Virus record (IMG/VR): IMGVR_UViG_3300028864_000016
Span: 1 to 64,000 of that record
Strand: one strand, 5' to 3'
Length of the DNA stretch: 64,000 nt
Part shown: positions 1 to 64,000 of the stretch, piece after piece
Numbering within the stretch: position 1 is the first letter of the stretch
How the letters are laid out: each line of letters opens with the position of its first letter
Notes under the pieces: generated by a model
Told to the model about the DNA's origin: nothing
The model's database searches: none
The model's input: the letters and a program-made list of their open reading frames with translations, nothing else
Made by a program: the position numbers and the translations under genes

Positions 1-15
1 CCATCTTCTAATATA

Positions 16-987
16 TTATTTATCTTTATCGATTCTTGATTTATTAACTAATTTAAATTTTCTTAACCTCATTTTATCAATTTTATTATTCAACTTTTCT
101 ATTTCTAAATCTTTCTTATTACTTTCTTTGTTATATCCATCTTCCAATAATTTTAATTCTCTTCCTAAGACTTCTTTATTCTCTATCTTAATAGATATTA
201 TCTCATTATCTTTCTTTTCTTCTAAGGTCTTAATATCTGCCTTATATTCTTTAATAGATTGATTTTTATTTTCTATTTCAGCTTTATGAAATAGAATTCT
301 TTCAGTATCATTATTAATCTTATCCTGTAATTTTATAATTGTATTCTCTAAATTAATTTTATCTGTAGACAGTCTATTATTATCTTTCTTTACTTGCTCC
401 AATTCTTTTTCTATTACTTGGTACTGTTCTTTATACTCTTTATATTCTGCAAGATTGCTTAACAACATATCATTCTTTTGCTTATATTCTTCAACTATTA
501 ATGTTTTATCTTTCAAATTACTTTCTAATTGCTCCATTTGTTTATCATTTTTTAATCTAATATTAGCTAATTCTAGTTTATTACTATCATTTGTCTTTTG
601 TAACACATTTATTTTAGTGTAAACATCTTGTAATTCTTGTTTTTGTTCTGTAATAATATTATCTTTAATTAACAACATATTTTTATATTTTTCTTTTAGT
701 TCTTGTAATTCTGAATCTTTAGCACCTAGAAAACTATTGCCCTGTTCACATACATTAATAAATATATTATAGATTCTTTGTGTTATCTCTTGTAACTCAT
801 CTGTATTAACTGCAAATATATTATTTTTCTTTACATTTTCTAATTCCATAAGACTTACAACTTTTTTAAAATATTCTTCTTGTGTTAATCCCAAACTATC
901 TAATTGCCTTTTAATATCTGCTTTTGTATCCTCTTTAACCCTATAACTGGTTACTGTACTTTTATTTGGTTCATTTTCATTGCTCAT
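16..987 (-). CDS. Coiled-coil protein with short N-terminal putative DNA-binding region
   Basis: 323 aa ORF, GAGGTG RBS, long E/K/L heptad-rich region. Confidence 0.7.
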   Translation of the reverse strand: MSNENEPNKSTVTSYRVKEDTKADIKRQLDSLGLTQEEYFKKVVSLMELENVKKNNIFAVNTDELQEITQRIYNIFINVCEQGNSFLGAKDSELQELKEKYKNMLLIKDNIITEQKQELQDVYTKINVLQKTNDSNKLELANIRLKNDKQMEQLESNLKDKTLIVEEYKQKNDMLLSNLAEYKEYKEQYQVIEKELEQVKKDNNRLSTDKINLENTIIKLQDKINNDTERILFHKAEIENKNQSIKEYKADIKTLEEKKDNEIISIKIENKEVLGRELKLLEDGYNKESNKKDLEIEKLNNKIDKMRLRKFKLVNKSRIDKDK

Positions 988-1154
988 GGTATCACCTCAT
1001 AAATTAATTTTGTTTACGTTTTTATTTGAGTAAACATGTTGTAATTACTTTATTTAAGTGTATACTTTATCCAGTTTATAGTCAATATAATTTATAACAT
1101 AAAAATAAGACTAGAAATTCTAGTCTTAAAATAACTTCTGTTAACATTTAGATT

Positions 1155-1598
1155 TTAATAGGTTGCATGGTATAAATAAGTATAATTATTATTAACCATA
1201 TTTTCTAATTCCTTATCTAATATTTCTAATAACTTGTTTAATTCTTTTTCACGTGCCTCATATTGGCTTTTCGTATTCATTATATATTCATCATAATAAC
1301 CAAGTTTAATTGTTTTTTGTAATTTTCTTATTGCTAATTTTAAAGAATCTAAGTTAAATAAACTTGCACCTTCTTCACAATAATCATCTCCAGTAGTTTC
1401 TTTTATAGAGTCTATTATAATTTGATTAAATAAATAATCATCAGTGTAAAATAAACATTGCTCAAACTTTTTCCATTTTTCTTTATCATCATTTAACACA
1501 TAGCAATAGTAATGTTCCCTCCAATCTAAATAGTTTTCTCTATCTATTTTTGATACTTTTTCTACTTTATATTTGTTTAAGTCTGCATCTAATCCCAT
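1155..1598 (-). CDS. Hypothetical phage protein
   Basis: 147 aa ORF with AGGAGG RBS. Confidence 0.75.
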   Translation of the reverse strand: MGLDADLNKYKVEKVSKIDRENYLDWREHYYCYVLNDDKEKWKKFEQCLFYTDDYLFNQIIIDSIKETTGDDYCEEGASLFNLDSLKLAIRKLQKTIKLGYYDEYIMNTKSQYEAREKELNKLLEILDKELENMVNNNYTYLYHATY

Positions 1599-1702
1599 TT
1601 TTTATTCCTCCTTAATATTAATTGATAATCATTTTCGTTTTAAAATATAAGTTTTAAGTAAATAAAAAAGAACCCTATTAATTAGAGTTCTTAATCATAT
1701 TT

Positions 1703-2509
1703 TTATAATTTTTCTTCCAACATCTTTTTAACTTTTTCAATATGTTTTTCGTCCATTGGTTTACCAGTTGTATTCAATTTAATGAAATATCTTAATTTTT
1801 GTTCCTCAGTTAAATTTTCTGATTCTCCCCATGATATAGAATGGTTTTCTATATAGTCTTGGTCTCTAGCCGATAAGTCACTAAATTTACATCCTTTATA
1901 TTCAAACCTATCTTCATAATATTCTAATAATGTAGTAAGTCTTTGTTTCCCATCTAGTACTTCATATTTATCTAGTATATAATCAGGTTTAATAAAAGTA
2001 AATTTTCCTATATCCACATTATTAAATATGCTATCTATTAGTGTAACTTTATCTTCTAAATCCCAGACTAAACCTCTTTGATATACTGGCTCTAATTCAA
2101 ATCCAAAATGATATGCATGGTTAAGTAACGAACCAATAGTTCTTTGGCTGTAATTGATTCTAACGTCGTCCTTTTTGGCAAATAATATTTTATTATTATT
2201 GAATTTTCTTATTTCTGTCCACATCCATACACCTTTACAATGTTCAGTAGTTATAGGATTTCCATAATTATTATTTATACTTGTATAGTCTACAACATAA
2301 AATTTTCCATCATCAATAATTTTATCTATTGTTGCATCTTTTAAATTTCCTATATTAACTTTATCACCTATGTTATATCTATAAGTAGGTTCTGGAATAT
2401 ATTCAAAATCTTCTTGTAGTCTTTTTAAATCACGTTCTACTTTCTCTCTTTGTTGTTCTTCAAATGTTAATTCTATCTTTTTAGTTTTCGCTTTAGCCAT
2501 TGTATCCAC
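1703..2509 (-). CDS. DUF262 (ParB/Srx-like, GmrS-type) domain protein with N-terminal extension
   Basis: PVYQRGLVW...LIDSI...VLDGKQRLTT...F.KLN motifs. Confidence 0.85.
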   Translation of the reverse strand: MDTMAKAKTKKIELTFEEQQREKVERDLKRLQEDFEYIPEPTYRYNIGDKVNIGNLKDATIDKIIDDGKFYVVDYTSINNNYGNPITTEHCKGVWMWTEIRKFNNNKILFAKKDDVRINYSQRTIGSLLNHAYHFGFELEPVYQRGLVWDLEDKVTLIDSIFNNVDIGKFTFIKPDYILDKYEVLDGKQRLTTLLEYYEDRFEYKGCKFSDLSARDQDYIENHSISWGESENLTEEQKLRYFIKLNTTGKPMDEKHIEKVKKMLEEKL

Positions 2510-2631
2510 TCCATTCTTATTATTTAATTATACTAAAATTTTATGTATCTGTCATTTCTTTATAGTGTAATATATTATTTTAATTTATTGTTGTAAATAA
2601 TATCCAGTTAAAACAAGGATTTGATTGGAAT

Positions 2632-2994
2632 TTAATTACTCATTAATGCTACATCATTCATAACACGTTTACCAAAATCAGTATTTTCAAACCCAATTTT
2701 TTCAGTTCTTTTCAATTCCTTTTTAATTTTTTCTTTATTTATTCTAAGCATATCTTCAATTCCTGTTTCTTCTTTTAATTCAATCTTATCAATTCCATTA
2801 TACAAATACGCTCCACCTAAACAACTCTTATCTTTTATCATTTCTACATTATTGATTTTTAATTTTCCCATTCCATATTTTAAAAATTGTCTAAACACTA
2901 TTTGTATAGAACTTTTTTCAGATTTACTAAATTTTTTAACTGGTTTACCATTCAACCATGCGTAATAATATATTCTATCCATAACATTTACCAC
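2632..2994 (-). CDS. Hypothetical protein
   Basis: ORF preceded by TTGACA-17-TATACT promoter (3054-3082). Confidence 0.7.
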   Translation of the reverse strand: MVNVMDRIYYYAWLNGKPVKKFSKSEKSSIQIVFRQFLKYGMGKLKINNVEMIKDKSCLGGAYLYNGIDKIELKEETGIEDMLRINKEKIKKELKRTEKIGFENTDFGKRVMNDVALMSN

Positions 2995-3322
2995 CTTTTA
3001 ATTTATTTTAATTTATATTGATTATGTATTTTCTCAACGTTTATCTTAATATTAGTATATCAGTTATATAAGGTACTGTCAACAAATTAATGTAATTGTT
3101 TTTAATAAAATAAGTTTTTTAATTGGATATTATTTATTCTATTTATAGGCTCATAGCTGAATTTTACTTATATAGGTGTAATTGTATTCCTTCATCCCTA
3201 ATAGTGCCTTAGAATCCATTCTGACGTTATAATATTGCAGTAAAATTATTTTTTCTTGTAGTAGTTAAAATAATAATAAAAGGAACTATAAAAAATTTTA
3301 TTTATAGTCCCTAAATCTATAT

Positions 3323-4087
3323 TTAATTAAATGACCAATTAGAAATGAATGTACTAGCTGAACCGAAAACAAGTGGGTTTAAATCCTTATAAGAAGAAAC
3401 CTCAAATTTTTCCGAAACATTAAGCCAAAGGTTTTTAAAATATTTTCTTGATTCTGTTTTATATAATTTACTATGTGCTCCACCTAAAATTGTACTTACT
3501 CTTTCTCTAGCTTGTTTTAATAACTTACTAGCTTGATAACTATTTATAGTTGAAACATCAATAAATGAATCTAATTTATTTTGTGTACTTGTTAATTTTT
3601 CTGTATTGTTAGTTATTTCATTTTTTAATTGTGATACTTCATTTTCTAATTTAACTATTTGACCTTTTAAACCAAAATCCTCAGCAAATTGTTCTTTCTG
3701 TTCATCAGTTTCAAAAAATGCTTTATAAAGAACATCTTTGCACTTTAGCTGATAATTTACTAATCTTTCAACCGCTTCTGGGTTTTCTTCTTTCATAGTT
3801 GGAGTTAGCGAAATCTTGGCAAGCCACAAAGTAACATAATATTCATGAATCGCAAATACATTTTGTTGACCTCCATTTGTAGGGAACGTCATATTTGTCA
3901 TACCCTTTGATAAAACCACGTCATTTTTGATATTTTTTATTTGCCTATCTGCTTGACCTATTGTTAATCCAATATCCGTACAAGCTTTCTTTACTCCTAG
4001 CCACACTTCTCCTTTGTTGTCTTTAATTCCTAAAATTTGTCCGCCTTCAAAGTCAATTAATTTTTGTTGTAATTTTTCTTTTTCCAT
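3323..4087 (-). CDS. Phage antirepressor-type protein (P22 Ant N-terminal-like domain, coiled coil, ORF6C-like C-terminus)
   Basis: VWLGVKKAC..IGL; TNGG.Q; LWLAKI; YQLKCKDVL..AF; C-terminal F.VSSYKDL. Confidence 0.8.
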   Translation of the reverse strand: MEKEKLQQKLIDFEGGQILGIKDNKGEVWLGVKKACTDIGLTIGQADRQIKNIKNDVVLSKGMTNMTFPTNGGQQNVFAIHEYYVTLWLAKISLTPTMKEENPEAVERLVNYQLKCKDVLYKAFFETDEQKEQFAEDFGLKGQIVKLENEVSQLKNEITNNTEKLTSTQNKLDSFIDVSTINSYQASKLLKQARERVSTILGGAHSKLYKTESRKYFKNLWLNVSEKFEVSSYKDLNPLVFGSASTFISNWSFN

Positions 4088-4175
4088 TTTATCATTCTCC
4101 CTTTATGTATTAATTTGTTAGCATATAATATGCTTGTATATAAGTACCATTCATAGATACTCATACGCCTACATA

Positions 4176-4421
4176 TTATATTTGCTCTTTAGTTGCTTTG
4201 TATACTGTTTCGTCAGGCTCGAATAATGTTAATCCTGCATTTAAAATACTTATAGCATTTACGTTGTTTGTTTTATAAAAATCTAAATCTTGTTGCAATA
4301 TCTTCATATATAATGTGCCACCACTATAGAAACACTCTTTATCCTCTATTGTATCGAAACGAACTTTTAAACCTATCTTTTCATATTTAATTATTGTTTT
4401 TACTACTTTCATTTTATACAC
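4176..4421 (-). CDS. Hypothetical protein
   Basis: 81 aa ORF in early array. Confidence 0.55.
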   Translation of the reverse strand: MYKMKVVKTIIKYEKIGLKVRFDTIEDKECFYSGGTLYMKILQQDLDFYKTNNVNAISILNAGLTLFEPDETVYKATKEQI

Positions 4422-4427
4422 CTCTTT

Positions 4428-4580
4428 CTATTTGACCATAAATCTATTATTAATATAATTTTGTTTGTTTTCACCAGGTAAAGCAGTAATTCCATTATTC
4501 ATATGTTTAATTAATTTTTCTTTTTGTTCTTCTGTGATTTCTATCCAACCTCTAAATAAAGATTTATACATTATTTTCAT
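4428..4580 (-). CDS. Small hypothetical protein (50 aa, not in ORF track)
   Basis: MKIMYKSLFRGWIEIT..., AAGGGG RBS. Confidence 0.6.
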   Translation of the reverse strand: MKIMYKSLFRGWIEITEEQKEKLIKHMNNGITALPGENKQNYINNRFMVK

Positions 4581-4593
4581 AATTATTCCCCTT

Positions 4594-4752
4594 TTATTTA
4601 TTTTCTTCTAGTAATTTCAACACTTCTTCTAATCCTTCACCCTTACCTACATAAAACCCTTCATCATAACCACTTGAAGAAGTTTTAATATGTTTATTTA
4701 CTTCTTCAAGCATTTCTTGAATTTCATTTATTAACTTATCAATTTTTTTCAT
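4594..4752 (-). CDS. Small hypothetical protein (52 aa, not in ORF track)
   Basis: MKKIDKLINEIQE...GYDEGFYVGKGEG, GAGGTG RBS in end of upstream gene. Confidence 0.6.
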   Translation of the reverse strand: MKKIDKLINEIQEMLEEVNKHIKTSSSGYDEGFYVGKGEGLEEVLKLLEENK

Positions 4753-4753
4753 A

Positions 4754-4939
4754 TTAATTCACCTCAGTTATTTTTCTATTATACATATCAACTAATTCTG
4801 GTTTTAAAAATCCCTTACAAGCTCCAATTCCATTTAATGCTCTTTTAACCCATTCTTTCTCAGTTATTTTATGTGGTGTTTTTAATTCATCTAATCTATA
4901 AATTTCTATTGCTAATTCTTTTCTTGTCATCTTAATCAA
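4754..4939 (-). CDS. Hypothetical protein
   Basis: 61 aa ORF with AAGGAG RBS. Confidence 0.65.
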   Translation of the reverse strand: MIKMTRKELAIEIYRLDELKTPHKITEKEWVKRALNGIGACKGFLKPELVDMYNRKITEVN

Positions 4940-5213
4940 TCTCCTTCATTCTTTTAATTTGTTTCAATCTTGTTTATTATGTATTTTACTTTAAAAGTTC
5001 CTCAAGCATTGCACTAGATTTAGTTTTCTGTCTTTACTTGATTGCTTAGAATTGTTTGTTCCTTGTCTATGTATTAAGTATATAATAAATTAATAGAAAC
5101 ATCAAGAAAATTCATTCGACAAAATTCTATTAAAACTGAGTTTTTATCAAGAGTTGATAATTATTTTCAATTACTAAGCTGATAAACAAAAAAGAGCTGA
5201 ATCTCTTCAACTC

Positions 5214-5522
5214 TTACATTTTATAAGGTAGCAAACCAATTAACTCATTTTTGTTTATTTCTATTTTAACATTGGTTGTAACTGGTTTCCATTCATTATT
5301 AATTTTTTGCTTCATATCTTCTGTTTGTCCAATCTCAATAATTCCATTTGCAAGATTCTTAATATATATCTTTTGGAATTTATTTTGTTCGATTATTGTG
5401 TCCTTTGAACTATTTAATAATGATCTTAAATCTTTTCTATCCATTAAGATTCCTTCTTCATCATTTAACCATATTCCTACCATGTCATTACTTCTAGTAT
5501 ATTCAATTTCAATATTATTCAT
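5214..5522 (-). CDS. Hypothetical protein
   Basis: AGGAG RBS, own promoter TTGACA-17-TATACT (5573-5601), downstream terminator. Confidence 0.75.
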   Translation of the reverse strand: MNNIEIEYTRSNDMVGIWLNDEEGILMDRKDLRSLLNSSKDTIIEQNKFQKIYIKNLANGIIEIGQTEDMKQKINNEWKPVTTNVKIEINKNELIGLLPYKM

Positions 5523-5705
5523 TTAAAATCACTCCTAAATATTATTTTTAATTTGTTTAACTTCTTGATACTAGTATATCAAATGTACACTTCATTGTCA
5601 ATGAATTAATAGAAGAAAGTTTAAATAAAAGTTGACTTTTAATTGGTTTTCATTCTCATTCAGTTATGGTCAAAAAGAAAAGGAACTATTAATATTAGTT
5701 CCTTA

Positions 5706-6113
5706 CTACCTAGTTATTTTTCTTCTTTCTTTTATATCTTTACTATTTGAATTGCAATAATGAAAATGATTTAGCCAATATAATAAATCACATATTACTT
5801 TATCTTTAATATTTATATTATTATAAAATTCATATTCTTCAAGTGCTAGTTGTATGTATTCAGCTAAGTCTTTGTAATTAATATTTTTATCTATTTCTTT
5901 TTTAATTATTCCTTCTTCTAAATCTTCATATATTGCTAACTTATCTATTAATCTTTGAAAATACTCTCCATCTGGACAATTAACTTTTAAATAGGCTTTT
6001 CCATTTAATATATTTGTTAATCTCTTTATTTTTATTGTATTAATAGAGTTGTTTTGTACTTTCTTTATATCTTTAGTTATTGAATCAGTAATATCACTAA
6101 TATCTAAATCCAT
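5706..6113 (-). CDS. Hypothetical protein
   Basis: AGGAGG RBS, terminator at 5672-5704. Confidence 0.7.
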   Translation of the reverse strand: MDLDISDITDSITKDIKKVQNNSINTIKIKRLTNILNGKAYLKVNCPDGEYFQRLIDKLAIYEDLEEGIIKKEIDKNINYKDLAEYIQLALEEYEFYNNINIKDKVICDLLYWLNHFHYCNSNSKDIKERRKITR

Positions 6114-6267
6114 CTGAATAACCTCCTTTAAGCTCGTAATTTGTAGCTTCTAAATATCCATCTATGAATTGTATACAAGTATTACATGGTTTTTGATTAC
6201 CATTTTGCTCACAGTATTTGCAATCTTCGCACAAATTCTCTGATATACTAAAACCTCCTTTTTTAAT

Positions 6268-6471
6268 TTAATACATATTTATGTCTTTAATGTCACAAAA
6301 ATTTAACCATGTTCCATCGTATCCAACATCAATTAATATCCAGTCATCTTTAATAAAATCAATAGATACTTGTTCAAAATTTTTACCACTCAACATTTCA
6401 ATATTAACTATATTTTTCACTTCAAAATATTTATTTTTAACTCTTAGCACTTCAACTTTTTCTACTATCAT
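6268..6471 (-). CDS. Hypothetical protein
   Basis: AGGAGG RBS. Confidence 0.6.
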   Translation of the reverse strand: MIVEKVEVLRVKNKYFEVKNIVNIEMLSGKNFEQVSIDFIKDDWILIDVGYDGTWLNFCDIKDINMY

Positions 6472-6726
6472 TCTATTTTTCCCTCCTTTCTAATAGTTTT
6501 AATCTTTTATTAATTAAATTCAGCTCATCAGTAAAATATTTAATTTGTCCTATATTCTTTAATTCTAATATCTATAGATTCATCGTATCCCACATCTTTT
6601 CCTCTAACACTTACTTGTTTAGATGTAATATTATTTCTTTTTAATTCTGCTCTTATACTTTATGCCTTTTCTTTTAAAGTTAATCTTTCCATGTTAAAGT
6701 ACCACCTTTTGAATTATATTTTATTT

Positions 6727-7065
6727 TTATTCCTCCATTAAATCTTTCATATTTTTATTTTTCAAAAATTCATCATTTTTAATTACATTTCCCCAATATA
6801 AATTCTCTCCACAGTTTGGACAATAATTACTTTTATACACTATTCTATTGCATTTACAACTTTTACATTCAAACCAATGAATGTATTCATCATCACTGAA
6901 ATAATATTTAATATTTACTTCAGTTTCGAACTTAATAGGTTTACATTCTATATATTCACTACACAATTTTGCATCTTTACAATTATGACAATTAAATCCT
7001 CGCCCTCTGCAATGTAGTCCTGTATCTTTTAAATCTTTATTCATATTTAAATTCCTCACTTTCAT
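6727..7065 (-). CDS. Cys-rich zinc-ribbon protein
   Basis: CHNC, CKSC, YCPNCG motifs. Confidence 0.7.
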   Translation of the reverse strand: MKVRNLNMNKDLKDTGLHCRGRGFNCHNCKDAKLCSEYIECKPIKFETEVNIKYYFSDDEYIHWFECKSCKCNRIVYKSNYCPNCGENLYWGNVIKNDEFLKNKNMKDLMEE

Positions 7066-7130
7066 TTATTATCATTTATTTTATTTTCAGATATTCATAA
7101 GCCTACATGTAATTTTAAGTTATATTTTGT

Positions 7131-7430
7131 CTATATTAGCTTTTGTCTTTTCATAAAATTTTTCACTTCTGAAACGTCCCAAATTTCTTTTTCCCATTCT
7201 CCAATATTTTTACTTAATGAAGCTTCTACATAATCAAACTCAACTGTAACTCCTTCTTTAATTAATTTATCAAGATATGAACCCTGTCTATATAATTCCA
7301 TTTGATACATGTTATTTTGACTATCTATGATAAATGTACCTACTTTATTTTTTCTAAAACATAGTTTTAAACCTTTTGTTTCTAACTCTGATATTATATT
7401 GTTAAAATTTACTGTAATATTTTTTTTCAT
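7131..7430 (-). CDS. Hypothetical protein
   Basis: AGGAG RBS with leader hairpin at 7448-7473. Confidence 0.75.
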   Translation of the reverse strand: MKKNITVNFNNIISELETKGLKLCFRKNKVGTFIIDSQNNMYQMELYRQGSYLDKLIKEGVTVEFDYVEASLSKNIGEWEKEIWDVSEVKNFMKRQKLI

Positions 7431-7592
7431 TGTAAAAACTCCTTTTCACCTTAACCGCCTTTCGGTCGGTGGTTTTTATATTCTGTTAATTTGTTTATGT
7501 ATTTCTTAATATTATAATATCATACCTATATATCAATTGCAAGAATTATTTTAATAAATTAATATAATAAAACATTACTTAAAATTCTTATT

Positions 7593-7862
7593 TTATTTAC
7601 TCTTATGTTTGTTATGTCTTTTTGATTGCTTTGACCAATGTGGTTTGCTATAATCATGGATTCCACATTCTTTACATTCATCCCATAATAATATTGTGCC
7701 GTCTTCCATCCAATCACCAATATTTAAATACTTACAATATCCAGATAACTGTTTATGTTTTGTTTTATTAAAACTTAACCATTTACAGGTTTTAATATTT
7801 TTATTTTCATAACAATAACAAGTATCTTTAGGTATCCATTTTTTCATTGCTCTTTTTTTCAT
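7593..7862 (-). CDS. Small Cys-rich protein
   Basis: CYCY, CKWL, YCKY, CKECG. Confidence 0.7.
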   Translation of the reverse strand: MKKRAMKKWIPKDTCYCYENKNIKTCKWLSFNKTKHKQLSGYCKYLNIGDWMEDGTILLWDECKECGIHDYSKPHWSKQSKRHNKHKSK

Positions 7863-8129
7863 AATTGATACTCCTTTAAGTATAATTTAATTTCATTATT
7901 TAATATATCAGTAGTCTTTATAATTCTAATGTCTGTATTAAACCTATCTAAAGTGATCCACTGGTCAAATATACAGTACTGATTATCTTTAACAAATATA
8001 TTTGCGACTTTTCTTATATCATTGTAATAATTTATATTATTATTTCTAAAAACTTATTCCTAAACCTTGCTTAATCTTATTTCTTCTCTACGTTCTTTGA
8101 GTAGATGTTTAAAATCACCATTTCAATCA

Positions 8130-8474
8130 CTTTTAATGAGTTTGATTCATCAACATAAATATTTTCATAGAAATCAACCTCAGCTTTTAAATTATCTTGT
8201 AAAGGTACTATAAATCTAAATTTACTTATTAAACTATTAGGTTGTCTATTTTTATATAAATCTTCATATGTATCTTTTGATATTTCAACTTCATACTCTT
8301 CTCTAATCTTATCACCTTTACTTTAACAGTTAAATAATATTGCCAACTATTAATTTCTCATATTCTTACTTCTGGTGTGTAAGATAAATAACTTTGTTTT
8401 ATTAATTTACTTGGATACAATATCCACATGTTTTCAACGTTTCCATTGAATAAAAACTTTCTTTCTATTTCCAT
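8130..8474 (-). pseudogene. Frameshifted CYTH-domain (triphosphate tunnel metalloenzyme) gene remnant
   Basis: Fragments MEIEKK, YLSYTPEVRI, YYLTVK, KGDKIREEYEVEIS, SKFRFIVPL, AEVDFYE lie in shifting frames with stops; left end approximate. Confidence 0.7.
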
Positions 8475-8608
8475 ATTATATACTCTCCCTTATTTTTATT
8501 TAAATAATCCATTTTTAATTTTGTTTTTTATATTACAAAACATCTCCTTATATTATTTATTTTATTTACAAAGGGTATACTACTATTAAATAATATACCC
8601 TTATATTT

Positions 8609-9076
8609 CTACCTGTTTGCAAATTCTGCTGGAATTAATGCTTTAAAATTAATGTATGTTCCAAAAAATACATGCATAGCACTTTTAATTTCTGATAAAC
8701 TTGGTTTTGATATATTATAAATATTTTCAATTGTATCAGCATCTGAATTATTTACATCTTCAAGAGTGTTAAAACCAGCTCTTTTTAATGTATTAAATGT
8801 TCTTTGGCTAATATATCCATCACTTAATAAATATTCCACGTTGTGAACATCTGACAATGTATATAATTTTGTTGATTTTCTAAAAGTCTTAGCAACTCCA
8901 CCGTTTTCTTTCCAGTGGCTTTTAAAACTTGAGAAATCACTTGCTAAGCGTACTGTTATAGATTTTTCAGTTTCTTTTTCAATTTTTATAACTTCAAATA
9001 AAAATCCATCTGTTTCTGGAATTTCCATTCCTACCTTTAATTCACTTGCATTTATTGTTATTATCATTATAATCAT
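8609..9076 (-). CDS. Protein with C-terminal RNA polymerase alpha-CTD-like domain
   Basis: ISQRTFNTLKRAGFNTLEDV...IYNISKPSLSEIK resembles RpoA CTD LSVR.YNCLKRAGINT...NLG.KSLEE. Confidence 0.8.
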   Translation of the reverse strand: MIIMIITINASELKVGMEIPETDGFLFEVIKIEKETEKSITVRLASDFSSFKSHWKENGGVAKTFRKSTKLYTLSDVHNVEYLLSDGYISQRTFNTLKRAGFNTLEDVNNSDADTIENIYNISKPSLSEIKSAMHVFFGTYINFKALIPAEFANR

Positions 9077-9142
9077 TCTCCTTTTTCTGCTTTAACTCCG
9101 TGTAGGTGAGTAGCTATTACTTATTAATTTATTTATATATTA

Positions 9143-9436
9143 TTAATTTAATATTGTTGCTTTTCTAGCTACAAACCACATAGGCTCTATTCTGTCCATT
9201 ATCAAAGTTTCATCTAATGTCATTTGATAACGAGGATTGTTTTTATTGTATCTATCTAATGACTGTTTTCTTTCTTCTATTGTTTCTAAATCTATAACTT
9301 TTAATGTATATTGTGGTGTATCACATGCCTCTGAATATGGTTCAATTCCAATTACTTCATATGTAGTATTTCCCATTTTGCATTGAGTTCCTATTTTTAC
9401 AGTTTTAATTACATTTTCAATTTTCATATCAATCAA
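9143..9436 (-). CDS. Hypothetical protein
   Basis: ORF with RBS and own promoter. Confidence 0.7.
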   Translation of the reverse strand: MIDMKIENVIKTVKIGTQCKMGNTTYEVIGIEPYSEACDTPQYTLKVIDLETIEERKQSLDRYNKNNPRYQMTLDETLIMDRIEPMWFVARKATILN

Positions 9437-9628
9437 TCTCCTTTTATAGTCATTTAAGACTTTTTTATATTTATTAATTTATTTCCTTGAGATAATAATA
9501 CTACGTTTTGATATGTTTGTCTATAGTTTTTAAACAAATTAATAAAATTATTTTTATATAAAACTTATGTTTTATCACTTCTTTAAATTGTGCCAAAATT
9601 TATAATCTATTTAATTTTCTCCTTATCA

Positions 9629-9814
9629 TTACCCATATATTTCATCAACTCCATAAAAGTCAAATTCTATTTCTGATAATTTGCCATCATATTTATCATA
9701 TTGTTTTGTATTTTCTAATATCTTCTTGACTTCCTCTAAAGATTCTGCTCTAATTAATAATATTTTTATGTCCCAAACTTCAAAACCAGTCTCTATATAC
9801 TTAAATAATTTCAT
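9629..9814 (-). CDS. Hypothetical protein
   Basis: 61 aa ORF in array orientation. Confidence 0.55.
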   Translation of the reverse strand: MKLFKYIETGFEVWDIKILLIRAESLEEVKKILENTKQYDKYDGKLSEIEFDFYGVDEIYG

Positions 9815-9893
9815 AAAAAATTCACTTCCTTTACCTTTTTATCTCATTTATGAGCTTATTGTAATCTATAATTTATTTAAAATTATATGTTGT

Positions 9894-10097
9894 TTAATAA
9901 TGTCCAAATTCTTGTTCTGTATCATACTCAAACCAATCATTAAAATTTTGTTCTTCTTTTGGAACTCTTTCTATTAATGGTATGGCATGGTTTTTGTTAT
10001 ACTTTATTTTGGGATTCCCTTTTCTATATATGCTACCACTTACATGACAACATATCACTACATCTTTAAATTTCATAATTTTAATTCCCTCTTTCAT
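9894..10097 (-). CDS. Hypothetical protein
   Basis: ORF; true start probably the internal Met (MKFKD). Confidence 0.6.
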   Translation of the reverse strand: MKEGIKIMKFKDVVICCHVSGSIYRKGNPKIKYNKNHAIPLIERVPKEEQNFNDWFEYDTEQEFGHY

Positions 10098-10218
10098 TTA
10101 TTAATTTGTTTTACTTATTAATATAATTATATCAAATACGCTGAGAACTACAATGGTTTTTAAATAAATTAACAGAAAAACAATTCAACATATACTACTG
10201 AAATAATCATTTTATATA

Positions 10219-10515
10219 TTAAATTGCTAAAAGAGTACTTATGATTTCATCAATAACTGAGATAGGTGTTTTATTTTCCTTGTTTCCTGTATTGCCAATA
10301 TTAATATATTCATCTTCATCAATAAATACATTATAAATATAAACTTCTTCTCCATTGTCATCATCTTCATAACTTACGCCAATACTAATATCACTATTAT
10401 CTATATTTTCTATTGTATTAGTTTGAAAAATGCCCTCATTCTTTATTAATTCATTAAAAAATATTTCTTTATTAATAAATTCTAAAATCTCAGATGAATT
10501 TTTTGTAAATTTCAT
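10219..10515 (-). CDS. Acidic hypothetical protein
   Basis: GGGAG RBS, leader hairpin 10535-10563, own promoter. Confidence 0.75.
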   Translation of the reverse strand: MKFTKNSSEILEFINKEIFFNELIKNEGIFQTNTIENIDNSDISIGVSYEDDDNGEEVYIYNVFIDEDEYINIGNTGNKENKTPISVIDEIISTLLAI

Positions 10516-10677
10516 AATATCTACTCCCTTATGTACCTTAACTCCCTTATAAAGGTGAGTGGCTAATGTTTTAATTTGTTTCTATAATTACATTATACTC
10601 TCATTCTATGGTAAGTCAAGTATTATTTTAATAAATTAATATAATTATTTTCGATTAAAATACTAACTTTATAGTAA

Positions 10678-11589
10678 TTATTTAGCTTGAATTACTTCAT
10701 CATTCTGCGTAGTCACTGTTAAACTATCATCTACTTTATAACTGTCATTATCTGCATAGAATGAATATAAATTATTATCTATTTTAATTACAACTAAATT
10801 ATTTTGTTCTGGATAAGTAGCAACTACACTTGCTTTATATTCACCGTTTAACGCCTCATGTACGTCTTTAGATTCTAAGTCAAGTATTATTCTATCTCCT
10901 TTATTCCATTGCTCATGGTCTTCTATAGCACGTTCAAAATTATATACTTTATTATTATATTCTGCTTGGATAAAATACTTATCAGAATTAATTACAGTTG
11001 CATTTACGTCTTGTGCCATTACTGGATTAGATGTAGTTAATAATACTATAGTTGCTATTACAAATGATTTTACAAATGTCTTAACTTGTTTAACAGTATT
11101 ATTAGGTTTAGTTGTTTTTGTGGTAGCTTGGTTTAATTCTTCTAATTTGAATGATAACCAGTCAAAGTCTTCTCTGTTTTCTACTTCTTGTGATAATTCT
11201 GTAAAGATTCTATCTGCTTCAATTTCTTCTTGAGTTCCCTCTATTGCGTTTCTAAAGTTTGCTTTTGCTTCTTGATATTTAATGTATAGTTGTTCATTTG
11301 ATAAGGTTTTAATTGATTCTTCATTTGATTTATTATATTTTTTTAATAAATTTTCCACGAATTCTTTATTTGCTGGAGTATTTTCATTTATTTCTTCATT
11401 ATTAATCATATCATGAACATCTAATTTCATTTCACTTGCTTTTTTATCATCATATCCCATAATATTTTTCCATCTATCTATTTCTCTTTCAAAATTTAAT
11501 AATATATCTAATTTACTTATTGGATATTCGTTCCATGCATAAGATTTAACTTTAAAATATTTATTTATTGTTGTTTTCATTTTAATCAT
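10678..11589 (-). CDS. Hypothetical protein with internal hydrophobic/signal-like segment and beta-rich C-terminal domain
   Basis: KSFVIATIVLLTTSNPVMAQ segment mid-protein. Confidence 0.7.
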   Translation of the reverse strand: MIKMKTTINKYFKVKSYAWNEYPISKLDILLNFEREIDRWKNIMGYDDKKASEMKLDVHDMINNEEINENTPANKEFVENLLKKYNKSNEESIKTLSNEQLYIKYQEAKANFRNAIEGTQEEIEADRIFTELSQEVENREDFDWLSFKLEELNQATTKTTKPNNTVKQVKTFVKSFVIATIVLLTTSNPVMAQDVNATVINSDKYFIQAEYNNKVYNFERAIEDHEQWNKGDRIILDLESKDVHEALNGEYKASVVATYPEQNNLVVIKIDNNLYSFYADNDSYKVDDSLTVTTQNDEVIQAK

Positions 11590-11825
11590 ACTCCTTAATT
11601 TAATTATTAAATATTTTTTATTTGCTTTAATTTATTTAACTTGTCTGTTTTATATGTAAGTTACAACTTTTAACTATTTAAATTTTATACTTGAACTATC
11701 CTGCCACGCATTCTAGCTTGGAGACTTAAAAGGTTTTATTAAGTTGTAACCTTGTCTACATTTATAATTATAAAGGATTGTTTTGTATTTGTCAATAAAT
11801 TAATAGAAATACTTTGAATTGTTTT

Positions 11826-13544
11826 TCACACTGCAACTTGTTCTGATTTCTCTATTTCTGATAAATAATAATTTAATATTATTTTAGCATCTTTTAAAGT
11901 CGAACAACTACCCTTTTTAAAACTATTTCCATTTGCATCAACTGCAATAAAAGTTCCCCAAATATTTAATATATAATAATCTTGTGCATTTACTATAGTT
12001 ATATAAGCAGTTTTTTCAACCAAGTTACTACCTTGAAAATAATTATTTCCATTTGAAATTGATACATTAACTTGTTTTTTAATTCTCTTATATTCATATT
12101 CTTTTTTATTTGATAATACTGCATCAATAAACTTTTTATCTTTTTCTTTTATTATTTTACCTTTTATATCCCCTAGTTTGCTTTTATATTCACTCTCTAG
12201 TGCTATTAGCTCTCTCATTAAGTTATCGTGTCTAGAATTCATTTTAGCGTCTTTACGTGCATTTCTTCCGTCTCTACCTGTTGTCATCCAGCTTGGGTTG
12301 TCTGCATTATTTCTAAGTAGTTTATAATAATTTTCATAGTAACGTTTCTTATAACTATTTAACCATGATTTATATTTATTCTTAATTGAATTATCTTCTA
12401 ACTTATCTAATTCGATAATAAATTTATTTTGATAATTATTTAAATAATTTAATATTTCTTGTTGGTGGTCACGTTCTTTAGTTCTCATAACCCAATGACC
12501 ATCATTTTCTCTTTTGCTTATTTCTTTAGATATTAGAAAATTTTCAGCGTTTATATTATCAATGTTAATTTCTATTGGTTCAACTTCTTTTAACTCTGTT
12601 GTATTGATTGTATTATTTTCTTGTTGCCCTTCATTATTTAATAAACCTATTGATTGCAAAAATTGTTTCGCTTGCTCTGAGTCTTTAGTATACCAACATT
12701 TATTAAATTTTGCCCACCTGTAACCATTTGCTTTTAACTGATTTCTAATTTCTTCACTTGGTTTGTCATTGAAATATAATTCTATTCCGTTCTTTTCTGT
12801 ATTAAATTTAACTTCACAACCAATTTCATTGTTTATAGTTTGTTCTGTTGATTCTATTGTTATTTCTTGAATTGATTCAACTGCTGAAGTTTCTTTTGTT
12901 TCTGGTTCTGCAACAATTTCTATAACTTCAACTGGTTTAGATTCTTTTATTATATCACCTTTTTTAGTTTCTATTTTATTAAGAACTTCACAAACTTTTA
13001 TTATTTCTTGAGTTAATCCTATTGTGCAACTATATTCATTACCTGAAGAAATAGTTTGACCTTTTTTTCCTAATTCCTTGATATATATTGTTTTATTTTC
13101 TCTAAATTTAACTAACCATATAGTTCTATTTCCTATGTATTTTTCTCCAAAAGTTCCAAATTTAATTCCATTAGGAAATTTAATAATTGAACCATCTTTT
13201 ACTTCTTGATTTTCTGATTTTACAAATTCAATTACTACTTCTTCTGAGTTAATTCCATTTAAATACTCATTAACTTCCTTTTTAGCTTTCTTCAAATCAG
13301 TCACTATTTCTATATTCATATTTGGGTCATTTTTGATTGATTTTTCATTGTAAAAATAATATCTATATCCACCACTTTTTTCAGTTCCATCAAGTTTAAC
13401 TTTAATTAAGCAATATTCATTTTTTACTATTGAATATCTAGCATCTTTCTTTGTGTAATCGTGAGCTACAACATATATATCATTTTCGCCTTTAACTATA
13501 GTTCCTGTTAATTTAACAAATTGACCTTCTTGTAATTGTAACAT
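11826..13544 (-). CDS. Multidomain protein with polyvalent-protein-associated (LPD-like) domain
   Basis: NTEKNGIELYF.DKPSEEIR..LKANGYRW....KCWY motif common in phage/conjugative-element early proteins. Confidence 0.7.
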   Translation of the reverse strand: MLQLQEGQFVKLTGTIVKGENDIYVVAHDYTKKDARYSIVKNEYCLIKVKLDGTEKSGGYRYYFYNEKSIKNDPNMNIEIVTDLKKAKKEVNEYLNGINSEEVVIEFVKSENQEVKDGSIIKFPNGIKFGTFGEKYIGNRTIWLVKFRENKTIYIKELGKKGQTISSGNEYSCTIGLTQEIIKVCEVLNKIETKKGDIIKESKPVEVIEIVAEPETKETSAVESIQEITIESTEQTINNEIGCEVKFNTEKNGIELYFNDKPSEEIRNQLKANGYRWAKFNKCWYTKDSEQAKQFLQSIGLLNNEGQQENNTINTTELKEVEPIEINIDNINAENFLISKEISKRENDGHWVMRTKERDHQQEILNYLNNYQNKFIIELDKLEDNSIKNKYKSWLNSYKKRYYENYYKLLRNNADNPSWMTTGRDGRNARKDAKMNSRHDNLMRELIALESEYKSKLGDIKGKIIKEKDKKFIDAVLSNKKEYEYKRIKKQVNVSISNGNNYFQGSNLVEKTAYITIVNAQDYYILNIWGTFIAVDANGNSFKKGSCSTLKDAKIILNYYLSEIEKSEQVAV

Positions 13545-13601
13545 ATCAATCTACCTCACTTCAATTATTTTAATTTGTTTACTTGTTCCCTATGTATCTA
13601 T

Positions 13602-13619
13602 TATAAGTCACGACTTATA
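13602..13619. promoter_or_regulatory. Palindromic operator TATAAGTC-AC-GACTTATA overlapping -10 of minus-strand promoter
   Basis: Palindrome; second copy TAAGTCATGACTTA at 14492-14505 in the same register to its -10. Confidence 0.7.
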
Positions 13620-13678
13620 TATCTGTCAATAACTTTTTTAATAAATTAATAGGATTATTTAAATATATTTTTTATTGC

Positions 13679-13876
13679 TTATAGATTGTTATATTTACGT
13701 GCTTTAACTTCTTTTATTAATTCCTCAATATCCTGTATATCTTCAAATGTTGCTTTATTCTTAATAAAACTTTTACAAGCTGATTTACTTTTTGTATAAT
13801 TAACTTTATCCTTGTTCTTATCTTCCCATGCCTTAACTGCTTGTAATTGTGCCTTAGATGTTTTTATACCCTCCAT
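13679..13876 (-). CDS. Small basic putative DNA-binding regulator
   Basis: KTSKAQLQAVKAWEDKNK...ACKSFIK pattern typical of small phage regulators. Confidence 0.6.
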   Translation of the reverse strand: MEGIKTSKAQLQAVKAWEDKNKDKVNYTKSKSACKSFIKNKATFEDIQDIEELIKEVKARKYNNL

Positions 13877-13985
13877 TATTTAAACCTCCTTACATGGTCT
13901 TATATAGTCTTTATTTGCTTATATAATTATAATAGTATTGTTACATATTTGTAAAGAAAAAGAAGCTTCTCAGCCTCCTATCTTA

Positions 13986-14246
13986 TTAATCAATAAACCC
14001 TTCTAACATTAATATTATTCCATATAACGCTTTTCTTTTTTCCTCAATTGAATTTGTATCGTTTAAACCATTAAAACAACTTCTATAATATTCTAATACT
14101 TCTACTGCTTCATTATTGTTTATTTCATTTATTAAGTCGTTCTTAAATTCTTCAATATTACCTTTGTAATAAAATACTAACCCTTCTTTAAAATTGCTTT
14201 CATATTTTACTATTTCATTTACTACCGCCATATTATTTTTCTTCAT
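13986..14246 (-). CDS. Hypothetical protein
   Basis: AGGAG RBS. Confidence 0.65.
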   Translation of the reverse strand: MKKNNMAVVNEIVKYESNFKEGLVFYYKGNIEEFKNDLINEINNNEAVEVLEYYRSCFNGLNDTNSIEEKRKALYGIILMLEGFID

Positions 14247-14739
14247 TTTAATCGACTCCTTTAATATTAATTAATTTATTATGTAAGTAGGTTATATTCT
14301 ATTTAATATATAACCATGAAAATATTTTAGCTTTAGCAACTTGATCTTTTAACATTCTTTGTAACTCTTCTGCTTTAACTTCTTTGATTGTTCTATCCTT
14401 GTAGACTATAACTGCCATAAATATCATTCTCCTTTAAATTTATTAATTTGTTTTACTTGTTGCTAAGTTCCCTTAGCTGATAATATAATTATAAGTCATG
14501 ACTTAGATTTTGTAAAAGTTAATTTAAGGTTATTTGGGATTGTTTATAACAAATTAATAGAGTTATACTTTGTTTATCTCTTAATATCTCCGTTTTACTA
14601 TATTTTTAATTTTATTTTATCTTAATTTATTGATAAAAGAGTTGTTTTAAAGCAATATTGATTATTAGTATCATTTATAAAAATGCAAAAAAGAAAACTG
14701 GATTTTACTCCAGCTTCATCATATTTTTATTTAATTGTT

Positions 14740-15027
14740 TTATATTGCTTTTAAAAGTTTATTTTCTTCAATTTCATTTTTGAATTTCTCAATTATATCT
14801 GGATAATCTTTTAAAACTTCATTAGATACGTTTAACCCTGTCCATATTGCATCCATTATAGCAACTTTGTGTTTTGCTATCTCTGTTTGTATTCTTGTTC
14901 TTATCCATCCTTCTGGTTTTTCTATTTGGTCTAACCATATTTCTTTTTTATGTTCGCTTAAAGTATTATAAATACCATTTAAATATTCTTTCTTAGTAAC
15001 TTCAAATATATTTTTCATATTAATCAT
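14740..15027 (-). CDS. Hypothetical protein
   Basis: AGGAG RBS, terminator 14687-14717. Confidence 0.65.
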   Translation of the reverse strand: MINMKNIFEVTKKEYLNGIYNTLSEHKKEIWLDQIEKPEGWIRTRIQTEIAKHKVAIMDAIWTGLNVSNEVLKDYPDIIEKFKNEIEENKLLKAI

Positions 15028-15713
15028 TCTCCTTTTAATTTATTATTTATCTAATCCACCATTTTTAACACAATATTCTTTTATAATTTCCTGTGCCTTC
15101 TTATGAGCGTCTTCTAATTCTCCAGTATGTAATTGGTCTCCATTCTTTAGTGAAAACAGTACAAATTCTATTGTTTGCATTGCGTTTGTTAATTCTTTAA
15201 TATCCATATTTATAACCACCTTATCTTTTATTTTATATTAATTTGTTTTCTTGAATTAATAATACCACTTTTTAATATTCCTGTCTATAGTTTTTAACAA
15301 ATTAATATAAAAAGTTTTGATAAAAGGTGGTTTTTATTGGAAGTTAATATTTGTTAATTTATTAAAAATCCAATTATCTGACCGTAAGGGAAGAAAAGCG
15401 TAGCGGTAGCTACAAGACTGTTATCCACTAAATGTTGTATTATCACCTAACGCCCTAACGGTTGTTCTTTTGCTCGTCTTTCAGACTTCACAAATAGAAT
15501 TGATTTATTTAATTGAAAAAGTGCCTATTTTAGTTAATATATATTATTACTTTTATATATATTCTATTTAACAGACACCACCTTCAACCCTAGTCATAGA
15601 GCCATTCTTTTTTGATTTTATAACTTCTCACTCTTTTAATTTGTTTAATTGTATTTGTTTTAATATGTAAAATCCTTTTATTTCTTTATATTTTAATTTA
15701 TTTTATAACTTTT

Positions 15714-16955
15714 TTAAGAAAATAGGTTATAAAAATTTTCATCTTCAAGCCATAATGTTAATAAGTTTCTCATTCTCTTTGATGGAATATAAATTGTAAT
15801 AGGTTCATAACGTCTTATTCTGCTTCTCCATAGCCATTGTATTAATTCACTTAAAGCATATAAGTCTTGATTGATTGTAATGTCTTTAGACTTAAAGAAC
15901 TGGTCTATAAAAGGCTGATTAAATATATTAATGCAATAAGCTAAATTATATCTTTCTACATAATCATTAGTTGCTCTTAGGTTACAAGCAATAAATCCTT
16001 TTGTATATCCTTTTCCTTTTAACTTACTTTGTTGATCTTTAAAGGTTGTCCATAATACAGTATCACTTTTTGCTTTTAGTTTATTGATAAAGAAATTTGT
16101 TATATTGCTTTTTAATTGTTTAACGCTTTCTTTGTTAGTATCATTTCTAAACCAACTATGACTTAAATTATAATATTCTTCACCTACTGCATTAAGTTTT
16201 TCATCATCCATAAACGTTATATTTTCTTTTAACTTATCCTTTACTTCTTTTTCAATAAGTTTGTAGTTGTCATCTTTAGATTTAATTACATATGTATTCA
16301 ATTTATTTAGATTAGCATAATAGTATTCGTATTTGATACCATTCATTTGATAATAATAACATTGTTCCTGAGCTTCAAATAAGTAAGTCAATATGTAAGC
16401 ATCTTTAAAAGCTTTGAATATTTCAACTGGAAACATCCATATAAGTATTACATCTTTATAAACTATTATACTTTTGTTTATTGCTAAGTATTTAATATTT
16501 TCAAAAGCTCCGGTATATTCTTTTTGTTCATTCCATATTAGATAATCATTTTCAATTTTTGCATAACCATCATTTATTATCATGTTAACATCATTCTTAC
16601 TTATATTACATTGCTCTATAACGTTAAATACTTCATCAAGGATTAATATATAATCATTACTTTTTAATAGTTCTACAGTCTGCATATTAGCTTTATGAAA
16701 TAGTGCATGAGTACTTACAATATTTTTACCTTCTGATATTAATTTGTTTAAGTTGTCAAATTTGTTACCGTGTTGATTATATTTAGGTTCTTGGAATCTT
16801 CTTGACTTACAATTCTTTTTAACTCTTTCAACTTCACTTAAAAACGGTGTAATATAAATATACTTATTGTTTGTTGTGTCATGATTAATCATATTTATAA
16901 TTGCACTTGTTTTTCCACTTCCCGGTATTGAATCTACTATCTTAATTCTACACAT
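15714..16955 (-). CDS. Superfamily 2 helicase-like protein (SPbeta YonV-like)
   Basis: Walker A PGSGKTS, ITPFLSE, ILDEV, motif VI-like QWLWRSRIR. Confidence 0.75.
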   Translation of the reverse strand: MCRIKIVDSIPGSGKTSAIINMINHDTTNNKYIYITPFLSEVERVKKNCKSRRFQEPKYNQHGNKFDNLNKLISEGKNIVSTHALFHKANMQTVELLKSNDYILILDEVFNVIEQCNISKNDVNMIINDGYAKIENDYLIWNEQKEYTGAFENIKYLAINKSIIVYKDVILIWMFPVEIFKAFKDAYILTYLFEAQEQCYYYQMNGIKYEYYYANLNKLNTYVIKSKDDNYKLIEKEVKDKLKENITFMDDEKLNAVGEEYYNLSHSWFRNDTNKESVKQLKSNITNFFINKLKAKSDTVLWTTFKDQQSKLKGKGYTKGFIACNLRATNDYVERYNLAYCINIFNQPFIDQFFKSKDITINQDLYALSELIQWLWRSRIRRYEPITIYIPSKRMRNLLTLWLEDENFYNLFS

Positions 16956-17274
16956 TTGTTTTATTCTCCTTTTTAGTTATTATTAAATGATTCCAATTGT
17001 CGTTAGTAACTTTTTTATATTCCATATTATAGCCTTCTAAATGATTTATAACTTCATGTATTTTATTACGGTTTAACTCTTCCCATAGTTGAGATTGTTC
17101 CTCCTTATTGAGTTCTACATTTAAATACTTTTCTATAATTGGTATATATTTTTCATATGTTTTTAACTTTTCTAAAGCAATTATACATTGTATCTTAAAC
17201 CTTGTTCCTTCTAATGCTTTAATTTGTAATTCTAATAAGTTAACTTGTTCTTGTAATTCATTAATATTAATCAT
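16948..17274 (-). CDS. Hypothetical protein
   Basis: RBS, overlaps start of helicase gene. Confidence 0.65.
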   Translation of the reverse strand: MININELQEQVNLLELQIKALEGTRFKIQCIIALEKLKTYEKYIPIIEKYLNVELNKEEQSQLWEELNRNKIHEVINHLEGYNMEYKKVTNDNWNHLIITKKENKTNV

Positions 17275-17291
17275 TATATTTCTCCTTTCTT

Positions 17292-17681
17292 TTATATATT
17301 GAATGGTGTTTCTTTGTAATTATCTAGTACAATATTAATATATTTCTTATCTGCTGAATAAATAATGTCATAGTTTTCAAAATATAAGTTATTCATTTCA
17401 AATACATTCTTATAATCTAATAATCCATCCTTAGATATCATTGATCTAACTGGATATATTACTAATTTGTCTAATGTCCAATTTTGTGCTAACATGAATC
17501 TGAATCTTTTATTCTTCTTATCATAGTATAAAATATCTTGTGTCAATATATCTACTCCATATTGTAAAGGCATTTTGTCAGCAAATATAATATATTTTCC
17601 TTTCTTTAATTCACTAACTATATGTAATATACTTGTTAGTTGAGTCATTTTAATATTGTTGAATTCTTTAATTTTTATCAT
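17292..17681 (-). CDS. Hypothetical protein
   Basis: AGGAG RBS. Confidence 0.65.
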   Translation of the reverse strand: MIKIKEFNNIKMTQLTSILHIVSELKKGKYIIFADKMPLQYGVDILTQDILYYDKKNKRFRFMLAQNWTLDKLVIYPVRSMISKDGLLDYKNVFEMNNLYFENYDIIYSADKKYINIVLDNYKETPFNI

Positions 17682-17841
17682 TTTTCATTCTCCTTTTATT
17701 CTATTAATTTATTAATAATATTACTTTAAGAGTTACAACTCCAATATTTTTTGAAGCTATAACTCTTTATCTATATTAACCACTTAAAGTGGATTGTACT
17801 ATATTTATTTATATTAAATAGATTTTTAATTATTTAGCTGA

Positions 17842-18084
17842 TTAAAATTTAATTTCAATTGGTTTTAAGTCAGTTTCATTGAAAAAACCACCTGCTATTG
17901 AACCATCCTTAAATATAGTAAAATTCATCACACCTTTATGATATATACGTGGTATAGTCATAATTATATTGCCTATAGAATTAATTTTGTAAGTGATTTT
18001 ATTTAAGTCATACCCCTTATTTTCAGCTCTGTTTAATACTTTCTTAATTTGATTTTTAATTGATTCATTAATCATCTTAATCAA
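17842..18084 (-). CDS. Hypothetical protein
   Basis: RBS and leader hairpin 18097-18124. Confidence 0.65.
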   Translation of the reverse strand: MIKMINESIKNQIKKVLNRAENKGYDLNKITYKINSIGNIIMTIPRIYHKGVMNFTIFKDGSIAGGFFNETDLKPIEIKF

Positions 18085-18125
18085 TTCCTTTCAACTGCCT
18101 TAACCTCTAAAACTAGTAGGTAGCT

Positions 18126-18380
18126 TTATTTTATATTTTCTATTACTTCTAGTTTTAATTCACTATTTAATAAATATTTTACAGTCATTTCAAATGGATA
18201 TGGACTACTTGAATCTTGAAATTTGATTTTATCTTCATTAACTTCTAACACTAAAGCTAATTTCTTAGTTTCGTCTTCTTGTAAATCTTCTTCATCTTCA
18301 AATTTTAAAAGTTCTTTTGTATAGTCTATTAAAACATTATCACCTTTTTGGATTTTGCTAATTAATTCTTTTTTATTCAT
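18126..18380 (-). CDS. Hypothetical protein
   Basis: RBS and own promoter. Confidence 0.65.
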   Translation of the reverse strand: MNKKELISKIQKGDNVLIDYTKELLKFEDEEDLQEDETKKLALVLEVNEDKIKFQDSSSPYPFEMTVKYLLNSELKLEVIENIK

Positions 18381-18502
18381 TTTAAAAACTTCCTTTCATT
18401 CCGTTAATTTGTTTATGTACTTCTTATCTCTTATATTATACTATATGGATATTGAAGTCAAGCTATTTATTTTTAGTTCTTTTAATTTGTTTTAATTATA
18501 TA

Positions 18503-18754
18503 CTATTCACATACTCTATATAAAGTATTATCATTAAAGAATTCAATGTCCAATTCTTTTAATTCTTGTATTATAAAATACTTTATATCCTCATTAACAT
18601 TCCAGTTAAACAACTCACTAACATTATAATAGATTCCACCATTATAAGTTAATTGGTTTCTTATAGCTCTTGCAGTTGATTCAATATTGTTATTAAAGTT
18701 CTTATACTCTTCTTTAGTCATGTTATTATCTTTACAGTATTTTGCCATACTCAT
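18503..18754 (-). CDS. Hypothetical protein
   Basis: GAGG RBS; downstream of long structured leader. Confidence 0.65.
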   Translation of the reverse strand: MSMAKYCKDNNMTKEEYKNFNNNIESTARAIRNQLTYNGGIYYNVSELFNWNVNEDIKYFIIQELKELDIEFFNDNTLYRVCE

Positions 18755-18799
18755 ACCATATAACCTCTTTTACTTCATGTTAATTTGTTTTAAGTTTGG

Positions 18800-19104
18800 T
18801 ATTATTGTTAAGTTTCTAACCACTATCTTAACTGGCATTCGTATCTAATACCCTTGACACGCTTGTTTTATTTTATACTAGACTATATAAGTTCACGTCT
18901 CGGACTCACCTCATATAACTCATTTTTGTTCGGTCTAGTAGGATAGCTTATTCTGGTCTCCTGTCCAGAAATGGTTTTTTCAGTTAAAACCGTTATTCTA
19001 AAAACTATAGCTTTTTTGTTTAAGAAAGCCTAAAACTGCTATGTAACTCTTACACACTTGAGAGATTATTTTTTACAAGTGGTTAACTTATATCTTGTCT
19101 ACAT
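18800..19104 (-). ncRNA. Putative ~300 nt structured ncRNA or 5' leader
   Basis: Promoter TTGACG-17-TATAAT (19110-19138); ends pair (19078-19089 with 18810-18824); internal stems TACTAGAC/GTCTAGTA and TTCTGG/CCAGAA; locally GC-richer and ORF-free. Confidence 0.55.
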
Positions 19105-20846
19105 CTATTATTATATATTAATTTGTTTATATCGTCAATACCTTTTTTATAGTTTTCTTAATTTATTTAAAATATATTTTTGAACTTATTTAATATTTAT
19201 TATAGTTACATTTATATAGTTTATTTGTATTATCTTTTATAATAGCTCTAATGGATTATATAAGCCGTTAAACTGGTTTTATAATATAATTATATTAATA
19301 CTCTATTAGTTCCAATATAATATAGCTATTAGAGTTTATATGACGTTATACTACTTTAGTTATGCAATTGTATTGTTATATAGTTAGTTGGTTATATAAT
19401 CTTATTCTATACTTATATCATTTGTAGTTCTTATATATGTTAGTATAGATTATAGATATATAGTTTCATTATATAGTATTGCTATAAGTTCTATTGTATT
19501 GTATAGTAGTTTACTATGTTGATGCATAAGAGTTCTAAAATGGTTTTATAATTGATCCTGATATATTAGTTACTTACTTATAATATGTATTCATTCCAGT
19601 TAATATATATTAGACACTTATATAATATTGCATTGTTAGTTATTAATAAGTTATGCCTTATATAGTCTTTATGTTAGGTTATAACGTTGTTAGTAATGCA
19701 ATTATAAGTGTTAATATATAAGCGTTGTATGAGTTTGTTAGGATTGTTATAATAGATATTACTATAATACAATGGTATCATATTGTTATTACTGCTTTAT
19801 ATAGATAGTTATTCAATATAGTTTCTAGATGTTAGTTGCATTATGATATTCTTATTAGTTTATATAGTTTTATATGTGATATACTATTTAATTATATATG
19901 TTATACTAATAGATTGAATATCGTTAATATTGTATACTTTATGTTAGTTATGGTTTGTTTAGTGTATACTATTGTAGTTGTGTATGATATATTAATGGCA
20001 TTGTATTAGTGTTTATATTATACAGTTTGTTGTTGAATGTTTATATATGTTATACTTTATATGTATTGTGATATACTATAAGTGTTATAACAACCTCAGT
20101 TGCTTTAAAACGAAAAATAAACCAGTAAATTCAATAATAGTTCGTATTTTAAAAATCAGACCTTGACCAGTTCCCTATCGTATGAGTAGATAAAAGATTG
20201 ATTTTAAGAATAGATATGTAACATTTGATACAATATGAGCATGATAATATCTAACATAAATCAGTAATTATATGCAAACAAGTTATATATGTACTATATT
20301 AAATATACATTTAGTGAAGTTGGTTTGTAACCGTTTGTATGACTAGCTTTGCAGGTTTTAATGTGCTAAAAAGTGGTATTTTTATGGTTTAGTTGTGTGG
20401 TTTATTGGATATAATTGTGCTGGTTTGTATGCTTATAGGTATAGGGGGGCGTGTTTTACATTTTAGTGTTCATTTGCTGAACGTAATAGTGCCACATCAC
20501 ATTATGTCGGATATGGAGGTTGGATTTTGACGATAGCATAAAAACACGAACATTAACCATTTTTAACATCGTTAAAGCAATCGTCGAGGCTTGTCATACC
20601 AACATGTTGAACTATTTAAAAATTAAAAATTTGAACATATTATCTATTAGATAATCCTCGAACCAAGTCATACCAACCTATAGAACGATACATACTAACA
20701 AACTTATAAATATAAGTAATCTTAAATACGCATTAACTACCCTTAACCTATTGATATCACAAGCCTAAGACCAATTATTTACATACAATAAAAAGAGACG
20801 CACTACTTGTCCTTATCGTACATCTCTAATTTCCAATTTATATATT

Positions 20847-22529
20847 TTAATTTATTATAGAATCTAATTTTTTGTGCAATCCTTGAAACCCACATTTTAA
20901 ATCATATGGATATATGTATAAATGTTTATACCCTACTTTCATCAATTCTCCATATTTTATATATTTCTTTTTCATTTTATCCATATAATACTGAACTCCC
21001 GTAGATTTACTAATATCACTATTATTATACATTCCCCAGTACTCTACAAGATACGTACCTTTATTTAAGCAAACTATCCAATCTGGAGTCATTCCATTAA
21101 TGATTATAGTATCTGGTCTATTTCGTTCATTATGTATTATATTACCCAATTTACTTCTTATCTGTTCATCTACTTGAGCTTCTTCTAAACTATCAAAGTT
21201 ACTTCTATATGGATTTACATTAAAGTCCAATTCTATAAATTTATTAGGATAGCAATCATTAATCCAATCAAATAAAGTATTATAACTTTTTTTCTTATAT
21301 AAAGCGTAATATAAAGGGCTGGCATTTTGATGTAATGCTGACTTTGTAACATACAAAGGTATTTTATCTATCGGAATATTTAAATCTTTCTCTATATAAT
21401 ATTTCATATCAAAAATCATATTGCCTTTGTTTTTATAATAATTAGTTGACTTCAATATAAATTTATATCCTGCAAATTTATTATTATAATATTTAACAAT
21501 AAATTCTAAGGCTGTCCAATTACCACCAGTAAATTGAGCTAACTTTGCTCCCATTAGTAGTTTTTCATAATCTTTAAATGTTAATATATCATCAATATGT
21601 ACATTATTTTCTTTAATGTATCTCTCAAATATATCTTTCCCCTCATCAAATGATAACTTGTCAATTGTATAATTAGGATATGACCAAGGTCTATTTTTGC
21701 AATCATTATTGCTAATGAGTTTGTTCAATTTTATATTGTCAATTTTATAAAATTTAAAATTAAAGTAATTTGTTATATAATCTTTATGTAATTGTTCCTT
21801 ATTTATTAAATTATTATCATAATACCATTGTATTATTTTTAATTCATTATCAAGACTACCTTTAAATTCAAAAGATTTATTATGGCAATATGTATTATAA
21901 AATTTTATTATGTCTTGTTTATATATATTAAATCCATCATTACCAAACGCTTTATAGATATTTCTAACATATGAGTTATTACATATAATAGGATATGTAC
22001 TAGTTTTGCAATTCTTACATCTATGAGTATAACCATCATCTACCCTATCATCTGGAAGAAAGAATTTATTATCTAAGGGAAACTTTCTCTCACATTTAAC
22101 ACAAGTATACCATTTTATATCTTCATTAATATGTTCAGACATATATTCTTCAATACAGTATTTCATGTAATCATCATATTCAACTTTTCTAACTATATCA
22201 TATTTATTCTCGCATCCAATATAATCACAAAATATATTATGTCTTTTTAATTTGTTAATATCCTTATTCTTATTTAATTTACATTCACTCAAATATTTAA
22301 TCCAACCATCTTTATTCATACAATTAGTCTCTTGTGGGCTTGTACCTTTAAAAGTATAATCAATAATATATCTTTTCACATAATACTCGTGTTTATTTTT
22401 TAAAATAGTAGGATTATAACTTTTTAATAGAAATTGCTCTACTACATACTTAATCGGATACCATTTCTCACCTCCTTCCTCACAATAAGGAATAATAACA
22501 CCGTCTAACTCAATTTGCTTGTCCTTCAT
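20847..22529 (-). CDS. Putative endonuclease/DNA-binding protein (antirepressor-like N-terminus, Zn finger, C-terminal PD-(D/E)xK-like domain)
   Basis: CVKC..CKNC Zn finger; TPDWIV...LVEYWGM...KKK. Confidence 0.6.
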   Translation of the reverse strand: MKDKQIELDGVIIPYCEEGGEKWYPIKYVVEQFLLKSYNPTILKNKHEYYVKRYIIDYTFKGTSPQETNCMNKDGWIKYLSECKLNKNKDINKLKRHNIFCDYIGCENKYDIVRKVEYDDYMKYCIEEYMSEHINEDIKWYTCVKCERKFPLDNKFFLPDDRVDDGYTHRCKNCKTSTYPIICNNSYVRNIYKAFGNDGFNIYKQDIIKFYNTYCHNKSFEFKGSLDNELKIIQWYYDNNLINKEQLHKDYITNYFNFKFYKIDNIKLNKLISNNDCKNRPWSYPNYTIDKLSFDEGKDIFERYIKENNVHIDDILTFKDYEKLLMGAKLAQFTGGNWTALEFIVKYYNNKFAGYKFILKSTNYYKNKGNMIFDMKYYIEKDLNIPIDKIPLYVTKSALHQNASPLYYALYKKKSYNTLFDWINDCYPNKFIELDFNVNPYRSNFDSLEEAQVDEQIRSKLGNIIHNERNRPDTIIINGMTPDWIVCLNKGTYLVEYWGMYNNSDISKSTGVQYYMDKMKKKYIKYGELMKVGYKHLYIYPYDLKCGFQGLHKKLDSIIN

Positions 22530-23374
22530 TTAACCACTCTCTTTCTTTATTATTTATATTAATTTATTAAGTTGTAAAAACCTTTTTTGAACAAATAGAA
22601 ATCTTGTCCGTCTATTATATTACAACTTTTACCATAGTGTGTCAACTATTTATATTAATTTGTTTAAACGTACTAATTCATCTAACATAAATCCATAAAA
22701 ATTTCCAATATAAATTCTAATCACTCTCTCGTCAATTCTCCCACTTTAAATTTAAACGCAACTACTATTACCTAAAATTCAAAATACCCTACTTACATTC
22801 AATGTATAAGCCTGTCTAAATTCTATATTTCAAATAAATAATTCAAACAAAAAAGAAACCATCTCAAACTAATAAAAGTTAAAGACAGTTTCTTAATAAG
22901 GGTTAGTGGTTAATATATCTAAAATATTAAAAACAAAAAAGTAATTGAGAATAGTATAATCTACACACTTAAATTATATACAATAACTCCAAGTATTACT
23001 ATAAGAAAATAATACCATTTAGAATTAATATATGACGTATGACCGAGTCCAATATAGGGAGGGGTATATTTTAAAAATTAGAATCTAAGTACCTATATAT
23101 ACTACACTAGGTTATCATTTATTTAGTATAATTCTAGTACATGATATTCATTATCTATTTCATAATTTTGAGTATGATACAAATTTTCAATTACTTGATT
23201 CATTTTATCTACATCGTCAATTTTAAATTCTTCATTTGGATAAGCTTTTTGAAAATCTCTTTTAAAAGCATCAAACATTACTATACTACCACTCATATAA
23301 AAACCTTCTTTCGTTTATGATATTGTTATCTTGTGTAATAAATTAATGTAATATTCAAGTTATTAAAAACTATT

Positions 23375-25687
23375 TTATCCTATCTTTGATGGCAACTTAG
23401 TTATAAATTTAGCATATCCATCACTTGTCTTTATAAGATTTAAACTATGGTATCTTTTTAAACTCTCTAAATCTTCTAATTCATAAGGATCAAGCTCCTC
23501 TTTCATTTCATAATAATTTTCCTTAGTACATCCTGCAATTAGCATATAACTTGTATTTGCACTCTTTAATTCTGGTCTAATATATTTTATTTGCTCAAGT
23601 GAATGACAACTTATGATAGGTTTACATGTCTTCTTTGCTATTTGATTAAGCTTAGTTTTAAGGAATGTTTGAGTTGTAGGAACTTGATATAATTCATCAA
23701 AGAATAAATTTACCTTAATTCTGTCTTCTTCCTTTATGATAGAATGACGTTGTTGTAATGCTCCCCAAATTTTATTCATCCAATAATTACAATATACATC
23801 ACGCTCTTCATCAGTACTAAACATTGTCTCTGGCATTCTAAGACATATCAATTGTGGTTTTTGTATTTCTTTTATTAGATTAATATTATGACTACAATCC
23901 TGTTTTAACATTAATTCCATATAGGTATTGCTTTTAATAGTATCTAGTCGGTTTAATATGCCTTGAATAAATGAAATCTTAGTTCCAATTACTTCAGATG
24001 GATCAGCTTTAGTACCCCTACTTTTATCATCTAATTCTTGTAATGCCAAAATATATTCTTCTAAATTTTCTAATTGATTCTTTGGTATTTTGTTCACAAA
24101 ATGTTCTCTAATTTTATAGTTTTCTAACACATTAAATACATCTTTAATACTACCTTTTTGAATAAATACAATTAATGATGAAGCCTTCAAATATCTATTC
24201 ATTCTCGGTTCTAATTCACTATTAATATTAATAGAATTGATATAGCTTACCAATTGTGATGTTTGCATTTTAGCACTTTTATATATTTCAAATTTATCAT
24301 TACTATTAGTAAATAGTTCATTGAATCCTAAACCCTGTAGTTTATTGAAATCTGATAAATCAATATTTAAAATTTTATTTTTATCTATAATATTTGTAAC
24401 ATCCTGAGAAAATTCGCACTCTCCACAGAAATCAAATAATATAACGCATTCTCCTCCAATTATAGAATCTCTTGCTAAATTTTTTAATAAGTTAGTTTTT
24501 CCACTTCTAGTTGGTGCAATTATACATAAAGTTAAATTTCGGAAATCTTTATCCGTAGATATATAAGCTTTTTGAGGTATACCCTTACAAATATTATCTC
24601 CTATACACATTATACCTTGTCTTAATTCCAAAGGAACTTCGGTTTCTGTATTTTCTATATGGTCAATTTTATAATCTTTTAATAATGTATCTGCTGGTAT
24701 TTGAATAAAGTTTTGACATTCATCACTACTACACATAGATATATCTGTTTTAAAATCGTAGTCTTCTATGTTTATATTATTTTTAACTTTTTTGTATACT
24801 AATTCATTATCTTCATCTAACACATGAAATGCTTGATTTACACTTAAAGCATTATTCTCTTGTCTAGTTCTATCAATACTTTCAGAGATAACTGCAATTT
24901 GAGTATTGATAATAGTAGCTTCCTTTTTAGATTTAGTTGCTTTAGATGTAGTAGTTTGTTCAGATAGAATAGACATAACTGATTTATATAGACTTACATC
25001 TTTATCAGAAGTATTTCCTCCGGTAAAATCATTCAAGACATCTAGTACACAATCTAATGTGGTTAATACAGTTCCTATAAGTGTTTTTACTATAAATTCA
25101 AATGATGTAGCTTTTTTTTCTAATGGTTTACTATCTTTAACTTTTTGCTCCATATCTTCATATCGTTCTCTCCAACCAATTTGAGTTATGGGCATAAAAT
25201 TATAAGCTATTCTCACCTTGTCCTGTTCCTGCATTATATCCATAACATTAATAATAGAGTTTAAAGGTTCATTACTTTTTTTATCAACAGTTAAAGATAA
25301 ACAGTCATTTTTTTTGTAGCTAAGTGAGTAAGTGGAAGAATTTAATGAAAATGTTGGTATTTCTTCCACTTCTTTTACTGTAGATTTATTCCATATTTCT
25401 GTAATTTTTTCTAATATAATAGATTTATAAACCGTTGGTACTAGAAAATAAAAACTAGCATTATTTTTTACTATATCTACAATATAACTTATTTTGAAAT
25501 TAGTTTCTAAAAATATCTTTTTTTGTTCTCTATGCACTCTTTTATTTATTGCTTTGTAGGTATGGCTGATAGCTTTAGCTATATTAGAACTATTGTAATT
25601 TCTAATACTCCTATGTGGCATTATTTGAATGTATGTGTAAGTCGGATTTATTAATTGAAAATAATTACTTAATTTCAAAACTTCCAT
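23375..25687 (-). CDS. VirB4/HerA-FtsK-family P-loop ATPase
   Basis: Walker A APTRSGKT, LFDFCGE, Walker B LFFDELYQ, ISCHSLEQ. Confidence 0.75.
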   Translation of the reverse strand: MEVLKLSNYFQLINPTYTYIQIMPHRSIRNYNSSNIAKAISHTYKAINKRVHREQKKIFLETNFKISYIVDIVKNNASFYFLVPTVYKSIILEKITEIWNKSTVKEVEEIPTFSLNSSTYSLSYKKNDCLSLTVDKKSNEPLNSIINVMDIMQEQDKVRIAYNFMPITQIGWRERYEDMEQKVKDSKPLEKKATSFEFIVKTLIGTVLTTLDCVLDVLNDFTGGNTSDKDVSLYKSVMSILSEQTTTSKATKSKKEATIINTQIAVISESIDRTRQENNALSVNQAFHVLDEDNELVYKKVKNNINIEDYDFKTDISMCSSDECQNFIQIPADTLLKDYKIDHIENTETEVPLELRQGIMCIGDNICKGIPQKAYISTDKDFRNLTLCIIAPTRSGKTNLLKNLARDSIIGGECVILFDFCGECEFSQDVTNIIDKNKILNIDLSDFNKLQGLGFNELFTNSNDKFEIYKSAKMQTSQLVSYINSININSELEPRMNRYLKASSLIVFIQKGSIKDVFNVLENYKIREHFVNKIPKNQLENLEEYILALQELDDKSRGTKADPSEVIGTKISFIQGILNRLDTIKSNTYMELMLKQDCSHNINLIKEIQKPQLICLRMPETMFSTDEERDVYCNYWMNKIWGALQQRHSIIKEEDRIKVNLFFDELYQVPTTQTFLKTKLNQIAKKTCKPIISCHSLEQIKYIRPELKSANTSYMLIAGCTKENYYEMKEELDPYELEDLESLKRYHSLNLIKTSDGYAKFITKLPSKIG

Positions 25688-25884
25688 TATTTTATCCCCA
25701 TTTTAATCGCTTGAGATAGTACATAAACAATAAAACTTATACTTGCAGTTCTTCCTGCTTTTTTAGAACCTGCCATGTAGAAAATTATTGCTATCATACA
25801 GACAAATAAACATATCCAGTAAGATGAACCTATTAGTCCCAAGGCTATATCCTTAAAAGTTGCAATTATTAAATCCTTTATCAT
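25687..25884 (-). CDS. Small membrane protein
   Basis: 65 aa with two hydrophobic segments, coupled to ATPase gene. Confidence 0.75.
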   Translation of the reverse strand: MIKDLIIATFKDIALGLIGSSYWICLFVCMIAIIFYMAGSKKAGRTASISFIVYVLSQAIKMGIK

Positions 25885-25885
25885 A

Positions 25886-26290
25886 TTAAAACGCTCCTTT
25901 CACTAAATCAAATAAATAAGGCATAAGGTATAAACTTGCATAAATCAATAGATATTTCATTATTATTTTTCCTATTTCAGCCGTATTATTTCCACCACGC
26001 ATACCTGTTTTAATTATATCTGTTAACGCTGATATTAATGCTATCCAATAACCAACTTTTCTTATTATATTTAAAAATGTATTCCCCAATGCATCAATAG
26101 ATCCAAGGTCAACTGCAAAAACATAGGTTGGATTACTAATTATAAATAAAGTTGTTGCAATTCCAATTACTAATTGTTTTTCGAATTTTCTACTATCTTT
26201 TATTCCTAAGTTTTCTAATTTTATATCGATTGTAGTTTTGCCACCATACTTCCAATCTAAAAATTGAGTACGATTCATTACTACTTCCAT
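25886..26290 (-). CDS. Membrane protein, VirB2/TrbC pilin-like topology
   Basis: Signal-like segment ending YVFA followed by two TM helices. Confidence 0.6.
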   Translation of the reverse strand: MEVVMNRTQFLDWKYGGKTTIDIKLENLGIKDSRKFEKQLVIGIATTLFIISNPTYVFAVDLGSIDALGNTFLNIIRKVGYWIALISALTDIIKTGMRGGNNTAEIGKIIMKYLLIYASLYLMPYLFDLVKGAF

Positions 26291-26362
26291 TAATAAATTC
26301 CTCCTGAATAATTATTTTGAATTTGGTTAGACTATAAATATTAAATTATAGGAGTTGATTTT

Positions 26363-26440
26363 ATGACAATACCATTTGCAATTACATTAGGATATACTAT
26401 CGCATACGGAGTTGCTTGTTTTGCAGTTTATTTTGGATAA
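26363..26440 (+). CDS. 25 aa hydrophobic peptide (not in ORF track)
   Basis: AGGAG RBS at 26350; MTIPFAITLGYTIAYGVACFAVYFG. Confidence 0.55.
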   Translation: MTIPFAITLGYTIAYGVACFAVYFG

Positions 26441-26542
26441 TATTAAATTTTTGTAACAATTTACTTTTTATTTTCATATACTTAGAGTGTACACGTACAT
26501 TCGAAGTTATTTGGATAAAGTCTACTCATTGATGGGGTAGGC

Positions 26543-26707
26543 TTATTTTTGGGGATATTCAGGAGTTTTTAGTTCTTTTCCTTCAATTAAAACCTGATAT
26601 AATATAGTTTTTATTGTTTCAGATTTTTCTTCAAGATTCTTTATTGCTAGGTAAAGTTCTGTATCTTTTGTAGTATTTTTATACGAAAATGTTGTTTGTC
26701 TATTCAT
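26543..26707 (-). CDS. 54 aa putative ribbon-helix-helix DNA-binding protein (not in ORF track)
   Basis: MNRQTTFSYKNTTKDTELYLAIKNLEEKSETIKTILY; GAAAGG RBS. Confidence 0.55.
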   Translation of the reverse strand: MNRQTTFSYKNTTKDTELYLAIKNLEEKSETIKTILYQVLIEGKELKTPEYPQK

Positions 26708-26902
26708 ACTTAAATTTTCCTTTCATACTTCTTATACTAATATTTTATGTAATACTTAATAAAGTGTTACTAAATTTATCAATACTTTTACCAAAACTTA
26801 CTAAAAAACATTGAATTTTACATAATTATCAGTAGTTTTTATTAAAAAAGGTATAAAAATAGCACCTACTCTATTTTACTAAAGTAGGTGCTTGGACTTT
26901 AG

Positions 26903-27988
26903 TTATCTTTTGAAATCATTCATTGCTCTACTAAATAAATTATCTATATCATCATCATCTATAATATCTTCAAATTTAGTCTCTTCTATAGTTTCAGATT
27001 TTTCATTAGTTTTAGTGTTGTTAGTATGTTTGGATTTAAAAGAAAAACCACGATTTTTATTTTTTCCTTTTTTTAATTCTCTTTCTGTTAATTCTGATTC
27101 AATGTCTTCTATATCGTCATTTGGAGTTTCACAACCACCAAGACAAATTAAGTTACTTTTTCCATAAGTTTTAAACATTGTTTTATCAGCATTTATTAAT
27201 TCAAGTATATCTGCTATATTGTATTTTTCTGTAACATTTATAGCTCCATACTCACAGTCTAAATCATTTGGCAGTGCAAATACACTTTTTTCTTGAGCTT
27301 CACTTATTGCATCCTCTAATGAACTATAATTAGTTGGTAATTGCAATACAATTCCATATCCTTTAGACGTAGTAACATTAGTTAAATTATCCTCATCTAT
27401 ACTACCAATTGCATCATGTCCTAACATACTATAGGATTTATTTATTAATTTAATTGATTCAGTATTAATTTCTTCATATGTGTCACGTTTGTTATTATTA
27501 ATAAATTTTATATCATTAATTAAATTAGATATTTCTGATAATTCTTCACAACATTCTAAAGCATTTTTTAATTGTAAGTTGTCTTCCTTAAGACTTGGCA
27601 AAACTCCAACAACATTAATTATCATATTAGGAAATATCTTTTTAATAGTTCTTATAAATTCAGGTACAGTACCTGATCCAGTCCCTCCACCCATTGCCGT
27701 GAATATTAAAATATATTTAAACTGAGCATATTTTTTTAAAAAAGAAGCTAATCTAACTTGGTCATTTAATATAAATTTATTTGCTCTTTCTCTATTTCTT
27801 CCTGACCCGTCTGCTCCACCATAAATAAAAACATTACTATCAATATCAGCAAAACGAAGTCCTTTTATATCTCCTAAACTTGAATTAATATAAATACTTG
27901 TATATCTTTCATTTACTGTTCTCATTAAATCTGCTAATACATTACCACATTGCCCTAAACCAGCTATTAATAGATTATCACGTTTCAT
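26903..27988 (-). CDS. tubZ: Tubulin/FtsZ-family partition GTPase TubZ
   Basis: GLGQCGN, GADGSGRNR, tubulin signature GGGTGSG, T7-like IDEDN, basic/acidic tail; terminator 26858-26891. Confidence 0.88.
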   Translation of the reverse strand: MKRDNLLIAGLGQCGNVLADLMRTVNERYTSIYINSSLGDIKGLRFADIDSNVFIYGGADGSGRNRERANKFILNDQVRLASFLKKYAQFKYILIFTAMGGGTGSGTVPEFIRTIKKIFPNMIINVVGVLPSLKEDNLQLKNALECCEELSEISNLINDIKFINNNKRDTYEEINTESIKLINKSYSMLGHDAIGSIDEDNLTNVTTSKGYGIVLQLPTNYSSLEDAISEAQEKSVFALPNDLDCEYGAINVTEKYNIADILELINADKTMFKTYGKSNLICLGGCETPNDDIEDIESELTERELKKGKNKNRGFSFKSKHTNNTKTNEKSETIEETKFEDIIDDDDIDNLFSRAMNDFKR

Positions 27989-28266
27989 TATTTAACATCT
28001 CCCTTTTTACTATATATTTCTTTTAATCTTTCTACACCTTTAGGTAGGATATAATAAGTTTTTGTATTCACCAATTTTACACCTTCAGCTATTAGTTCAT
28101 ATTCCATTAAAGCATTTAATGCACGATTTACTGTGCTTGAACTTAAATTTATTTTTTTAGCTATCATATCTTTTGTCATTCCCCTAGCTTCACATAAACC
28201 TAAGTCGTCTTGCTTGTTCCTAACAGCACTTAATACTAAAAATGAGTTACTGTTTAAAATAGACAC
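27988..28266 (-). CDS. tubR: Winged-helix centromere-binding protein TubR
   Basis: HTH IAKKINLSSSTVNRALNAL with wing KTYYI; coupled upstream of tubZ. Confidence 0.75.
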   Translation of the reverse strand: MSILNSNSFLVLSAVRNKQDDLGLCEARGMTKDMIAKKINLSSSTVNRALNALMEYELIAEGVKLVNTKTYYILPKGVERLKEIYSKKGDVK

Positions 28267-28353
28267 TTGGTAATACCTCCTTCATATGTTCGTATTTCTA
28301 TTATATTCAAGTTATTATCAAAATGCAACCATAACTTTTTAAATATTATTATA

Positions 28354-28443
28354 TCTATTCATGTATTAGTCATTACTATTCATAAAATAGTCAAATTAAC
28401 CTATTAACTATTCATGTTTTGACTACTTTGTGAATAGTAATGA
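28354..28443. repeat. Candidate tubC centromere/TubR operator
   Basis: 26 bp inverted repeat 28370-28395/28418-28443 (2 mismatches) and repeated CTATTCA units upstream of tubR. Confidence 0.6.
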
Positions 28444-28552
28444 TATTTATTAGAATTTTTATAGTTTTATATAAAATTATTTGGATATTACAAGAATTTA
28501 TATGATTAATATATAGTTATTGTATAATTTATGTGATAATTATTTGAATAAT

Positions 28553-28745
28553 TAAATTAAACTAAACTAAAATTACCAATATATTAAATTAAACTAAATT
28601 AAATATTTAATAGTTATAATGTAAATTAAACTAATACATCTAAACTTTTAAACTAATGTAATGTTATAATTTTACTAAATTAAAGTCAATTAATTTCTTT
28701 ACTTTAATTTAATTATATGTTATTTTTATATTAATTTAGTTTAAT
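28553..28745 (+). repeat. TAAATTAAACTAA repeats upstream of tubY
   Basis: Copies at 28553, 28585, 28622 plus partial inverted copy 28734-28745. Confidence 0.6.
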
Positions 28746-28760
28746 AGGGAGGTATTATTA

Positions 28761-29459
28761 ATGAATTTTGATGATGTTTCTTATGTAGGTGTGCCAGATG
28801 ATTCTGAATGTATAAAAAATGCCGTTCAAATAGGTAAAGAATTAGATATACCACCTCATGTAATACGTTCATGGGCTGATGAATTTGAAGAGTTTTTATA
28901 TGTAAAGAAGATAAATGGTAGACTAACGTATACTCAAAAATCAGTAGATCAGTTTGAATGGATAAAAGCTATGCGTGATAAGGGATATGGTATAAAACAT
29001 ATTAGAGAACAATTAAAAGTAAAAGGTTTTACTGATAATAATGATTTAGGCTTAATAAATACCAATGATATTAGTTTAATGGAGTCAATACGAACAGATG
29101 TGGGAATCGAAGTTAAAAATCAATTGAAAGATTTTTTAATGGAATTTAAAAATTTACAAGAACAAATTGAATTGCAAAAAGAAGAAAGTAGAAAAATAGA
29201 ATTAGAATTGGTAATTGATGAGCATAATCAAATGTCTGAAGAAAATATGAAAAAACACATTGATGAAAAGATACTAAATCAAAGTAGCTTAATAAAAAAT
29301 GAGTTTGAAAAAATCAAAGAAAGAGATGTAACCTTAGTTGAAAACTTAAGAGAAACACTTAAAGATGAGAAGATTAAAGCTTTGGAATTTGAAATAGAAC
29401 AATTAAAAAATCAGCAACCAAAATCTTTTATATACAGAATATTCCATCTGAAGAAGTAA
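28761..29459 (+). CDS. tubY: MerR-like HTH/coiled-coil protein, TubY-like
   Basis: IGKELDIPPHVIRSWADEF HTH, coiled coil, C-terminal amphipathic KSFIYRIF; divergent from tubRZ. Confidence 0.7.
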   Translation: MNFDDVSYVGVPDDSECIKNAVQIGKELDIPPHVIRSWADEFEEFLYVKKINGRLTYTQKSVDQFEWIKAMRDKGYGIKHIREQLKVKGFTDNNDLGLINTNDISLMESIRTDVGIEVKNQLKDFLMEFKNLQEQIELQKEESRKIELELVIDEHNQMSEENMKKHIDEKILNQSSLIKNEFEKIKERDVTLVENLRETLKDEKIKALEFEIEQLKNQQPKSFIYRIFHLKK

Positions 29460-29629
29460 TTAAGTAACATAAATATAATATTGTCGATTAAGGAATTATA
29501 TTCTGACACTCTAACATGCTCTAGGAATAGAGATAGGAGTTTTAAGGTAATAGTTGTTGTCTTAAGATTTGAAGGCTTAGAAGTTACGATAAGGTGGTTT
29601 TAGTCAAAGGAATAATTATAAGCTATTTT

Positions 29630-30052
29630 AGTCGGTATTCAATCCAATTATTATTTAGATTTCTATTTTATAATGACTAAATACCGACTTACTATTTTAG
29701 GAACAGAAAAGAGAAGAGTTGTGTTGTTTTATTCCTTTTTAGTGAATAGTCTAAAGACTATTTTAAGAAGAGAATAGTTTAAATAGAATATAGGGGGCTG
29801 AAAACAATTGGTATAAGACACTTTGAAGTGCATTCGGTCGGTAATCAATCTACTATTGGTCGGTATTTTATCTGTTAGTAATGTGTTAGTAGTCGGTATT
29901 TTATCTATGTATAGTCGGTATTTTATCTATACAATGTCGGCATTTTATCATATAATATTACTTATAAACACCTAGATTCAACATAAACTGTGGAAAACTT
30001 ACGCAACATATTGATATTATCGTAATTTTATTGTGGATAAACTTGTGGAAAA
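29630..30052 (+). promoter_or_regulatory. Iteron-type replication origin with DnaA boxes
   Basis: 15 bp iterons RGTCGGTATTTTATC at 29836, 29858, 29891, 29913, 29935 (22/33 bp spacing) plus 29630 and inverted 29675; TGTGGATAA 30032-30040, TGTGGAAAA 29989 and 30044. Confidence 0.85.
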
Positions 30053-30062
30053 GGAGATTCTT

Positions 30063-31379
30063 ATGGGTAAATCTAGTAGCAAAAATAAAGAAGCATTTAA
30101 ATCAGTAATTGGAAAAACTAAAGTCATAAAATTAAGGAATGGTGAATCTATAATGGACGGAAACTCAGTTCAAACTCCATTTTTAGCACCATATCGAATT
30201 GCAAAAGATGATAAAGGAAAGCCTATGCCAATAACATTTGTTGAATATGAATGGACTGCTATTGAAGATGGTGTAGAAATAAAAAGGGGAATTGAAGTTA
30301 GTGGTCATGGTGCGTTAGGTGTACCTACCTTAAAAGACAAAGAGACTTTAAGAGCATTACAGGACATTTATGTATGGAGTAAAATAGATAAAGGTATACT
30401 AGAATTAGAAATAGATGAAAGCAAGGTTACTGAGTCTGACTTGATGATAGATTTTATTTCTATAGATAATATAGCGACCTCATTAGGATATAATAGTACT
30501 AGTGGGCAACAAAGAAGTGCTATCAAGGAATCTATTGAAAGATTGGTAGGTACAAAAATATCTAGCAAACACCATGGAGGATTATATGATCCAGTAAAAA
30601 AGAGATATATTACCGACTCAAAAAAAACTTTTAGTTATTTAGATAGTATGGAAAATTATATTGAATATGATTGTGATAATTGCTTATATTTTAATGGTTG
30701 TCATAGGAATACTGACAATTGTTTAAATGAAGAACATCAGAGAAAAGACGTTACTAAAATCAAAATGAGTATGTTTTTATATCTTAGTATAGCTAATAAT
30801 TATAGACTTTATTATAATAGAGATAAAGCTAATGAAATCAAAAATCTAATTTCTAAAAATATATATTTAATTTCTCGTAAATGGCTAGGAGACGGGTATA
30901 TATCTAGGGCTAATATACAAAAGTATATGGATAGAATACCTATGAATGCTAAACAGGAGAAACATAGAAAGCAAGCTATTAAAGAAGGTATAGATATTTT
31001 AAATGAATATGATTTTGTTGAATCTTCTATTGAAAAGGATATAATTAAGATTGTTCATTTGGATAAAAAACCGACTAAATTTAAAGAAGTCGCTTTGGAT
31101 AAAATGCCGACTAAAGATAGTAGTTATTTTAAAGATAGATACTGTACTTTTAGTGAACTAAGAGAAGGACTATTAGAAATAGGAATTACTGAATTGGAAT
31201 TTAGTAGTATTGTAGATGGTAATATTGAGAAAATAGAATATATCAAGGCTTTACTTAGATATGTGATGCTAAAAAATGCGTATAATAAAAATATAGATCC
31301 AAGGGAGTATTTTTTGAATTGTTGGTATAAAGAAGGTGGGATTACCATTGATAAGAAATATTATGATGAAATTAATTAA
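30063..31379 (+). CDS. Plasmid-type replication initiator protein
   Basis: Adjacent to iterons; GVPT..D...L.AL and IA..LGY...G...IKESIERL pattern of RepA-like winged helix; ATG 30063 has AAGGAG RBS. Confidence 0.75.
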   Translation: MGKSSSKNKEAFKSVIGKTKVIKLRNGESIMDGNSVQTPFLAPYRIAKDDKGKPMPITFVEYEWTAIEDGVEIKRGIEVSGHGALGVPTLKDKETLRALQDIYVWSKIDKGILELEIDESKVTESDLMIDFISIDNIATSLGYNSTSGQQRSAIKESIERLVGTKISSKHHGGLYDPVKKRYITDSKKTFSYLDSMENYIEYDCDNCLYFNGCHRNTDNCLNEEHQRKDVTKIKMSMFLYLSIANNYRLYYNRDKANEIKNLISKNIYLISRKWLGDGYISRANIQKYMDRIPMNAKQEKHRKQAIKEGIDILNEYDFVESSIEKDIIKIVHLDKKPTKFKEVALDKMPTKDSSYFKDRYCTFSELREGLLEIGITELEFSSIVDGNIEKIEYIKALLRYVMLKNAYNKNIDPREYFLNCWYKEGGITIDKKYYDEIN

Positions 31380-31543
31380 GTCGGTAATCAATCGGAATTT
31401 CATGTGTCGGTATTTAATCTAAGAAAAATATAAATAAAAGGACTAAATTTAATAGTCTTTTTATTTATAAAAAAAGAATTGATTTGAAATAAATTAAAGA
31501 AAATAATATTTGACATTTACATATAAAAGGAGTAATATATAAG

Positions 31544-31650
31544 TAAGGGATAGTTTAGACTGATCATCTAAATAAAAGACGTTTTAATCAACCTACGTTT
31601 TCCCTTATTCGTAAATAGGTTGATAATAAATTAAACAAGAAAGGTTGATT
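31544..31650 (+). promoter_or_regulatory. Three-way-junction leader with anti-RBS loop upstream of endonuclease gene
   Basis: Promoter TTGACA-17-TAATAT; stems P1-P3; loop AATCAACCT complementary to AGGTTGAT at 31617 and 31642 (RBS). Confidence 0.65.
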
Positions 31651-31655
31651 TAAAA

Positions 31656-33062
31656 ATGAAAGAAAAAACAGAAATAGTAAAAAAGGAATTATCATTAGAA
31701 TACCTACCACATAGAGGTAAGTTAATTAACTGGAAAGAATTAGTAGGTAAATTTGTACATTTTGTATATGGAGACATTGAGGGATTTATTGAGATTGTAG
31801 AATATTATATAGAAGAAAATAAAATTAAAACAAGATATAAAGACATAGAATATATAACAACAACTAGTAATTTTCAAAAAATAAAAATCTCGAATTGTTT
31901 AGGGATAAAAAGAAAAAACAGTAAAAAAGTAGGGTTTGAATATAATGTAGGGGATATTATAACCACCAATAATGGTAAAATTAAAATAATAAAACAAATT
32001 AGAGTTGGAGAAAAAAATATAAGAAGTTATGAGTATAAGTGCTTAATAGATGGAGATATAGATACCATAAGAGAATATGATTTAATTAAAGGTTGTGGTT
32101 GTAAAGTTTGTTCAAATCATAAAGTAGTGAAAGGTATAAATGACATTGCAACTACTCACCCATATTTAGTGAAGTATTTCAAAAACATAGAAGATACTTA
32201 TACTCATTCATACGGAAGTAAAGATAATTTTATATTCAAATGTCCAGACTGTGGTTGCGAAAAAGAAATGATAATAGTATTTTTTATTAAGCAAAATTAT
32301 TGTTGTCCTAAATGCAGTGATGGAATTTCTGTGGCACAAAAGATAATGTTTAATATTTTTGAACAGTTAAACGTAGATTTTATAACTGAATATAATCCTG
32401 ATTGGATTAAACCTAGAAGGTATGATTTTTACTTTAAAATACAAGATAAAAAATACATACTTGAAACAGATGGTGGTTGGCATATAAAAGATAATAATAG
32501 AAGTGGACAAACCAAGGAAAAATCTAAGTCAATAGATGATTATAAGGATGAGCAAGCTGTTTTAAATGGTATTGAAAAACCAATTAGAATAGATTGTAAT
32601 TATGGAAGTAAGGATAGATTTGAATATATCAGACAAAATATATTAAATAGTAAAAAACTAAATAAATTATTTGATTTAAGTAAAATTGATTGGAATAAAT
32701 GTTTTGATTTTTCATTATCATCAAGAATAAAAGAAGCTTGTGAATATAAGAAAAATAATCCTAATATGGCTACTGGTGATATAAGTAAAATAATGAAATT
32801 ATCACAAAGTAGTATAACAAATTTTCTCAAAGTGGGAAATGAAATGGGTTTATGTTATTATGACACTAAAGAAGAAATTAAAAAAAGTGGAAAGATAAAT
32901 AGTAAAAAAGTTATTTGTTTAGATGATGGATTGATTTTTGATTCAGCTAGAGAAGCAGGACGATTTTATAAATGTCATGGAAACAAAGTTTCAGCAGTAT
33001 GTCGTGGAGAAAGACAGTCTACTGGAGAGCGACATTTTTCATATAATAACATAACCAAATAA
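31656..33062 (+). CDS. Free-standing putative homing endonuclease (zinc ribbons, DUF559/PD-(D/E)xK-like nuclease, NUMOD1-like tail)
   Basis: CKVC, CPDC, CPKC; RYDFYF...ILETDGGWH...DDYKD; FDSAREA...VCRG. Confidence 0.75.
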   Translation: MKEKTEIVKKELSLEYLPHRGKLINWKELVGKFVHFVYGDIEGFIEIVEYYIEENKIKTRYKDIEYITTTSNFQKIKISNCLGIKRKNSKKVGFEYNVGDIITTNNGKIKIIKQIRVGEKNIRSYEYKCLIDGDIDTIREYDLIKGCGCKVCSNHKVVKGINDIATTHPYLVKYFKNIEDTYTHSYGSKDNFIFKCPDCGCEKEMIIVFFIKQNYCCPKCSDGISVAQKIMFNIFEQLNVDFITEYNPDWIKPRRYDFYFKIQDKKYILETDGGWHIKDNNRSGQTKEKSKSIDDYKDEQAVLNGIEKPIRIDCNYGSKDRFEYIRQNILNSKKLNKLFDLSKIDWNKCFDFSLSSRIKEACEYKKNNPNMATGDISKIMKLSQSSITNFLKVGNEMGLCYYDTKEEIKKSGKINSKKVICLDDGLIFDSAREAGRFYKCHGNKVSAVCRGERQSTGERHFSYNNITK

Positions 33063-33369
33063 CACCTTATATCAGATTCATTTACTTAAACATCAAAATA
33101 ACCCTCAATTTCAAGACTTGTCCCATCAAAGGTATTAGTTGTTGTCTAAAAATAGAACGCCTTAGAGAGCCAAATGAATGCGTTTAATCCCTATATATAA
33201 ATATATGCGAGATGTAGTAGAAATATTACATCTTTTTTATGTTTTTAATTATCTTTTAATAAAAGTAGTTTTGTGTAAGAAAAATCATAGATTAATAAAT
33301 TAATAGAAATAAGTATTGAATTAATTATAATAATATGGTAGTATAGGAATTAGGAAAGGAGGGTAAATA

Positions 33370-34236
33370 ATGAGCGAAAAATTTATAATGATACCTAATG
33401 ACTTTATAAATGGAGATAAAAAATTAGAATCTAATAAGTTATTATTATTAACTATATTACTGCAAGGTAGAAGTGGAAGTGATACTTGTTTATTTAGTGT
33501 GAGATACCTATGCCAAAGATTAAATACAACTACTGGCAATACTAATAGAACCAAATATATTATAGATACTTTAAAGTATTTTCAGGACAATGAAATATTA
33601 TTCTTTAGTGATAACATAGAATGTGATAATGAAATAAATATAGAAGAAACAACTAAACAAAATAAAACAGATATATTCTTTGCTGAATTAATAAATGATA
33701 TGGAGAATAATTTTACCATACTATATTATAAAGAGTTGAAAGCAATATTGGATTATTGTAATGATCATAAAATTGACAGATATTTAATTACACATTTATA
33801 TCTATACATAATGAGATTAATAGAAAATAATGAACAATCAGAAATATATAAATTAGCATTTCCATCAATAGAAGGAATAGCCGTATTATTAGATATAAGC
33901 GAGAATACAGTATTAAAATACATAAAGGCTTTAAAAGATGGAATGGGATTATTATATTATGATAATATAGGCTATAAAATAGTTAATGGAAAATATAAAG
34001 CAACTAAAACATATTATTGCAGAATGGTAGATAAAGAATTATTAGACAATAGAATATTAATTGAAAATAAAGATAAGTCTGTAATACCATTGAATAAGCA
34101 AGAGAAAAGTAAAATAAATAATAAAAGATCATTAAAACAAAAGATTAATATTTTAAATAAAAAGGTAGATAAGACAGAAAATGAAATAGAAATATTAAAA
34201 TCACTAGAAGACCAATACAAAAAACTAATAAAATAA
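33370..34236 (+). CDS. Winged-helix protein, replication-initiator/organizer-like
   Basis: FIMIPN N-terminus; AFPSIEGIA.LL.ISENTV.KYI..L HTH. Confidence 0.6.
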   Translation: MSEKFIMIPNDFINGDKKLESNKLLLLTILLQGRSGSDTCLFSVRYLCQRLNTTTGNTNRTKYIIDTLKYFQDNEILFFSDNIECDNEINIEETTKQNKTDIFFAELINDMENNFTILYYKELKAILDYCNDHKIDRYLITHLYLYIMRLIENNEQSEIYKLAFPSIEGIAVLLDISENTVLKYIKALKDGMGLLYYDNIGYKIVNGKYKATKTYYCRMVDKELLDNRILIENKDKSVIPLNKQEKSKINNKRSLKQKINILNKKVDKTENEIEILKSLEDQYKKLIK

Positions 34237-34606
34237 AAGACACAAAAAGAAAAACTAATGCGTCAGCAAGAAAATCTTATTAGTAAATTTAGTTATATTA
34301 GTATTTAGTATTATTAGTTAACTTCATTCTGAATGGGTCTCAGACAAAACGACTCAAGTCGGAGTTTGCTGATAACAATAAGGTCTTATAAAATAGATAT
34401 AGTCCTTTATGCTCTCAGACTAAAATGACGTTATTTGACTTGATAGTGTTAGCTAAAAAAGTGCAAATCAACATTTAAACAAATTAAAAGAAATAAGCTT
34501 GACAAAGTTAAATAATAGTAGTAGAATAAAGATATGGAAAAGATAGTAATTAAATCACTAAACTTCCATAGTAATCAATAAACAAATTAATGCGAACAGA
34601 AAGAAG

Positions 34607-34822
34607 GTGAGGATTATGAGTAATGTAATTCAATTTGCATCATTTAAATCAAGAAAGGAGGAATTAGACTTATATGAAAGGAATCAAGCTAGATTTGATG
34701 AATTGAAACCAAGGAGTTTTAGTCAAACTTTGAATTCTGAAGAAGAAATTGAGTTTGATGAATTATATAACTGGTTACAAATACATAATACAGACAAAAA
34801 TACAACAAAAGTGGCTTACTAG
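34607..34822 (+). CDS. Hypothetical protein
   Basis: ORF after TTGACA-17-TAGAAT promoter. Confidence 0.6.
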   Translation: MRIMSNVIQFASFKSRKEELDLYERNQARFDELKPRSFSQTLNSEEEIEFDELYNWLQIHNTDKNTTKVAY

Positions 34823-34861
34823 AATAAAATAAATTAATAGTATTAAAAAGGAGTGAATTAA

Positions 34862-35479
34862 TTGGTTATTGTTATAGATTTAGATAGTACAACCATAGAT
34901 ACTTGTAAATCAATAATTAACTTACATAACAAACTAAATGATAAAAAGATATTATATCAAGATAATTACACATGGAACTTCTCACCGATGATAAAAAACA
35001 AGGAAGAATTAAGTGAATTGTTTAAATTATTTGACCATGAGGATTTCTATGGAGATACATTAGTTGTATTTAATAAAGCTATAGAAATAATAAAGGAGTT
35101 ATCTAATGACAACATTGTAAAAATAGCAACAAAACATGATATGTTAAGACGACCAATAACACAAAGATGGATAAAAGAAACTTTTCCAAATGTAGAATTA
35201 ATATTTTTAGACAGTTTTGATAAATCAAGCGTAGGTAAATGTGATATATTCATTGATGATAAAATAGAAGCAATTGAGAGCATGAATGGTTTAGCTGATT
35301 ATAGAGTAGTATTTGGAGTTTATGACTGGAATAAACAATACAATGGTTTAAGATCAAGTGATTGGAGTGAATTATATAAAATGATTAAAAATATTGAGAA
35401 TACAATAAAAAATAACAAATTAATAGAAATAAGTAATAATAAGAAAGAAAAGGATGGTATAGAAAGATGGGAATTTTAA
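34862..35479 (+). CDS. HAD-family 5'(3')-deoxyribonucleotidase (NT5C-like)
   Basis: IDLDSTTID motif I, FIDDK motif IV, YDWN. Confidence 0.8.
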   Translation: MVIVIDLDSTTIDTCKSIINLHNKLNDKKILYQDNYTWNFSPMIKNKEELSELFKLFDHEDFYGDTLVVFNKAIEIIKELSNDNIVKIATKHDMLRRPITQRWIKETFPNVELIFLDSFDKSSVGKCDIFIDDKIEAIESMNGLADYRVVFGVYDWNKQYNGLRSSDWSELYKMIKNIENTIKNNKLIEISNNKKEKDGIERWEF

Positions 35480-35685
35480 AAGTAACAGAACAAAGGAAAA
35501 ATTTTAATAGAGAATGGAATCAATATTTAGGAGGGTTTTACGATGATTACAGTTATTTAGATGAATATAGTACGGGGAGTAAGTGTGATTGGATGACGGA
35601 GGCATATCTACTGGGTATAGATGTAACAGGGAAATTAAAACCATCAGACATACATAAAGTTAAGAGATATAATAAAGATAAGTAA
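35467..35685 (+). CDS. Hypothetical protein
   Basis: 72 aa ORF overlapping upstream stop. Confidence 0.6.
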   Translation: MGILKVTEQRKNFNREWNQYLGGFYDDYSYLDEYSTGSKCDWMTEAYLLGIDVTGKLKPSDIHKVKRYNKDK

Positions 35686-35724
35686 TACATATTAATAAAT
35701 TAATAGAAATAAGGAGGAAATATA

Positions 35725-36198
35725 ATGTTAAAGTATCGTAATACATATAGGGTGGTAGTTGAGTTCGATAGAAATACATTACAGCCAGCAAATAAAGAAG
35801 ACTTATACATATATTGTAGTAATAAAGGACAAGTTTATCGTTATAATGAGAATACGTTGGTATATTATAGGGATGGTGTTCTATCGAATAAACTAATAGA
35901 GAAACTAGATAGTTTAAAAATTAATTATAAAAATATGACTCAATCAGAAGTATTAATACATTTTGATGAAAAAGATTTAGATAAGTTAGTAGATGTATTT
36001 AATATAAGAACTAGTGGAGCAGGAATAAGTCCATTTAGTCAAAAGAATTTAAAGTTATTTAAATGGTTTAGAAATAATGAAGATACATATAGAAAAGCTG
36101 GATTGCTAAATGAAAATAAAAGAGAGTTGTCTGATGAAGAAAGAGAAGTATTAAGACAACGTATGATATTAGCTAGAGAGAAACGTAATAGGTGTTAA
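35725..36198 (+). CDS. Hypothetical phage protein
   Basis: AGGAGG RBS; C-terminal RELSDEEREVLRQRM. Confidence 0.7.
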   Translation: MLKYRNTYRVVVEFDRNTLQPANKEDLYIYCSNKGQVYRYNENTLVYYRDGVLSNKLIEKLDSLKINYKNMTQSEVLIHFDEKDLDKLVDVFNIRTSGAGISPFSQKNLKLFKWFRNNEDTYRKAGLLNENKRELSDEEREVLRQRMILAREKRNRC

Positions 36199-36559
36199 AA
36201 AGTATTTACTCAGATTAAAACATTTAGTCTATTTCAGGTTCTAGCATACGTAGTCGAATAAGTTGTTAAGTCAATATTTTTATATTAAATTCAGATAAAG
36301 TTTTGATTTAATTATATATGTTATTAAATTAAAAATATTTGGGTTTTAATTTTAAAAATTAGTTAGTAATATACTTTGTTGACTAAGTAATAAAAACGTC
36401 TTAGAATTAAAATCTTTTGGTTTCAGTAAATAAAAACTGATAAAGAATAGTGTATTGTATAATGATTAATAAATTAATATAAATAAAGTTTAAATCAAAT
36501 GCGTGTTTTTTTGGGAATTTAAAATAAATAAAGAATGAAAAATAAAGGAGAAATGTAAA

Positions 36560-37225
36560 ATGGAAATGAGTAGTAAAATAAAAGAAATATTATCATCAGT
36601 AGATAATTTGGTAAATGAAATTAAAAGAAACGGGTTTGATATACTAGATGAATATAAAGTATTAGATAATAAATTTGAAAATGGAATAATACAAGACATA
36701 TGCTTTGAATTGAAAGATAATCCATTAGATAGAGATTGGGATTACAACGGTTGTATAATTTTAATATTTGAGTATAAAGATGATAAAATTCAATGTCAAA
36801 TTCAATCAGAATCAGTAACAGATGATATAAATTATTCTAATTTTGCAAAATATAATAATTATTGTGATTCTGAAGAAGAATTGCCTGATTTCAAGAATGA
36901 AACTGATTTTGACAATAAATTTTATTGTAATTTTAATAACCATTATGATACAAAGTATTTTAAAACTATTAATATTTTTAAAAATATAACAAAATATGTA
37001 ATCAAAGCAGACTTAAATATTAAAGAATGTATTGAGACTCAAGAAAAAATTGATGAATTTGAATATAAATATTATGAAAAAATACTAGATTTAGATTCAG
37101 ATAATAAATATGGAAAAGCTTATGATGAATTGACAGAAGAAGAACAAGAAGAACTTGATGATGAAAGAGAGGGTATTGCAACTTATAACATGATGGTAAG
37201 AGAAGGTTGGATTGATGAAGATTAA
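36560..37225 (+). CDS. Acidic hypothetical protein
   Basis: AGGAG RBS, 221 aa. Confidence 0.7.
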   Translation: MEMSSKIKEILSSVDNLVNEIKRNGFDILDEYKVLDNKFENGIIQDICFELKDNPLDRDWDYNGCIILIFEYKDDKIQCQIQSESVTDDINYSNFAKYNNYCDSEEELPDFKNETDFDNKFYCNFNNHYDTKYFKTINIFKNITKYVIKADLNIKECIETQEKIDEFEYKYYEKILDLDSDNKYGKAYDELTEEEQEELDDEREGIATYNMMVREGWIDED

Positions 37226-37265
37226 TCATAAAAAAATTAATTTATAATAAAGGGAGAGTGACAGA

Positions 37266-40046
37266 ATGTCTAAGCAATTGTATAGTCAAAGATTTATATT
37301 AAAAATCCATTCATCAAGATTAAAGTTAAGCAAATGGAGCTTGGATATAAATTTAAAAGAAGCTAGAGACAATGAAGAATTAATATCATTAGGGGATGGT
37401 CAGTTATTAAGATTCATAAGAGAAATACGAAATATTAACAACACAGAAAAACAAATTAAAGAAATCAAAAAGGAAATTAAAGATGTAAAAAATGATAAGA
37501 ATAGTAAAAAAAATAAAGAAAAAATAATGGAATTATATAATGAATTGGATAAAATGTTATATATCAAAGATTATATAGCAATTGTATTTGATAAAAAATC
37601 AGATTTTGATAGAGCAACTGGAAAGAAAGGTGTATTTATAAATGGGAAGAGATATAAAAGATTAATTGGTACTACTGGAGGTGTAAAAGGAAATACAGTA
37701 ATGTTTTGTACTGAGGAAATACATAAAGAATTAAATGATAGATTAGAAAATGGAAGAAAAAAAGACGTTCCAATAATACCAGCAAAGTTTGAAGCTTATA
37801 AATCATTATCTGCAAGTGTATCTACTCCAGTAACTCAAACAGATAGAATATTAGTTATTAAAGATGGAACTACTCACATAAAAGATAAAGTTATTAGAGT
37901 GTATGATAATGATAAAGGTGGATTTAAAGTAGACCATAATGTTGAATATGAAGCTGACAAAGACTTTACAGATGGCGGAGGAATGGTAAGACCTTCAATT
38001 ATGGAACAATGGGCTATTGACTTGGGATTAACTAAAGGAGACGATAATGGGGATATAGTTGCTGATTATATCCCAAGTGGAGTAAACTCAAGATGGTCAT
38101 ATGAAAAAGGAATGCTAGTGACTTATGATTTTGAAATGTTTGCAAAAGAAATAGCTGGTACATATGAAGTTATAGATGCTTGGGGAAATAAACATGACAT
38201 TAGAAACATTGATATTATATTAACTACTAATATGCTAAAACTATGGAACGCTTATGATGATATAGACGATTACTTGAACAATTGTAAAAAGAATAATTTT
38301 TTACTAAGTGTTACAAAAGTTACTCCTAAAGAATTAGAAATAAAAAGAAATATGAATTATCAATACTTACAAAGTTATAACTTATCAGATGAAGATATTA
38401 CTGAATTAACATCCGAAACAGTAAATAATATAAAAGATGTTATAAGTGGTGATTATATAAAATCAATTCTATTTTCAAAAGGAATACATATAACAAAAGG
38501 CAATATTCTGAAATCAGATTATGATTATATAAGAGCTTTAACAATAGATAAAAGAGTGTTACAAGATTCATATGTTAAAAGTAAAATATATAAAATGATT
38601 GAAAAAACAATAAAGGAAGCTAAGAAAGGTGTAATTCAAACTAATGGTTCGTACTCAATAATTATAGGCGATATGTATGCACTCTGTCAGTCAATGTTTG
38701 GATTACCAATTACGGGTTTATTGAAAAAAGGAGAATTCTATAGTAGGACTTGGTCAGATAGGGGGAAAAAAGAAATAGTAGGATTCCGTTCACCTATGAC
38801 TTCTCACAATAATGTTAGAAAACATAAATTAGTTGATAATGAAGAATTAAGAAAATGGTTTAAATACATAAGAACTATGACAGTGTTTAATGCTTGGGAT
38901 ACTACAACAGATGCTATGAACGGGGCAGATTTTGATTCAGATGCAGAAATAGAAATAGATGATGATGTCATTACTAGAAATACTAGAAATGAATTAGCTA
39001 TTATTTGTGAACAAAAGTCAGCAAGTAAAGTAAAAGTTACTGAAAGCTTATTAAAAAAATCAAATAAAAATGGTTTTGGTGATGATATTGGAACTATTAC
39101 TAATAGAGTTACTGCAATGTTCGATGTATTAGCTTCATTAAAAGAAGGAACATTAGAATATAAAGAATTAATGGATAGAATAATATGTGGACAAGCATAT
39201 CAACAAGAAAGTATAGATAAAATAAAAGGAATTCAAGCTAAGCAAATGCCTAAACATTGGTATGATTATAAATGTAATAAGGTTAAACTTGAAGATAGTA
39301 AAGAAATAAGCGAAGAAAAAAATAAGAATATTAAATTAATGGTAAACAAAAAGCCTTATTTCTTTATTTATAACTATGACAATTTATTTAATAAATATAG
39401 AACATTTATTAAAAATGTTAAAAATAACTCATTAATTAAATTTGGATTGACTTTAGATGAATTAAAAAATAAGGAAAATAAAACTGAAGATGAGATAAAG
39501 TTTTTAAATTCAATACAATATAAAAGTCCAGTATTTTCAAATCCATGTACTATGAATAAAATATGTTGGAAAATTGAAGATGAATTCAAAGATATTAAAC
39601 TAAAAGTTAATAACTCTGATGGGTTTGACAAAGAGATATTAAAGACTAAGGTAAAATATGATAAAAATACATACTTAGAAATTGAAAATCTATATAGAGA
39701 ATATTTAAGACAACAAAAGCAATTTGGGCAAACTGCAAGATATAAATTAACAAAGGAAGAAAAAGATAGTCAAAGACAAATATTTGTTGAAAATTTTAAA
39801 ACTAAAGCCATTGAGATGTGCTCAAATAGTGAAATATTATGTAATATTGTCATTGATATAACTTATAAGGGCAAGAACCACAGGCAATTTGCATGGGATA
39901 TTTGTGGGGAACAAATCATTGAAAACTTATTAAATAAGAATGACAGGAAATATAAATATCCATTACAAGATAAAAACGGAGATATTGAATGGCAAGGGTT
40001 AAAATTTAAAGTAATAGAATTGGAGGACAAAGTATGCGAGGAGTAA
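37266..40046 (+). CDS. YonO-like single-subunit (RdRP-fold) DNA-dependent RNA polymerase
   Basis: FTDGGG, KGML, FRSP, catalytic-loop NGADFDSD, IGTITN, QESIDK.K; upstream of HU and head genes as in SPbeta. Confidence 0.85.
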   Translation: MSKQLYSQRFILKIHSSRLKLSKWSLDINLKEARDNEELISLGDGQLLRFIREIRNINNTEKQIKEIKKEIKDVKNDKNSKKNKEKIMELYNELDKMLYIKDYIAIVFDKKSDFDRATGKKGVFINGKRYKRLIGTTGGVKGNTVMFCTEEIHKELNDRLENGRKKDVPIIPAKFEAYKSLSASVSTPVTQTDRILVIKDGTTHIKDKVIRVYDNDKGGFKVDHNVEYEADKDFTDGGGMVRPSIMEQWAIDLGLTKGDDNGDIVADYIPSGVNSRWSYEKGMLVTYDFEMFAKEIAGTYEVIDAWGNKHDIRNIDIILTTNMLKLWNAYDDIDDYLNNCKKNNFLLSVTKVTPKELEIKRNMNYQYLQSYNLSDEDITELTSETVNNIKDVISGDYIKSILFSKGIHITKGNILKSDYDYIRALTIDKRVLQDSYVKSKIYKMIEKTIKEAKKGVIQTNGSYSIIIGDMYALCQSMFGLPITGLLKKGEFYSRTWSDRGKKEIVGFRSPMTSHNNVRKHKLVDNEELRKWFKYIRTMTVFNAWDTTTDAMNGADFDSDAEIEIDDDVITRNTRNELAIICEQKSASKVKVTESLLKKSNKNGFGDDIGTITNRVTAMFDVLASLKEGTLEYKELMDRIICGQAYQQESIDKIKGIQAKQMPKHWYDYKCNKVKLEDSKEISEEKNKNIKLMVNKKPYFFIYNYDNLFNKYRTFIKNVKNNSLIKFGLTLDELKNKENKTEDEIKFLNSIQYKSPVFSNPCTMNKICWKIEDEFKDIKLKVNNSDGFDKEILKTKVKYDKNTYLEIENLYREYLRQQKQFGQTARYKLTKEEKDSQRQIFVENFKTKAIEMCSNSEILCNIVIDITYKGKNHRQFAWDICGEQIIENLLNKNDRKYKYPLQDKNGDIEWQGLKFKVIELEDKVCEE

Positions 40047-40804
40047 TATTAAATGAATTGGAAATATATAATAAAGCTATTGATAAAAATGAGATATCAG
40101 ATAAACCATTAGAAACGCTAAGAATATTAACAAAGAATTATTTCAAGGATGGTATGGATAAAGAACAAATAGTTGAAACATTACATAGATTTATGGCTGG
40201 AAATTATATAGGTTATAAACAAACTAAGTGGCAACCTGTATTGGAACAAATGATAAAAAGCGTATCAAAATATGATTCTTATGAATTATTAAATATTAAA
40301 AGAATCTCAATAACTAAAGAAGAATGGAATAATATATTAACATTAAATAATGACATATTAGAAAGAATATCATTTATAATGTTAATATATCAAAAGATAA
40401 ATATTATAAAAAATCCAAAAAGCAATGGATGGATAAATAATTGTATCTCTGATATTTTTAGGGAAGCAAAAGTTGGATATACAGGAGACGAACAAAAGAA
40501 GTTTTTATACAACCTATATGAGAATGAATATATATTAATGAAAAATACATGTGATTCAAGTTCTCTAAAAATAAATTATATAAATGTAGAGAGTGAAGAA
40601 TTCATATATATTGATAACTTTGAAAATGTTATTAGCTACTATTATGAATATAAGAATAGTGAAGTTTGGAAAGAATGTGAATGTTGTAAGAAAAGATTTA
40701 AACTAAAGACTAAAAATAGTAATCAAAAATACTGTAATAAATGTGCAAAACAAATAAAAAACGAACAAAATAAAAAGTATTATTATAAAAATAATAAATT
40801 TTAG
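40034..40804 (+). CDS. Protein coupled to RNAP gene with C-terminal Zn finger
   Basis: CECC...YCNKC; overlaps RNAP stop. Confidence 0.7.
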   Translation: MRGVILNELEIYNKAIDKNEISDKPLETLRILTKNYFKDGMDKEQIVETLHRFMAGNYIGYKQTKWQPVLEQMIKSVSKYDSYELLNIKRISITKEEWNNILTLNNDILERISFIMLIYQKINIIKNPKSNGWINNCISDIFREAKVGYTGDEQKKFLYNLYENEYILMKNTCDSSSLKINYINVESEEFIYIDNFENVISYYYEYKNSEVWKECECCKKRFKLKTKNSNQKYCNKCAKQIKNEQNKKYYYKNNKF

Positions 40805-41200
40805 GAAAACGTAAAACTACAACAAACGTGATAACCATGCGTGTTTGAATGGTGTGAAAATCAAGAATTCCGATAATCTAATATGGTAGGTAATAGTATA
40901 ATTTTCTAAACCTACAAGTCACTATATGTAGTCATAAATGTGGCGATATACTTTTTAATTTTTTCATAACATTTCATTTTACCCCTTTATTTATTTAACT
41001 TTTCTCTCTCCTAAATGGACGTTCGGTTATATAACAGATAACTGGCGTTCATTAGAGAGAAAGAGTAAAAAATAAATGTGAACGAAATAAATTAATAGAA
41101 GAATAAAAACCAATAAACTTACAGTTTTAATGTCTAATTCAACTGAAAAGTTGTTTTAAAATATATAAGGGTAGTGACCAAGCACTAAAGGAGAATAGAT

Positions 41201-41668
41201 ATGAATAATAAGCAACAATTAGAACTAATTAAAATTAAAGAAGATGCTATTATGGATGAAATTGAAGAACTAAAAAGACTTTATGATTTAGATATTATAG
41301 AAGAGTATAGAAACTTTAATAATGTATTTATATCGTCTGTAAAAACACTATCACAAATAATGAGAAGTACAATAATATCTAGATATCACAGTAATGACAT
41401 CATATCTACTGGCAAGTTTTGTGTAAATGGAGAAGTTGTTGAAGAAGAAATGAAAAATACACTTACAAAAATAAATCCTATTATAGTTGATTTTATTAAT
41501 GATATGATTAATAAGTTTACAAATAAGTCAAAAAATTTATTGAAATTAAGACAGAATGCAACAAGTGAAGATTTTGATTTAGATGGTATTATGTATCCAA
41601 AGTATGCAAAAGGTTATAAATATACTCAACAAATAATAGATGATTATATGAGACTATTAATGGATTAG
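41201..41668 (+). CDS. Hypothetical protein
   Basis: AAGGAG RBS. Confidence 0.65.
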   Translation: MNNKQQLELIKIKEDAIMDEIEELKRLYDLDIIEEYRNFNNVFISSVKTLSQIMRSTIISRYHSNDIISTGKFCVNGEVVEEEMKNTLTKINPIIVDFINDMINKFTNKSKNLLKLRQNATSEDFDLDGIMYPKYAKGYKYTQQIIDDYMRLLMD

Positions 41669-41720
41669 TAATTAAAACAAATTAATGTTTTAAAATATAT
41701 TTAAAAAGAAGGAATGTTGT

Positions 41721-42275
41721 ATGTTAGATAATAAAGAACAAGAATACTTAAACAGATATGCTTATTTAGATTGTGGAGGTATTAAATTTTCTAAATTTGA
41801 TAAAGAAGAATTTAAAATCACTTGGCAGAATAAAGTTATGATTGATAAAAACTGGAATTCAACAATTATATTAGTCAAAACTGTTACTACAAATGATGAT
41901 TTAGAAAAAATAAATATTGGTGATATATTTGATTTAGAATTAAAATTTGCAATAAAAAATACAATTAATAATAAATTAGACATTAGATATAATAAGTATA
42001 AATTAATGTATTTTGTAAAAGAATTAAGAATACATACTGGTGATACTTTGATAGATACAGTAAGGATATTTACTGATAACAAAGACGATTTAGATGGTAT
42101 AGATTCAATTATTACAAGAGAAGAAAATCAACAATTAAGAAATACTATGTATAAATTAAGACCTAACAATGTTACATATAATGTAAATTGCGATTTTAAT
42201 GATTTAAATACTAATGCCGAAAAATTTATAGAAGAAATTAGTAAAATCACAGAGAGACAAATTAAATATAGATAA
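41721..42275 (+). CDS. Hypothetical protein
   Basis: AAGGA RBS. Confidence 0.65.
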   Translation: MLDNKEQEYLNRYAYLDCGGIKFSKFDKEEFKITWQNKVMIDKNWNSTIILVKTVTTNDDLEKINIGDIFDLELKFAIKNTINNKLDIRYNKYKLMYFVKELRIHTGDTLIDTVRIFTDNKDDLDGIDSIITREENQQLRNTMYKLRPNNVTYNVNCDFNDLNTNAEKFIEEISKITERQIKYR

Positions 42276-42378
42276 AATATAACTTTTAAGTTAATAAATT
42301 AATAGAACGATAATTAGTAAATATCCCTATCAAGGGTTATAAATAAAAAATTAGAGAGAAGAAAGAGGAGATTTTAAA

Positions 42379-42684
42379 ATGAACAAAGAAGGATTATTAG
42401 AATTAACAAAAAATGCATTAGGACTAGAAACAAAAAAAGAAGCTGAGGGTTTTCTAAAAGAAGTAGATGCTCTAATGGAAGCATTATCTAATGGATTAGA
42501 AGTAGGACAAAAAGTTAAGGCTGGTAAATACATAGAAGTAGAAAAGAAACATGTTGAAGCTAAACATTCGGATGCTAGAGTAGGAAGAAATCCTAGTACC
42601 GGAGAACCAATAAATATTGATGCTAAGGATTATCCAGCATATGATAAAGTTACAATTAAAGCAACTAAAGCTTTAAATAAGTAA
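42379..42684 (+). CDS. HU-family DNA-binding protein (YonN-like)
   Basis: MNK..L...; ARVGRNPSTGEPINI.A; K.LK. Confidence 0.88.
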   Translation: MNKEGLLELTKNALGLETKKEAEGFLKEVDALMEALSNGLEVGQKVKAGKYIEVEKKHVEAKHSDARVGRNPSTGEPINIDAKDYPAYDKVTIKATKALNK

Positions 42685-42830
42685 TAAGACATTTGAGAAG
42701 GATTAGATTAGAAATGATTTAGTTCTTCTTTTTTATTAAAACAAATTAATAAAATATTGATAACTATACTATTATATGTTATTATAGTTATATAAGTTCT
42801 AAGAGGTATCTTTAAAAGCCCCTTTCAAAT

Positions 42831-42942
42831 ATAGAGACACATTGAGGAGTCATGACCTTAATTAAATAGCTTATCTCAATCGGCTATGTCTCTATTTTTA
42901 TTAATGATTGAGAAATAAATTATAGAAAGAAGATTGAGAAAT
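42831..42942 (+). promoter_or_regulatory. Three-way-junction leader with loop complementary to the initiation region of the endonuclease gene
   Basis: P1 ATAGAGACA/TGTCTCTAT; loop TCTCAATC complementary to GATTGAGA at 42906 and 42932. Confidence 0.65.
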
Positions 42943-43947
42943 ATGAAAAAGACAATAGTAGATTATGATGAAACTTTATGGATGATACCATACTTTCAAG
43001 GTGGGTATGACGAAGCTAAAAAGTATACTCCACATACTTCAAAGAGAGTTAATTTTAAATGTCCTATTTGCGGAAGAGTAAAAGAGAAATCCACTACAAT
43101 AAATAGTTTATGTAATACTCATTCAATAGGCTGTATTTGTAATGATGGAATCCCATATACTGAAAAAGTAATATTTAACATTTTGGAGCAATTAAAAACT
43201 GATTTTATATATCAATTCAAAAAAATAAATGATTTATGGTGTGAAAACAAAATATATGATTTTTGTTTTGGACTAGATGGAGAAAGATATATTATAGAAA
43301 CTCATGGAATTCAACATTACGTACAAACTAATAGAAAAAATGCAAAAACATTAGAGGAAGAGCAAGAAAATGACATAATTAAAAAAGAACTTGCTCTAGC
43401 AAACGGAATTAAAAAAGAAAATTATATAGTAATTGATTGTAGATACTCAGATTTAGAGTTTATAAAACGCAATGTATTAGACAGTAATTTGGCTACTATT
43501 TTTGATTTAAGTAAGATTGATTGGAATAAAGTAGAAGAGTTTGCATTATCAAATCTAGTAAAAGAAATATGTGTTTATTGGAATGATAATGGTATTACAA
43601 TGAATGAAATTGCAGTAATGTTTAATTTATGTCCAACTACGGTGTCTAGATATATAAGTAAAGGAATAAAATTGAATTGGGTGAATAAAATAGAATTCAT
43701 AAATAATAAAGATTATTCAATGAAATTAGCACAGAAATATGCAAAACAATGTAATTCTAAGCAATTAAAAGTGTTCAAAGATGGAGTATATTTAGGTAAA
43801 TTTAACTCAACTAGGGAACTAGAAAGAATATCATTAGAAAAATTCGGTGTTAATTTTAATCATAGTGAAGTATCTAAAGTATGTAAAGGTAAATATAGAC
43901 AATATAAAGGCTATACATTTGAGTATGTAGAAAAAGAAGCATGTTAA
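42943..43947 (+). CDS. Free-standing putative homing endonuclease, paralog of 31656-33062
   Basis: CPICG, YDFCF...IIETHGIQHY...NDIIKK, IDCR, FDLSKIDWNK, NUMOD1-like tail; ATG 42943 preferred over TTG 42934. Confidence 0.75.
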   Translation: MKKTIVDYDETLWMIPYFQGGYDEAKKYTPHTSKRVNFKCPICGRVKEKSTTINSLCNTHSIGCICNDGIPYTEKVIFNILEQLKTDFIYQFKKINDLWCENKIYDFCFGLDGERYIIETHGIQHYVQTNRKNAKTLEEEQENDIIKKELALANGIKKENYIVIDCRYSDLEFIKRNVLDSNLATIFDLSKIDWNKVEEFALSNLVKEICVYWNDNGITMNEIAVMFNLCPTTVSRYISKGIKLNWVNKIEFINNKDYSMKLAQKYAKQCNSKQLKVFKDGVYLGKFNSTRELERISLEKFGVNFNHSEVSKVCKGKYRQYKGYTFEYVEKEAC

Positions 43948-44016
43948 GATATGCTTCTTTTTTGATATAAAAAATAATATACCGTAAGACGGTGGTAGGG
44001 AAAGTGGGTAAAAATT

Positions 44017-45258
44017 ATGGAAAAGGTTAAATTTTATGATACAAATGAATTATTACATAGCATAGATGAAATAGAAGGAAAGATATTTTTAAGTTCAATA
44101 ACCCTTCAAGAATTAGAACATATTAAAACTTCAAAAAATAAAGATGAAGATGTTAGATTTGAAGCTAGAAAAGTAACTAGATTTTTAAGAGAAAATCAAG
44201 ATAGTTATGAATGTATAGTTGTTGAAAAGAAACATTATAAACTATTAGATAAAATGAATTTAGAACCTGATAATGATAATTTAATAATTGCTTGTGCTAA
44301 ATTATTAGAGAAATGTTATGATGTAGAATTTTTTACAGATGATATTTGTTGTTATAACATAGCTAAGAATATATTTGATTTAAAATGTAGTGGAATTAAA
44401 TCTAATACAAAAATCGAAACATATAAAGGTTATGTTGAAATCATTATGACAGATGAAGAATTAGCAAAATTTTATGAAAAAGAAAATAAAGAAAACATTT
44501 ATGGATTAGAAATAAATGAGTACTTAATTATAAAAGATACATTAAATCAACCAATTGATGCATGGAAATATATTGGTGATAGATTTGGATTTGTACAAGT
44601 GGACGTAAAGCCTATACAAAGTAAAATGTTAGGTAAGTTGAAAGCCAAAGACTTTTATCAACAATGTGTTCTAGATAGTTTTCAAAACAATACTATAACA
44701 GTAATTAAAGGTAAAGCAGGTAGTGGAAAATCTCATCTAGCTATGAATTTCTTATTTAGTCAAATGGATAAGGGTAAGATTGATAAGATTATAATGTTTG
44801 TTAATCCAGTTGCTACAAGGGGTGCTGTTAAACTAGGTTACTATAAAGGAACTAAAGACGAGAAGCTTTTAGATTCAACTATAGGTGCATTTTTACAAGG
44901 GAAATTGGCTGATAGTCTTAATGTCCAAACACTTATTGGAACAGGAAAGTTATTATTACTTCCTATGAGTGATGTTAGGGGATTTGATACAAGTGGTATG
45001 AATGCAGGTATCTATATTACTGAGGCACAAAATATGAGTATTGACTTAATGAAATTAGCGTTACAAAGAATAGGAGACGATTGTATTGCTATTATTGATG
45101 GTGATGTTGATACACAAGTAGATGATAAGCTATACGAAGGTTCAAATAATGGAATGAGAAGACTTTCAGAAGTGTTTAGAGGACAAGACTTATATGGTGA
45201 AGTTGAGTTAACTGAATGTTATAGAAGTAGAATTGCTAAAATAGCAGAAGAATTATAA
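44017..45258 (+). CDS. phoH: PIN-PhoH fusion protein (PhoH2-like)
   Basis: PIN YDTN..., QELE, DNLII, TDD; PhoH GKAGSGKS, LGYYKG...EK, RGFD, EAQN, DGD..Q.D. Confidence 0.88.
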   Translation: MEKVKFYDTNELLHSIDEIEGKIFLSSITLQELEHIKTSKNKDEDVRFEARKVTRFLRENQDSYECIVVEKKHYKLLDKMNLEPDNDNLIIACAKLLEKCYDVEFFTDDICCYNIAKNIFDLKCSGIKSNTKIETYKGYVEIIMTDEELAKFYEKENKENIYGLEINEYLIIKDTLNQPIDAWKYIGDRFGFVQVDVKPIQSKMLGKLKAKDFYQQCVLDSFQNNTITVIKGKAGSGKSHLAMNFLFSQMDKGKIDKIIMFVNPVATRGAVKLGYYKGTKDEKLLDSTIGAFLQGKLADSLNVQTLIGTGKLLLLPMSDVRGFDTSGMNAGIYITEAQNMSIDLMKLALQRIGDDCIAIIDGDVDTQVDDKLYEGSNNGMRRLSEVFRGQDLYGEVELTECYRSRIAKIAEEL

Positions 45259-45293
45259 AAAATAAATTAATATAATAAAAGGAGAGAAAAATA

Positions 45294-45518
45294 ATGGCAA
45301 AAGCTAAAAAGATACAAGAAAAAATAGTAACTGATCACCAATTTAAAGCAGAAGGAATTTTAAATGTAGATAATTTACAAGAAGGTATGTTTATTTTAGA
45401 AGTTGAGGACATTGGAGAAGTTGATTTAGTAAAATACTTTAAAAAGTTTAATGAATCTAATATTAAATTATCTATTTCTGATAAAGATGAGTCAGAAGCT
45501 AAGGAAGAACAAGAGTAA
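45294..45518 (+). CDS. YonK-like small protein
   Basis: Size, KAEGIL...F.KFN...I.LSI pattern and position before phosphoesterase. Confidence 0.6.
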   Translation: MAKAKKIQEKIVTDHQFKAEGILNVDNLQEGMFILEVEDIGEVDLVKYFKKFNESNIKLSISDKDESEAKEEQE

Positions 45519-45519
45519 A

Positions 45520-45890
45520 ACATTGCAGACACTCATGTGAGGTTTGACAATTTATTAATTTTATAACGAATATTAAACGTGTAACGAGAATTGCATAGAA
45601 GTAGAAAATGGTTCTCTACAGACTCGAAAGAGTATCTCAGATGATGGATACACCGACCATCCTATGCAATTTAATAAAACAACTATTTTAGAAGGTATTT
45701 AAGTGAGGGCTAACACTCATTCCCCAGAGTAATTTTTATTTACTCGTCACTCCTTGAGGGGACGTTAAAATAATATTCAAGGCAAGGTTAGAATAGGGCG
45801 TGAAAACCTAACAAAGTGTTGAATTGAGTTATGATGACTTTAACAAAAAAGTAGGCGATTTGATAATGTGAAGTTATCCATCGCCTATAT
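45520..45890 (+). ncRNA. Cluster of stem-loops, putative ncRNA(s)
   Basis: AATTGCATAG/CTATGCAATT (45589-45671) enclosing three hairpins; further stems to 45888; ORF-free. Confidence 0.45.
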
Positions 45891-45939
45891 TTCTAAATAA
45901 ATATTTATAATAGAGTCTGAACGTTGAAAAACATGCAGA

Positions 45940-46176
45940 TTGTTAATGAATATTAAAGTAAAGAGTAAAGGAAGATATAAAATGGTGATGAAATTTGATG
46001 GACGTGAGAGTAATAAATCTAAGAGAAAAAGACATAAGACACAAAAGTGTTCAAGTTGTAAAAATACGCTAGATATAGATACCTATATTGATAGAAATGA
46101 CTTTGATAGAATAAGTGAAGACACTATTATTATATATTGTGAGAAATGTGGAAATGAAGAATTAATTAAATTATAA
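45940..46176 (+). CDS. Small zinc-ribbon protein
   Basis: CSSC...CEKCG; true start probably internal. Confidence 0.55.
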   Translation: MLMNIKVKSKGRYKMVMKFDGRESNKSKRKRHKTQKCSSCKNTLDIDTYIDRNDFDRISEDTIIIYCEKCGNEELIKL

Positions 46177-46203
46177 CAAATTAAATAAAGGTGAGGGAAT
46201 AAT

Positions 46204-47427
46204 ATGGAGGAAAAGTTTAGAAAGTTAGAAAGTGAGTCAAGAGAAAAGTATATACATAGAATGTATTCTAATAAAATACAATTTAATATGATTAATAGAG
46301 AAATTGCAGAAGTAATTAATCAAGAACTTGGAACAGACTTCCAAGAGAGTTATTTCCGTGGTATATATAAAATTTATGAAATTGCATGTTCTGAATGTTT
46401 GGAATCTTTAAAAGGTGACAAAGAAGTAAAAAACAAAATTGATGAAATTGCTGAGTTAATTGGTGAATTAGATGTAAAGAAAATGCTAGTTAGAAATGAT
46501 ACCACTAAACTTAATAAGATAAAAAGAGATTTTGTTAAGACAATTGAAATAGCTAATGATTTAAAAGAATGTATGCTAGAAAATTATACAGACTTTCCTA
46601 AGTTTGAATATGAAATAATAACAGATGTATCAAATAATAAATTAATAGTTCAAGTCAGCGATTGGCACGTGGGTTATGTTATTAATGGATATAAAGGGAA
46701 TTATTACAACTATGAAATTGCAAAGAAAAGACTTAATAAATTGCTAATTGAAATAGACAAAACTTGTATTTTATATAATATTAATTCAGTGGTAGTTGTA
46801 AATTGTGGAGATGCTATAGAAAATCTATATATGCGTAAAAATCAAAGTTATGAATGTGAATTTGATTTATCTCATCAAATAGCATATGCATCAAAATTAT
46901 TATATAGCTTTATAACTCAAATATCATCAAAGAAAAGAAATGTTGAAGTATATTCAGTGGGTGGTAATCATAGCCGATTGAGTGAAAAAGATGCAAATGT
47001 TGAAGGCGATAATGCTAATGTAATTATTAATGAAAACTTAAAAACGTTTGTTGAGATATCTGAAAATAAAAGAATACATATAAATGATATTGATTATGTT
47101 GATGATAGTGCTTATTTTAAAATTAATGGAATGAATGTAAAAGTTATTCATGGAGATAATAGAATTTCAGATAAAAAGAAATTATTTGATTCAGAATCTA
47201 CAATGGACAACACAGAATATAAACTTATTCTAAGGGGGCATGACCATAATTTCAATATAACTTCTCAAAATAATGGGGGATATGTTGTTACAAGTGGTTC
47301 ATTATTTGGATATAATCCTTATTCTGTTAAGAAAATGAGTTGTACTACAAATGCTAGTCAAACATTAATAGTTATTAATGAAAATGATATAGAATGTATC
47401 AAGGATATAAATTTGCAAATAAATTAA
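46204..47427 (+). CDS. Calcineurin-like metallophosphoesterase (YonJ-like)
   Basis: SDWH.G, CGD, GGNH, IHGD, GHDH. Confidence 0.85.
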   Translation: MEEKFRKLESESREKYIHRMYSNKIQFNMINREIAEVINQELGTDFQESYFRGIYKIYEIACSECLESLKGDKEVKNKIDEIAELIGELDVKKMLVRNDTTKLNKIKRDFVKTIEIANDLKECMLENYTDFPKFEYEIITDVSNNKLIVQVSDWHVGYVINGYKGNYYNYEIAKKRLNKLLIEIDKTCILYNINSVVVVNCGDAIENLYMRKNQSYECEFDLSHQIAYASKLLYSFITQISSKKRNVEVYSVGGNHSRLSEKDANVEGDNANVIINENLKTFVEISENKRIHINDIDYVDDSAYFKINGMNVKVIHGDNRISDKKKLFDSESTMDNTEYKLILRGHDHNFNITSQNNGGYVVTSGSLFGYNPYSVKKMSCTTNASQTLIVINENDIECIKDINLQIN

Positions 47428-47447
47428 TTAAAATAACGAGGTGTAAT

Positions 47448-47612
47448 ATGAATACAAAAATCATAGTAAATCCAACTATAGCAAGACAACTTTTACACAA
47501 AGGACATGCTATAGTAGATATTAAACCTAAAAAAGAAAATAAAAAAGAAACTGTTTTTGTATTTGAAAATACAGAGCAATTTAAGAATGATTTGACTTCT
47601 ATTAGTAAATAG
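47448..47612 (+). CDS. DUF5659-like small protein
   Basis: ARQLL.KG..IVDIKP...TVFVFENT; GAGGTG RBS before ATG 47448. Confidence 0.7.
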   Translation: MNTKIIVNPTIARQLLHKGHAIVDIKPKKENKKETVFVFENTEQFKNDLTSISK

Positions 47613-47650
47613 GAGTCTTTTTATTATAAAAAATTCATAGAAAGAAGGAA

Positions 47651-48667
47651 TTGATAACAATGAAAATAGGAAATTTAGAAGTGTATGGTATCATATATAA
47701 AATAGAAAATTTTGTCAATGGTAAAGTTTATATTGGACAAACTATAAATGGGTTTGATAAGAGATATCCTTATAATGGAGTTGATATTGAAAGAGTTTAT
47801 AATTATTCTATTTATAATAAAAATAATTACAGAAATTATAATGACCATTTATTTAAATCAATTAAAAAATATGGATTTGATTCTTTTCAGATTAATAAAG
47901 TGTTTGATATGGCATTTTCACAAGACGAACTAAATATTAAAGAACAGTGTTGGATAAAATATTACAATTCTGCAAATGGAAATTATGGTTATAATAATGA
48001 TGAAGGTGGAAATAGTGGGATTCCTAACAATGAAGCAAGAGAAAATATGAGAAATGCACAAATTAAAATTCCAATTATTCAATTAGATTTAAAAGGAAAT
48101 CTAATAAATGAATGGTCTGGAGCAAGAGAAGTTTCTAAAAAATTAAATATTAATCAATCTTGTATATGGGAATGTTTAAACAAAGGAAGGAAAACTTATA
48201 AGGGATATATTTGGATATATAAAACTGAATATTATGAATTAAATAAGAAAGTAGATTTAGATTTTTATACTTTTAATAAAGGACAAAAGATAGAAATTGT
48301 ACAATTTGATTTTCAAAGAAATATAATTAAAGTATGGGATAGTGCATTATCCATAGAAAAAGAAACTAATGGATGTTTTGATGCAAGCACAATAATAAAA
48401 GTATGTAAACATAAATTATTATCTAGTAAAGAATATATATTTTTATATAATAAAGGCAATATTAATGAAGAATTTATAAATCATATAAATATATATAATA
48501 AGTCACACAAGAAAAAAGTAGTTTTTCAATTATATGATAATAAACTAATTAAGATATGGAAGAGTGTAAAAGAAATGGTTATAAATTTTAATGATACGTC
48601 TATATATAATAAATTAAATGAAAATAAAGAAATATTAAAGGATAATATCTTTACATATGAAATTTAA
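47651..48667 (+). CDS. GIY-YIG homing endonuclease with NUMOD1-like repeats
   Basis: GIIYKIEN..NGKVYIGQT, KYG...F, E..WI..Y.S...GYN...GG. Confidence 0.9.
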   Translation: MITMKIGNLEVYGIIYKIENFVNGKVYIGQTINGFDKRYPYNGVDIERVYNYSIYNKNNYRNYNDHLFKSIKKYGFDSFQINKVFDMAFSQDELNIKEQCWIKYYNSANGNYGYNNDEGGNSGIPNNEARENMRNAQIKIPIIQLDLKGNLINEWSGAREVSKKLNINQSCIWECLNKGRKTYKGYIWIYKTEYYELNKKVDLDFYTFNKGQKIEIVQFDFQRNIIKVWDSALSIEKETNGCFDASTIIKVCKHKLLSSKEYIFLYNKGNINEEFINHINIYNKSHKKKVVFQLYDNKLIKIWKSVKEMVINFNDTSIYNKLNENKEILKDNIFTYEI

Positions 48668-48775
48668 CATAGTGTAGATAAACTTCAATGTACAACACAT
48701 GCAAGTCAAACTCTAATTGTAGTTAATTATGATGGAGTTGAATATATAAGAGATATAAATTTACAGATAAATTAA
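48668..48775 (+). pseudogene. Orphan duplicate of the last 35 codons of the metallophosphoesterase gene
   Basis: HSVDKLQCTTHASQTLIVVNYDGVEYIRDINLQIN* vs YSVKKMSCTTNASQTLIVINENDIECIKDINLQIN* (47320-47427). Confidence 0.85.
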
Positions 48776-48797
48776 AATAAATAGTAAAGGGTTAAAG

Positions 48798-49403
48798 GTG
48801 AATTATATGGGAGAGTATCAAATAGTAAATAGATTGCTAGAAGAAATGAAAAGATTAGATTATCTTAATGATAATACTATATACCTTGATTGTGAAATAG
48901 ATAGGGAATCCCAAGTAATGTTTTGTAGGCAGTTAAGAAAATTAGCAGTTCAGGAATTAAATAAACCAGAAAAAGATAGAAAACATATAAAAGTTAGAAT
49001 ATCAAGTTTTGGTGGTTGGGTATGTGCGGTTTTCGCAATGATATCTGATATGGAATATTGGCAAGAACAAGGTATAATAGTTGAAACTTATTGTGATGGA
49101 TATACAGCAAGTGGAGGTAGTAAAATACTTATGGCAGGAAGTAAAGGGTATAGATTTATAACTAGATATGCAACAGTATTAATTCATCAATCTAATAGCT
49201 ATAAACAAGGTCAATCAACATTACAGGAAGACATCGTAGAAGTTAGAGAATCTTTAAAAGATTGGGATACAATTTGTAATATATTTAGAAAACATACCAA
49301 ATTAACTGAAGAAGATATTTTTAATTATACTGATAAGAATGTTAATTTTACTTACAGACCACAAGAATGTCTTGATAAAGGCATAGTGGATAAAATAATA
49401 TAA
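48798..49403 (+). CDS. ClpP-like protease subunit
   Basis: ISSFGG.V, TASGGS (Ser), RF...ATVLIHQ (His), E.L..GIVDKI; catalytic Asp position unclear. Confidence 0.8.
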   Translation: MNYMGEYQIVNRLLEEMKRLDYLNDNTIYLDCEIDRESQVMFCRQLRKLAVQELNKPEKDRKHIKVRISSFGGWVCAVFAMISDMEYWQEQGIIVETYCDGYTASGGSKILMAGSKGYRFITRYATVLIHQSNSYKQGQSTLQEDIVEVRESLKDWDTICNIFRKHTKLTEEDIFNYTDKNVNFTYRPQECLDKGIVDKII

Positions 49404-49411
49404 GGATATAG

Positions 49412-49756
49412 GTGAGAAATATGAATGAAGAATTAAATCAAGAACAAGAAGTGATGGAAGATGACTATATTGGTTATGAAGAACAAATGGGATTAGTTTC
49501 TGTAGATGAAGAGTTAAAAAGAATAGTTATTCAAGATAATCCTACATCTGAAACAAGTGAATATACCACGAACAGTGATTTCTACCAAGAAAATATGATT
49601 TATATAGAAACTATAGGTGAATGTTTTCAAAAATTAATTGGGTATGGTATTGATTATAATAATGCAGTTAGTATTTCTAATAATGTATATCAAAATTCAG
49701 TTAATGAAAAGTTAGCAAAGATTCAACAAATTGTAGTAGAACAGAATCAACCATAA
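49412..49756 (+). CDS. Acidic hypothetical protein
   Basis: ORF in operon. Confidence 0.65.
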   Translation: MRNMNEELNQEQEVMEDDYIGYEEQMGLVSVDEELKRIVIQDNPTSETSEYTTNSDFYQENMIYIETIGECFQKLIGYGIDYNNAVSISNNVYQNSVNEKLAKIQQIVVEQNQP

Positions 49757-49776
49757 AATAAAGTGAGGTAAAAATA

Positions 49777-50352
49777 ATGAATAATAAAAATATAAACACA
49801 GAAAAAGTATATGAAGATTATTTAGATGCATTGATGAAAATTTTAAAGGATTTTGATAATATTTCATTCATACTGTCAAATGATAAGGCTTTAGAATTAG
49901 TTGAAAGAATGGAAACTTTAGGTTATAAATTCAATGAATATGATACTTTTAGTTTTAAAGAATTTGAAGAATTATATAATACTGATATATTATTAATTTC
50001 TAAATCATATTGGGACGATGAAGAACATTATAGTTTAGAAAGTGCTTATGGATACGACCATTTAAAAACTATTGAGGGACAAGATGTAGTATTTGTTGAA
50101 GAAGACTTAATTGATTCTGATGAATTAAAAGAATATATTAATTGTCCAATAGTAACTTTAACTGAAAAGGAATATTCTGAAGACGAAGAAGATGAGTTAG
50201 ATAATTTATTTGAGGAGTTAACACAAGAAGTTTTTGATGATATTATAGAAAATCAAGATGATGAAGAATTTTGTCTACATTGTTCAATTAAAGATGCTAT
50301 CATTAAGGCTTATGAAATTGGTTTGATAGATGGAGTAAGTAACAAAGAATAA
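49777..50352 (+). CDS. Acidic hypothetical protein
   Basis: GAGGT RBS; C-terminal CLHC. Confidence 0.7.
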   Translation: MNNKNINTEKVYEDYLDALMKILKDFDNISFILSNDKALELVERMETLGYKFNEYDTFSFKEFEELYNTDILLISKSYWDDEEHYSLESAYGYDHLKTIEGQDVVFVEEDLIDSDELKEYINCPIVTLTEKEYSEDEEDELDNLFEELTQEVFDDIIENQDDEEFCLHCSIKDAIIKAYEIGLIDGVSNKE

Positions 50353-50592
50353 TAAATTAATGTAAATAGAATAAAAGTAATGTTTTAAAGGCTTTTACTC
50401 TACGAGGTGTTTCAGCTAAAGCTGATTTGTTGTGGCGTAATCAAAGATTACTTACAACATAGAATTAATTAAATATGGTTTAAATGGCTAGATGATTGAG
50501 GTTGTCTAGTCTCTTTTATTGTTTTCTAATATCTATCTAGATGGTAGGTAGTTTAAATAATAAAATAATGTTTAATTAGGAGGAATGTAATT

Positions 50593-51495
50593 ATGGCAGG
50601 AGAATATACTGCAAAGATTAGAGATTATAAAAATATAATCAAAAGTAATGGAATTGTAACAGAATATGGTGAGGTAATAGAAAATATAAGCGATAGGTCT
50701 TTGGAATTAATTGCAATGGATTTTATTACTATGGAGGAACAAGGTAAAGAAAAGAAATTAGATATAATACAAATGAAAGAAGAGCAAACTGAATTTCAAC
50801 AATATTTATTAAATTGTTATGGTAGTTTTTATTTTAACTTTTATAAACGATTTGGAAATATTGAAAAACAATTCTTATTCAGATTTATATATTTGGCAAC
50901 TTTTATGAATTATGATAATCTATTATCAGATGGAAAGAAATTAATAAAAGAAGAAAAATTAATAGATATATTTAATTTAGGGAAAACTGAGTTCTATAAG
51001 ACTAAAAAGTATTTAATTGAAAATAAATTTATAACTATACAAGATAATAAAACAATATTAATTAATGATAAATATTGTAAAAAAGGTAAAATAAATAAAA
51101 CTAAATCAATTGAGGTGGTAAGAATGTTTAATGACGCAATTAGAGAGTTGTATGAAAAGTCTACTCCAAAAGAACATAAAAAATTAGCTTTATTAATAGA
51201 AATATTACCTTTGATAAATCTTAAATTTAATGTGATATGTCACAACCCAAAGTGTGAATATGAAGAAAATATAGAACCATATGCAATGTCTGATTTGTGT
51301 AGTGAATTAGGATATGATAAAACACATGCAAGTAGACTAAAGAAAGATTTATTAAAATTAAAAGTAAATAATGAATTAGTTATTGGAATATTCGAAAAAG
51401 ATAATGGAAAAGCAATTTATGTAAATCCATCTATATATTATAAAGGAATTAAAATGGAGGATATTAAAAACCTACAATCAATGTTTAGGATATAA
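50593..51495 (+). CDS. Putative winged-helix DNA-binding protein
   Basis: AGGAGG RBS; two HTH-like segments; YVNPSIYY C-terminus; followed by direct repeats. Confidence 0.6.
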   Translation: MAGEYTAKIRDYKNIIKSNGIVTEYGEVIENISDRSLELIAMDFITMEEQGKEKKLDIIQMKEEQTEFQQYLLNCYGSFYFNFYKRFGNIEKQFLFRFIYLATFMNYDNLLSDGKKLIKEEKLIDIFNLGKTEFYKTKKYLIENKFITIQDNKTILINDKYCKKGKINKTKSIEVVRMFNDAIRELYEKSTPKEHKKLALLIEILPLINLKFNVICHNPKCEYEENIEPYAMSDLCSELGYDKTHASRLKKDLLKLKVNNELVIGIFEKDNGKAIYVNPSIYYKGIKMEDIKNLQSMFRI

Positions 51496-51560
51496 AAGAA
51501 GACCAAGAATAGCTAAATGTTGTGAGTGTGTTGATATGACAAGTCTAAGCTAATTTTCAT

Positions 51561-51606
51561 GTTCATAAAAAGGCTAGTTCGATTTATATAGTTCACAAAA
51601 AGGCTA
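51561..51606 (+). repeat. Direct repeat GTTCAYAAAAAGGCTA x2 (30 bp period)
   Basis: 51561-51576 and 51591-51606. Confidence 0.7.
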
Positions 51607-51705
51607 ATTAGCGAATAAATTAATGGAATTAGTATTGAAATGTATACCTATTTATGGTAGTATAAGTATAGAAACAAATTAATAAATAAATAGGAGTGAA
51701 TTAAT

Positions 51706-51894
51706 ATGGAAAAGAAATATTTCAAGGTAGATTCTTTAAGTTTGGCAAGAGCTATGAATTATTTATGTTATAATTTTATGAAATTTGAGTTAGATGGGAA
51801 GACGGTTTATAGTTTTGAAGATACCGAAGAATTTAGAAAAGATTTAAAAATATTAAATGGATTAAGAAAGAAAAATAATAAATATAATAAATAG
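51706..51894 (+). CDS. DUF5659-like small protein
   Basis: SL.LA.A..YL...TVYSFEDTEEF; own promoter. Confidence 0.65.
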   Translation: MEKKYFKVDSLSLARAMNYLCYNFMKFELDGKTVYSFEDTEEFRKDLKILNGLRKKNNKYNK

Positions 51895-51951
51895 TGAAAT
51901 AAAATAAGTAATATTAGATAAGAGAATTTTAGATGAAAGAAGGAATTAATT

Positions 51952-53031
51952 ATGGGAAAAGGACAACCGTGGTTGACAGAAGATGAAGAATTTTTAAGAG
52001 AAAATTACATAGAATTATCCAAAGAAGAATTAATGAAGAGATTCAATACAAGAACTTGGAAGGGAATAAAACATAAAGCCAATGATATGGGAATAAAGAA
52101 ACAAAATAATTATGAAGATATTCCATTTGATGAATTATATGAAATAGAAAATGGAATAAAATATAAAAAGTGCAAATGTTGTAGACGATATTTGCCATTT
52201 GAAATGACATATTTTCCAAAGGATAATGCTTGTATTGATGGTTTCAGACATATTTGTAAAGAATGTAAGGGAGAAAATTTTGGATTGTCTAATGCTATTG
52301 ATTGGACGGATAAAGATGTAAAATTATTAAAAGAAATTTATTCTGATATGATTAATGAAGATATTATAAAAGAATATTTTCCAAATAGAAAATTAAAACA
52401 TTTAACTGATAAAGCATGGAAATTAGATTTAAAGAAAACCAAAGATATCTTACAACAAAGTAGATTGATGAGTGATGAAGGTAGAATTAAGGTGTCAAAT
52501 GCTAGAAAATCAGAAGGGTACTTTAATGGCGAAAATAATCCAATGTTTGGGTCTGCTAGGTTTGGAAGTCTAAACCCTAATTATAAGGGTGGTATTAGTA
52601 ATATAGAAAATGAGTTAAGAAGAAATTTAAATCAATGGAAAATAGATAGTATGAAAGATTGTAATTTCAAATGTATTTTCACAGGAGAAAGATTTGACCA
52701 TATTCATCATTTATATAGTTTTGATAGTATAGTTATAGATACTTTACAAGAATTAAATATTCCAATATATGAAAATATAAGTAATTATACAGATGTAGAA
52801 TTAAAACAGATTATAAATAGATGTATAGAAATCCACTATAGATATCCATTAGGAAAATGTATGAAAGAAGAATATCATAAAATATTTCATCAAAATTATG
52901 GATATGGAACAAATACACCTAGTCAATTTGATGAATTTTTAATTAGATTCTTTAATGGAGAATTCGATGAGCAATTAGAAGAAGAATATAGAAGTAATAA
53001 AATATTAGAAAATTTAAAAGTCGCTAATTAA
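51952..53031 (+). CDS. HNH-type putative homing endonuclease with Myb-like repeats, Zn finger and NUMOD3-like motif
   Basis: W..E...L..Y repeats; CKCC..CKEC; GENNPM/NPNYKGG; HIHHL...H..FH..YG. Confidence 0.75.
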   Translation: MGKGQPWLTEDEEFLRENYIELSKEELMKRFNTRTWKGIKHKANDMGIKKQNNYEDIPFDELYEIENGIKYKKCKCCRRYLPFEMTYFPKDNACIDGFRHICKECKGENFGLSNAIDWTDKDVKLLKEIYSDMINEDIIKEYFPNRKLKHLTDKAWKLDLKKTKDILQQSRLMSDEGRIKVSNARKSEGYFNGENNPMFGSARFGSLNPNYKGGISNIENELRRNLNQWKIDSMKDCNFKCIFTGERFDHIHHLYSFDSIVIDTLQELNIPIYENISNYTDVELKQIINRCIEIHYRYPLGKCMKEEYHKIFHQNYGYGTNTPSQFDEFLIRFFNGEFDEQLEEEYRSNKILENLKVAN

Positions 53032-53070
53032 TCTTAGTGGCTTTTTATTGTGTAAAAATAAAAAAAGTAG

Positions 53071-54441
53071 GTGAAAAATATAATGGCAGATTTCAAGACG
53101 AAAGATTTAGAAGAGCAAATGAAGGGAAAGACTAGATGCACTAAATGTGGAAAGATACTTGCTGATGGTAATTTTTATACTTCTAATTCTAAATTGAATA
53201 GACATACAGGAAGATTATCATTATGTAAAGATTGCTTAACTAATTTTTATATATCATTTTTAGAAGAAACAAATGATATTAGAATATCTATATATAAATT
53301 GTGTGAAATAGTTGATTTTGTATATTTAGAAAATATATATGAGAGTTCACTAACTGAAGCAGGATGGAATAAGAATTTTACTGTGGTTGAGAATGGACTT
53401 GAGGTATGGAAAAAATATATAAAAACTATCAACTCTTTAAAAAACTATAAGGGTTATGCTTTTGAACATGGGGATAAAATTTATAATAATTGTGAAAGTA
53501 ATTTACCATCAATAGAAGTTATAGAAGAAAATGATACAAGTCTTAAAAAAATTAAAGAATTATCTGACGATGATATAGAACAAAAAGTTAGAGATAAACA
53601 GAATAAAGAAGACATAATTAGAATAATTGGTTATAATCCATTTGAAAACGAAATAGAAGAAGATAAATCAAAAATGTATGCTAAATTAATTAATATGCTT
53701 AATGAAGATACTCAAGAGGATGAATTAAAACTAGGTGCAATCATTAGTATTATAAAAGGTCAAAATCAAGAAAATAAAATAAATGATGTTATTACAAGTT
53801 TGAGTTCAGATATAAAAAGTATAAAAGATAATATAGGAACTATTAAAAGTTTAACAGATACTAAAGAGAAACTTAACAAAAGTTTACTAGCTTTGGCAAA
53901 AGATAATAAAATAAGTGATTTGTATAGTGGTCACAAAACTGTAGGTGCTAATACTTTGTCAGGTATACTAAAAAAACTAAAAGAAATAGATTTACAAGAA
54001 GCGCAGGTAAATTTATTTGATATTCAAACATCAATGGGAATGTTGCAAGTTGCCAGACTATCTGCTCAAGCTATGGTAGAGAATTTAAACTTTGGAGATG
54101 ATGATTTAATAGATATTGGTAAATTTCAAAGGTCAAAAATTGATTTCTATGAAAGTGAATATAGTAAATTAAGAGAAGAAAATAGAAAATTAAAAGTTCT
54201 TTGCAATTTTAATGATGTAGATTATTCTCAAGAAATTGAAGAAACTGAATACGCAGATGTACTTCAATATACAGAAATAGAAATAAAAAAACAAGAAGAA
54301 GATTTAATGGCTTTTAATAAAATGGTAGAAGAAGTATTGCCAATAGATACTGAGGATTATGCAAGTTTTGTTATTGAAGAAAAGGGAAAAAAAGAAAAGG
54401 AAAAGATACTGGAAAGTGTAAAAAATGGAGAATTAATTTAA
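53071..54441 (+). CDS. Putative terminase small subunit / YonG-like protein with N-terminal Zn finger
   Basis: CTKC..NFY...CKDC; directly upstream of large terminase. Confidence 0.55.
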   Translation: MKNIMADFKTKDLEEQMKGKTRCTKCGKILADGNFYTSNSKLNRHTGRLSLCKDCLTNFYISFLEETNDIRISIYKLCEIVDFVYLENIYESSLTEAGWNKNFTVVENGLEVWKKYIKTINSLKNYKGYAFEHGDKIYNNCESNLPSIEVIEENDTSLKKIKELSDDDIEQKVRDKQNKEDIIRIIGYNPFENEIEEDKSKMYAKLINMLNEDTQEDELKLGAIISIIKGQNQENKINDVITSLSSDIKSIKDNIGTIKSLTDTKEKLNKSLLALAKDNKISDLYSGHKTVGANTLSGILKKLKEIDLQEAQVNLFDIQTSMGMLQVARLSAQAMVENLNFGDDDLIDIGKFQRSKIDFYESEYSKLREENRKLKVLCNFNDVDYSQEIEETEYADVLQYTEIEIKKQEEDLMAFNKMVEEVLPIDTEDYASFVIEEKGKKEKEKILESVKNGELI

Positions 54442-54529
54442 TAAATAAGCTTAGATAATTGAAGGCACAGTAATGTGTCTTTTGTTGCATTTGCAAACTT
54501 TATCTATATAAAAAAGGAGGTGGTCTTAA

Positions 54530-56994
54530 ATGTCCATCACAGTTATAAACAAAAGTAACTTAACTCAAAAGAAATTAGAGGGTTATTTAAAATACAGTCA
54601 AATAATAAACTGGGGACGTCGAACGAAATCCTGTTAAATTTGCGGAGTACGCATTTGGGTTAGAACTAATGGATTATCAAAAATATGTATTTCAAATGTC
54701 TTGGGAAAAACAATTTGCATTATGGTTAATGGGGAGAAATTCTGGAAAGTCTACTTTATCATCTCCATTTATTATGACAAAAATGATGCTATTCCCAAAT
54801 TTTCAAAGTTATATTCTTTCATTAACCGCATCTCAAAGTCAGGATACTTTTTTAAAATTAGAAGCTATTGCAAAACAACAGATTGAGTCATTCTGTGGAT
54901 TAACAGATATATTTTTAGGAGAAGTATCAGCTAGTGCAAATCATGATGGATTTGTACACTCTCCACAGGGATTCCGTTGTAAATTGTATAATAATAGTCA
55001 AGTGACAACCGTATCAGGAGAAGAAGATAATATTAGAGGTAAGAGATTAAGTTTGGTCTCCTATGTAAGTAATTACATAGATAAAAGCTTTAAATTGCTG
55101 GAACACCCTTAGAGACTTATAAACTACAACGTAACTAGAAATGGTATGCGTGAATGTTTGAAAATTATAAGTATTGGGCAATCAGCATCGAAACTCCTTA
55201 AATGGAGGACGTTCAACGACTATAATAAGCTATCCTAAATAGGATAAAGGTATAGTCTACTCCGACTCTTAATTGAGTGTTAAAGTATTAGGAAACTAAC
55301 GGTATATATGCAAATTTAAACCTCTATGATGAAAGTGGATTCATAAGTGAAAATTATATTTCTACTACAAAAGCATTTACAACACAAAATTCAAGTTTCA
55401 AAATTTCCAAAGGGTTTGATGCTTCATTATTTCCAGATAATATACCTAATCAGTTATTGTTTTGTTCTTCTGCTAGTAGTACGGATTCTGCTTTTTATAC
55501 ATTATATAAAGACTGGGCTAAGTTAATGTTTGCAGGAAGTAAAGAACATTTTGTTGCTGATTTGAACTGTGAAGTTGTTATTGGTGCAACAATGAATGGA
55601 AAGAAAATGTCTGTACCATTATTGTCACGTTCAAAAGTTGATGATGATTTAAGATCGAATGCTGAAAAAGGAAATCGAGAATATTTTAACCGTTTTGATA
55701 GTGATGGAGGAAATCAACAGAAAATCAAACGGGCAGTAATTATGAAAAATTCAAAAGTAAGAAAACCTTTGTTAATAAATGAAGGAGATATAAACAGACA
55801 TATCGTACTAGCATATGACCCTAGACTTGTGGGGCTATAAGTAGTAATACTTGTAGATAAAAACTCTGTTAAAAGGGCGAAGTTTAATATAAAGAATAAA
55901 CTGATAAGAAATTCTAAGTCCATATTATGGATAGTGATAACCCCTTGCTAAATTCTATGAAAACATAGATAAAAGCCTAACGACTATCGAAAGGATAGCT
56001 ATTAACTTAATAATAGTGAATAACCAAGTAGAGTACACTTAAATGTGGAAAAGCAGAGTATCTAAATATAGTTATTTAGATAATGATATAGTCTAAACCC
56101 CTTAATAAAATATCGGGAAACCGAGGGTATTAATAATTGGCACATGATTACGATAATTCGGCAGTCTCAGCCGGAGAATATGTCTATGATGAACAGGTAG
56201 GTTGGAAATTAATAATTCAGAATTGTGTTACTTTAGTAGATTTAGGGAAAAAGAAAAAAACTCCTATGAGAACACCAGAACAGATAAAAGAAATAAAACA
56301 AATGTTATTAAATTATAATGGAAAAGGATTTGCAGATTATGAAAATATAGATGGATTAATGATAGATGCTGGTTCTGGTGGAGGTGGAGCACTTATAAGT
56401 GATTATTTTATGGAGGATTGGAAAGATGAACAAGGAATACAACATAGGGGATTAATTGATAAAGAAGTTTGTGCTGAACATGTTAATCAGTATCCCAATG
56501 CTGTTGATAAATTAAAATTAATATCACCTAAAAAGTACAGAACAGAAATGTATGATGATTTTATAGAATTATTAAATTTAGGATTAATTGAATTCACAGA
56601 TACTTATGATATGAAAGGGTATTTAAACTTACCACAAGAAGGAAAAGAAATAGAAGAAATCGACGAAGAAACTGGTGAAAAGAAAAAGGTTAAATCTATT
56701 GATTTCAAGGAATACAACCTTTCTTGGGATGAAGAATTAGCATTAAAGCAAATAGATATTGCAAAAGAAGAGCTAATTGCAACTAGAAGGTTAGGAGATA
56801 ATATAAATTATAAGTATGACTTATCACCTGATAAAAAAAGTAAAATGCATGATGATAGAGCTTATACTTTTGTAATGTTAGCATGGCATTTGAAAAATTT
56901 AAGAAGAGATGGAATAGTTAATAAAAAGGTAGAACAAACAGATTGGTCAACAGCCCCAACATTTGTATCCTCGATAAACTTTGACCGAATATGA
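54530..56994 (+). CDS. terL: Terminase large subunit; exons 54530-55047, 55311-55822, 56140-56994; 4-bp duplication frameshift at 54620-54627
   Basis: Walker A GRNSGKS; splicing restores IRGKRSNLNLYDESG and nuclease AYDPAHDYDNS; IDAGSGGG; HDDRAY; removing both introns and 4 bp gives 1881 nt = 626 aa. Confidence 0.85.
55048..55310 (+). ncRNA. Group I intron 1 in terL (263 nt, no ORF)
   Basis: Exon ends GAGAU, pairs with IGS GUCUC (U-G); P AAATTGCTGGAA, Q AATCAGCA, R TTCAACGACTA, S AGGTATAGTCTA; terminal G; frame restored. Confidence 0.9.
55823..56139 (+). ncRNA. Group I intron 2 in terL (317 nt, no ORF)
   Basis: Exon ends CCCU pairing with GGGG; ACTCTG/CAGAGT stem; R CTAACGACTA, S ATGATATAGTCTA; GAAA-capped P9-like hairpin; terminal G; frame restored. 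Confidence 0.88.
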
Positions 56995-57038
56995 ACAAAT
57001 TAAAAAAATCAAAATAAAGCAAGAAAGGAGGAATCCAC

Positions 57039-58766
57039 TTGACAAAAAAACAATCCACAGAAACTCCCCTCCCACAACCACAAAAAATTGATTTAACAAT
57101 ACCTATATTAGCAGAAGGAGAAGCTAAACAAGTATCTAATATTGGTGGAAATTATATCTTGTCAGATATAGAAACATCTACTAGTAAAGATTATTTTGAT
57201 GCTAATTATATACAACAAGCTACATATGATGCACAAAGATTAAGTCATATATATAGTACTGTATTAGATAAAAATACATCATCTTATGTTACAACTATGG
57301 ATGAATTATCTTCATTAGCACAGAATACTCAAACTAGTATAGATAAAATAAAAAAAATAAATGGGATAGTTAAATATTACATAAATAAAGAAGATTTAAT
57401 TGGTAGAGTAGTTGAGACTATAGAAAATAATATAAATACGAATTATAAAATTGATTATCCATCTCCTAACGGTAAAAAAGGAACTAAACTTAAAAAAGAA
57501 CAAAAGATGGAAGATGAATTAAAAGTAGTAATAGAAAAATTCAATAAGCAAATAAATATACCTAAATTAATAGCTGATAATGCAGTCATTACATATACAG
57601 AAGGTAATTTTATATTCTATTTAATGGGGGATAGTGAGAATGGATATTCTATAGTAAATTATCCTATGGATATTACTGAAATCACACCTATGAAAATAGA
57701 TGATGATAATGTTGTATCTTTTAATGTAACTGAATTATCTGTAAGATTACAAGAAAGTAGAACTAAATACGGTAGATTAAAAACTAATAAACTTATTGAT
57801 ATTGAGAAAACAATAGAAGATGAAGTTAAAAGAAGTTATCCTACTGAAATATATGATGCATATAAAGGAAAAGACCAATACGCCTTATTAAATCCACAGA
57901 AAGTAGGATTGAATAGAATAAATTACTTAAAGGGATTATACGGATTAACACCTATTTTTAAAGCATTGTGTCCTCAATTAATGTTGGAAACAGTTGATAA
58001 AAGTGATCAAAAAGTATTAATACAAAAGACTAAAAAGATTTATTTACAATTAACTGAAAAAGAATTAATGGAAAAACCAAATGCTATTAATATGATAGGT
58101 CATGCACATGTGAGCTTACTTGAAGCCATGTCTAAAGATACTATTATATATACTGCTGATCCACAAGTTCAGGATTTGAAATTAATAGAACCTAAAACAG
58201 AATTAACAGATGAAAAAACTAAATCAGGCTATAAATTGAGAATACTTGAAGCATTGGGTATATCATTTATTAGTTCAGAAGGTTCTAAATCTATAACCAC
58301 TACTAAAATAAATTATGATGAGTTATTAAAAATGGTCAATAGAATGACTAAGAATTTAGAGCCAATACTCAATAAATATTATCAATTAATATGTGAAGAA
58401 AATGGATTTCCTATAGAATACGCACCGACTATTACAATACAATCTACAAAATTATTAGACTTAGATAATATTTTGAAAGTTGCAGATATTATGTTTTCAA
58501 AAATTGGTTTGAGTTATTCTACTGTATTAAATACATTAGGATTAGATTATGAAGTAGAAAAAAAAAATAGAATAAAAGAAAATGATGAAGGTGCAGATAC
58601 AGAAGTATTTATCCCACATGCAAATTCATATACTTCAAATTCCAACGATTTAATAAATGATAGTAAAAACACCGATTCAACTACTAATAAGAACAATAGT
58701 AAAAAAAATGAAAATGTAGATAAGCAAGAATCAGACCAATCACGTAAAGAAGCACTAAAGGTATAA
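57039..58766 (+). CDS. Portal protein (YonE-like)
   Basis: Position after terL, size, EGNFIFY and YGLTPI motifs. Confidence 0.7.
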   Translation: MTKKQSTETPLPQPQKIDLTIPILAEGEAKQVSNIGGNYILSDIETSTSKDYFDANYIQQATYDAQRLSHIYSTVLDKNTSSYVTTMDELSSLAQNTQTSIDKIKKINGIVKYYINKEDLIGRVVETIENNINTNYKIDYPSPNGKKGTKLKKEQKMEDELKVVIEKFNKQINIPKLIADNAVITYTEGNFIFYLMGDSENGYSIVNYPMDITEITPMKIDDDNVVSFNVTELSVRLQESRTKYGRLKTNKLIDIEKTIEDEVKRSYPTEIYDAYKGKDQYALLNPQKVGLNRINYLKGLYGLTPIFKALCPQLMLETVDKSDQKVLIQKTKKIYLQLTEKELMEKPNAINMIGHAHVSLLEAMSKDTIIYTADPQVQDLKLIEPKTELTDEKTKSGYKLRILEALGISFISSEGSKSITTTKINYDELLKMVNRMTKNLEPILNKYYQLICEENGFPIEYAPTITIQSTKLLDLDNILKVADIMFSKIGLSYSTVLNTLGLDYEVEKKNRIKENDEGADTEVFIPHANSYTSNSNDLINDSKNTDSTTNKNNSKKNENVDKQESDQSRKEALKV

Positions 58767-58789
58767 TTTGAAAGGTGGTGATATAGAAA

Positions 58790-60382
58790 ATGAGTAATGA
58801 AAATTTATTTAAAATAAATGGTACTTTAATTTCAGTTGCAGAACAAGAATCTGACCCTTCTAGAAAGGTAGCTAAGTTCTTATTGTGTCCTTTGGATGAA
58901 GCAAATGTGAATGGAAAAGGAATAAAAGAGTCTGATTTGAGTGAAGAAGAAATGAATACATTAATGGGACAACCATTAGTTACAAAAGTAATCTTTGATG
59001 AAAAAACAAAAGAATATAATTTCTCAGGACATTTAATGACAAAGAAATGGAAGTATGATAAAGATGGTAACTTAGTAAAATTTAGTGATTTTACATCTAC
59101 AAGTCCAATTGGATATCATACTTCAGTTTCCATAGAAGACATTGAATTTGGAGATATAACAAAAAGATGTTTGGTTGCAGAAGTTATATTATGGACTCGT
59201 TATTATAGGGCAATGGAGGTCATAGAACGACTAGGAACAGAATTGCATACTAGTTGGGAATTATCTTATAGTGAAACATATAAAGAAGATGGAACAGATT
59301 GGTTAAAAGGAATACTATTTTTAGCTAACTGTGTTTTAGGTTCTAATGTGAATCCTGCATATAAAAATGCTGGATTATTGGAATGTGCTGAAGAAGTATT
59401 AATAGAAGAACAGGAAAATGAGTTCACAGAAGCATTTATAAATGACCTAAATGAAATAAGTCAATCAGAGAGACAAGAAAACATAGAAATAAGCATTCAG
59501 TCTGATGAAAATTCAGTTGAAAATAAATTAAATCAAAACATAGAAGAAAAAGGAGGAATTGTCGATATGGCAGAAAATAAAAACAAAACAGAAGTGTCAT
59601 CTGTAACTTCAAATGACCTATATAGCAAATTAAGAGTTGCTATCAATTCTATAGATTCTAATAGATGGATTTGTATATCAAGAGTATATCCATATGAATT
59701 TAGAGCAATAGGATATGATTGGAATGCTGAATGTGAGGACGATTATATAGAATTCTCTTATACAGTAGATTCAAATGAGGTAGTTTCAATTGTGAGCGAG
59801 ACACCAACAAAAATGGTATTTGTTCCAAAAACACAAAATGATGAAATACTTGCAGAACTACAGTCTCAATTAGACAATGCAAATACGTCTTTATCAGATA
59901 AGGAAACAGAACTTTCAGCCAAAGTTGATGAGATAGTAAAATTAGGAGAATCATTGAACTCGCAAAAAGATATTATTTCAGAAAAAGAAGCTATAATTTC
60001 AGAATTAGAACCATTAAAATTACAAATGGAACAAGCTGAAGCAGAAAAGAAAGAAGCTGAAATTGCAGAACAAAAAGAAAACCTAAAGAAAATGGCTTTA
60101 TCAAGCAAATATTTTACTGAAGAAGAAATTGAAACTTGTGAAGCACTTAAAGAAGCAATAGAAAAACTTGACGATAAACAAATTAAATGCTTAATAGCCG
60201 AAAGAGTTGTTGAACAAGCTTCAAAGATAGAAACACCTATAAAAGAGGTAGAAATAAGCGAATTTGAAAAGAAAACTATTTCTGAGATAGAGATGTCAAC
60301 AGATATTAATACAAACAACTATGAATACAAAGACGCTAGTTCTGCATTATTAAATTATGCCAGAAGAAACATTAAAAGATAA
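58790..60382 (+). CDS. Prohead protease/scaffold fusion (YonD-like)
   Basis: N.NG, GH, TSWE, F...C.LG..V.PAY protease-like N-terminus; coiled-coil C-terminus. Confidence 0.7.
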   Translation: MSNENLFKINGTLISVAEQESDPSRKVAKFLLCPLDEANVNGKGIKESDLSEEEMNTLMGQPLVTKVIFDEKTKEYNFSGHLMTKKWKYDKDGNLVKFSDFTSTSPIGYHTSVSIEDIEFGDITKRCLVAEVILWTRYYRAMEVIERLGTELHTSWELSYSETYKEDGTDWLKGILFLANCVLGSNVNPAYKNAGLLECAEEVLIEEQENEFTEAFINDLNEISQSERQENIEISIQSDENSVENKLNQNIEEKGGIVDMAENKNKTEVSSVTSNDLYSKLRVAINSIDSNRWICISRVYPYEFRAIGYDWNAECEDDYIEFSYTVDSNEVVSIVSETPTKMVFVPKTQNDEILAELQSQLDNANTSLSDKETELSAKVDEIVKLGESLNSQKDIISEKEAIISELEPLKLQMEQAEAEKKEAEIAEQKENLKKMALSSKYFTEEEIETCEALKEAIEKLDDKQIKCLIAERVVEQASKIETPIKEVEISEFEKKTISEIEMSTDINTNNYEYKDASSALLNYARRNIKR

Positions 60383-60401
60383 TTAATAAATATTAATTAT
60401 A

Positions 60402-60933
60402 TAATAAATTAAAATAATAAAAGAAAGAAGGAATATTAATATGTATAGAAGATTACAAGTAAACGCAGGTAAAGTATTTAATGCTCAAAACACAGTAAAG
60501 GTTGATATGAAAAGGGGGACTTTTGTAAACGAGAGTTACGATTCCGCTAACAAAATTACTACATTAATAAAAGCAGTTGCAGATGCAAATGTTTTAGGAA
60601 TTTTAACAAGAGATGTAGTTGTTGATGTTGATGTAGCAATGGGTGTTCCAGTTTCAAATTATGCTACAACTCAAGACCTTATCAAAGCTGGTGAATTTGC
60701 TGGTGTTGAAACAATTCAAAAAGGGGAAAGATATGCTACAGAAATTTTTGCTTCTGCTTTAGTTGATGCCGATGTAGTTGAAGGTTCTCTATTAACTGTA
60801 GTAAATGGAGAATTAGCAAAAGGAACAACTGGTTCTGCTTTTTATAGCCTTGGTTGGGTTTATGACGCAGGACACAAATTATTAGGATTCAGATTAGTTT
60901 AATAAATTAAAATAATAAAAGAAAGAAGGAATA
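60402..60933 (+). repeat. Identical 34 bp direct repeat at 60402-60435 and 60900-60933
   Basis: TAATAAATTAAAATAATAAAAGAAAGAAGGAATA before decoration and capsid genes. Confidence 0.9.
60441..60902 (+). CDS. Putative capsid decoration/cement protein
   Basis: 153 aa G/A/V-rich, between scaffold and capsid genes. Confidence 0.6.
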   Translation: MYRRLQVNAGKVFNAQNTVKVDMKRGTFVNESYDSANKITTLIKAVADANVLGILTRDVVVDVDVAMGVPVSNYATTQDLIKAGEFAGVETIQKGERYATEIFASALVDADVVEGSLLTVVNGELAKGTTGSAFYSLGWVYDAGHKLLGFRLV

Positions 60934-60938
60934 AAAAA

Positions 60939-61976
60939 ATGAACAGAAATATAGAATTAAGCGAACAAGAAATAGAAAGAAAATATAAAAGTGGTGAAGC
61001 ATATCAATGGGCTAAAAATGTATATGCTAAAAATGTATTACATGAAAAAGATATAGTATTATCAGAAGACGAAGAAGCATTTTCTCAAGTAATCAACAAC
61101 ACTGTTAATGATGCTTGGAAATATGGAAACACACAAGCTAGAGAGATGATATCTCAAGTAATTGTAGATATCATTGAACCAGTTGTATTTGGCGTACCAA
61201 ATGAAGTATTAACTCAATTCTTAACAGATAAGGGTTCTTATGGCGAATTTGATATGGTTAGAATCAGAAAATCACCAAAGAACACATTAGTTGCTAGACA
61301 AGTTGCTAACAGAACAGGTAACGTAGACAAATCTTATTTAGATATTGCAGAAGGTAATACAATGGAAACAGTTTTACAAATTGAAACTGAAATCCCAATG
61401 TCTAATTTAAGAAGAGATGGTGCTACCGGAGTTGCTACTTTAGCTATGTATGCTATTGAAGAATTCGATAGACAAAAATTCAAATCAATACTATCTTATG
61501 TTGATAAGTTAATAGTTGGTGGAAGTCAAGTATTTGGTGTTACTGGAACTTGGACGGCAGGTGCTTCTCAAAGTTTAACTGATTATACATATGATAATGC
61601 AGTTTCAGGAAAAGAACCATTAATTGTTGGACTTTCTAACAGAATAAGAGAAATGTGTAGAGCCGTTGGTTCTGATTTTTACTCTGAAACAATGAAAGGA
61701 ACATTAAATGACTTATCAATGTTACAAACATTAGGTGGTTGTAGATTAGTTCCAGTTTTAAAAGGAAAGAAAACAGGAGATGACAAGACACTGTTACCAG
61801 AAGATAGAGTATTCGGTTTCTCTGGAACAATTGGAGAAATGTACACTAAAGGACAAATGATTACTAGAACAACTGAAGAAAACAATGGAGAAAAGATTTC
61901 ATTCAAATTCTCTGGTGTTGAATTTGGTATCTGTGTAACTGATACTCAATATGTTTCTAAAATAACTATTTCTTAG
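60939..61976 (+). CDS. Major capsid protein (YonB-like)
   Basis: 345 aa, high-expression codon bias, position, terminator at 61987-62012. Confidence 0.75.
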   Translation: MNRNIELSEQEIERKYKSGEAYQWAKNVYAKNVLHEKDIVLSEDEEAFSQVINNTVNDAWKYGNTQAREMISQVIVDIIEPVVFGVPNEVLTQFLTDKGSYGEFDMVRIRKSPKNTLVARQVANRTGNVDKSYLDIAEGNTMETVLQIETEIPMSNLRRDGATGVATLAMYAIEEFDRQKFKSILSYVDKLIVGGSQVFGVTGTWTAGASQSLTDYTYDNAVSGKEPLIVGLSNRIREMCRAVGSDFYSETMKGTLNDLSMLQTLGGCRLVPVLKGKKTGDDKTLLPEDRVFGFSGTIGEMYTKGQMITRTTEENNGEKISFKFSGVEFGICVTDTQYVSKITIS

Positions 61977-62055
61977 TTATAACATTAGGGCATGTATTAA
62001 TTTACATGCCCTTCTAAATAAAATAAATAAATTAAAATTCAAGGAGAGATAAAAT

Positions 62056-62676
62056 ATGGAAATGATAAAAGATACTGATTATGTTGAAGTATACCACGAT
62101 TATGATTATAAAACATACATAGCAAGTGAAAACCCATTAGATGCAGGATATGAATTGCCACCTAAGATTGATGGTGAACCTTATTATGTATCTGTATTAT
62201 GGAAAGATATTATGAAAGCTAATATGAAATCAGACAATTTTAAAAATCAAGCTATTAGATTTTCACCAAGTATTGAAGAACAAGTCTATAAACAATTAAG
62301 AATAGACGTTAATAAAGACAAGAACTCTTATTCAAGAGATGAAATAGAAAGAATGATATTACAACCAAACGATACAATTTTAAAGAAAATAACACAAATA
62401 GATAAATTAGCAACAATTGATGCTTTCTTATCTCTATTAGTATATTTGAAAAATACTAATAAATATCTTATTGCTGAAAAAGTAGAACTATATATAAGAG
62501 CAAGAAAAGAAGAAATAGAAGAAGGTATAAGAAAGTCAGAATTAGAAGTTGACGAAACTGAAAATATTGAATTAGCAGTAGTTCCAGAAAGCGAAAATGT
62601 TGAATTAGTAGAAGCGTCTAATGAAGAAGTAAAGGAAGCTAAAATAGCTAAAAAGACTACTACACCTAAAAAATAA
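62056..62676 (+). CDS. Hypothetical morphogenesis protein (YonA-like position)
   Basis: AAGGAG RBS, follows capsid gene. Confidence 0.6.
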   Translation: MEMIKDTDYVEVYHDYDYKTYIASENPLDAGYELPPKIDGEPYYVSVLWKDIMKANMKSDNFKNQAIRFSPSIEEQVYKQLRIDVNKDKNSYSRDEIERMILQPNDTILKKITQIDKLATIDAFLSLLVYLKNTNKYLIAEKVELYIRARKEEIEEGIRKSELEVDETENIELAVVPESENVELVEASNEEVKEAKIAKKTTTPKK

Positions 62677-62720
62677 TAAGGGAGATATATAAATCTTCCT
62701 TTAATAAATTATAGAAAGGA

Positions 62721-63200
62721 ATGATTATCTTGACCCCTTATTCAAAAGTAATAGATAGATTTGAACGTAAAATAAAAGAATATAAAGAATTTTTTTGTTA
62801 TGAAAATGTTACTGACGAACAATTTATAGAGATTACAAATAGAAGAGAAATGGGATTATTAGAAGATGCAATAAGTGAATTACAGTTGGTTGTATCTATT
62901 TCTCAGAATGTAAATTTTTTAGACAAAGATGATAATTTAGAAGCATTTAATTTTGATTTAGTACCAATCGAAGAAGATTTAATTAGTGATTATATGGTTG
63001 TAAAGATGTTCGATGAAGGAATAGTAAGACTAAAACAATATCAGAAATATTTTGGTGATGATATAAAAATGCCCAATTCTAATACAGAAAGGACTACTTA
63101 TTTAAAAGTTGCTGAATATAGACAAGCACAAATTGATAAAAAAGTTGCTAGTTATAACAGTAAGGACAGAAAAACTGGTAGTCATTTAATGGCATATTGA
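62721..63200 (+). CDS. Putative head-tail adaptor
   Basis: Position and size; TPYSKVIDRF N-terminus. Confidence 0.5.
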   Translation: MIILTPYSKVIDRFERKIKEYKEFFCYENVTDEQFIEITNRREMGLLEDAISELQLVVSISQNVNFLDKDDNLEAFNFDLVPIEEDLISDYMVVKMFDEGIVRLKQYQKYFGDDIKMPNSNTERTTYLKVAEYRQAQIDKKVASYNSKDRKTGSHLMAY

Positions 63201-63201
63201 T

Positions 63202-64000
63202 ATGAAGAAAGAAGATTTACAATATTATAGAATAATAAATAAAATTTCTGAAAATCAATCTTGTAAAGAATCATATATTTCTGAAATGTCTCAAGACTAC
63301 AACAAGGCAAGAGAAAATGCTATATATAGATTTGATGTATTAATAAATTCAATTGATGCAAAAGATGTATTTATAAATGAATTAGAAACTTCAATCAAAG
63401 GAGTTATCGACATCTCAAGGAAACAAACTGCTGATACTGAAATGGAAGAAAGATTGCAAGTATATCCTAATCTAATTAAGCGAGGCGATTATGTTAAGTT
63501 CAAAGTCAATGATACTGATACTCTTAGAACATATCTTATTAAATCTAAAATAGATAAGAAAAATGGATATGATGAAGGAATATTTGAGGAATGTAATTAT
63601 AATGTGAAGTTTATTTCAAGTAATGAATTAAATAAAATTATGGCAATTGTATCTAATAATACAAAATATACATTAGGGATTAAATCTTTAGTTTCAGGTA
63701 TTATTGAAGCAAATGGAATGTTTGGATTAATAATGTCAGATAATTCAATATCACAAAAAATAAGTTTAGGACAAAGATTTATAATTAACAAACAGGCTTG
63801 GAAGGCGACTCAAACGGACAGAGTGACGGTACCGGGAATATTAATAGTTTTATTAGGTGAGTCTAATATTAATGTAGAGACAGATGATGTAGTAAATGAA
63901 ATAGCAGATGCTCTTACGCATAATTATACAATTGCATTAAATTCAACATCACAATCAATAGTTGAAAACGGCACATATGAAATCAATCCAATAGTTAAAG
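63202..64000 (+). CDS. Partial head-completion/tail-associated protein running off the window
   Basis: ATG 63202 MKKEDLQYYRIINK..., reads open toward window end (IKRGDYV, EECNY, GQRFII...AWK). Confidence 0.65.
   Translation, partial: MKKEDLQYYRIINKISENQSCKESYISEMSQDYNKARENAIYRFDVLINSIDAKDVFINELETSIKGVIDISRKQTADTEMEERLQVYPNLIKRGDYVKFKVNDTDTLRTYLIKSKIDKKNGYDEGIFEECNYNVKFISSNELNKIMAIVSNNTKYTLGIKSLVSGIIEANGMFGLIMSDNSISQKISLGQRFIINKQAWKATQTDRVTVPGILIVLLGESNINVETDDVVNEIADALTHNYTIALNSTSQSIVENGTYEINPIVK

Follow-up and report, generated by a model that had tools for sequence, protein, structure and literature searches.

Two paralogous endonuclease genes of a phage genome are each preceded by a leader in which one hairpin loop holds a palindrome and another is complementary to two downstream sites, the second of them at the translation start. 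This raises the question of whether these leaders belong to a wider RNA family and, if so, what they do to the genes behind them. We examined both leaders in a window of 64,000 nt (positions 1 to 64,000 of IMG/VR record IMGVR_UViG_3300028864_000016), in the remainder of the genome, and in related metagenomic and cultured phages. The two leaders are real members of a widespread phage RNA family that sits in front of selfish nuclease genes. The loop can base-pair with two copies of its own ribosome-binding region, most likely to keep these toxic genes nearly untranslated, although this function is inferred rather than shown.

Structure of the two leaders

The initial annotation had described, for each leader, helices P1 and P2, a 6-nt palindrome in the P2 loop as a possible kissing dimer, and a P3 loop able to pair with two targets. 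The observation is confirmed, as every coordinate and pairing that it listed is exact. In leader 1, P1 is formed by TAAGGGA and TCCCTTA, P2 reads TTTAGA / TGATCA / TCTAAA (31554-31572), and AGGTTGAT occurs at both 31617 and 31642. In leader 2, P1 was located at 42831-42839 with 42887-42895, P2 reads ATTGAGG / TCATGA / CCTTAAT, and GATTGAGA occurs at both 42906 and 42932. The features of both loci, with the junction helices as delimited in the fold, are collected in Table 1.

The minimum-free-energy fold of each core is the three-way junction (P1, P2, P3), with z = -2.3 and -3.3 against shuffles for leaders 1 and 2, respectively. A scan of the whole genome for a hairpin-loop 7-mer with two complementary copies downstream gave 14 hits against about 2.6 in shuffles, and four of these share one geometry in which the second copy abuts a start codon. 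Two more copies of the leader lie outside the window, at about 73.6 kb and 96.0 kb. The claim that the two leaders have no sequence identity was slightly overstated, because both share the AATAAATTA linker and leader 1 also carries the junction consensus of the family.

Table 1. Features of the two leader loci (all on the plus strand; positions are those of the window).
Feature	Position	Description	Support
Upstream terminator-like hairpin, locus 1	31429-31469	17-bp stem, then a T run; closes the upstream gene	Fold of 31425-31480, -15.9 kcal/mol
Promoter-like site, locus 1	31510-31538	Sigma-A/sigma-70 type, TTGACA-17-TAATAT; predicts a transcription start at about 31544, the first base of P1	Conserved position
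Leader 1 three-way junction	31544-31607	P1 31544-31550 with 31601-31607; P2 31553-31573, palindrome TGATCA at 31561-31566 in its loop; P3 31577-31600, loop 31583-31594	Fold; covariance-model hits R1 27.2 bits, R2 44.1 bits
Target 1 of leader 1	31617-31624	AGGTTGAT, complementary to the P3 loop	Duplex -11.6 kcal/mol
Promoter-like motif, locus 1	31625-31633	AATAAATTA, between the two targets	Copy of genome-wide motif
Target 2 of leader 1	31642-31650	AGGTTGATT, covers the Shine-Dalgarno and spacer region, 5 nt before the ATG at 31656	Duplex -11.4 kcal/mol
E1	31656-33062	468-aa homing-endonuclease-like protein: zinc finger, PD-(D/E)xK-like core, HTH and I-HmuI-like C-terminal DNA-binding module	
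Upstream terminator-like hairpin, locus 2	42695-42730	Closes the upstream HU-like gene	Fold, -15.8 kcal/mol
Promoter-like site, locus 2	42757-42785	TTGATA-17-TATTAT with an upstream TG; about 40 nt before P1, with a weak extra 5' hairpin in between	
Leader 2 three-way junction	42831-42895	P1 42831-42838 with 42888-42895; P2 42841-42862, palindrome TCATGA at 42850-42855 in its loop; P3 42866-42887, loop 42872-42881; TTTTT run at 42896-42900	Fold; covariance-model hits R1 21.1 bits, R2 45.5 bits
Target 1 of leader 2	42906-42913	GATTGAGA	Duplex -11.1 kcal/mol
Promoter-like motif, locus 2	42914-42922	AATAAATTA, between the two targets	Copy of genome-wide motif
Target 2 of leader 2	42932-42939	GATTGAGA, 3 nt before the ATG at 42943	Duplex -11.0 kcal/mol
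E2	42943-43947	334-aa paralog of E1 that lacks its N-terminal extension	

A conserved RNA family

To determine whether the fold is conserved, we built a covariance model seeded only on five metagenomic leaders (termed class 2), unrelated to the window. Without using the targets, the model recovered the leaders of E1 and E2, the 96-kb copy, and new members. Together with a pattern scan it finds about 50 distinct instances, including in the cultured Bacillus phage KoopaTroopa and Sporosarcina phage Lietuvens. In an alignment of 18 sequences, 94.3% of cells pair against 69.7% in shuffles (0 of 500 reach the observed value), and 20 of 23 pairs show changes on both sides, while structures with the 3' partners slid by 1-3 columns pair at only 44-53%. 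Sequences in the family are related, so cell counts overstate independent events, and the alignment used for the pair counts was fitted to the model. G·U pairs and much lower minus-strand scores mark the element as an RNA of the gene's strand.

The junction is conserved (AUA, a G·U pair, GAU, AAG/CUU), whereas the P3 loop is hypervariable and covaries with one or, usually, two downstream repeats, the second of which overlaps the Shine-Dalgarno sequence or start codon. Covariation of loop and targets among homologs had been put forward in the initial annotation as one test of its proposal, and the P3 loop covaries with both downstream copies across many sequence classes. In the first set, a second complementary site of at least 6 nt occurs in 20 of 23 own leaders against 8% of 352 cross-pairings, and at 7 nt or more in 13 of 23 against 0.6%. 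In a set found by a pattern that ignores P3 and the targets, the figures are 13 of 28 against 1.2%, and about half of these pattern-derived members have a second site of only 5 nt or none. The two duplexes have the same mean energy, -9.9 kcal/mol each. Repeat 1 lies 5-20 nt after P1, and target 2 ends between 6 nt inside and 11 nt before the start codon and is complementary to the P3 loop in 12 or more sequence classes. RNA pairing that covers the Shine-Dalgarno or start region of a homing-endonuclease gene is inferred from covariation, the pairing itself not having been probed.

The P2 loop holds a 6-nt palindrome in 22 of 24 instances, of seven different kinds (T....A), against 10-13% expected. 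This is the pattern of a dimerisation element of the kissing-loop type, in which an apical hexamer stays self-complementary while its sequence changes. Cofolding favours homodimers by 8-12 kcal/mol, although all-A/U palindromes (TAATTA, TTATAA) give almost no predicted duplex energy; formation of a physical dimer was not assayed.

Directly after P1 lies a U-rich tract that the initial annotation had missed. Across 48 members, the T fraction is 0.81-0.48 at positions +1 to +8 after P1, against a background of 0.33, and in KoopaTroopa CCCTGCT is followed by TATTTTTT. The tract looks like an attenuator or terminator, but the data point both ways: a scan for simple terminator hairpins found none in either window leader, several members (E1, the 96-kb copy) have poor U tracts, and P1 closes a branched structure and is often only 5-8 bp, so that termination efficiency is not known. 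Also missed was the sigma-A-type promoter-like site that would place the transcription start at P1. Its placement recurs in many family members, including KoopaTroopa; matches of this kind occur at chance frequency in AT-rich DNA, and the evidence is therefore the conserved position.

No Rfam 15 family describes this RNA. At gathering thresholds the window gave only skipping-rope at 45591, and E-value scans of both leaders, of the sequence L001 and of 12 related loci returned nothing relevant, with no match to C4 (RF01695), HEARO, hammerhead, twister-sister, pistol, hatchet or riboswitch families. Literature searches likewise found no description. A riboswitch would have a conserved ligand pocket and an expression platform; the junction nucleotides are conserved, yet the loops are hypervariable, no known class matches and no ligand could be inferred, which leaves this assignment undecided.

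Downstream genes

E1 and E2 are paralogs (33% identity, E = 3e-39) and there are six paralogs in the genome. They match PHROG 9084 and 7140 ('homing / intron-encoded endonuclease') and carry an I-HmuI-like C-terminal module, in agreement with free-standing homing endonucleases. The catalytic fold is only weakly matched to PD-(D/E)xK nucleases (AF1548, RecU, I-Bth0305I, with E above 0.01), no Pfam domain was detected, and activity was not tested.

Across the family, the downstream genes encode homing endonucleases of at least four catalytic families (PD-(D/E)xK-like, GIY-YIG, HNH and T5orf172), DUF4379/NUMOD nucleases, DUF1376 proteins and replication-type proteins. The leader is therefore not specific to the E1/E2 paralog family, a point absent from the initial annotation. 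In one case the same leader and the same AGGTTGA repeats precede E1 and an unrelated GIY-YIG enzyme, and in another phage contig identical leaders precede two different paralogs.

The motif AATAAATTA between the repeats had also gone unremarked. It occurs in 182 copies in the genome, 65% of them in the 20% that is non-coding, typically 15-30 nt before start codons, and the phage encodes a YonO-like RNA polymerase. That AATAAATTA is a promoter is inference, as the YonO promoter is not defined in the literature consulted.

A model for leader function

We favour, with moderate confidence, an attenuator-like 5' leader of about 60-70 nt, attached to free-standing homing-endonuclease genes and some replication-type genes of phages that infect Bacillota. 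In this model, host RNA polymerase starts at the sigma-A-type promoter so that the RNA begins at P1 and folds into the three-way junction, and many transcripts probably end at the U-rich tract as a short RNA. Read-through transcripts would carry both repeats, and pairing of a P3 loop with the second would block ribosome binding and keep the nuclease scarce. The palindromic P2 loop would let two leader RNAs dock, as kissing loops or an extended duplex, whereby a short RNA or a second mRNA brings a second P3 loop. One loop would then hold repeat 1 and the other repeat 2, forming a two-site clamp whose strength rises with RNA concentration. In this phage, AATAAATTA may in addition give late transcripts that lack the leader, as at T4 homing-endonuclease genes.

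Our analysis demonstrates the structure and its strand, the covariation of the stems and of the loop with both repeats, the palindromes, the U tract and the gene association; termination, dimerisation, translational repression and the role of repeat 1 are inferred. No transcript data exist, and the only RNA runs examined held almost nothing of this region; release from the leader of a stable small RNA that acts on targets in the same transcript was not tested. The interpretation offered in the initial annotation, an undescribed pseudoknot switch limiting toxic nuclease expression or an RNA cofactor of the nuclease, is partly supported: a role in restraining toxic nuclease genes fits the gene association, the cofactor reading is not supported, and whether the first copy acts as a decoy in a cis switch was not tested.

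A further step, possible but unlikely on present evidence, is a self-dimerising antisense device. Short leader RNAs released at the P1/U-tract attenuator would dock on the mRNA leader through P2, and the pair of identical P3 loops would clamp two identical sites, so that translation is shut off in proportion to the square of leader RNA concentration. This would be an RNA-only dosage sensor carried as a portable module with its promoter and swapped among unrelated homing-endonuclease families.

Alternative explanations

A purely cis bistable switch, as the initial annotation proposed, is the strongest alternative, though we consider it unlikely. One P3 loop would toggle between repeat 1 (decoy, translation on) and repeat 2 (ribosome-binding site, translation off), tipped by a protein or small ligand bound at the junction, with the palindrome serving something else. 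The equal duplex energies, the conserved junction with freely varying loops, and the position of repeat 1 within reach for a pseudoknot agree with this idea. However, it gives no reason for the covarying palindrome or the U tract, one loop facing two equal sites would mask the ribosome-binding site only part of the time, and no candidate ligand or protein is known. Less likely still is a temporal bypass alone, in which the leader silences translation of early, host-polymerase transcripts and the nuclease is made solely from late transcripts starting at AATAAATTA between the repeats, repeat 1 and the palindrome being accessory. The genome-wide motif at the usual distance before start codons, the YonO-like polymerase and the T4 precedent support it, but many family members have only 26-45 nt between P1 and the start codon (30 nt in KoopaTroopa) and no such motif, so that this can be only a local addition and not the mechanism of the family. 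For the window leaders themselves, AATAAATTA lies between the two targets, but in the absence of transcription-start data it is not settled whether it is a phage-specific promoter whose transcripts lack the inhibitory strand.

The remaining readings appear very unlikely. A 5' stabiliser or exonuclease-resistant fold, protecting the mRNA from 5'-end-dependent decay (RNase J1), would suit a structure at the very 5' end of the predicted transcript, and the topology resembles flaviviral xrRNAs, which combine a junction with a loop-to-downstream pseudoknot; this resemblance was not tested. It does not explain why the loop also matches the initiation region, nor the palindrome, and toxic selfish nucleases are expected to be repressed rather than stabilised. 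DNA-level operators, with the three copies of the motif (one inverted, two direct) bound by the nuclease's own DNA-binding domain, would recall I-TevI, which represses its own promoter through a site like its homing site, and the motif does differ between paralogs. Yet the inverted copy always sits in the loop of a covarying hairpin, the G·U pairs and strand asymmetry point to RNA, and shared leaders precede unrelated or different proteins. An RNA cofactor or guide analogous to the omega-RNAs of IscB and TnpB, the least likely reading, could be suggested by the position upstream of a nuclease gene and the variable loop. It is disfavoured because the downstream proteins belong to unrelated folds, each with its own DNA-binding modules, the putative guide is 6-10 nt long and matches the gene's own initiation region, and no Rfam HEARO match was found in the window, the leaders or the related loci sampled; no protein-RNA complex was modelled.

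Comparison with known systems

The closest precedent is found in the hairpins that sequester the ribosome-binding site, with late-promoter bypass, at T4-type homing-endonuclease genes (I-TevI, I-TevII, I-TevIII, segB, Aeh1 mobE; PMC2988022). Gene class and inferred purpose are the same, masking the Shine-Dalgarno region on transcripts from upstream promoters, and in the window a promoter-like motif lies just upstream of the masked site. The T4 elements are simple local hairpins with no conserved fold in phages of Proteobacteria, whereas here, in phages of Bacillota, a conserved three-way junction would mask the site at a distance through a loop, with a second repeat, a palindromic loop and a U tract. 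The c4 antisense RNA of phages P1 and P7 is a small structured RNA made from the leader of the very transcript it controls, its loops pairing with two sets of targets, one covering a ribosome-binding site, and loop and target sequence setting the specificity. It uses two loops (a', b'), is released by processing, has no palindromic loop and controls an antirepressor operon, and no homology to it was detected in the window, the leaders or the related loci sampled.

In the par (Fst/RNA II) type I toxin-antitoxin of pAD1, a toxic gene is kept untranslated by an RNA that pairs at two direct repeats flanking the initiation region after a first loop-loop contact. RNA II is transcribed convergently and carries both complementary repeats itself, while here a single loop faces two repeats and the RNA is co-directional and upstream. 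The P2 loop resembles the HIV-1 dimerisation initiation site (DIS), with a 6-nt palindrome flanked by purines (for example AG-TCATGA, AG-TAATTA-A) that varies while staying self-complementary, although the context is a phage mRNA leader and not a viral genome, and several of the palindromes are all A/U. As in intrinsic terminators and attenuators, a closing helix (P1; in class 2 also P3) is followed directly by a U-rich tract, though a poor one in several members, but the helix closes a branched structure and no alternative antiterminator fold was identified.

Homing endonucleases are among the commonest selfish genes of phages, and how phages of Gram-positive bacteria keep them from killing the phage or its host is largely unknown. 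The leaders described here provide a defined and widespread RNA module with strong covariation, a programmable loop-target pair, a likely dimerisation loop, and members in cultured phages with tractable hosts, making its control directly testable. The module also offers a compact, orthogonal translational repressor for Bacillota, and it would add a new RNA family to phage genome annotation, where these intergenic regions are now blank.

Leader Architecture within the Phage Genome

The initial annotation had described two leaders without sequence identity in front of two paralogous endonuclease genes, each with a palindromic loop and a second loop complementary to two downstream sites. This observation held, as every sequence element it named was recovered at the position assigned to it. 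Folded alone, each core gave the same three-way junction, with P1 closing the structure, a P2 hairpin, and a P3 hairpin with a 10–12-nt loop (z-scores of -2.3 and -3.3). Each P3 loop is complementary to two direct repeats, the second of which ends 3–6 nt before the ATG. A scan of the 218-kb genome for a hairpin-loop 7-mer with two complementary copies downstream returned 14 hits against about 2.6 in shuffles, and four of them share one geometry, with the second copy abutting a start codon. In contrast, a looser 6-mer loop-target scan was at chance, and a structure-only descriptor search for three-way junctions in the genome was no better than shuffles (221 hits against about 167), so it was replaced by a covariance model.

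The two downstream proteins, E1 and E2, are paralogs (33% identity, E = 3e-39) and match PHROG families annotated as homing or intron-encoded endonucleases. Their C-terminus resembles the DNA-binding end of I-HmuI, while the catalytic core has no Pfam domain, and an AlphaFold model (pLDDT 72.8) gave only weak matches to PD-(D/E)xK nucleases. A PIN-PhoH fusion protein and an HU-like DNA-binding protein flank E2, and a skipping-rope RNA (Rfam RF02924; 61.6 bits against a gathering score of 36.7) lies just downstream of the PIN-PhoH gene. A near-identity search of the 13-kb region in cultured phages returned no match.

The window is the first 64 kb of a single 218,173-bp peat-metagenome phage contig with 25.8% G+C, which holds six paralogs of the nuclease. 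A third paralog carries the same architecture with entirely different letters; P1 is AGGAAC/GTTCCT, P2 is elongated with TTGCAA in its loop, and the P3 loop TTACTAACC faces GGTTAGTAA and GGTTAGT. The leader of this paralog (E3) is missed by the covariance model because its P2 is 14 bp long, and it was accepted by eye and by folding. The other three paralogs abut upstream ORFs and have no leader; two nuclease paralogs lacking a leader lie in tandem on the minus strand in locus L003 of this genome, each abutting the upstream ORF, and one of them is 646 aa long. A fourth leader (loop TTCCTAC, targets GTAGGAA twice) precedes a 555-aa protein that is not a nuclease. This protein has no Pfam hit, and its language-model neighbours are replication, primase, and DnaD-type proteins.

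Coordinates of the leaders, their targets, and associated features (window positions unless stated otherwise)
Feature	Position	Strand	Remarks
TAAATTA repeats	about 28490-28700		At least five copies upstream of ORF 28761-29459
Leader 1 segment in a peat DNA run	31505-31605		Contig junctions at 31538 and at 31575 (to 32659)
Leader 1, target 1	31617		AGGTTGAT
Leader 1, target 2	31642		AGGTTGAT
E1	31656-33062		Nuclease paralog
AATAAATTA motif, examples	34828, 35694, 45261, 60403, 60901, 62026		Candidate promoter
YonO-like RNA polymerase	37266-40046	+	926-aa ORF
PIN-PhoH fusion protein and HU-like DNA-binding protein	44017-45258 and 42379-42684		Flank E2
Extra segment between predicted start and P1 of leader 2	42786-42830		About 40 nt
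Leader 2, target 1	42906		GATTGAGA
Leader 2, target 2	42932		GATTGAGA
E2	42943-43947		Nuclease paralog
Skipping-rope RNA	45591-45669	+	RF02924
E3 leader	genome 73561-73639		
Third paralog	genome, starting at 73682		
Fourth leader	genome 96025-96086		Precedes the 555-aa protein
Tandem nuclease paralogs (L003)	genome 188.4-191.9 kb	-	No leader
Locus L170	L170 8677-8740	-	Target 1 carries an ATG
Locus L180	L180 3460-3523	+	Target 1 carries an ATG

A Covariance Model of the Leader Family

Loci around homologous nucleases in IMG/VR and JGI metagenomes contained further examples of the leader. Because a MAFFT alignment of all 16 leaders mis-aligned the 3' halves, we seeded a covariance model (R1) on five co-linear "class 2" leaders only and realigned with Infernal. 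R1 recovered both window leaders, the 96-kb copy, and four new members without any use of the targets. On the 18-sequence model alignment, 94.3% of cells pair against 69.7% in column shuffles (0 of 500 reach it), 20 of 23 pairs change on both sides, and structures with the 3' partners slid by 1–3 columns pair at only 44–53%. The alignment is model-fitted and the sequences are related, so these figures overstate independence, but the signal is large. G·U pairs, including a conserved G·U at the base of P2, and minus-strand scores of 22 bits against 74–96 bits on the plus strand mark an RNA of the gene's strand.

The rebuilt model (R2) separates members (33.7 bits or more) from noise (21.8 bits or less) over about 120 loci. 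The consensus order is P1, AUA, P2 (starting with G and ending with U), GAU/GAA/GAC, P3 (AAG...CUU), and then the 3' strand of P1 with no junction bases. The leader is absent from Clostridium phage c-st, C. perfringens phage BG3P, and 10 bacterial-genome loci that hold homologous nucleases. Leader 2 and its relative in locus L025 have about 40 extra nucleotides between the predicted start and P1, which hold a small hairpin (AAGGGA/TCCCTT in L025) that other members lack.

Complementarity of the P3 Loop and Its Targets

Absence of loop-target complementarity in homologs had been set out in advance as a result that would refute the initial inference. We compared each loop with its own leader and with unrelated ones. 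In the first set, the second-best complementary site is at least 6 nt in 20 of 23 leaders against 8% of 352 cross-pairings of unrelated loops and leaders; at 7 nt or more, it is 13 of 23 against 0.6%. We then scanned IMG/VR with a pattern that fixes only the junction and a TCATGA loop, which hit more than 112 stretches; R2 confirmed 81 of these, 28 of them distinct. In this target-blind set, two sites of 6 nt or more occur in 13 of 28 against 1.2%, and of 5 nt or more in 23 of 28 against 16%, so two sites are usual but not universal. These counts come from related sequences.

More than a dozen unrelated loop-target sequences occur, for example, GAAAGGA, TCGGAA, CTAGGA, GTGAGG, TGTTCG, CGTTTGGCA, TAATGGAACA, and GAGTTGG. 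The two duplexes have the same mean predicted energy, -9.9 kcal/mol each, and target 2 covers the Shine-Dalgarno sequence, the spacer, or the start codon itself. A leader peptide after target 1 was considered, as short ORFs exist in a few members, but there is no consistent start codon or spacing. In locus L170, the ATG-bearing target 1 is an in-frame duplicate of the first seven codons of the ORF (MEHQFNY-MEHQFNV), while in L180, L092, and the 73.6-kb leader, target 1 opens a 4–17-codon ORF.

Palindromic P2 Loop, U Tract, and Probable Promoter

The P2 loop holds a perfect 6-nt palindrome in 22 of 24 leaders where it was not imposed, against 10–13% expected. The seven palindromes are TCATGA, TAATTA, TGATCA, TTGCAA, TAGCTA, TCGCGA, and TTATAA, usually preceded by two purines. 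A palindrome in a loop cannot pair within that loop, and its maintenance through sequence change therefore argues for pairing between two molecules. Cofold energies favour homodimers by 8–12 kcal/mol, although all-A/U palindromes are weak.

Directly after P1, the T fraction is 0.81, 0.67, 0.54, 0.48, 0.62, 0.67, 0.54, and 0.48 at +1 to +8 against a background of 0.33, and it falls to about 0.2–0.3 from +11. A sigma-A-type promoter ends 2–5 nt before the model start in many members. The clearest case is Bacillus phage KoopaTroopa, with TTGACA-17-TATAAT, then P1 AGCAGGG/CCCTGCT followed by TATTTTTT, then GAGTTGG twice, and then the ATG.

Genes Downstream of the Leader

Genes downstream of the leader include nucleases of the E1/E2 type (DUF4379 zinc finger plus NUMOD1 or I-HmuI-like modules), HNH with NUMOD4, GIY-YIG with or without NUMOD3 or AP2, T5orf172/MUG113, and DUF1376 and other replication-like proteins. 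The host range (Bacillus, Sporosarcina, and Clostridia-like phages) is known only from a few named records. In KoopaTroopa, the leader and its GIY-YIG gene sit just after a DNA-binding protein and a PhoH2-like gene, recalling the neighbors of E2.

One phage contig uses an E1-type leader, with the same AGGTTGA repeats and a compensated P2 stem, in front of a GIY-YIG enzyme, and another uses one identical leader for two different paralogs. The leader with its promoter is therefore a portable module, not a partner of one protein. In a peat DNA run, the leader 1 segment had about four times the contig depth of its flanks, one contig joined a different promoter within it, and another joined the leader to a position inside E1; the leader seems to be shared with other genomes in the sample. 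This fits a portable module but is weak evidence. Of the 22 sequencing runs that hold the phage, nearly all are peat DNA, and the three RNA runs gave no coverage of the leader.

A Promoter-like Motif between the Targets

The 9-mer AATAAATTA follows target 1 in leaders 1 to 3, while the 96-kb copy has AATAAATCA instead. It occurs 182 times in the genome against about 56 expected, with 65% of copies in the 20% that is non-coding, and it typically sits 15–30 nt before start codons, on both strands. The cluster of TAAATTA repeats in the window could be an array of the same promoter-like motif or an iteron-like region. The window also encodes a YonO-like single-subunit RNA polymerase, which is 50% identical to the split YonO homologs CST179/CST177 of Clostridium phage c-st and also matches proteins of Enterocloster and Bacillus phages. 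YonO transcribes the late genes of SPbeta, but its promoter is undefined (PMC5467207). We infer that AATAAATTA is a phage promoter, a candidate for the phage's own polymerase, whose transcripts would lack the junction and target 1. That is the logic known for T4, in which an RBS-masking structure on early transcripts has a late promoter inside it (PMC2988022).

Proposed Mechanism and Alternatives

What the sequences themselves establish is a conserved strand-specific fold at the predicted 5' end, a loop that covaries with two sites, one of which is the initiation region, a self-complementary loop, a U tract, and linkage to toxic selfish genes. The steps that follow are inferred, in the absence of transcript, probing, or expression data. 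Loop pairing with target 2 likely blocks 30S binding. That P1 with the U tract terminates a share of transcripts and yields a short RNA is about as likely as not, and the same holds for dimerisation of the P2 loops. More doubtful, though possible, is that dimerisation brings a second loop so that both targets are held at once, which would explain together why there are two identical, equally strong sites and a palindrome.

The alternatives are a cis-only bistable switch set by a factor bound at the conserved junction, a purely temporal bypass, a 5' stabiliser, DNA operators, and an RNA cofactor of the nuclease. A temporal bypass through AATAAATTA cannot be the core mechanism of the family, because many members have no room for such a promoter. 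DNA operators and an RNA cofactor are disfavoured by the strand-specific pairing and by the unrelated downstream proteins; no structural model of protein with RNA was obtained, which bears on neither side. The initial annotation had offered a pseudoknot switch limiting expression of a toxic nuclease or an RNA cofactor of that nuclease, and this interpretation was only partly supported. A hammerhead ribozyme was also considered because CUGAUAAG resembles CUGAUGAG, but it was rejected, as there is an A at the G8 position, no GAA after the second hairpin, and no Rfam hit.

Relation to Known Leader RNAs

No Rfam 15 family matches the window, the leaders, or a sample of relatives, and full-text literature searches found no description of the element. 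It would work like the T4 RBS-masking leaders and also recalls P1 c4 RNA and the par RNA II/Fst system, but it is not a member of any of these by sequence or fold. Translational masking of homing-endonuclease genes by leader RNA is already known, and what sets this family apart is a portable conserved junction, a programmable loop with paired targets, and a DIS-like loop.

What the first reader, a model, noticed from the sequence alone, without database searches (positions are those of the whole stretch)
47320..48775. GIY-YIG cassette replaced the 3' end of its target gene, leaving the old end stranded
The last 35 codons of the phosphoesterase occur twice: in frame (47320-47427) and, diverged, starting at the base right after the GIY-YIG stop (48668-48775). 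Inference: a cassette [new 3' end + DUF5659-like gene + endonuclease] inserted into the gene and repaired it with a recoded, presumably cleavage-resistant tail. This is a splicing-free way to invade a coding sequence.
Basis: partly seen in the sequence, partly recalled or inferred. Interest (0 to 1): 0.65.

Follow-up and report, generated by a model that had tools for sequence, protein, structure and literature searches.

The report
Homing-endonuclease cassette stranded a gene's tail
In this large Clostridium-type phage, a selfish nuclease cassette arrived with about 870 bases of another phage's exonuclease gene, overwrote most of the resident gene and left its last 35 codons as an orphan behind the nuclease, a layout known from fungal mitochondria and yeast that I found no report of in phages.

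Summary
Codons 373-407 of the exonuclease gene (47320-47427) recur at 48668-48775: 23/35 residues, 70% of bases, directly after the GIY-YIG stop.

The gene is a chimera. Bases 46175 to about 46555 are "type B" (87-95% to cassette-free contig L010). Bases 46558-47427 are "type A" (82-95% to cassette-free L006). The switch lies between 46552 and 46558 (Fisher p 9e-46). The stranded tail is type B (33/35 to native ends), and homology to type-B empty alleles restarts at 48669 and runs on into the ClpP-like gene. So codons 119-407 plus the cassette were imported.

The new tail is not "recoded". It is the natural type-A allele, which also occurs without any cassette.

A second phage (L072) carries a different GIY-YIG gene behind the same small-gene module. 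Its stranded type-B tail starts at the same nucleotide, which points to a site-specific break in the Tyr373 codon.

Related cassettes elsewhere sit between the two genes with no stranded tail.

The mechanism matches intronless homing with co-conversion. The layout matches fungal mitochondrial mobile ORFs and yeast WHO elements. Cleavage and allele resistance are untested.

The parts
46204..47427 (+). Chimeric exonuclease / metallophosphatase gene (407 aa, YonJ-like, phrog_284)
   Evidence: Pfam Metallophos 25.7 bits (cut-off 21.5); phrog_284 'exonuclease' E 7.6e-69. 104 homologs found. Segment-wise identities show it is a hybrid of two clades.
46175..46555 (+). Type-B (resident) 5' part of the gene, codons 1 to about 118, with 29 bases of leader
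   Evidence: 87-95% base identity to L010 (the contig of P0006) against 30-55% to L006. Nearest proteins are P0006 at 87% and P0013 at 84%. Informative sites left of the break: 105 B to 13 A.
46558..47427 (+). Imported type-A 3' part of the gene, codons about 119-407, including the in-frame tail 47320-47427
   Evidence: 82-95% identity to cassette-free L006 and L005, against 45-70% to L010. Nearest proteins are P0001 at 91% (tail 97%) and P0002 at 86%. Informative sites right of the break: 253 A to 48 B; best break between 46552 and 46558, Fisher p 9e-46. The crossover lies in a stretch conserved in both clades (46443-46562).
47433..47650 (+). Small-gene module: DUF5659-like ORF 47448-47612 (54 aa), terminator-like hairpin 47594-47617, and a shared ribosome-binding leader (GAAGGA, about 47643-47648) for the nuclease ORF
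   Evidence: Pfam DUF5659 22.0 bits, below the 23.6 cut-off. The module is 90% identical in bases to L066 (47429-47651) and 92% to L072 (47426-47662), although the flanking genes differ. The alignment of four contexts shows the hairpin and leader conserved and divergence starting at the nuclease start codon. Hairpin. AlphaFold model pLDDT 88, beta-alpha-beta-beta-alpha, with no significant PDB match.
47651..48667 (+). Free-standing GIY-YIG homing endonuclease gene (338 aa from TTG 47651; 335 aa from ATG 47660) with NUMOD1-type DNA-binding repeats
   Evidence: Matches the I-TevI catalytic domain (1mk0/1ln0, E 0.006-0.009) with the GIY, YIG, Arg and Glu positions aligned. NUMOD1 23.0 bits, cut-off 22.8. 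PHROG homing-endonuclease families score down to E 7.9e-14. The gene is absent from empty alleles. The nearest non-self relative is 56% identical and sits behind a distant exonuclease gene in L025.
48668..48668 (+). Junction base (C where native genes have T)
   Evidence: In L072 the equivalent base is G.
48669..48775 (+). Stranded native (type-B) last 35 codons of the old gene, with no start codon of its own and in frame with the nuclease ORF behind its TAA
   Evidence: 33/35 residues match the in-frame ends of P0006 and P0082. There are 6 base differences from the L010 tail over 108 bases, counting base 48668 (4 synonymous codons, 2 non-synonymous including the junction codon). Homology to L010/L011/L012/L013/L017 starts at 48669.
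48776..49403 (+). Native downstream context: short leader and ClpP-like protease gene (48798-49403)
   Evidence: Pfam CLP_protease E 1.2e-24. L010 aligns collinearly over 48669-49632. The protein is 53% identical to the ClpP-like proteins of type-B contigs but only 26-27% to those next to type-A genes.

Best explanation
The locus is the scar of one non-reciprocal recombination event, associated with a homing endonuclease, between two related SPbeta-like (YonJ-encoding) large phages.

The resident phage carried a type-B exonuclease gene followed directly by its ClpP-like gene. A co-infecting donor carried a type-A exonuclease gene followed by a two-part cassette: a DUF5659-like small gene with a hairpin and a ribosome-binding leader, then a free-standing GIY-YIG homing endonuclease.

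Inferred sequence of events. A double-strand break was made in the resident gene at or next to the Tyr373 codon (CCTT|ATAGTG). The left end was resected about 800 bases and invaded the donor in a stretch conserved in both types (46443-46562). Repair synthesis then copied the donor's codons 119-407, the small gene and the nuclease gene. No usable homology lay beyond the cassette, because the ClpP-like genes are only about 26% identical in protein. The copied strand was therefore joined without homology to the untouched right end of the break.

Result: an intact hybrid exonuclease gene (B head, A body and tail), the cassette, and then the resident gene's last 35 codons as a non-coding orphan, followed by the resident ClpP-like gene.

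Shown: the chimera, both junctions, the identities of the two tails, empty alleles of both types in the same metagenomes, and a second independent cassette with the same right junction. Inferred: that the nuclease made the break, that the break lies at the junction, and that the type-A tail is not cut.
For: Chimera: the segment identities and 419 informative sites switch between 46552 and 46558 (105 B:13 A on the left, 48 B:253 A on the right, p 9e-46).

Old end: tail B is 33/35 identical to native type-B ends and differs from L010 at 6 of 108 bases. Homology restarts exactly at 48669 and is collinear into the ClpP-like gene.

The head and the orphan tail have the same nearest relatives (P0006, P0012, P0013, P0027, P0028), whose middle part is only about 50% identical to the window's.

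Poor right-hand homology: the ClpP-like protein is 53% identical to type-B contexts and 26% to type-A contexts.

Empty alleles of both types exist. Several come from the same samples as the occupied allele: L011 and L013 are from sample 3300028864, the sample of the window's own record.

The cassette's usual home is the gap between the two genes. L055 has exonuclease, small gene (62%), another GIY-YIG gene, then the ClpP-like gene 43 bases later. L025 and L066 are similar as far as their contigs reach.

Second case, L072/L102: a hybrid exonuclease gene with a B-like head and a foreign body, the same small-gene module (92% in bases), and a different GIY-YIG gene (32% over 100 aa, in the catalytic domain only). 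Its stranded type-B tail begins at the same nucleotide, ATAGTG.

The nuclease looks intact and is identical in at least 24 contigs.

[quoted passage not shown] 2003, cited in PMC10448857), and nuclease genes at the boundaries of genetic exchange between phages (PMC10448857).
Against: No type-A donor carrying this cassette was found in the collections searched.

No cleavage data exist, and the break could lie anywhere between codons 119 and 373.

Two nucleases with unrelated DNA-binding regions giving the same junction is unexpected if each cuts on its own. This fits equally well with a junction inherited through a stranded-tail homology arm, as in WHO elements.

The region upstream of 46175 does not match the type-B contigs, and PhoH synteny resembles L006. 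The resident background is therefore itself mosaic, and 'type-B phage' is defined only by this gene and the ClpP-like gene.

No microhomology can be demonstrated at the right junction, because the donor sequence is unknown.
Confidence: 0.7

Rival explanations
1. WHO/mORF-type obligate design. The mobile unit is [resistant gene 3' part + small gene + nuclease + stranded tail]. The stranded tail is a working right-hand homology arm. Each homing event cuts a type-B gene at the Tyr373 codon, the right end pairs with the donor's stranded tail, and the junction is re-created at the same nucleotide while the tail sequence stays that of the new host.
For: The window and L072 share an identical junction nucleotide, yet each tail is closer to a different native type-B gene than to the other. 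The window's tail differs from L010 at 6 of 108 bases. L072's tail is 100% identical in protein to P0028. By my count from the two sequences printed, the two orphan tails are about 88% identical to each other in bases. This is exactly the model proposed for WHO elements (PMC7282813) and the layout of mitochondrial mobile ORFs (PMC3630166).
Against: The two nuclease ORFs differ right up to the junction, so one cannot have replaced the other by homologous exchange. Related cassettes in the same slot have no stranded tail (L055; L025 and L066 as far as their contigs reach). The imported gene parts differ (type A in the window, a different 338-aa type in L072) and the left junctions differ.
Confidence: 0.2
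2. Ordinary phage mosaicism. Illegitimate and homologous recombination between co-infecting relatives produced the hybrid, and the nuclease gene is only a passenger at a module border.
For: The gene family is mosaic in general. For example, P0082 has a type-A-like extreme N-terminus (first 77 or so residues) with type-B sequence from about residue 78 and a type-B tail. The regions flanking the gene are mosaic too.
Against: The recipient-side junction could fall at more than 1000 positions, yet it is the same nucleotide in two independent cassettes. Nothing comparable occurs elsewhere in the 218-kb genome. In both cases a nuclease gene sits exactly at the boundary.
Confidence: 0.07
3. Local tandem duplication of the gene's 3' end, later divergence of the two copies, and insertion of the cassette between them.
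For: Two copies on the same strand, 1348 bases apart.
Against: Each copy is far closer to a different set of natural alleles (A: 87-92% to L005/L006; B: 6 differences in 108 bases from L010) than to the other copy (70%). The gene switches clade at 46555. The orphan shows no decay: no stop codon or frameshift, and most differences from its relatives are synonymous.
Confidence: 0.01
4. Assembly chimera that joins two co-occurring phage strains.
For: Type-A, type-B and occupied alleles co-occur in the same metagenomes.
Against: The same 3.6-kb arrangement is 100% identical in contigs from many samples and three assembly sources, including 64-256 kb contigs.
Confidence: 0.02

Closest known systems
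Mobile endonuclease ORFs (mORFs) with C-terminal duplication in fungal mitochondria: Allomyces macrogynus atp6 (Paquin, Laforest and Lang 1994), and Glomus atp6/atp9/cox2/nad3 (Beaudet et al. 2013, PMC3630166)
   Same: An endonuclease ORF lies behind a gene whose in-frame 3' end is foreign, while the native 3' end lies stranded downstream. The native copy clusters with close relatives and the inserted copy clusters elsewhere. The two duplicates are only 64-81% identical to each other, compared with 70% here.
   Different: The host is a bacteriophage, not an organelle. The imported tract here is about 290 codons, much longer than the duplicated part. The nuclease is a separate gene behind a small companion gene, not fused in phase with the host gene. 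Related cassettes in the same slot lack any duplication.
WHO elements of Torulaspora and Lachancea yeasts, which replace the 3' end of FBA1 (Coughlan et al. 2020, PMC7282813)
   Same: Splicing-free homing into a coding gene. The result is a chimeric gene (old 5' end, donor 3' end), a stranded old 3' fragment downstream of the endonuclease gene, and discordant 5' and 3' phylogenies. The fragment starts at the cleavage position.
   Different: WHO proteins are intein-derived LAGLIDADG-type enzymes acting in meiosis. Allele-specific cleavage was shown experimentally there and is untested here. No cluster of successive fragments is seen here; there is a single orphan.
[quoted passage not shown] 2003, as cited in PMC10448857). 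The details of SegG biology are from my own knowledge.
   Same: A free-standing GIY-YIG gene lies between genes. The inferred cut is inside the neighbouring conserved gene of the nuclease-less phage. Hundreds of bases of flanking gene are converted along with the nuclease gene.
   Different: In the T4 cases both flanks recombine homologously and no orphan fragment remains. Here the right-hand join is abrupt and leaves 107 bases of the old gene.
Nuclease genes at boundaries of genetic exchange between phages (Barth et al. 2023, PMC10448857)
   Same: A homing endonuclease gene sits exactly at the border between segments of different ancestry.
   Different: In the term searches I ran on that paper (C-terminal, duplication, truncated, remnant, co-conversion, chimeric), no stranded gene end or duplicated 3' end turned up.

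Membership tests
GIY-YIG homing endonucleases (I-TevI / Seg-like, free-standing) | N-terminal GIY-YIG catalytic domain with the conserved Tyr, Tyr, Arg, Glu and Asn positions | tested here: met
   phmmer match to the I-TevI catalytic domain (1mk0/1ln0, E 0.006-0.009) with GIY (YGIIY), YIG (VYIGQ), Arg (DKRY) and Glu (IKEQ) aligned. PHROG homing-endonuclease families match, including phrog_5123 'with GIY-YIG motif'. Pfam PF01541 itself did not score at E 0.01 or better.
GIY-YIG homing endonucleases (I-TevI / Seg-like, free-standing) | C-terminal modular DNA-binding region (NUMOD / helix-turn-helix modules) | tested here: met
   NUMOD1 23.0 bits against a cut-off of 22.8. The I-HmuI NUMOD-like match is below its cut-off.
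GIY-YIG homing endonucleases (I-TevI / Seg-like, free-standing) | Present or absent among otherwise collinear relatives | tested here: met
   Empty alleles: L005-L007, L010-L018, L043-L054, L056. Occupied alleles: the window, L025, L055, L066, L072.
GIY-YIG homing endonucleases (I-TevI / Seg-like, free-standing) | Site-specific cleavage of the nuclease-less allele and biased inheritance | not testable with these tools
   Only indirect evidence: the same recipient-side junction nucleotide in two cassettes.
3'-end-replacing homing elements (mitochondrial mORFs, yeast WHO elements) | Duplicated gene 3' end flanking the endonuclease gene, with the in-frame copy foreign and the downstream copy native | tested here: met
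3'-end-replacing homing elements (mitochondrial mORFs, yeast WHO elements) | Chimeric host gene with discordant ancestry of its 5' and 3' parts | tested here: met
   Break at 46552/46558, p 9e-46.
3'-end-replacing homing elements (mitochondrial mORFs, yeast WHO elements) | The replacement 3' end and the stranded fragment are integral parts of the element wherever it occurs | tested here: not met
   L055 has the small gene and a GIY-YIG gene between an intact exonuclease gene and the ClpP-like gene with no fragment. L025 and L066 show a ribosome-binding site and start codon right after the nuclease stop. The borders of the small-gene module coincide with gene borders.
3'-end-replacing homing elements (mitochondrial mORFs, yeast WHO elements) | Allele-specific cleavage: the old 3' end is sensitive and the new 3' end is resistant | not testable with these tools
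   The sequences differ at 10 of the 20 bases right after the junction (alignment), but no assay was possible.
DUF5659 (PF18903) | Score above Pfam's gathering cut-off | tested here: not met
   22.0 bits against a cut-off of 23.6, and 22.6 bits in the genome scan. Precomputed Pfam lists flag the L025 homolog and a separate small gene in the P0228 contig (weak) as DUF5659. I call the window's gene 'DUF5659-like' only.
Calcineurin-like metallophosphatase / phage exonuclease (YonJ-like, phrog_284) | Metallophos domain with conserved metal-binding motifs, full length | tested here: met
   PF00149 25.7 bits against a cut-off of 21.5; phrog_284 E 7.6e-69 over residues 44-405. The invariant D153, H155, D203, N255, H256, H346 and H348 are retained in the hybrid.

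The most novel reading that the evidence does not exclude
The DUF5659-like module (small gene, hairpin and ribosome-binding leader) may be a conserved docking platform behind the exonuclease gene into which unrelated nuclease ORFs (three GIY-YIG types, HNH types and zinc-finger/HTH types) are exchanged precisely from the start codon onward. In addition, phages may possess a true WHO-like homing system in which the stranded gene tail serves as the right-hand homology arm and the imported gene body confers resistance. The shared junction in the Tyr373 codon would then be the first cleavage site of such a system readable directly from metagenomes.
Probability: 0.2. Interest if true: 0.75.

Novelty: new member of a known kind. 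Interest (0 to 1): 0.55.

Why it matters
It gives a clean, base-resolved natural record of a homing-endonuclease event in a phage: which DNA was donor, which was recipient, how far the conversion ran, and where the recipient end was. Such records are normally erased because both flanks recombine homologously.

It shows that a free-standing nuclease cassette can overwrite most of an essential-looking DNA-repair gene and create a functional-looking hybrid. That is one concrete route to the mosaic genes seen throughout phage genomes.

It extends a layout known from fungal mitochondria and yeast chromosomes to bacteriophages.

It also supplies a directly testable prediction: a cut in the Tyr373 codon of type-B genes, with type A resistant. 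And it flags an uncharacterised small protein family as a regular companion of phage homing endonucleases.

Tried and rejected
- **GenBank phages.** No close relative of the locus: blastn gave one 242-base hit, and the best tblastn identity for the exonuclease was about 35%. No empty allele came from there.
- **Search for the type-A donor carrying this cassette.** None found. The nuclease's closest non-self relative is 56% identical. Contexts of the small-gene homologs never show a type-A gene upstream.
- **Pattern scans for further stranded type-B tails with a non-native preceding base.** The scan of viral contigs returned the window's phage type and the contig of L072. The scan of metagenome contigs returned only the window's own record and a contig identical to L072.
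- **Genome-wide search for other stranded gene ends next to nucleases in the 218-kb genome.** None.
- **Nuclease relatives at about 40% identity.** They lie in other loci (tail tape-measure region), so they say nothing about this site.
- **Function of the small protein.** The AlphaFold model is confident (pLDDT 88), but Foldseek against the PDB gave nothing better than E 0.1. No paper mentions DUF5659. Its function stays open.
- **Apparent weak similarity between the last 25 bases of the nuclease ORF and the gene sequence upstream of the junction.** I judged this to be chance in a 26% G+C genome, because the nuclease's C-terminus is the natural end of its last DNA-binding repeat.
- **An I-TevI-type CNNNG cleavage motif at the junction.** Not present there. 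A CAATG lies 17 bases downstream, but cutting there would not leave bases 48669-48688 in place.
- **Microhomology at the right junction.** It cannot be assessed without the donor sequence.
- **Tandem duplication and assembly artefact.** Both rejected (see rival explanations).
Full report
**Setting.** The window is the first 64 kb of a 218,173-base viral record, 25.8% G+C and estimated 88% complete. The genes around the finding are as follows:
- a PIN-PhoH fusion (44017-45258);
- small ORFs;
- a 407-aa metallophosphatase, phrog_284 'exonuclease' (46204-47427). Pfam's YonJ_N family is recorded for this gene in the identical contigs;
- a 54-aa DUF5659-like ORF (47448-47612);
- a 338-aa GIY-YIG/NUMOD1 nuclease (47651-48667);
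- a ClpP-like protease gene (48798-49403).

Relatives carry SPbeta-type families (YonJ, YonK, YonG, YomN, YomU). Host clues point to Clostridium: one homolog is named from C. butyricum, and the contig of L005 carries a protein named from C. beijerinckii.

**The observation.** They share 23/35 residues (E 1e-16) and 70% of bases, spaced 1348 bases apart. It is the only diverged local duplicate of this kind in the whole genome. The second copy follows the nuclease's TAA directly and is in the same frame. The arrangement is identical in at least 24 contigs from many samples and three assembly sources, so it is a real and stable genome structure.

**Which copy is native.** The exonuclease has 104 detectable homologs, and their C-terminal ends fall into types.
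- The in-frame tail ('A') is 33-34/35 identical to P0001 and P0002.
- The orphan tail ('B') is 33/35 identical to P0006 and P0082, and 31-32/35 to P0012, P0013, P0027 and P0028, where it is the in-frame end.

Cassette-free alleles of both types were recovered with their flanks.
- Type A: L005, L006 and L007, in which the exonuclease stop is followed at once by a ClpP-like gene.
- Type B: L010-L018 and many IMG/VR loci.

**The gene is a chimera.** Sliding comparisons settle it.
- Residues 1 to about 118 are type B: 84-93% identical to P0006 and up to 100% to P0013 in places, but only 12-53% to type A over the first 90 or so residues and 73% in the conserved stretch that ends this segment.
- Residues 119-407 are type A: 83-100% to P0001 and 23-60% to type B over most of the segment, rising to 70-83% in a few conserved windows.
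- In bases, 46175-46555 is 87-95% identical to L010, and 46558-47427 is 82-95% identical to L006.
- Of 419 sites that distinguish L006 from L010, the window follows B at 105 of 118 sites left of the break and A at 253 of 301 sites right of it. The best break lies between 46552 and 46558 (Fisher p 9e-46), inside a stretch conserved in both types (46443-46562).
- By segment, the head and the orphan tail share the same nearest relatives (P0006, P0012, P0013, P0027, P0028), whose middle part is only about 50% identical to the window's. The body and the in-frame tail share P0001 and P0002.

After the cassette, homology to every type-B empty allele restarts exactly at 48669 and runs collinearly through the ClpP-like gene into the next gene (L010: 48669-49632). 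The orphan differs from the L010 tail at 6 of 108 bases: four synonymous codons, one Val/Leu change and the junction codon. The ClpP-like protein is 53% identical to those of type-B contigs and 26-27% to those beside type-A genes.

A type-B gene was therefore overwritten from codon 119 onward by a 2.1-kb foreign patch. The patch comprises 870 bases of type-A gene, then 1240 bases holding the small gene and the nuclease gene. Only the last 35 codons of the old gene survive, pushed behind the patch.

**What the cassette is.** The nuclease aligns with the I-TevI catalytic domain with the key residues in place, and it has NUMOD1 repeats.

The small gene belongs to a sharply bounded module. Bases 47429-47651 are 90% identical to L066, and 47426-47662 are 92% identical to L072, although the upstream exonuclease genes there are only distantly related and the downstream nucleases differ (HNH in L066, another GIY-YIG in L072). 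An alignment of four contexts shows a conserved hairpin with a T-run (47594-47617) and a common ribosome-binding leader. Divergence begins at the nuclease start codon.

Among the small-gene homologs of 57% identity or more that were found with flanks, the next ORF is always nuclease-like: several GIY-YIG types, HNH_2, HNH_3, and zinc-finger/HTH proteins with NUMOD-like ends. More distant homologs are followed by coiled-coil proteins instead.

In L055 the pair sits between an intact exonuclease gene and the ClpP-like gene with no orphan fragment. In L025 and L066 a ribosome-binding site and start codon follow the nuclease stop directly.

The usual state is therefore a free-standing cassette in the gap between the two genes. 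The 'new 3' end' is flanking donor DNA carried along with it, not a built-in part.

**A second, independent case.** L072 (identical to L102) carries the following:
- a hybrid 338-aa exonuclease gene with a B-like N-terminus and a foreign body;
- the same small-gene module;
- a different GIY-YIG gene, 32% identical over 100 aa in the catalytic domain only;
- fused in frame to that gene's end, a type-B tail that is 100% identical in protein to P0028.

Homology to native genes begins at ATAGTG, the same nucleotide as window 48669. The base before it is G in L072, C in the window and T in native genes.

The left junctions differ: about codon 25-60 in L072 against codon 118 in the window. By my count from the sequences, the two orphan tails are about 88% identical to each other, and each is closer to a different native gene. 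Degenerate pattern scans of the viral and metagenome collections found only these two types.

A recipient-side junction that could fall at more than a thousand positions, yet falls on the same base twice, is not chance. Either it marks a site-specific break in type-B genes, or it is inherited through a stranded-tail homology arm.

**Mechanism.** The best reading is intronless homing with long one-sided co-conversion:
1. a break at or near the Tyr373 codon of a type-B gene;
2. resection and strand invasion in the conserved stretch around 46500;
3. copying of the donor's gene body, tail and cassette;
4. a non-homologous join to the right end, because the donor's ClpP-like gene offers no homology.

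The junction lies exactly where the two types change from conserved (the GYNPY codons) to divergent sequence, with 10 of the next 20 bases differing. That fits a recognition site in the type-B-specific stretch and makes resistance of type A plausible.

Shown: structure, ancestry and junctions. Inferred: who made the break, where it was, and resistance.

The main rival is the WHO-like model, in which the orphan tail is a functional homology arm. It explains the shared junction well. It does not explain the unrelated nuclease ORFs abutting that junction, or the tail-less cassettes.

**Comparison with known systems.** The layout is that of mitochondrial mobile ORFs with C-terminal duplication (Paquin et al. 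1994; PMC3630166) and of yeast WHO elements (PMC7282813). The mechanism is closest to T4 Seg-type intronless homing with co-conversion (Liu et al. 2003), and it agrees with nuclease genes marking exchange boundaries in phages (PMC10448857). My literature searches turned up no phage example with a stranded gene end, though the library is incomplete. I therefore rate it a new member of a known kind.

**Limits.** No donor was found and no biochemistry was possible. The type-B contigs closest to the window (L010-L012) are short. The background upstream of 46175 is itself mosaic.

Noticed in passing
window 51706-51894 and 51952-53031; G000 93614-93766 with 93794-94735 (L062): There are two more pairs of a small DUF5659-like ORF followed by a larger ORF in the same genome. 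One pair has a 62-aa ORF (phmmer E 0.0024 to the cassette's small protein) ahead of a 359-aa Cys/His-rich ORF with no Pfam hit. The other has a DUF5659-like stretch (20.6 bits) just ahead of a second GIY-YIG gene.
   Followed up: partly
G000 93794-94735 (L062 1681-2622) versus window 47651-48667: The paralogous GIY-YIG gene shares a near-identical catalytic domain (44% identity overall, far higher in the first 120 or so residues) but has a different C-terminal DNA-binding region. This looks like domain shuffling between nucleases of one genome.
   Followed up: partly
window 47594-47617: A terminator-like hairpin with a T-run overlaps the stop of the small ORF, about 25 bases before the nuclease's ribosome-binding site. 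It is conserved in all four contexts aligned. It may limit or time nuclease expression.
   Followed up: partly
L034 1879-8002, L035, L036 3501-4736: Nuclease relatives at about 40% identity sit between a 496-582-aa PhageMin_Tail ORF and a 1240-1276-aa ORF. The tail tape-measure gene appears to be split by a homing endonuclease gene.
   Followed up: no
L072 2370-3167: Here the stranded exonuclease tail has no stop codon in front of it, so the nuclease would be made with 34 residues of exonuclease C-terminus fused to its end. In the window the tail is also in the nuclease's frame, but behind a TAA.
   Followed up: partly
L074 2247-3423: The exonuclease homolog upstream of the small gene matches in two frames (2247-2870 and 2866-3423). 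This is a possible frameshift or split gene.
   Followed up: no
L063-L065 4501-5730: A 73%-identical small-gene homolog lies behind a Beta-CASP nuclease gene. It is followed by a YonK-like gene and then a 99-aa T5orf172/MUG113 fragment, which may be a decayed nuclease.
   Followed up: no
window 44017-45258: A 413-aa PIN_4 and PhoH fusion protein (phrog_2765) lies upstream of the locus. It is 77% identical in bases to L006, so the upstream synteny is of the type-A contig kind.
   Followed up: no
G000 188371-191933 (minus strand): A tandem pair of long paralogs (646 and 525 aa, about 35% identical). The first has a GIY-YIG-like N-terminal match.
   Followed up: no
window 1-64000: ARAGORN finds no tRNA genes in the window.
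   Followed up: yes

What the first reader, a model, noticed from the sequence alone, without database searches (positions are those of the whole stretch)
55048..56139. Two ORF-less group I introns in the terminase at catalytic motifs
Intron 1 interrupts the Ser codon of RGKR-S-NLNLYDE just before Walker B; intron 2 sits right after the nuclease Asp in YDP/AHD. Neither encodes a nuclease, yet five free-standing nuclease genes are in the window, including an HNH gene about 2 kb upstream. Inference: collaborative homing; DNA packaging depends on two splicing events.
Basis: partly seen in the sequence, partly recalled or inferred. Interest (0 to 1): 0.6.

Follow-up and report, generated by a model that had tools for sequence, protein, structure and literature searches.

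The report
Terminase gene with two introns
The DNA-packaging (large terminase) gene of this 218-kb peat phage really is split by two small protein-less group I introns placed at its catalytic motifs, which is a known kind of thing in phages; the same gene also carries a 4-base frame-breaking insert of a type that recurs across its gene family and looks like programmed ribosome "hopping".

Summary
Observation confirmed. Window 55048-55310 (263 nt) and 55823-56139 (317 nt) are group I introns: targeted Rfam RF00028 scan gives 61.3 bits (E 9e-15) and 38.4 bits (E 6e-8). Both follow a U that pairs with a G in P1, end in G, and have a guide sequence pairing with both exons. Natural intron-less alleles at 79-92% protein identity have the exons exactly contiguous at the predicted junctions. 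Neither intron has a stop-free stretch over 44 codons. The host gene is the genome's only copy of this large terminase family. Intron 1 sits 6 codons before the Walker B Asp-Glu; intron 2 sits one residue after the invariant first nuclease Asp.

This is a new member of a known kind: Twort-like Staphylococcus phages also have two group I introns in terL, one next to Walker B with a near-identical 3' end.

"Collaborative homing" with the upstream HNH-like gene is not supported. That gene is only weakly HNH-like, is not adjacent, and has homologues beside intron-less or uninterrupted terL.

New: exon 1 is frame-broken by 4 nt (CGA-A-CGA, 54620-54626). Across the family, 26 of 88 distinct terL genes carry 2-25-nt inserts flanked by matched codons, usually with a stop after the first. 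This is the signature of translational bypassing.

The parts
54530..54622 (+). terL exon 1, first reading frame: ATG with a strong GGAGG ribosome-binding site, codons 1-31 (MSITV...NWGRR)
   Evidence: Contiguous with the rest of the protein in uninterrupted relatives (A2). dN/dS against relatives is 0.08-0.13 with pS 0.5-0.6.
54620..54626 (+). Frame-breaking 4-nt insert, candidate recoding site: CGA (take-off), A (skipped), CGA (landing). Decoding resumes at AAT 54627 (NPVKF...)
   Evidence: The zero frame stops 4 codons later. Present in all six 100%-identical contigs (L022-L027) and in a metatranscriptome contig. Family-wide pattern.
54627..55047 (+). terL exon 1, second frame: Walker A (GRNSGKST) to RGKR plus the first base of the Ser codon
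55048..55310 (+). Group I intron 1, 263 nt, ORF-less, phase 1, 6 codons before the Walker B Asp-Glu
   Evidence: RF00028 61.3 bits. P1 GAGAU/GUCUC with a U.G pair at the splice site; P10 CAAA/UUUG; terminal G. Absent from L028-L037. 88% identity over 124 nt to the Twort nrdE intron; 90-95% over 60 nt to the 3' end of the Staphylococcus phage terL intron.
55311..55822 (+). terL exon 2: Walker B (NLNLYDE) to the first strand of the nuclease domain (VLAYDP)
55823..56139 (+). Group I intron 2, 317 nt, ORF-less, phase 0, between P and A of the invariant D-P-A nuclease motif
   Evidence: RF00028 38.4 bits, E 6.4e-8, below the gathering score. P1 CCCU/GGGG with U.G; 3-bp P10; terminal G. Absent from L028-L036. 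72-74% identity over 85% of its length to Enterococcus and Staphylococcus phage introns, one under a terL annotation.
56140..56994 (+). terL exon 3: rest of the RNase H-like nuclease domain (AHDYDNS ... MHDDRAY) and the stop codon
51952..53031 (+). Its nuclease identity is weak
   Evidence: PHROG HNH E 8e-4; no Pfam hit. Homologues lie upstream of the yonG-like gene in relatives with intron-less or uninterrupted terL.
53071..54441 (+). YonG-like gene directly upstream of terL
   Evidence: Relatives' orthologues carry Pfam YonG_N.
57039..58766 (+). Gene directly downstream of terL, at the portal position of the SPbeta-like module
   Evidence: Portal identity is inferred from position only. 0 of 70 distinct orthologues are frame-broken.
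42934..43947 (+). Free-standing HNH-type homing-endonuclease-like gene
   Evidence: PHROGs 9084 and 559. Paralogues occur in the relatives.
47651..48667 (+). Free-standing GIY-YIG-type homing-endonuclease-like gene
   Evidence: PHROGs 7168 and 5123. Weak Pfam GIY-YIG match. 33% identical to an ORF inside a terL insertion of relative L040.

Best explanation
The gene at 54530-56994 is the phage's only large terminase of this family (626 aa once processed). The family is found in large phages and prophages of Clostridia and Bacilli, with neighbours distantly SPbeta-like.

Two small, endonuclease-less group I introns of the type common in phages of Gram-positive bacteria have invaded it. Intron 1 lies just upstream of the Walker B strand. 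Intron 2 lies one residue after the first catalytic Asp of the nuclease domain.

Each intron's internal guide sequence pairs with both flanking exons. GTP-dependent self-splicing should therefore rejoin the exons exactly as they lie in intron-less relatives. Splicing itself is inferred, not shown.

Lacking endonuclease genes, the introns cannot home on their own. Most likely they are streamlined descendants of endonuclease-bearing terL introns. They persist because they splice cleanly, and they spread only by recombination or with an endonuclease supplied in trans during co-infection.

The mRNA has a third interruption: a 4-nt insert (CGA-A-CGA) after codon 31. I infer that the ribosome passes it by a short forward hop, or a +1 shift, of peptidyl-tRNA-Arg from the first CGA to the second. 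That would restore exactly the WGRR-NPVKF sequence of uninterrupted relatives.
For: Introns:
- Covariance-model hits.
- U.G at the 5' splice site, terminal G, and P1 and P10 pairings read from the sequence.
- Exact intron-less alleles in two related lineages.
- DNA similarity to hundreds of phage group I introns, including the Twort nrdE intron and Staphylococcus terL introns.
- No ORF in either intron.

Terminase identity and motif positions:
- PHROG terminase hits, and relatives named 'terminase' by NCBI.
- An AlphaFold model of an uninterrupted relative matches T4 gp17, Sf6, HK97 and other large terminases (Foldseek E about 1e-12).
- In that model strand 174-178 ends in D178-E179, and strand 336-341 ends in the invariant D341-P342-A343.
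- There is a single copy in the genome.

The 4-nt insert:
- It is present in every contig of this lineage and in an RNA-library contig.
- The 31 upstream codons are under purifying selection and have the only strong ribosome-binding site.
- 26 of 88 distinct family members carry short inserts or internal stops in terL. The downstream neighbour has 0 of 70. The upstream neighbour has 4 of 75 flagged, of which three proved to be a gene boundary.
- 11 of 14 independent inserts have synonymous flanking codons in register (null mean 0.83, P about 1e-11). 12 of 14 have a stop codon right after the first codon.
Against: - No spliced RNA was seen. The only RNA-library contigs cover exon 1 and could be DNA carry-over.
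- Intron 2 scores below Rfam's gathering threshold.
- Pfam TerL_ATPase is below its cut-off (17.4 against 23.7 bits), and the model's mean pLDDT is only 66.8.
- The window's own insert is a perfect tandem duplication (CGAA CGAA) with no stop codon after the take-off codon.
- No significant local RNA structure was found there (z 0.66).
- The matched codons could therefore simply reflect how the mutation arose, and the protein might instead start at ATG 54669.
Confidence: 0.85

Rival explanations
1. Collaborative homing: a free-standing nuclease of the window, in particular the HNH-like gene at 51952-53031, cuts intron-less terL at the intron insertion sites. The ORF-less introns spread with it and protect their own genome from the cut.
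For: Free-standing homing-endonuclease-like genes exist in the window. The GIY-YIG one is 33% identical to an ORF inside a terL insertion of relative L040. Relatives carry endonuclease-bearing elements at or near the same terL motifs.
Against: No nuclease gene is adjacent to terL. The HNH-like gene is only weakly HNH-like. It has homologues in the same position in relatives with intron-less or uninterrupted terL. No co-conversion signal is seen. The endonuclease-bearing element near Walker B in relatives is a different sequence, 7 nt away from intron 1.
Confidence: 0.12
2. The 4-nt break is not recoded. TerL starts at the internal ATG 54669 (MDYQKY...), and the upstream 31-codon frame is a separate small peptide or a vestige.
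For: An in-frame ATG follows 14 codons after the break, upstream of Walker A. The insert is a simple tandem duplication with no stop codon behind it. No RNA structure was found.
Against: There is no good ribosome-binding site before 54669, while 54530 has GGAGG. The codons between the break and 54669 (NPVKFAEYAFGLEL) and the 31 upstream codons are conserved as protein. In relatives, inserts of the same kind lie inside Walker A and after Walker B, where an internal restart cannot give an active ATPase. The site-A elements of Paenibacillus prophages have no start codon in the downstream frame near the break (read from the printed sequence).
Confidence: 0.3
3. The terminase gene is a decaying pseudogene of a defective phage, and the three interruptions are damage.
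For: Three interruptions in one essential gene. The record is 88% complete by CheckV and is metagenomic.
Against: All exons are open and conserved (79-92% protein identity to relatives). The introns have intact cores and matching guide sequences. The same sequence is found in 18 peat DNA runs filed under 18 studies, with half or more of its sampled words. Neighbouring genes are intact.
Confidence: 0.03

Closest known systems
Group I introns in terL of Twort-like Staphylococcus phages (e.g. vB_SscM-1, NC_047767) and other Herelleviridae (PMC11878797)
   Same: terL is split into three exons by two group I introns. The second Staphylococcus intron sits before residue -6 of the Walker B Asp (VEGVD|IDYLSLDE). 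Intron 1 here sits 1 nt into residue -6. The last 60 nt of the two introns are 90-95% identical. Intron 2 also resembles introns lying under Staphylococcus terL annotations.
   Different: The Staphylococcus intron carries an HNH endonuclease ORF; both introns here are ORF-less. The terminase families are unrelated at the sequence level, and the flanking exon DNA and guide sequences differ. Among about 100 loci sampled, intron 2's site after the nuclease Asp was seen only in this lineage.
Phage Twort nrdE and orf142 group I introns (shown to self-splice, from memory: Landthaler and Shub)
   Same: The 5' half of intron 1 is 88% identical over 124 nt to a Twort nrdE intron. Small, ORF-less, and placed at conserved codons of an essential gene.
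   Different: Different host gene and phage group. Splicing is not shown here.
Collaborative homing of ORF-less introns with free-standing endonucleases (cyanophage psbA intron with F-CphI; T3/T7-like DNA polymerase intron with an HNH enzyme; from memory: Zeng 2009, Bonocora and Shub 2009)
   Same: ORF-less group I introns in a phage genome that also holds free-standing endonuclease genes.
   Different: In the known cases the endonuclease gene is immediately next to the intron-bearing gene and its target is the insertion site. Here there is no adjacency and no co-variation.
Translational bypassing: T4 gene 60 with the mobA cassette (Bonocora 2011; bioRxiv 10.1101/2022.08.31.505936) and candidate bypass of two 10-nt inserts in Streptomyces phage Hau3 terminase (PMC10732093)
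   Same: Non-coding inserts in an essential phage gene (a terminase in Hau3). Matched take-off and landing codons. A stop or hard-to-read codon right after take-off. W-G codons just upstream, noted for Hau3 in PMC5009743 and seen here as WGR at site A.
   Different: The inserts here are 2-25 nt (4 nt in the window) and lie at five recurrent sites of a different terminase family in Firmicutes phages. They mostly use TGA or TAG rather than UUA. The window's own element has no stop. No experimental support exists.

Membership tests
Group I intron (Rfam RF00028) | Covariance-model score at or above the gathering threshold (50 bits) | tested here: met
   Intron 1 scores 61.3 bits (met). Intron 2 scores 38.4 bits, E 6.4e-8: below the threshold but far from chance. 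The default whole-window scan missed both because of its speed filters.
Group I intron (Rfam RF00028) | U at the end of the 5' exon paired with G in P1; terminal G; a guide sequence that also pairs with the 3' exon (P10) | tested here: met
   Intron 1: GAGAU/GUCUC and CAAA/UUUG. Intron 2: CCCU/GGGG and GCA/UGU. Both end in G.
Group I intron (Rfam RF00028) | Conserved core helices P3-P8, including P7 (GACUAU / AUAGUC) | tested here: met
   Full-length model alignments (positions 1-253) for both introns, with the P7 strands conserved. Covariation among homologues was not tested.
Group I intron (Rfam RF00028) | Removal restores an uninterrupted reading frame identical to intron-less alleles | tested here: met
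   L028-L037 have the exons contiguous to the base. The joined spliced model was deliberately not built or searched.
Group I intron (Rfam RF00028) | Self-splicing, or spliced RNA in vivo | tested here: inconclusive
   Four RNA runs were laid on the gene. Only two exon-1 contigs matched and no junction was covered.
Large terminase (TerL) | ATPase domain with Walker A and B plus a C-terminal RNase H-like nuclease; fold match to solved terminases | tested here: met
   Foldseek top 34 hits are all large terminases, best E about 1e-12, using the model of natural relative P0004. PHROG terminase E 2e-6. Pfam TerL_ATPase is below its cut-off.
Collaborative homing system | Free-standing endonuclease gene adjacent to the intron-bearing gene and co-inherited with the intron | tested here: not met
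   The nearest candidate is separated from terL by the yonG-like gene. It is present beside intron-less and uninterrupted terL in relatives.
Collaborative homing system | The endonuclease cleaves the intron-less insertion site | not testable with these tools
   Needs a cleavage assay.
Programmed translational bypass (gene 60 type) | Matched take-off and landing codons in register with the two frames | tested here: met
   Window: CGA and CGA. Family: 11 of 14 independent elements are synonymous and the other 3 match at positions 2-3.
Programmed translational bypass (gene 60 type) | Stop or slow codon in the A site at take-off | tested here: not met
   The window element is followed by ACG (Thr). 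In the family, 12 of 14 elements have TGA, TAG or TAA there.
Programmed translational bypass (gene 60 type) | Stimulatory RNA structure or nascent-peptide signal | tested here: inconclusive
   No significant fold at 54585-54680 (z 0.66). W-G-R codons precede the site. The peptide effect was not tested.
Programmed translational bypass (gene 60 type) | A protein product that lacks the residues of the gap | not testable with these tools
   Needs mass spectrometry of the junction peptide.

The most novel reading that the evidence does not exclude
The terminase family of these Firmicutes phages and prophages is a natural reservoir of short programmed ribosome hops. More than a quarter of distinct genes carry 2-25-nt non-coding inserts at five recurrent sites of the ATPase domain. 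Each is flanked by a matched take-off and landing codon, usually with a 'shifty' TGA or TAG. In several the insert is in frame but holds two stop codons, so neither frameshifting nor read-through would serve.

The window's gene would then need one hop plus two splicing events to make one enzyme.

The inserts may be the footprint of an arms race with homing endonucleases. The Walker A inserts lie 3 nt from the insertion point of a LAGLIDADG intein found in relatives. This would parallel T4 gene 60 and mobA. Alternatively they may act as release-factor-sensitive throttles on terminase synthesis.
Probability: 0.55. Interest if true: 0.8.

Novelty: new member of a known kind. Interest (0 to 1): 0.5.

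Why it matters
The introns add a case to a known pattern: selfish RNA elements settle at the most conserved, catalytic codons of essential phage genes, where loss is costly and target sequences are shared between phages. In this one terminase family, relatives carry an intein in Walker A and other intervening sequences 7 nt from intron 1's site and at the third nuclease motif. That makes it a compact natural system for studying competition between mobile elements for the same sites.

The short frame-breaking inserts matter more. Natural translational bypassing is known from very few cases. Here there appear to be over a dozen independent short variants, some in cultured strains (Clostridium cuniculi, Paenibacillus pini, P. 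barcinonensis). So the rules of take-off, landing and stop-codon context could be tested directly.

Tried and rejected
- Whole-window Rfam scan at gathering threshold found only a skipping-rope RNA. The introns needed a targeted scan.
- tblastn of exon 3 and of a full-length relative against 50,697 phage records found no close relative. Only about 27% identity to Bacillus phage Basilisk-type terminases over the ATPase domain.
- Sequence search of solved structures gave nothing.
- Four RNA runs were laid on the gene and no junction was covered.
- Rfam on the ~270-nt insert of relative L039 gave nothing.
- Pfam HNH, HNH_3, GIY-YIG and LAGLIDADG_3 searches of the genome gave no match above cut-off inside the window.
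- Orthologues of the window's HNH and GIY-YIG genes were sought in intron-less relatives. Only paralogues were found on incomplete contigs, so the result is inconclusive.
- A sliding identity profile showed no co-conversion tract beside the introns.
- DNA-level indel listing at about 80% identity was too noisy to use.
- A phage-encoded suppressor or quadruplet-reading tRNA was considered. The genome has no tRNA genes.
- Alternative genetic codes were considered for the in-frame TGA and TAG codons and rejected, because most inserts also shift the frame.
Exons were searched one by one, and natural intron-less relatives served as full-length proxies.
Full report
WHAT THE WINDOW IS. The window is the first 64 kb of a 218,173-bp IMG/VR virus record, estimated 88% complete. 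The same stretch is found in 18 peat DNA runs filed under 18 studies, each holding at least half of its sampled words. Relatives' neighbouring genes carry Pfam families named after Bacillus prophage SPbeta (YonG_N, YonD_N, YonJ, YonB). The terminase itself has no close relative among 50,697 sequenced phages. Its family (more than 1000 proteins) lives in metagenomic phage contigs of 120-220 kb and in genomes of Clostridium, Paenibacillus, Brevibacillus and Bacillus, where NCBI names it 'terminase'.

Reading the sequence, the terminase frame breaks after AGAT at 55047 and resumes at CAAAT 55311. It breaks again after CCCT at 55822 and resumes at GCAC 56140.
- The default Rfam scan of the whole window missed both elements.
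- A targeted scan finds RF00028 full-length twice: 61.3 bits (E 9e-15) and 38.4 bits (E 6.4e-8) (same scores).
- Both elements follow a U that forms a U.G pair in P1 (GAGAU/GUCUC; CCCU/GGGG).
- Both end in G.
- In both, the bases just 5' of the P1 guide pair with the start of the next exon (CAAA/UUUG; GCA/UGU).
- Neither has a stop-free stretch over 44 codons.

The strongest evidence is comparative. Six contigs carry this sequence at 99-100% protein identity with both introns. Ten contigs of two related lineages (79-92% protein identity per exon) have exon 1, the Ser codon, exon 2 and exon 3 contiguous to the base. Exons were searched one by one, and natural intron-less relatives (P0001, P0004) served as full-length proxies.

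TERMINASE IDENTITY AND MOTIFS. Family scans alone are weak: PHROG terminase E 2e-6, and Pfam TerL_ATPase below its cut-off. An AlphaFold model of the uninterrupted relative P0004 (18-sequence alignment, mean pLDDT 66.8) matches T4 gp17, PhiV-1, Sf6, HK97 and D6E large terminases at Foldseek E about 1e-12.
- G71-K72-S-T lies between a strand and a helix, as Walker A should.
- Strand 174-178 ends in the invariant D178-E179 (Walker B).
- Strand 336-341 ends in the invariant D341-P342-A343.
- D581-D582 precede the last helix.

Intron 1 therefore lies 6 codons before the Walker B Asp, and intron 2 lies one residue after the first nuclease Asp. The genome holds only this one copy, seen as four pieces.

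A KNOWN KIND. Both introns share DNA similarity with hundreds of group I introns of Staphylococcus, Enterococcus, Listeria and Bacillus phages.
- The 5' half of intron 1 is 88% identical to a Twort nrdE intron.
- Its last 60 nt are 90-95% identical to the 3' end of a terL intron of Twort-like Staphylococcus phages.
- In phage vB_SscM-1, terL is annotated in three pieces, with two RF00028 hits between them.
- That phage's second intron carries an HNH ORF and lies at VEGVD|IDYLSLDE. Aligned on Walker B, this is one nucleotide from intron 1's position (an inference from an ungapped alignment).
- Group I introns in terL of Herelleviridae are described in the literature (PMC11878797).

COLLABORATIVE HOMING IS NOT SUPPORTED. 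The 359-aa gene at 51952-53031 has only a weak PHROG HNH hit and no Pfam hit. It is separated from terL by the yonG-like gene. Homologues lie upstream of yonG in the intron-less L030 lineage (59-67% identity). They also lie there in several relatives whose terL is a single uninterrupted match (about 44% identity). The window's clearer endonuclease-like genes (42934-43947 HNH type, 47651-48667 GIY-YIG type) belong to multi-copy families. Those families are also present in the intron-less relatives, whose contigs are too incomplete to settle orthology. No co-conversion signal flanks the introns.

A THIRD INTERRUPTION. The ATG at 54530, behind a GGAGG site, opens a frame that reads MSITV...NWGRR and stops 4 codons later. 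The terminase continues in the +1 frame as NPVKF.... Uninterrupted relatives read WGRRNPVKF continuously. The difference is 4 nt, CGA-A-CGA at 54620-54626.

I chained tblastn matches over about 100 loci of the family and found short inserts at five recurrent sites:
- after WGR;
- at residues 41-48;
- in and just after Walker A;
- at DTFL|K;
- after Walker B.

Nearly all have the same anatomy. A codon is followed by a stop (mostly TGA; TAG at the first site), then 0-22 nt, then an identical or synonymous codon in register with the downstream frame. Skipping from the first codon to the second restores the family's protein without any indel. Examples:
- CTT TGA CAA CTT
- GGA TGA...AA GGA inside Walker A
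- CGC TAG GTT AAC TAG CGT
- CTT TGA TGA AAG CTT
- TAC TGAGG TAT

Statistics and controls:
- Of 14 independent elements, 11 have synonymous flanking codons (null mean 0.83, P about 1e-11). The other three match at codon positions 2-3. Twelve have a stop right after the first codon.
- Several are in frame but contain two stop codons, which excludes frameshifting and makes read-through implausible.
- 26 of 88 distinct terL genes are affected. The downstream neighbour has 0 of 70. The upstream neighbour has 4 of 75 flagged, of which three proved to be a gene boundary.
- The segments upstream of the inserts are under purifying selection while synonymous sites are near saturation (dN/dS 0.06-0.35).
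- The TAG-type element after WGR is shared by Paenibacillus prophages that have diverged that far, and there is no start codon in the downstream frame near it.
- The elements occur in cultured genomes: Clostridium cuniculi (three in one gene), Paenibacillus pini, P. barcinonensis and Paenibacillus sp. GCM10027627.

This is the signature of translational bypassing, known from T4 gene 60 and proposed for two 10-nt inserts in the Streptomyces phage Hau3 terminase.

The window's own element is the weakest case. It is a perfect tandem duplication, no stop follows it, no RNA structure stands out, and an internal ATG at 54669 offers an alternative start. An RNA-library contig keeps the 4 nt, so RNA editing is unlikely if that contig is indeed RNA. 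The genome encodes no tRNA.

A HOT SPOT FOR MOBILE ELEMENTS.
- Relatives carry a LAGLIDADG intein between K and S of Walker A.
- A different ~270-nt intervening sequence lies at RG|KRS, 7 nt from intron 1's site. It is ORF-less in L039 and L120 and carries a LAGLIDADG ORF in L040. It has no Rfam hit.
- L040 also has an insertion after HDDRA. It holds an ORF 33% identical to the window's free-standing GIY-YIG gene.
- The Walker A short inserts lie 3 nt from the intein insertion point. That would be expected if they protect against the intein's endonuclease, as the gene 60 insert protects against MobA. This is speculation.

VERDICT. The homing inference is not supported. The more unusual feature is the short frame-breaking insert and its family-wide pattern, which rests on comparative sequence evidence only.

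Noticed in passing
window 54620-54626; relatives L028-L037, L039, L040, L042, L054, L055, L066, L068, L070, L083, L089, L104, L110, L120, L126, L129, L144: Short (2-25 nt) frame-breaking or stop-containing inserts lie at five recurrent sites of terL. They are flanked by matched codons, usually with TGA or TAG after the first codon. 26 of 88 distinct terL genes are affected, against essentially none of the neighbouring genes.
   Followed up: yes
window 45591-45669 (+): Rfam skipping-rope RNA (RF02924), 61.6 bits, full length. It lies between the PhoH-like gene and the exonuclease gene.
   Followed up: no
own genome outside the window: G000:C1:113809-114049, 78993-79230 and 78760-78985 (loci L001, L004): More group I intron hits (61.8, 38.3 and 16.8 bits). 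One splits an integrase-like gene just before its catalytic-Tyr motif. One or two split the tape-measure-like gene.
   Followed up: partly
L039:2730-3003, L120:3000-3260, L040:1849-2991: A different ~270-nt intervening sequence lies at RG|KRS, 7 nt upstream of intron 1's site. It is preceded by T and ends in G. It is ORF-less in two lineages and carries a LAGLIDADG ORF in a third. It has no Rfam match, so its class is open.
   Followed up: partly
proteins P0017, P0043, P0073, P0096; loci L103, L106, L109, L117, L121, L122, L124, L139: Relatives carry a LAGLIDADG intein, or another 0.4-1.1-kb insert, between K and S of the terminase Walker A motif.
   Followed up: partly
L040:4264-5373: A third terL insertion in a relative, after HDDRA of the last nuclease motif. 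It holds an ORF 33% identical to the window's free-standing GIY-YIG gene (47651-48667).
   Followed up: partly
L028:2185-3390 and L028:3602 onward: In the L028 lineage, a 401-aa gene lies directly upstream of terL. It shares the window HNH-like protein's N-terminal modules and has a faint NUMOD3 motif. That lineage's terL has a 4-nt insert between codons 44 and 45. The layout recalls T4 mobA and gene 60.
   Followed up: partly
L029 (IMGVR_UViG_3300030114_000066), about 3650: This contig has the L028-type 4-nt insert plus a 4-nt deletion 13 codons later. That leaves an in-frame TGA and 12 garbled codons. It is not explained by the hop model.
   Followed up: no
L125:4193 (prophage-derived IMG/VR record): An in-frame TAA replaces the Tyr of the HDDRAY nuclease motif with no extra bases. 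It is a plain nonsense change, not a hop.
   Followed up: no
window 54584-54964: Two wetland metatranscriptome contigs match exon 1 at 100% identity and keep the 4-nt insert. They could be DNA carry-over.
   Followed up: partly
whole genome G000: No tRNA or tmRNA gene was found in the 218-kb phage genome.
   Followed up: yes
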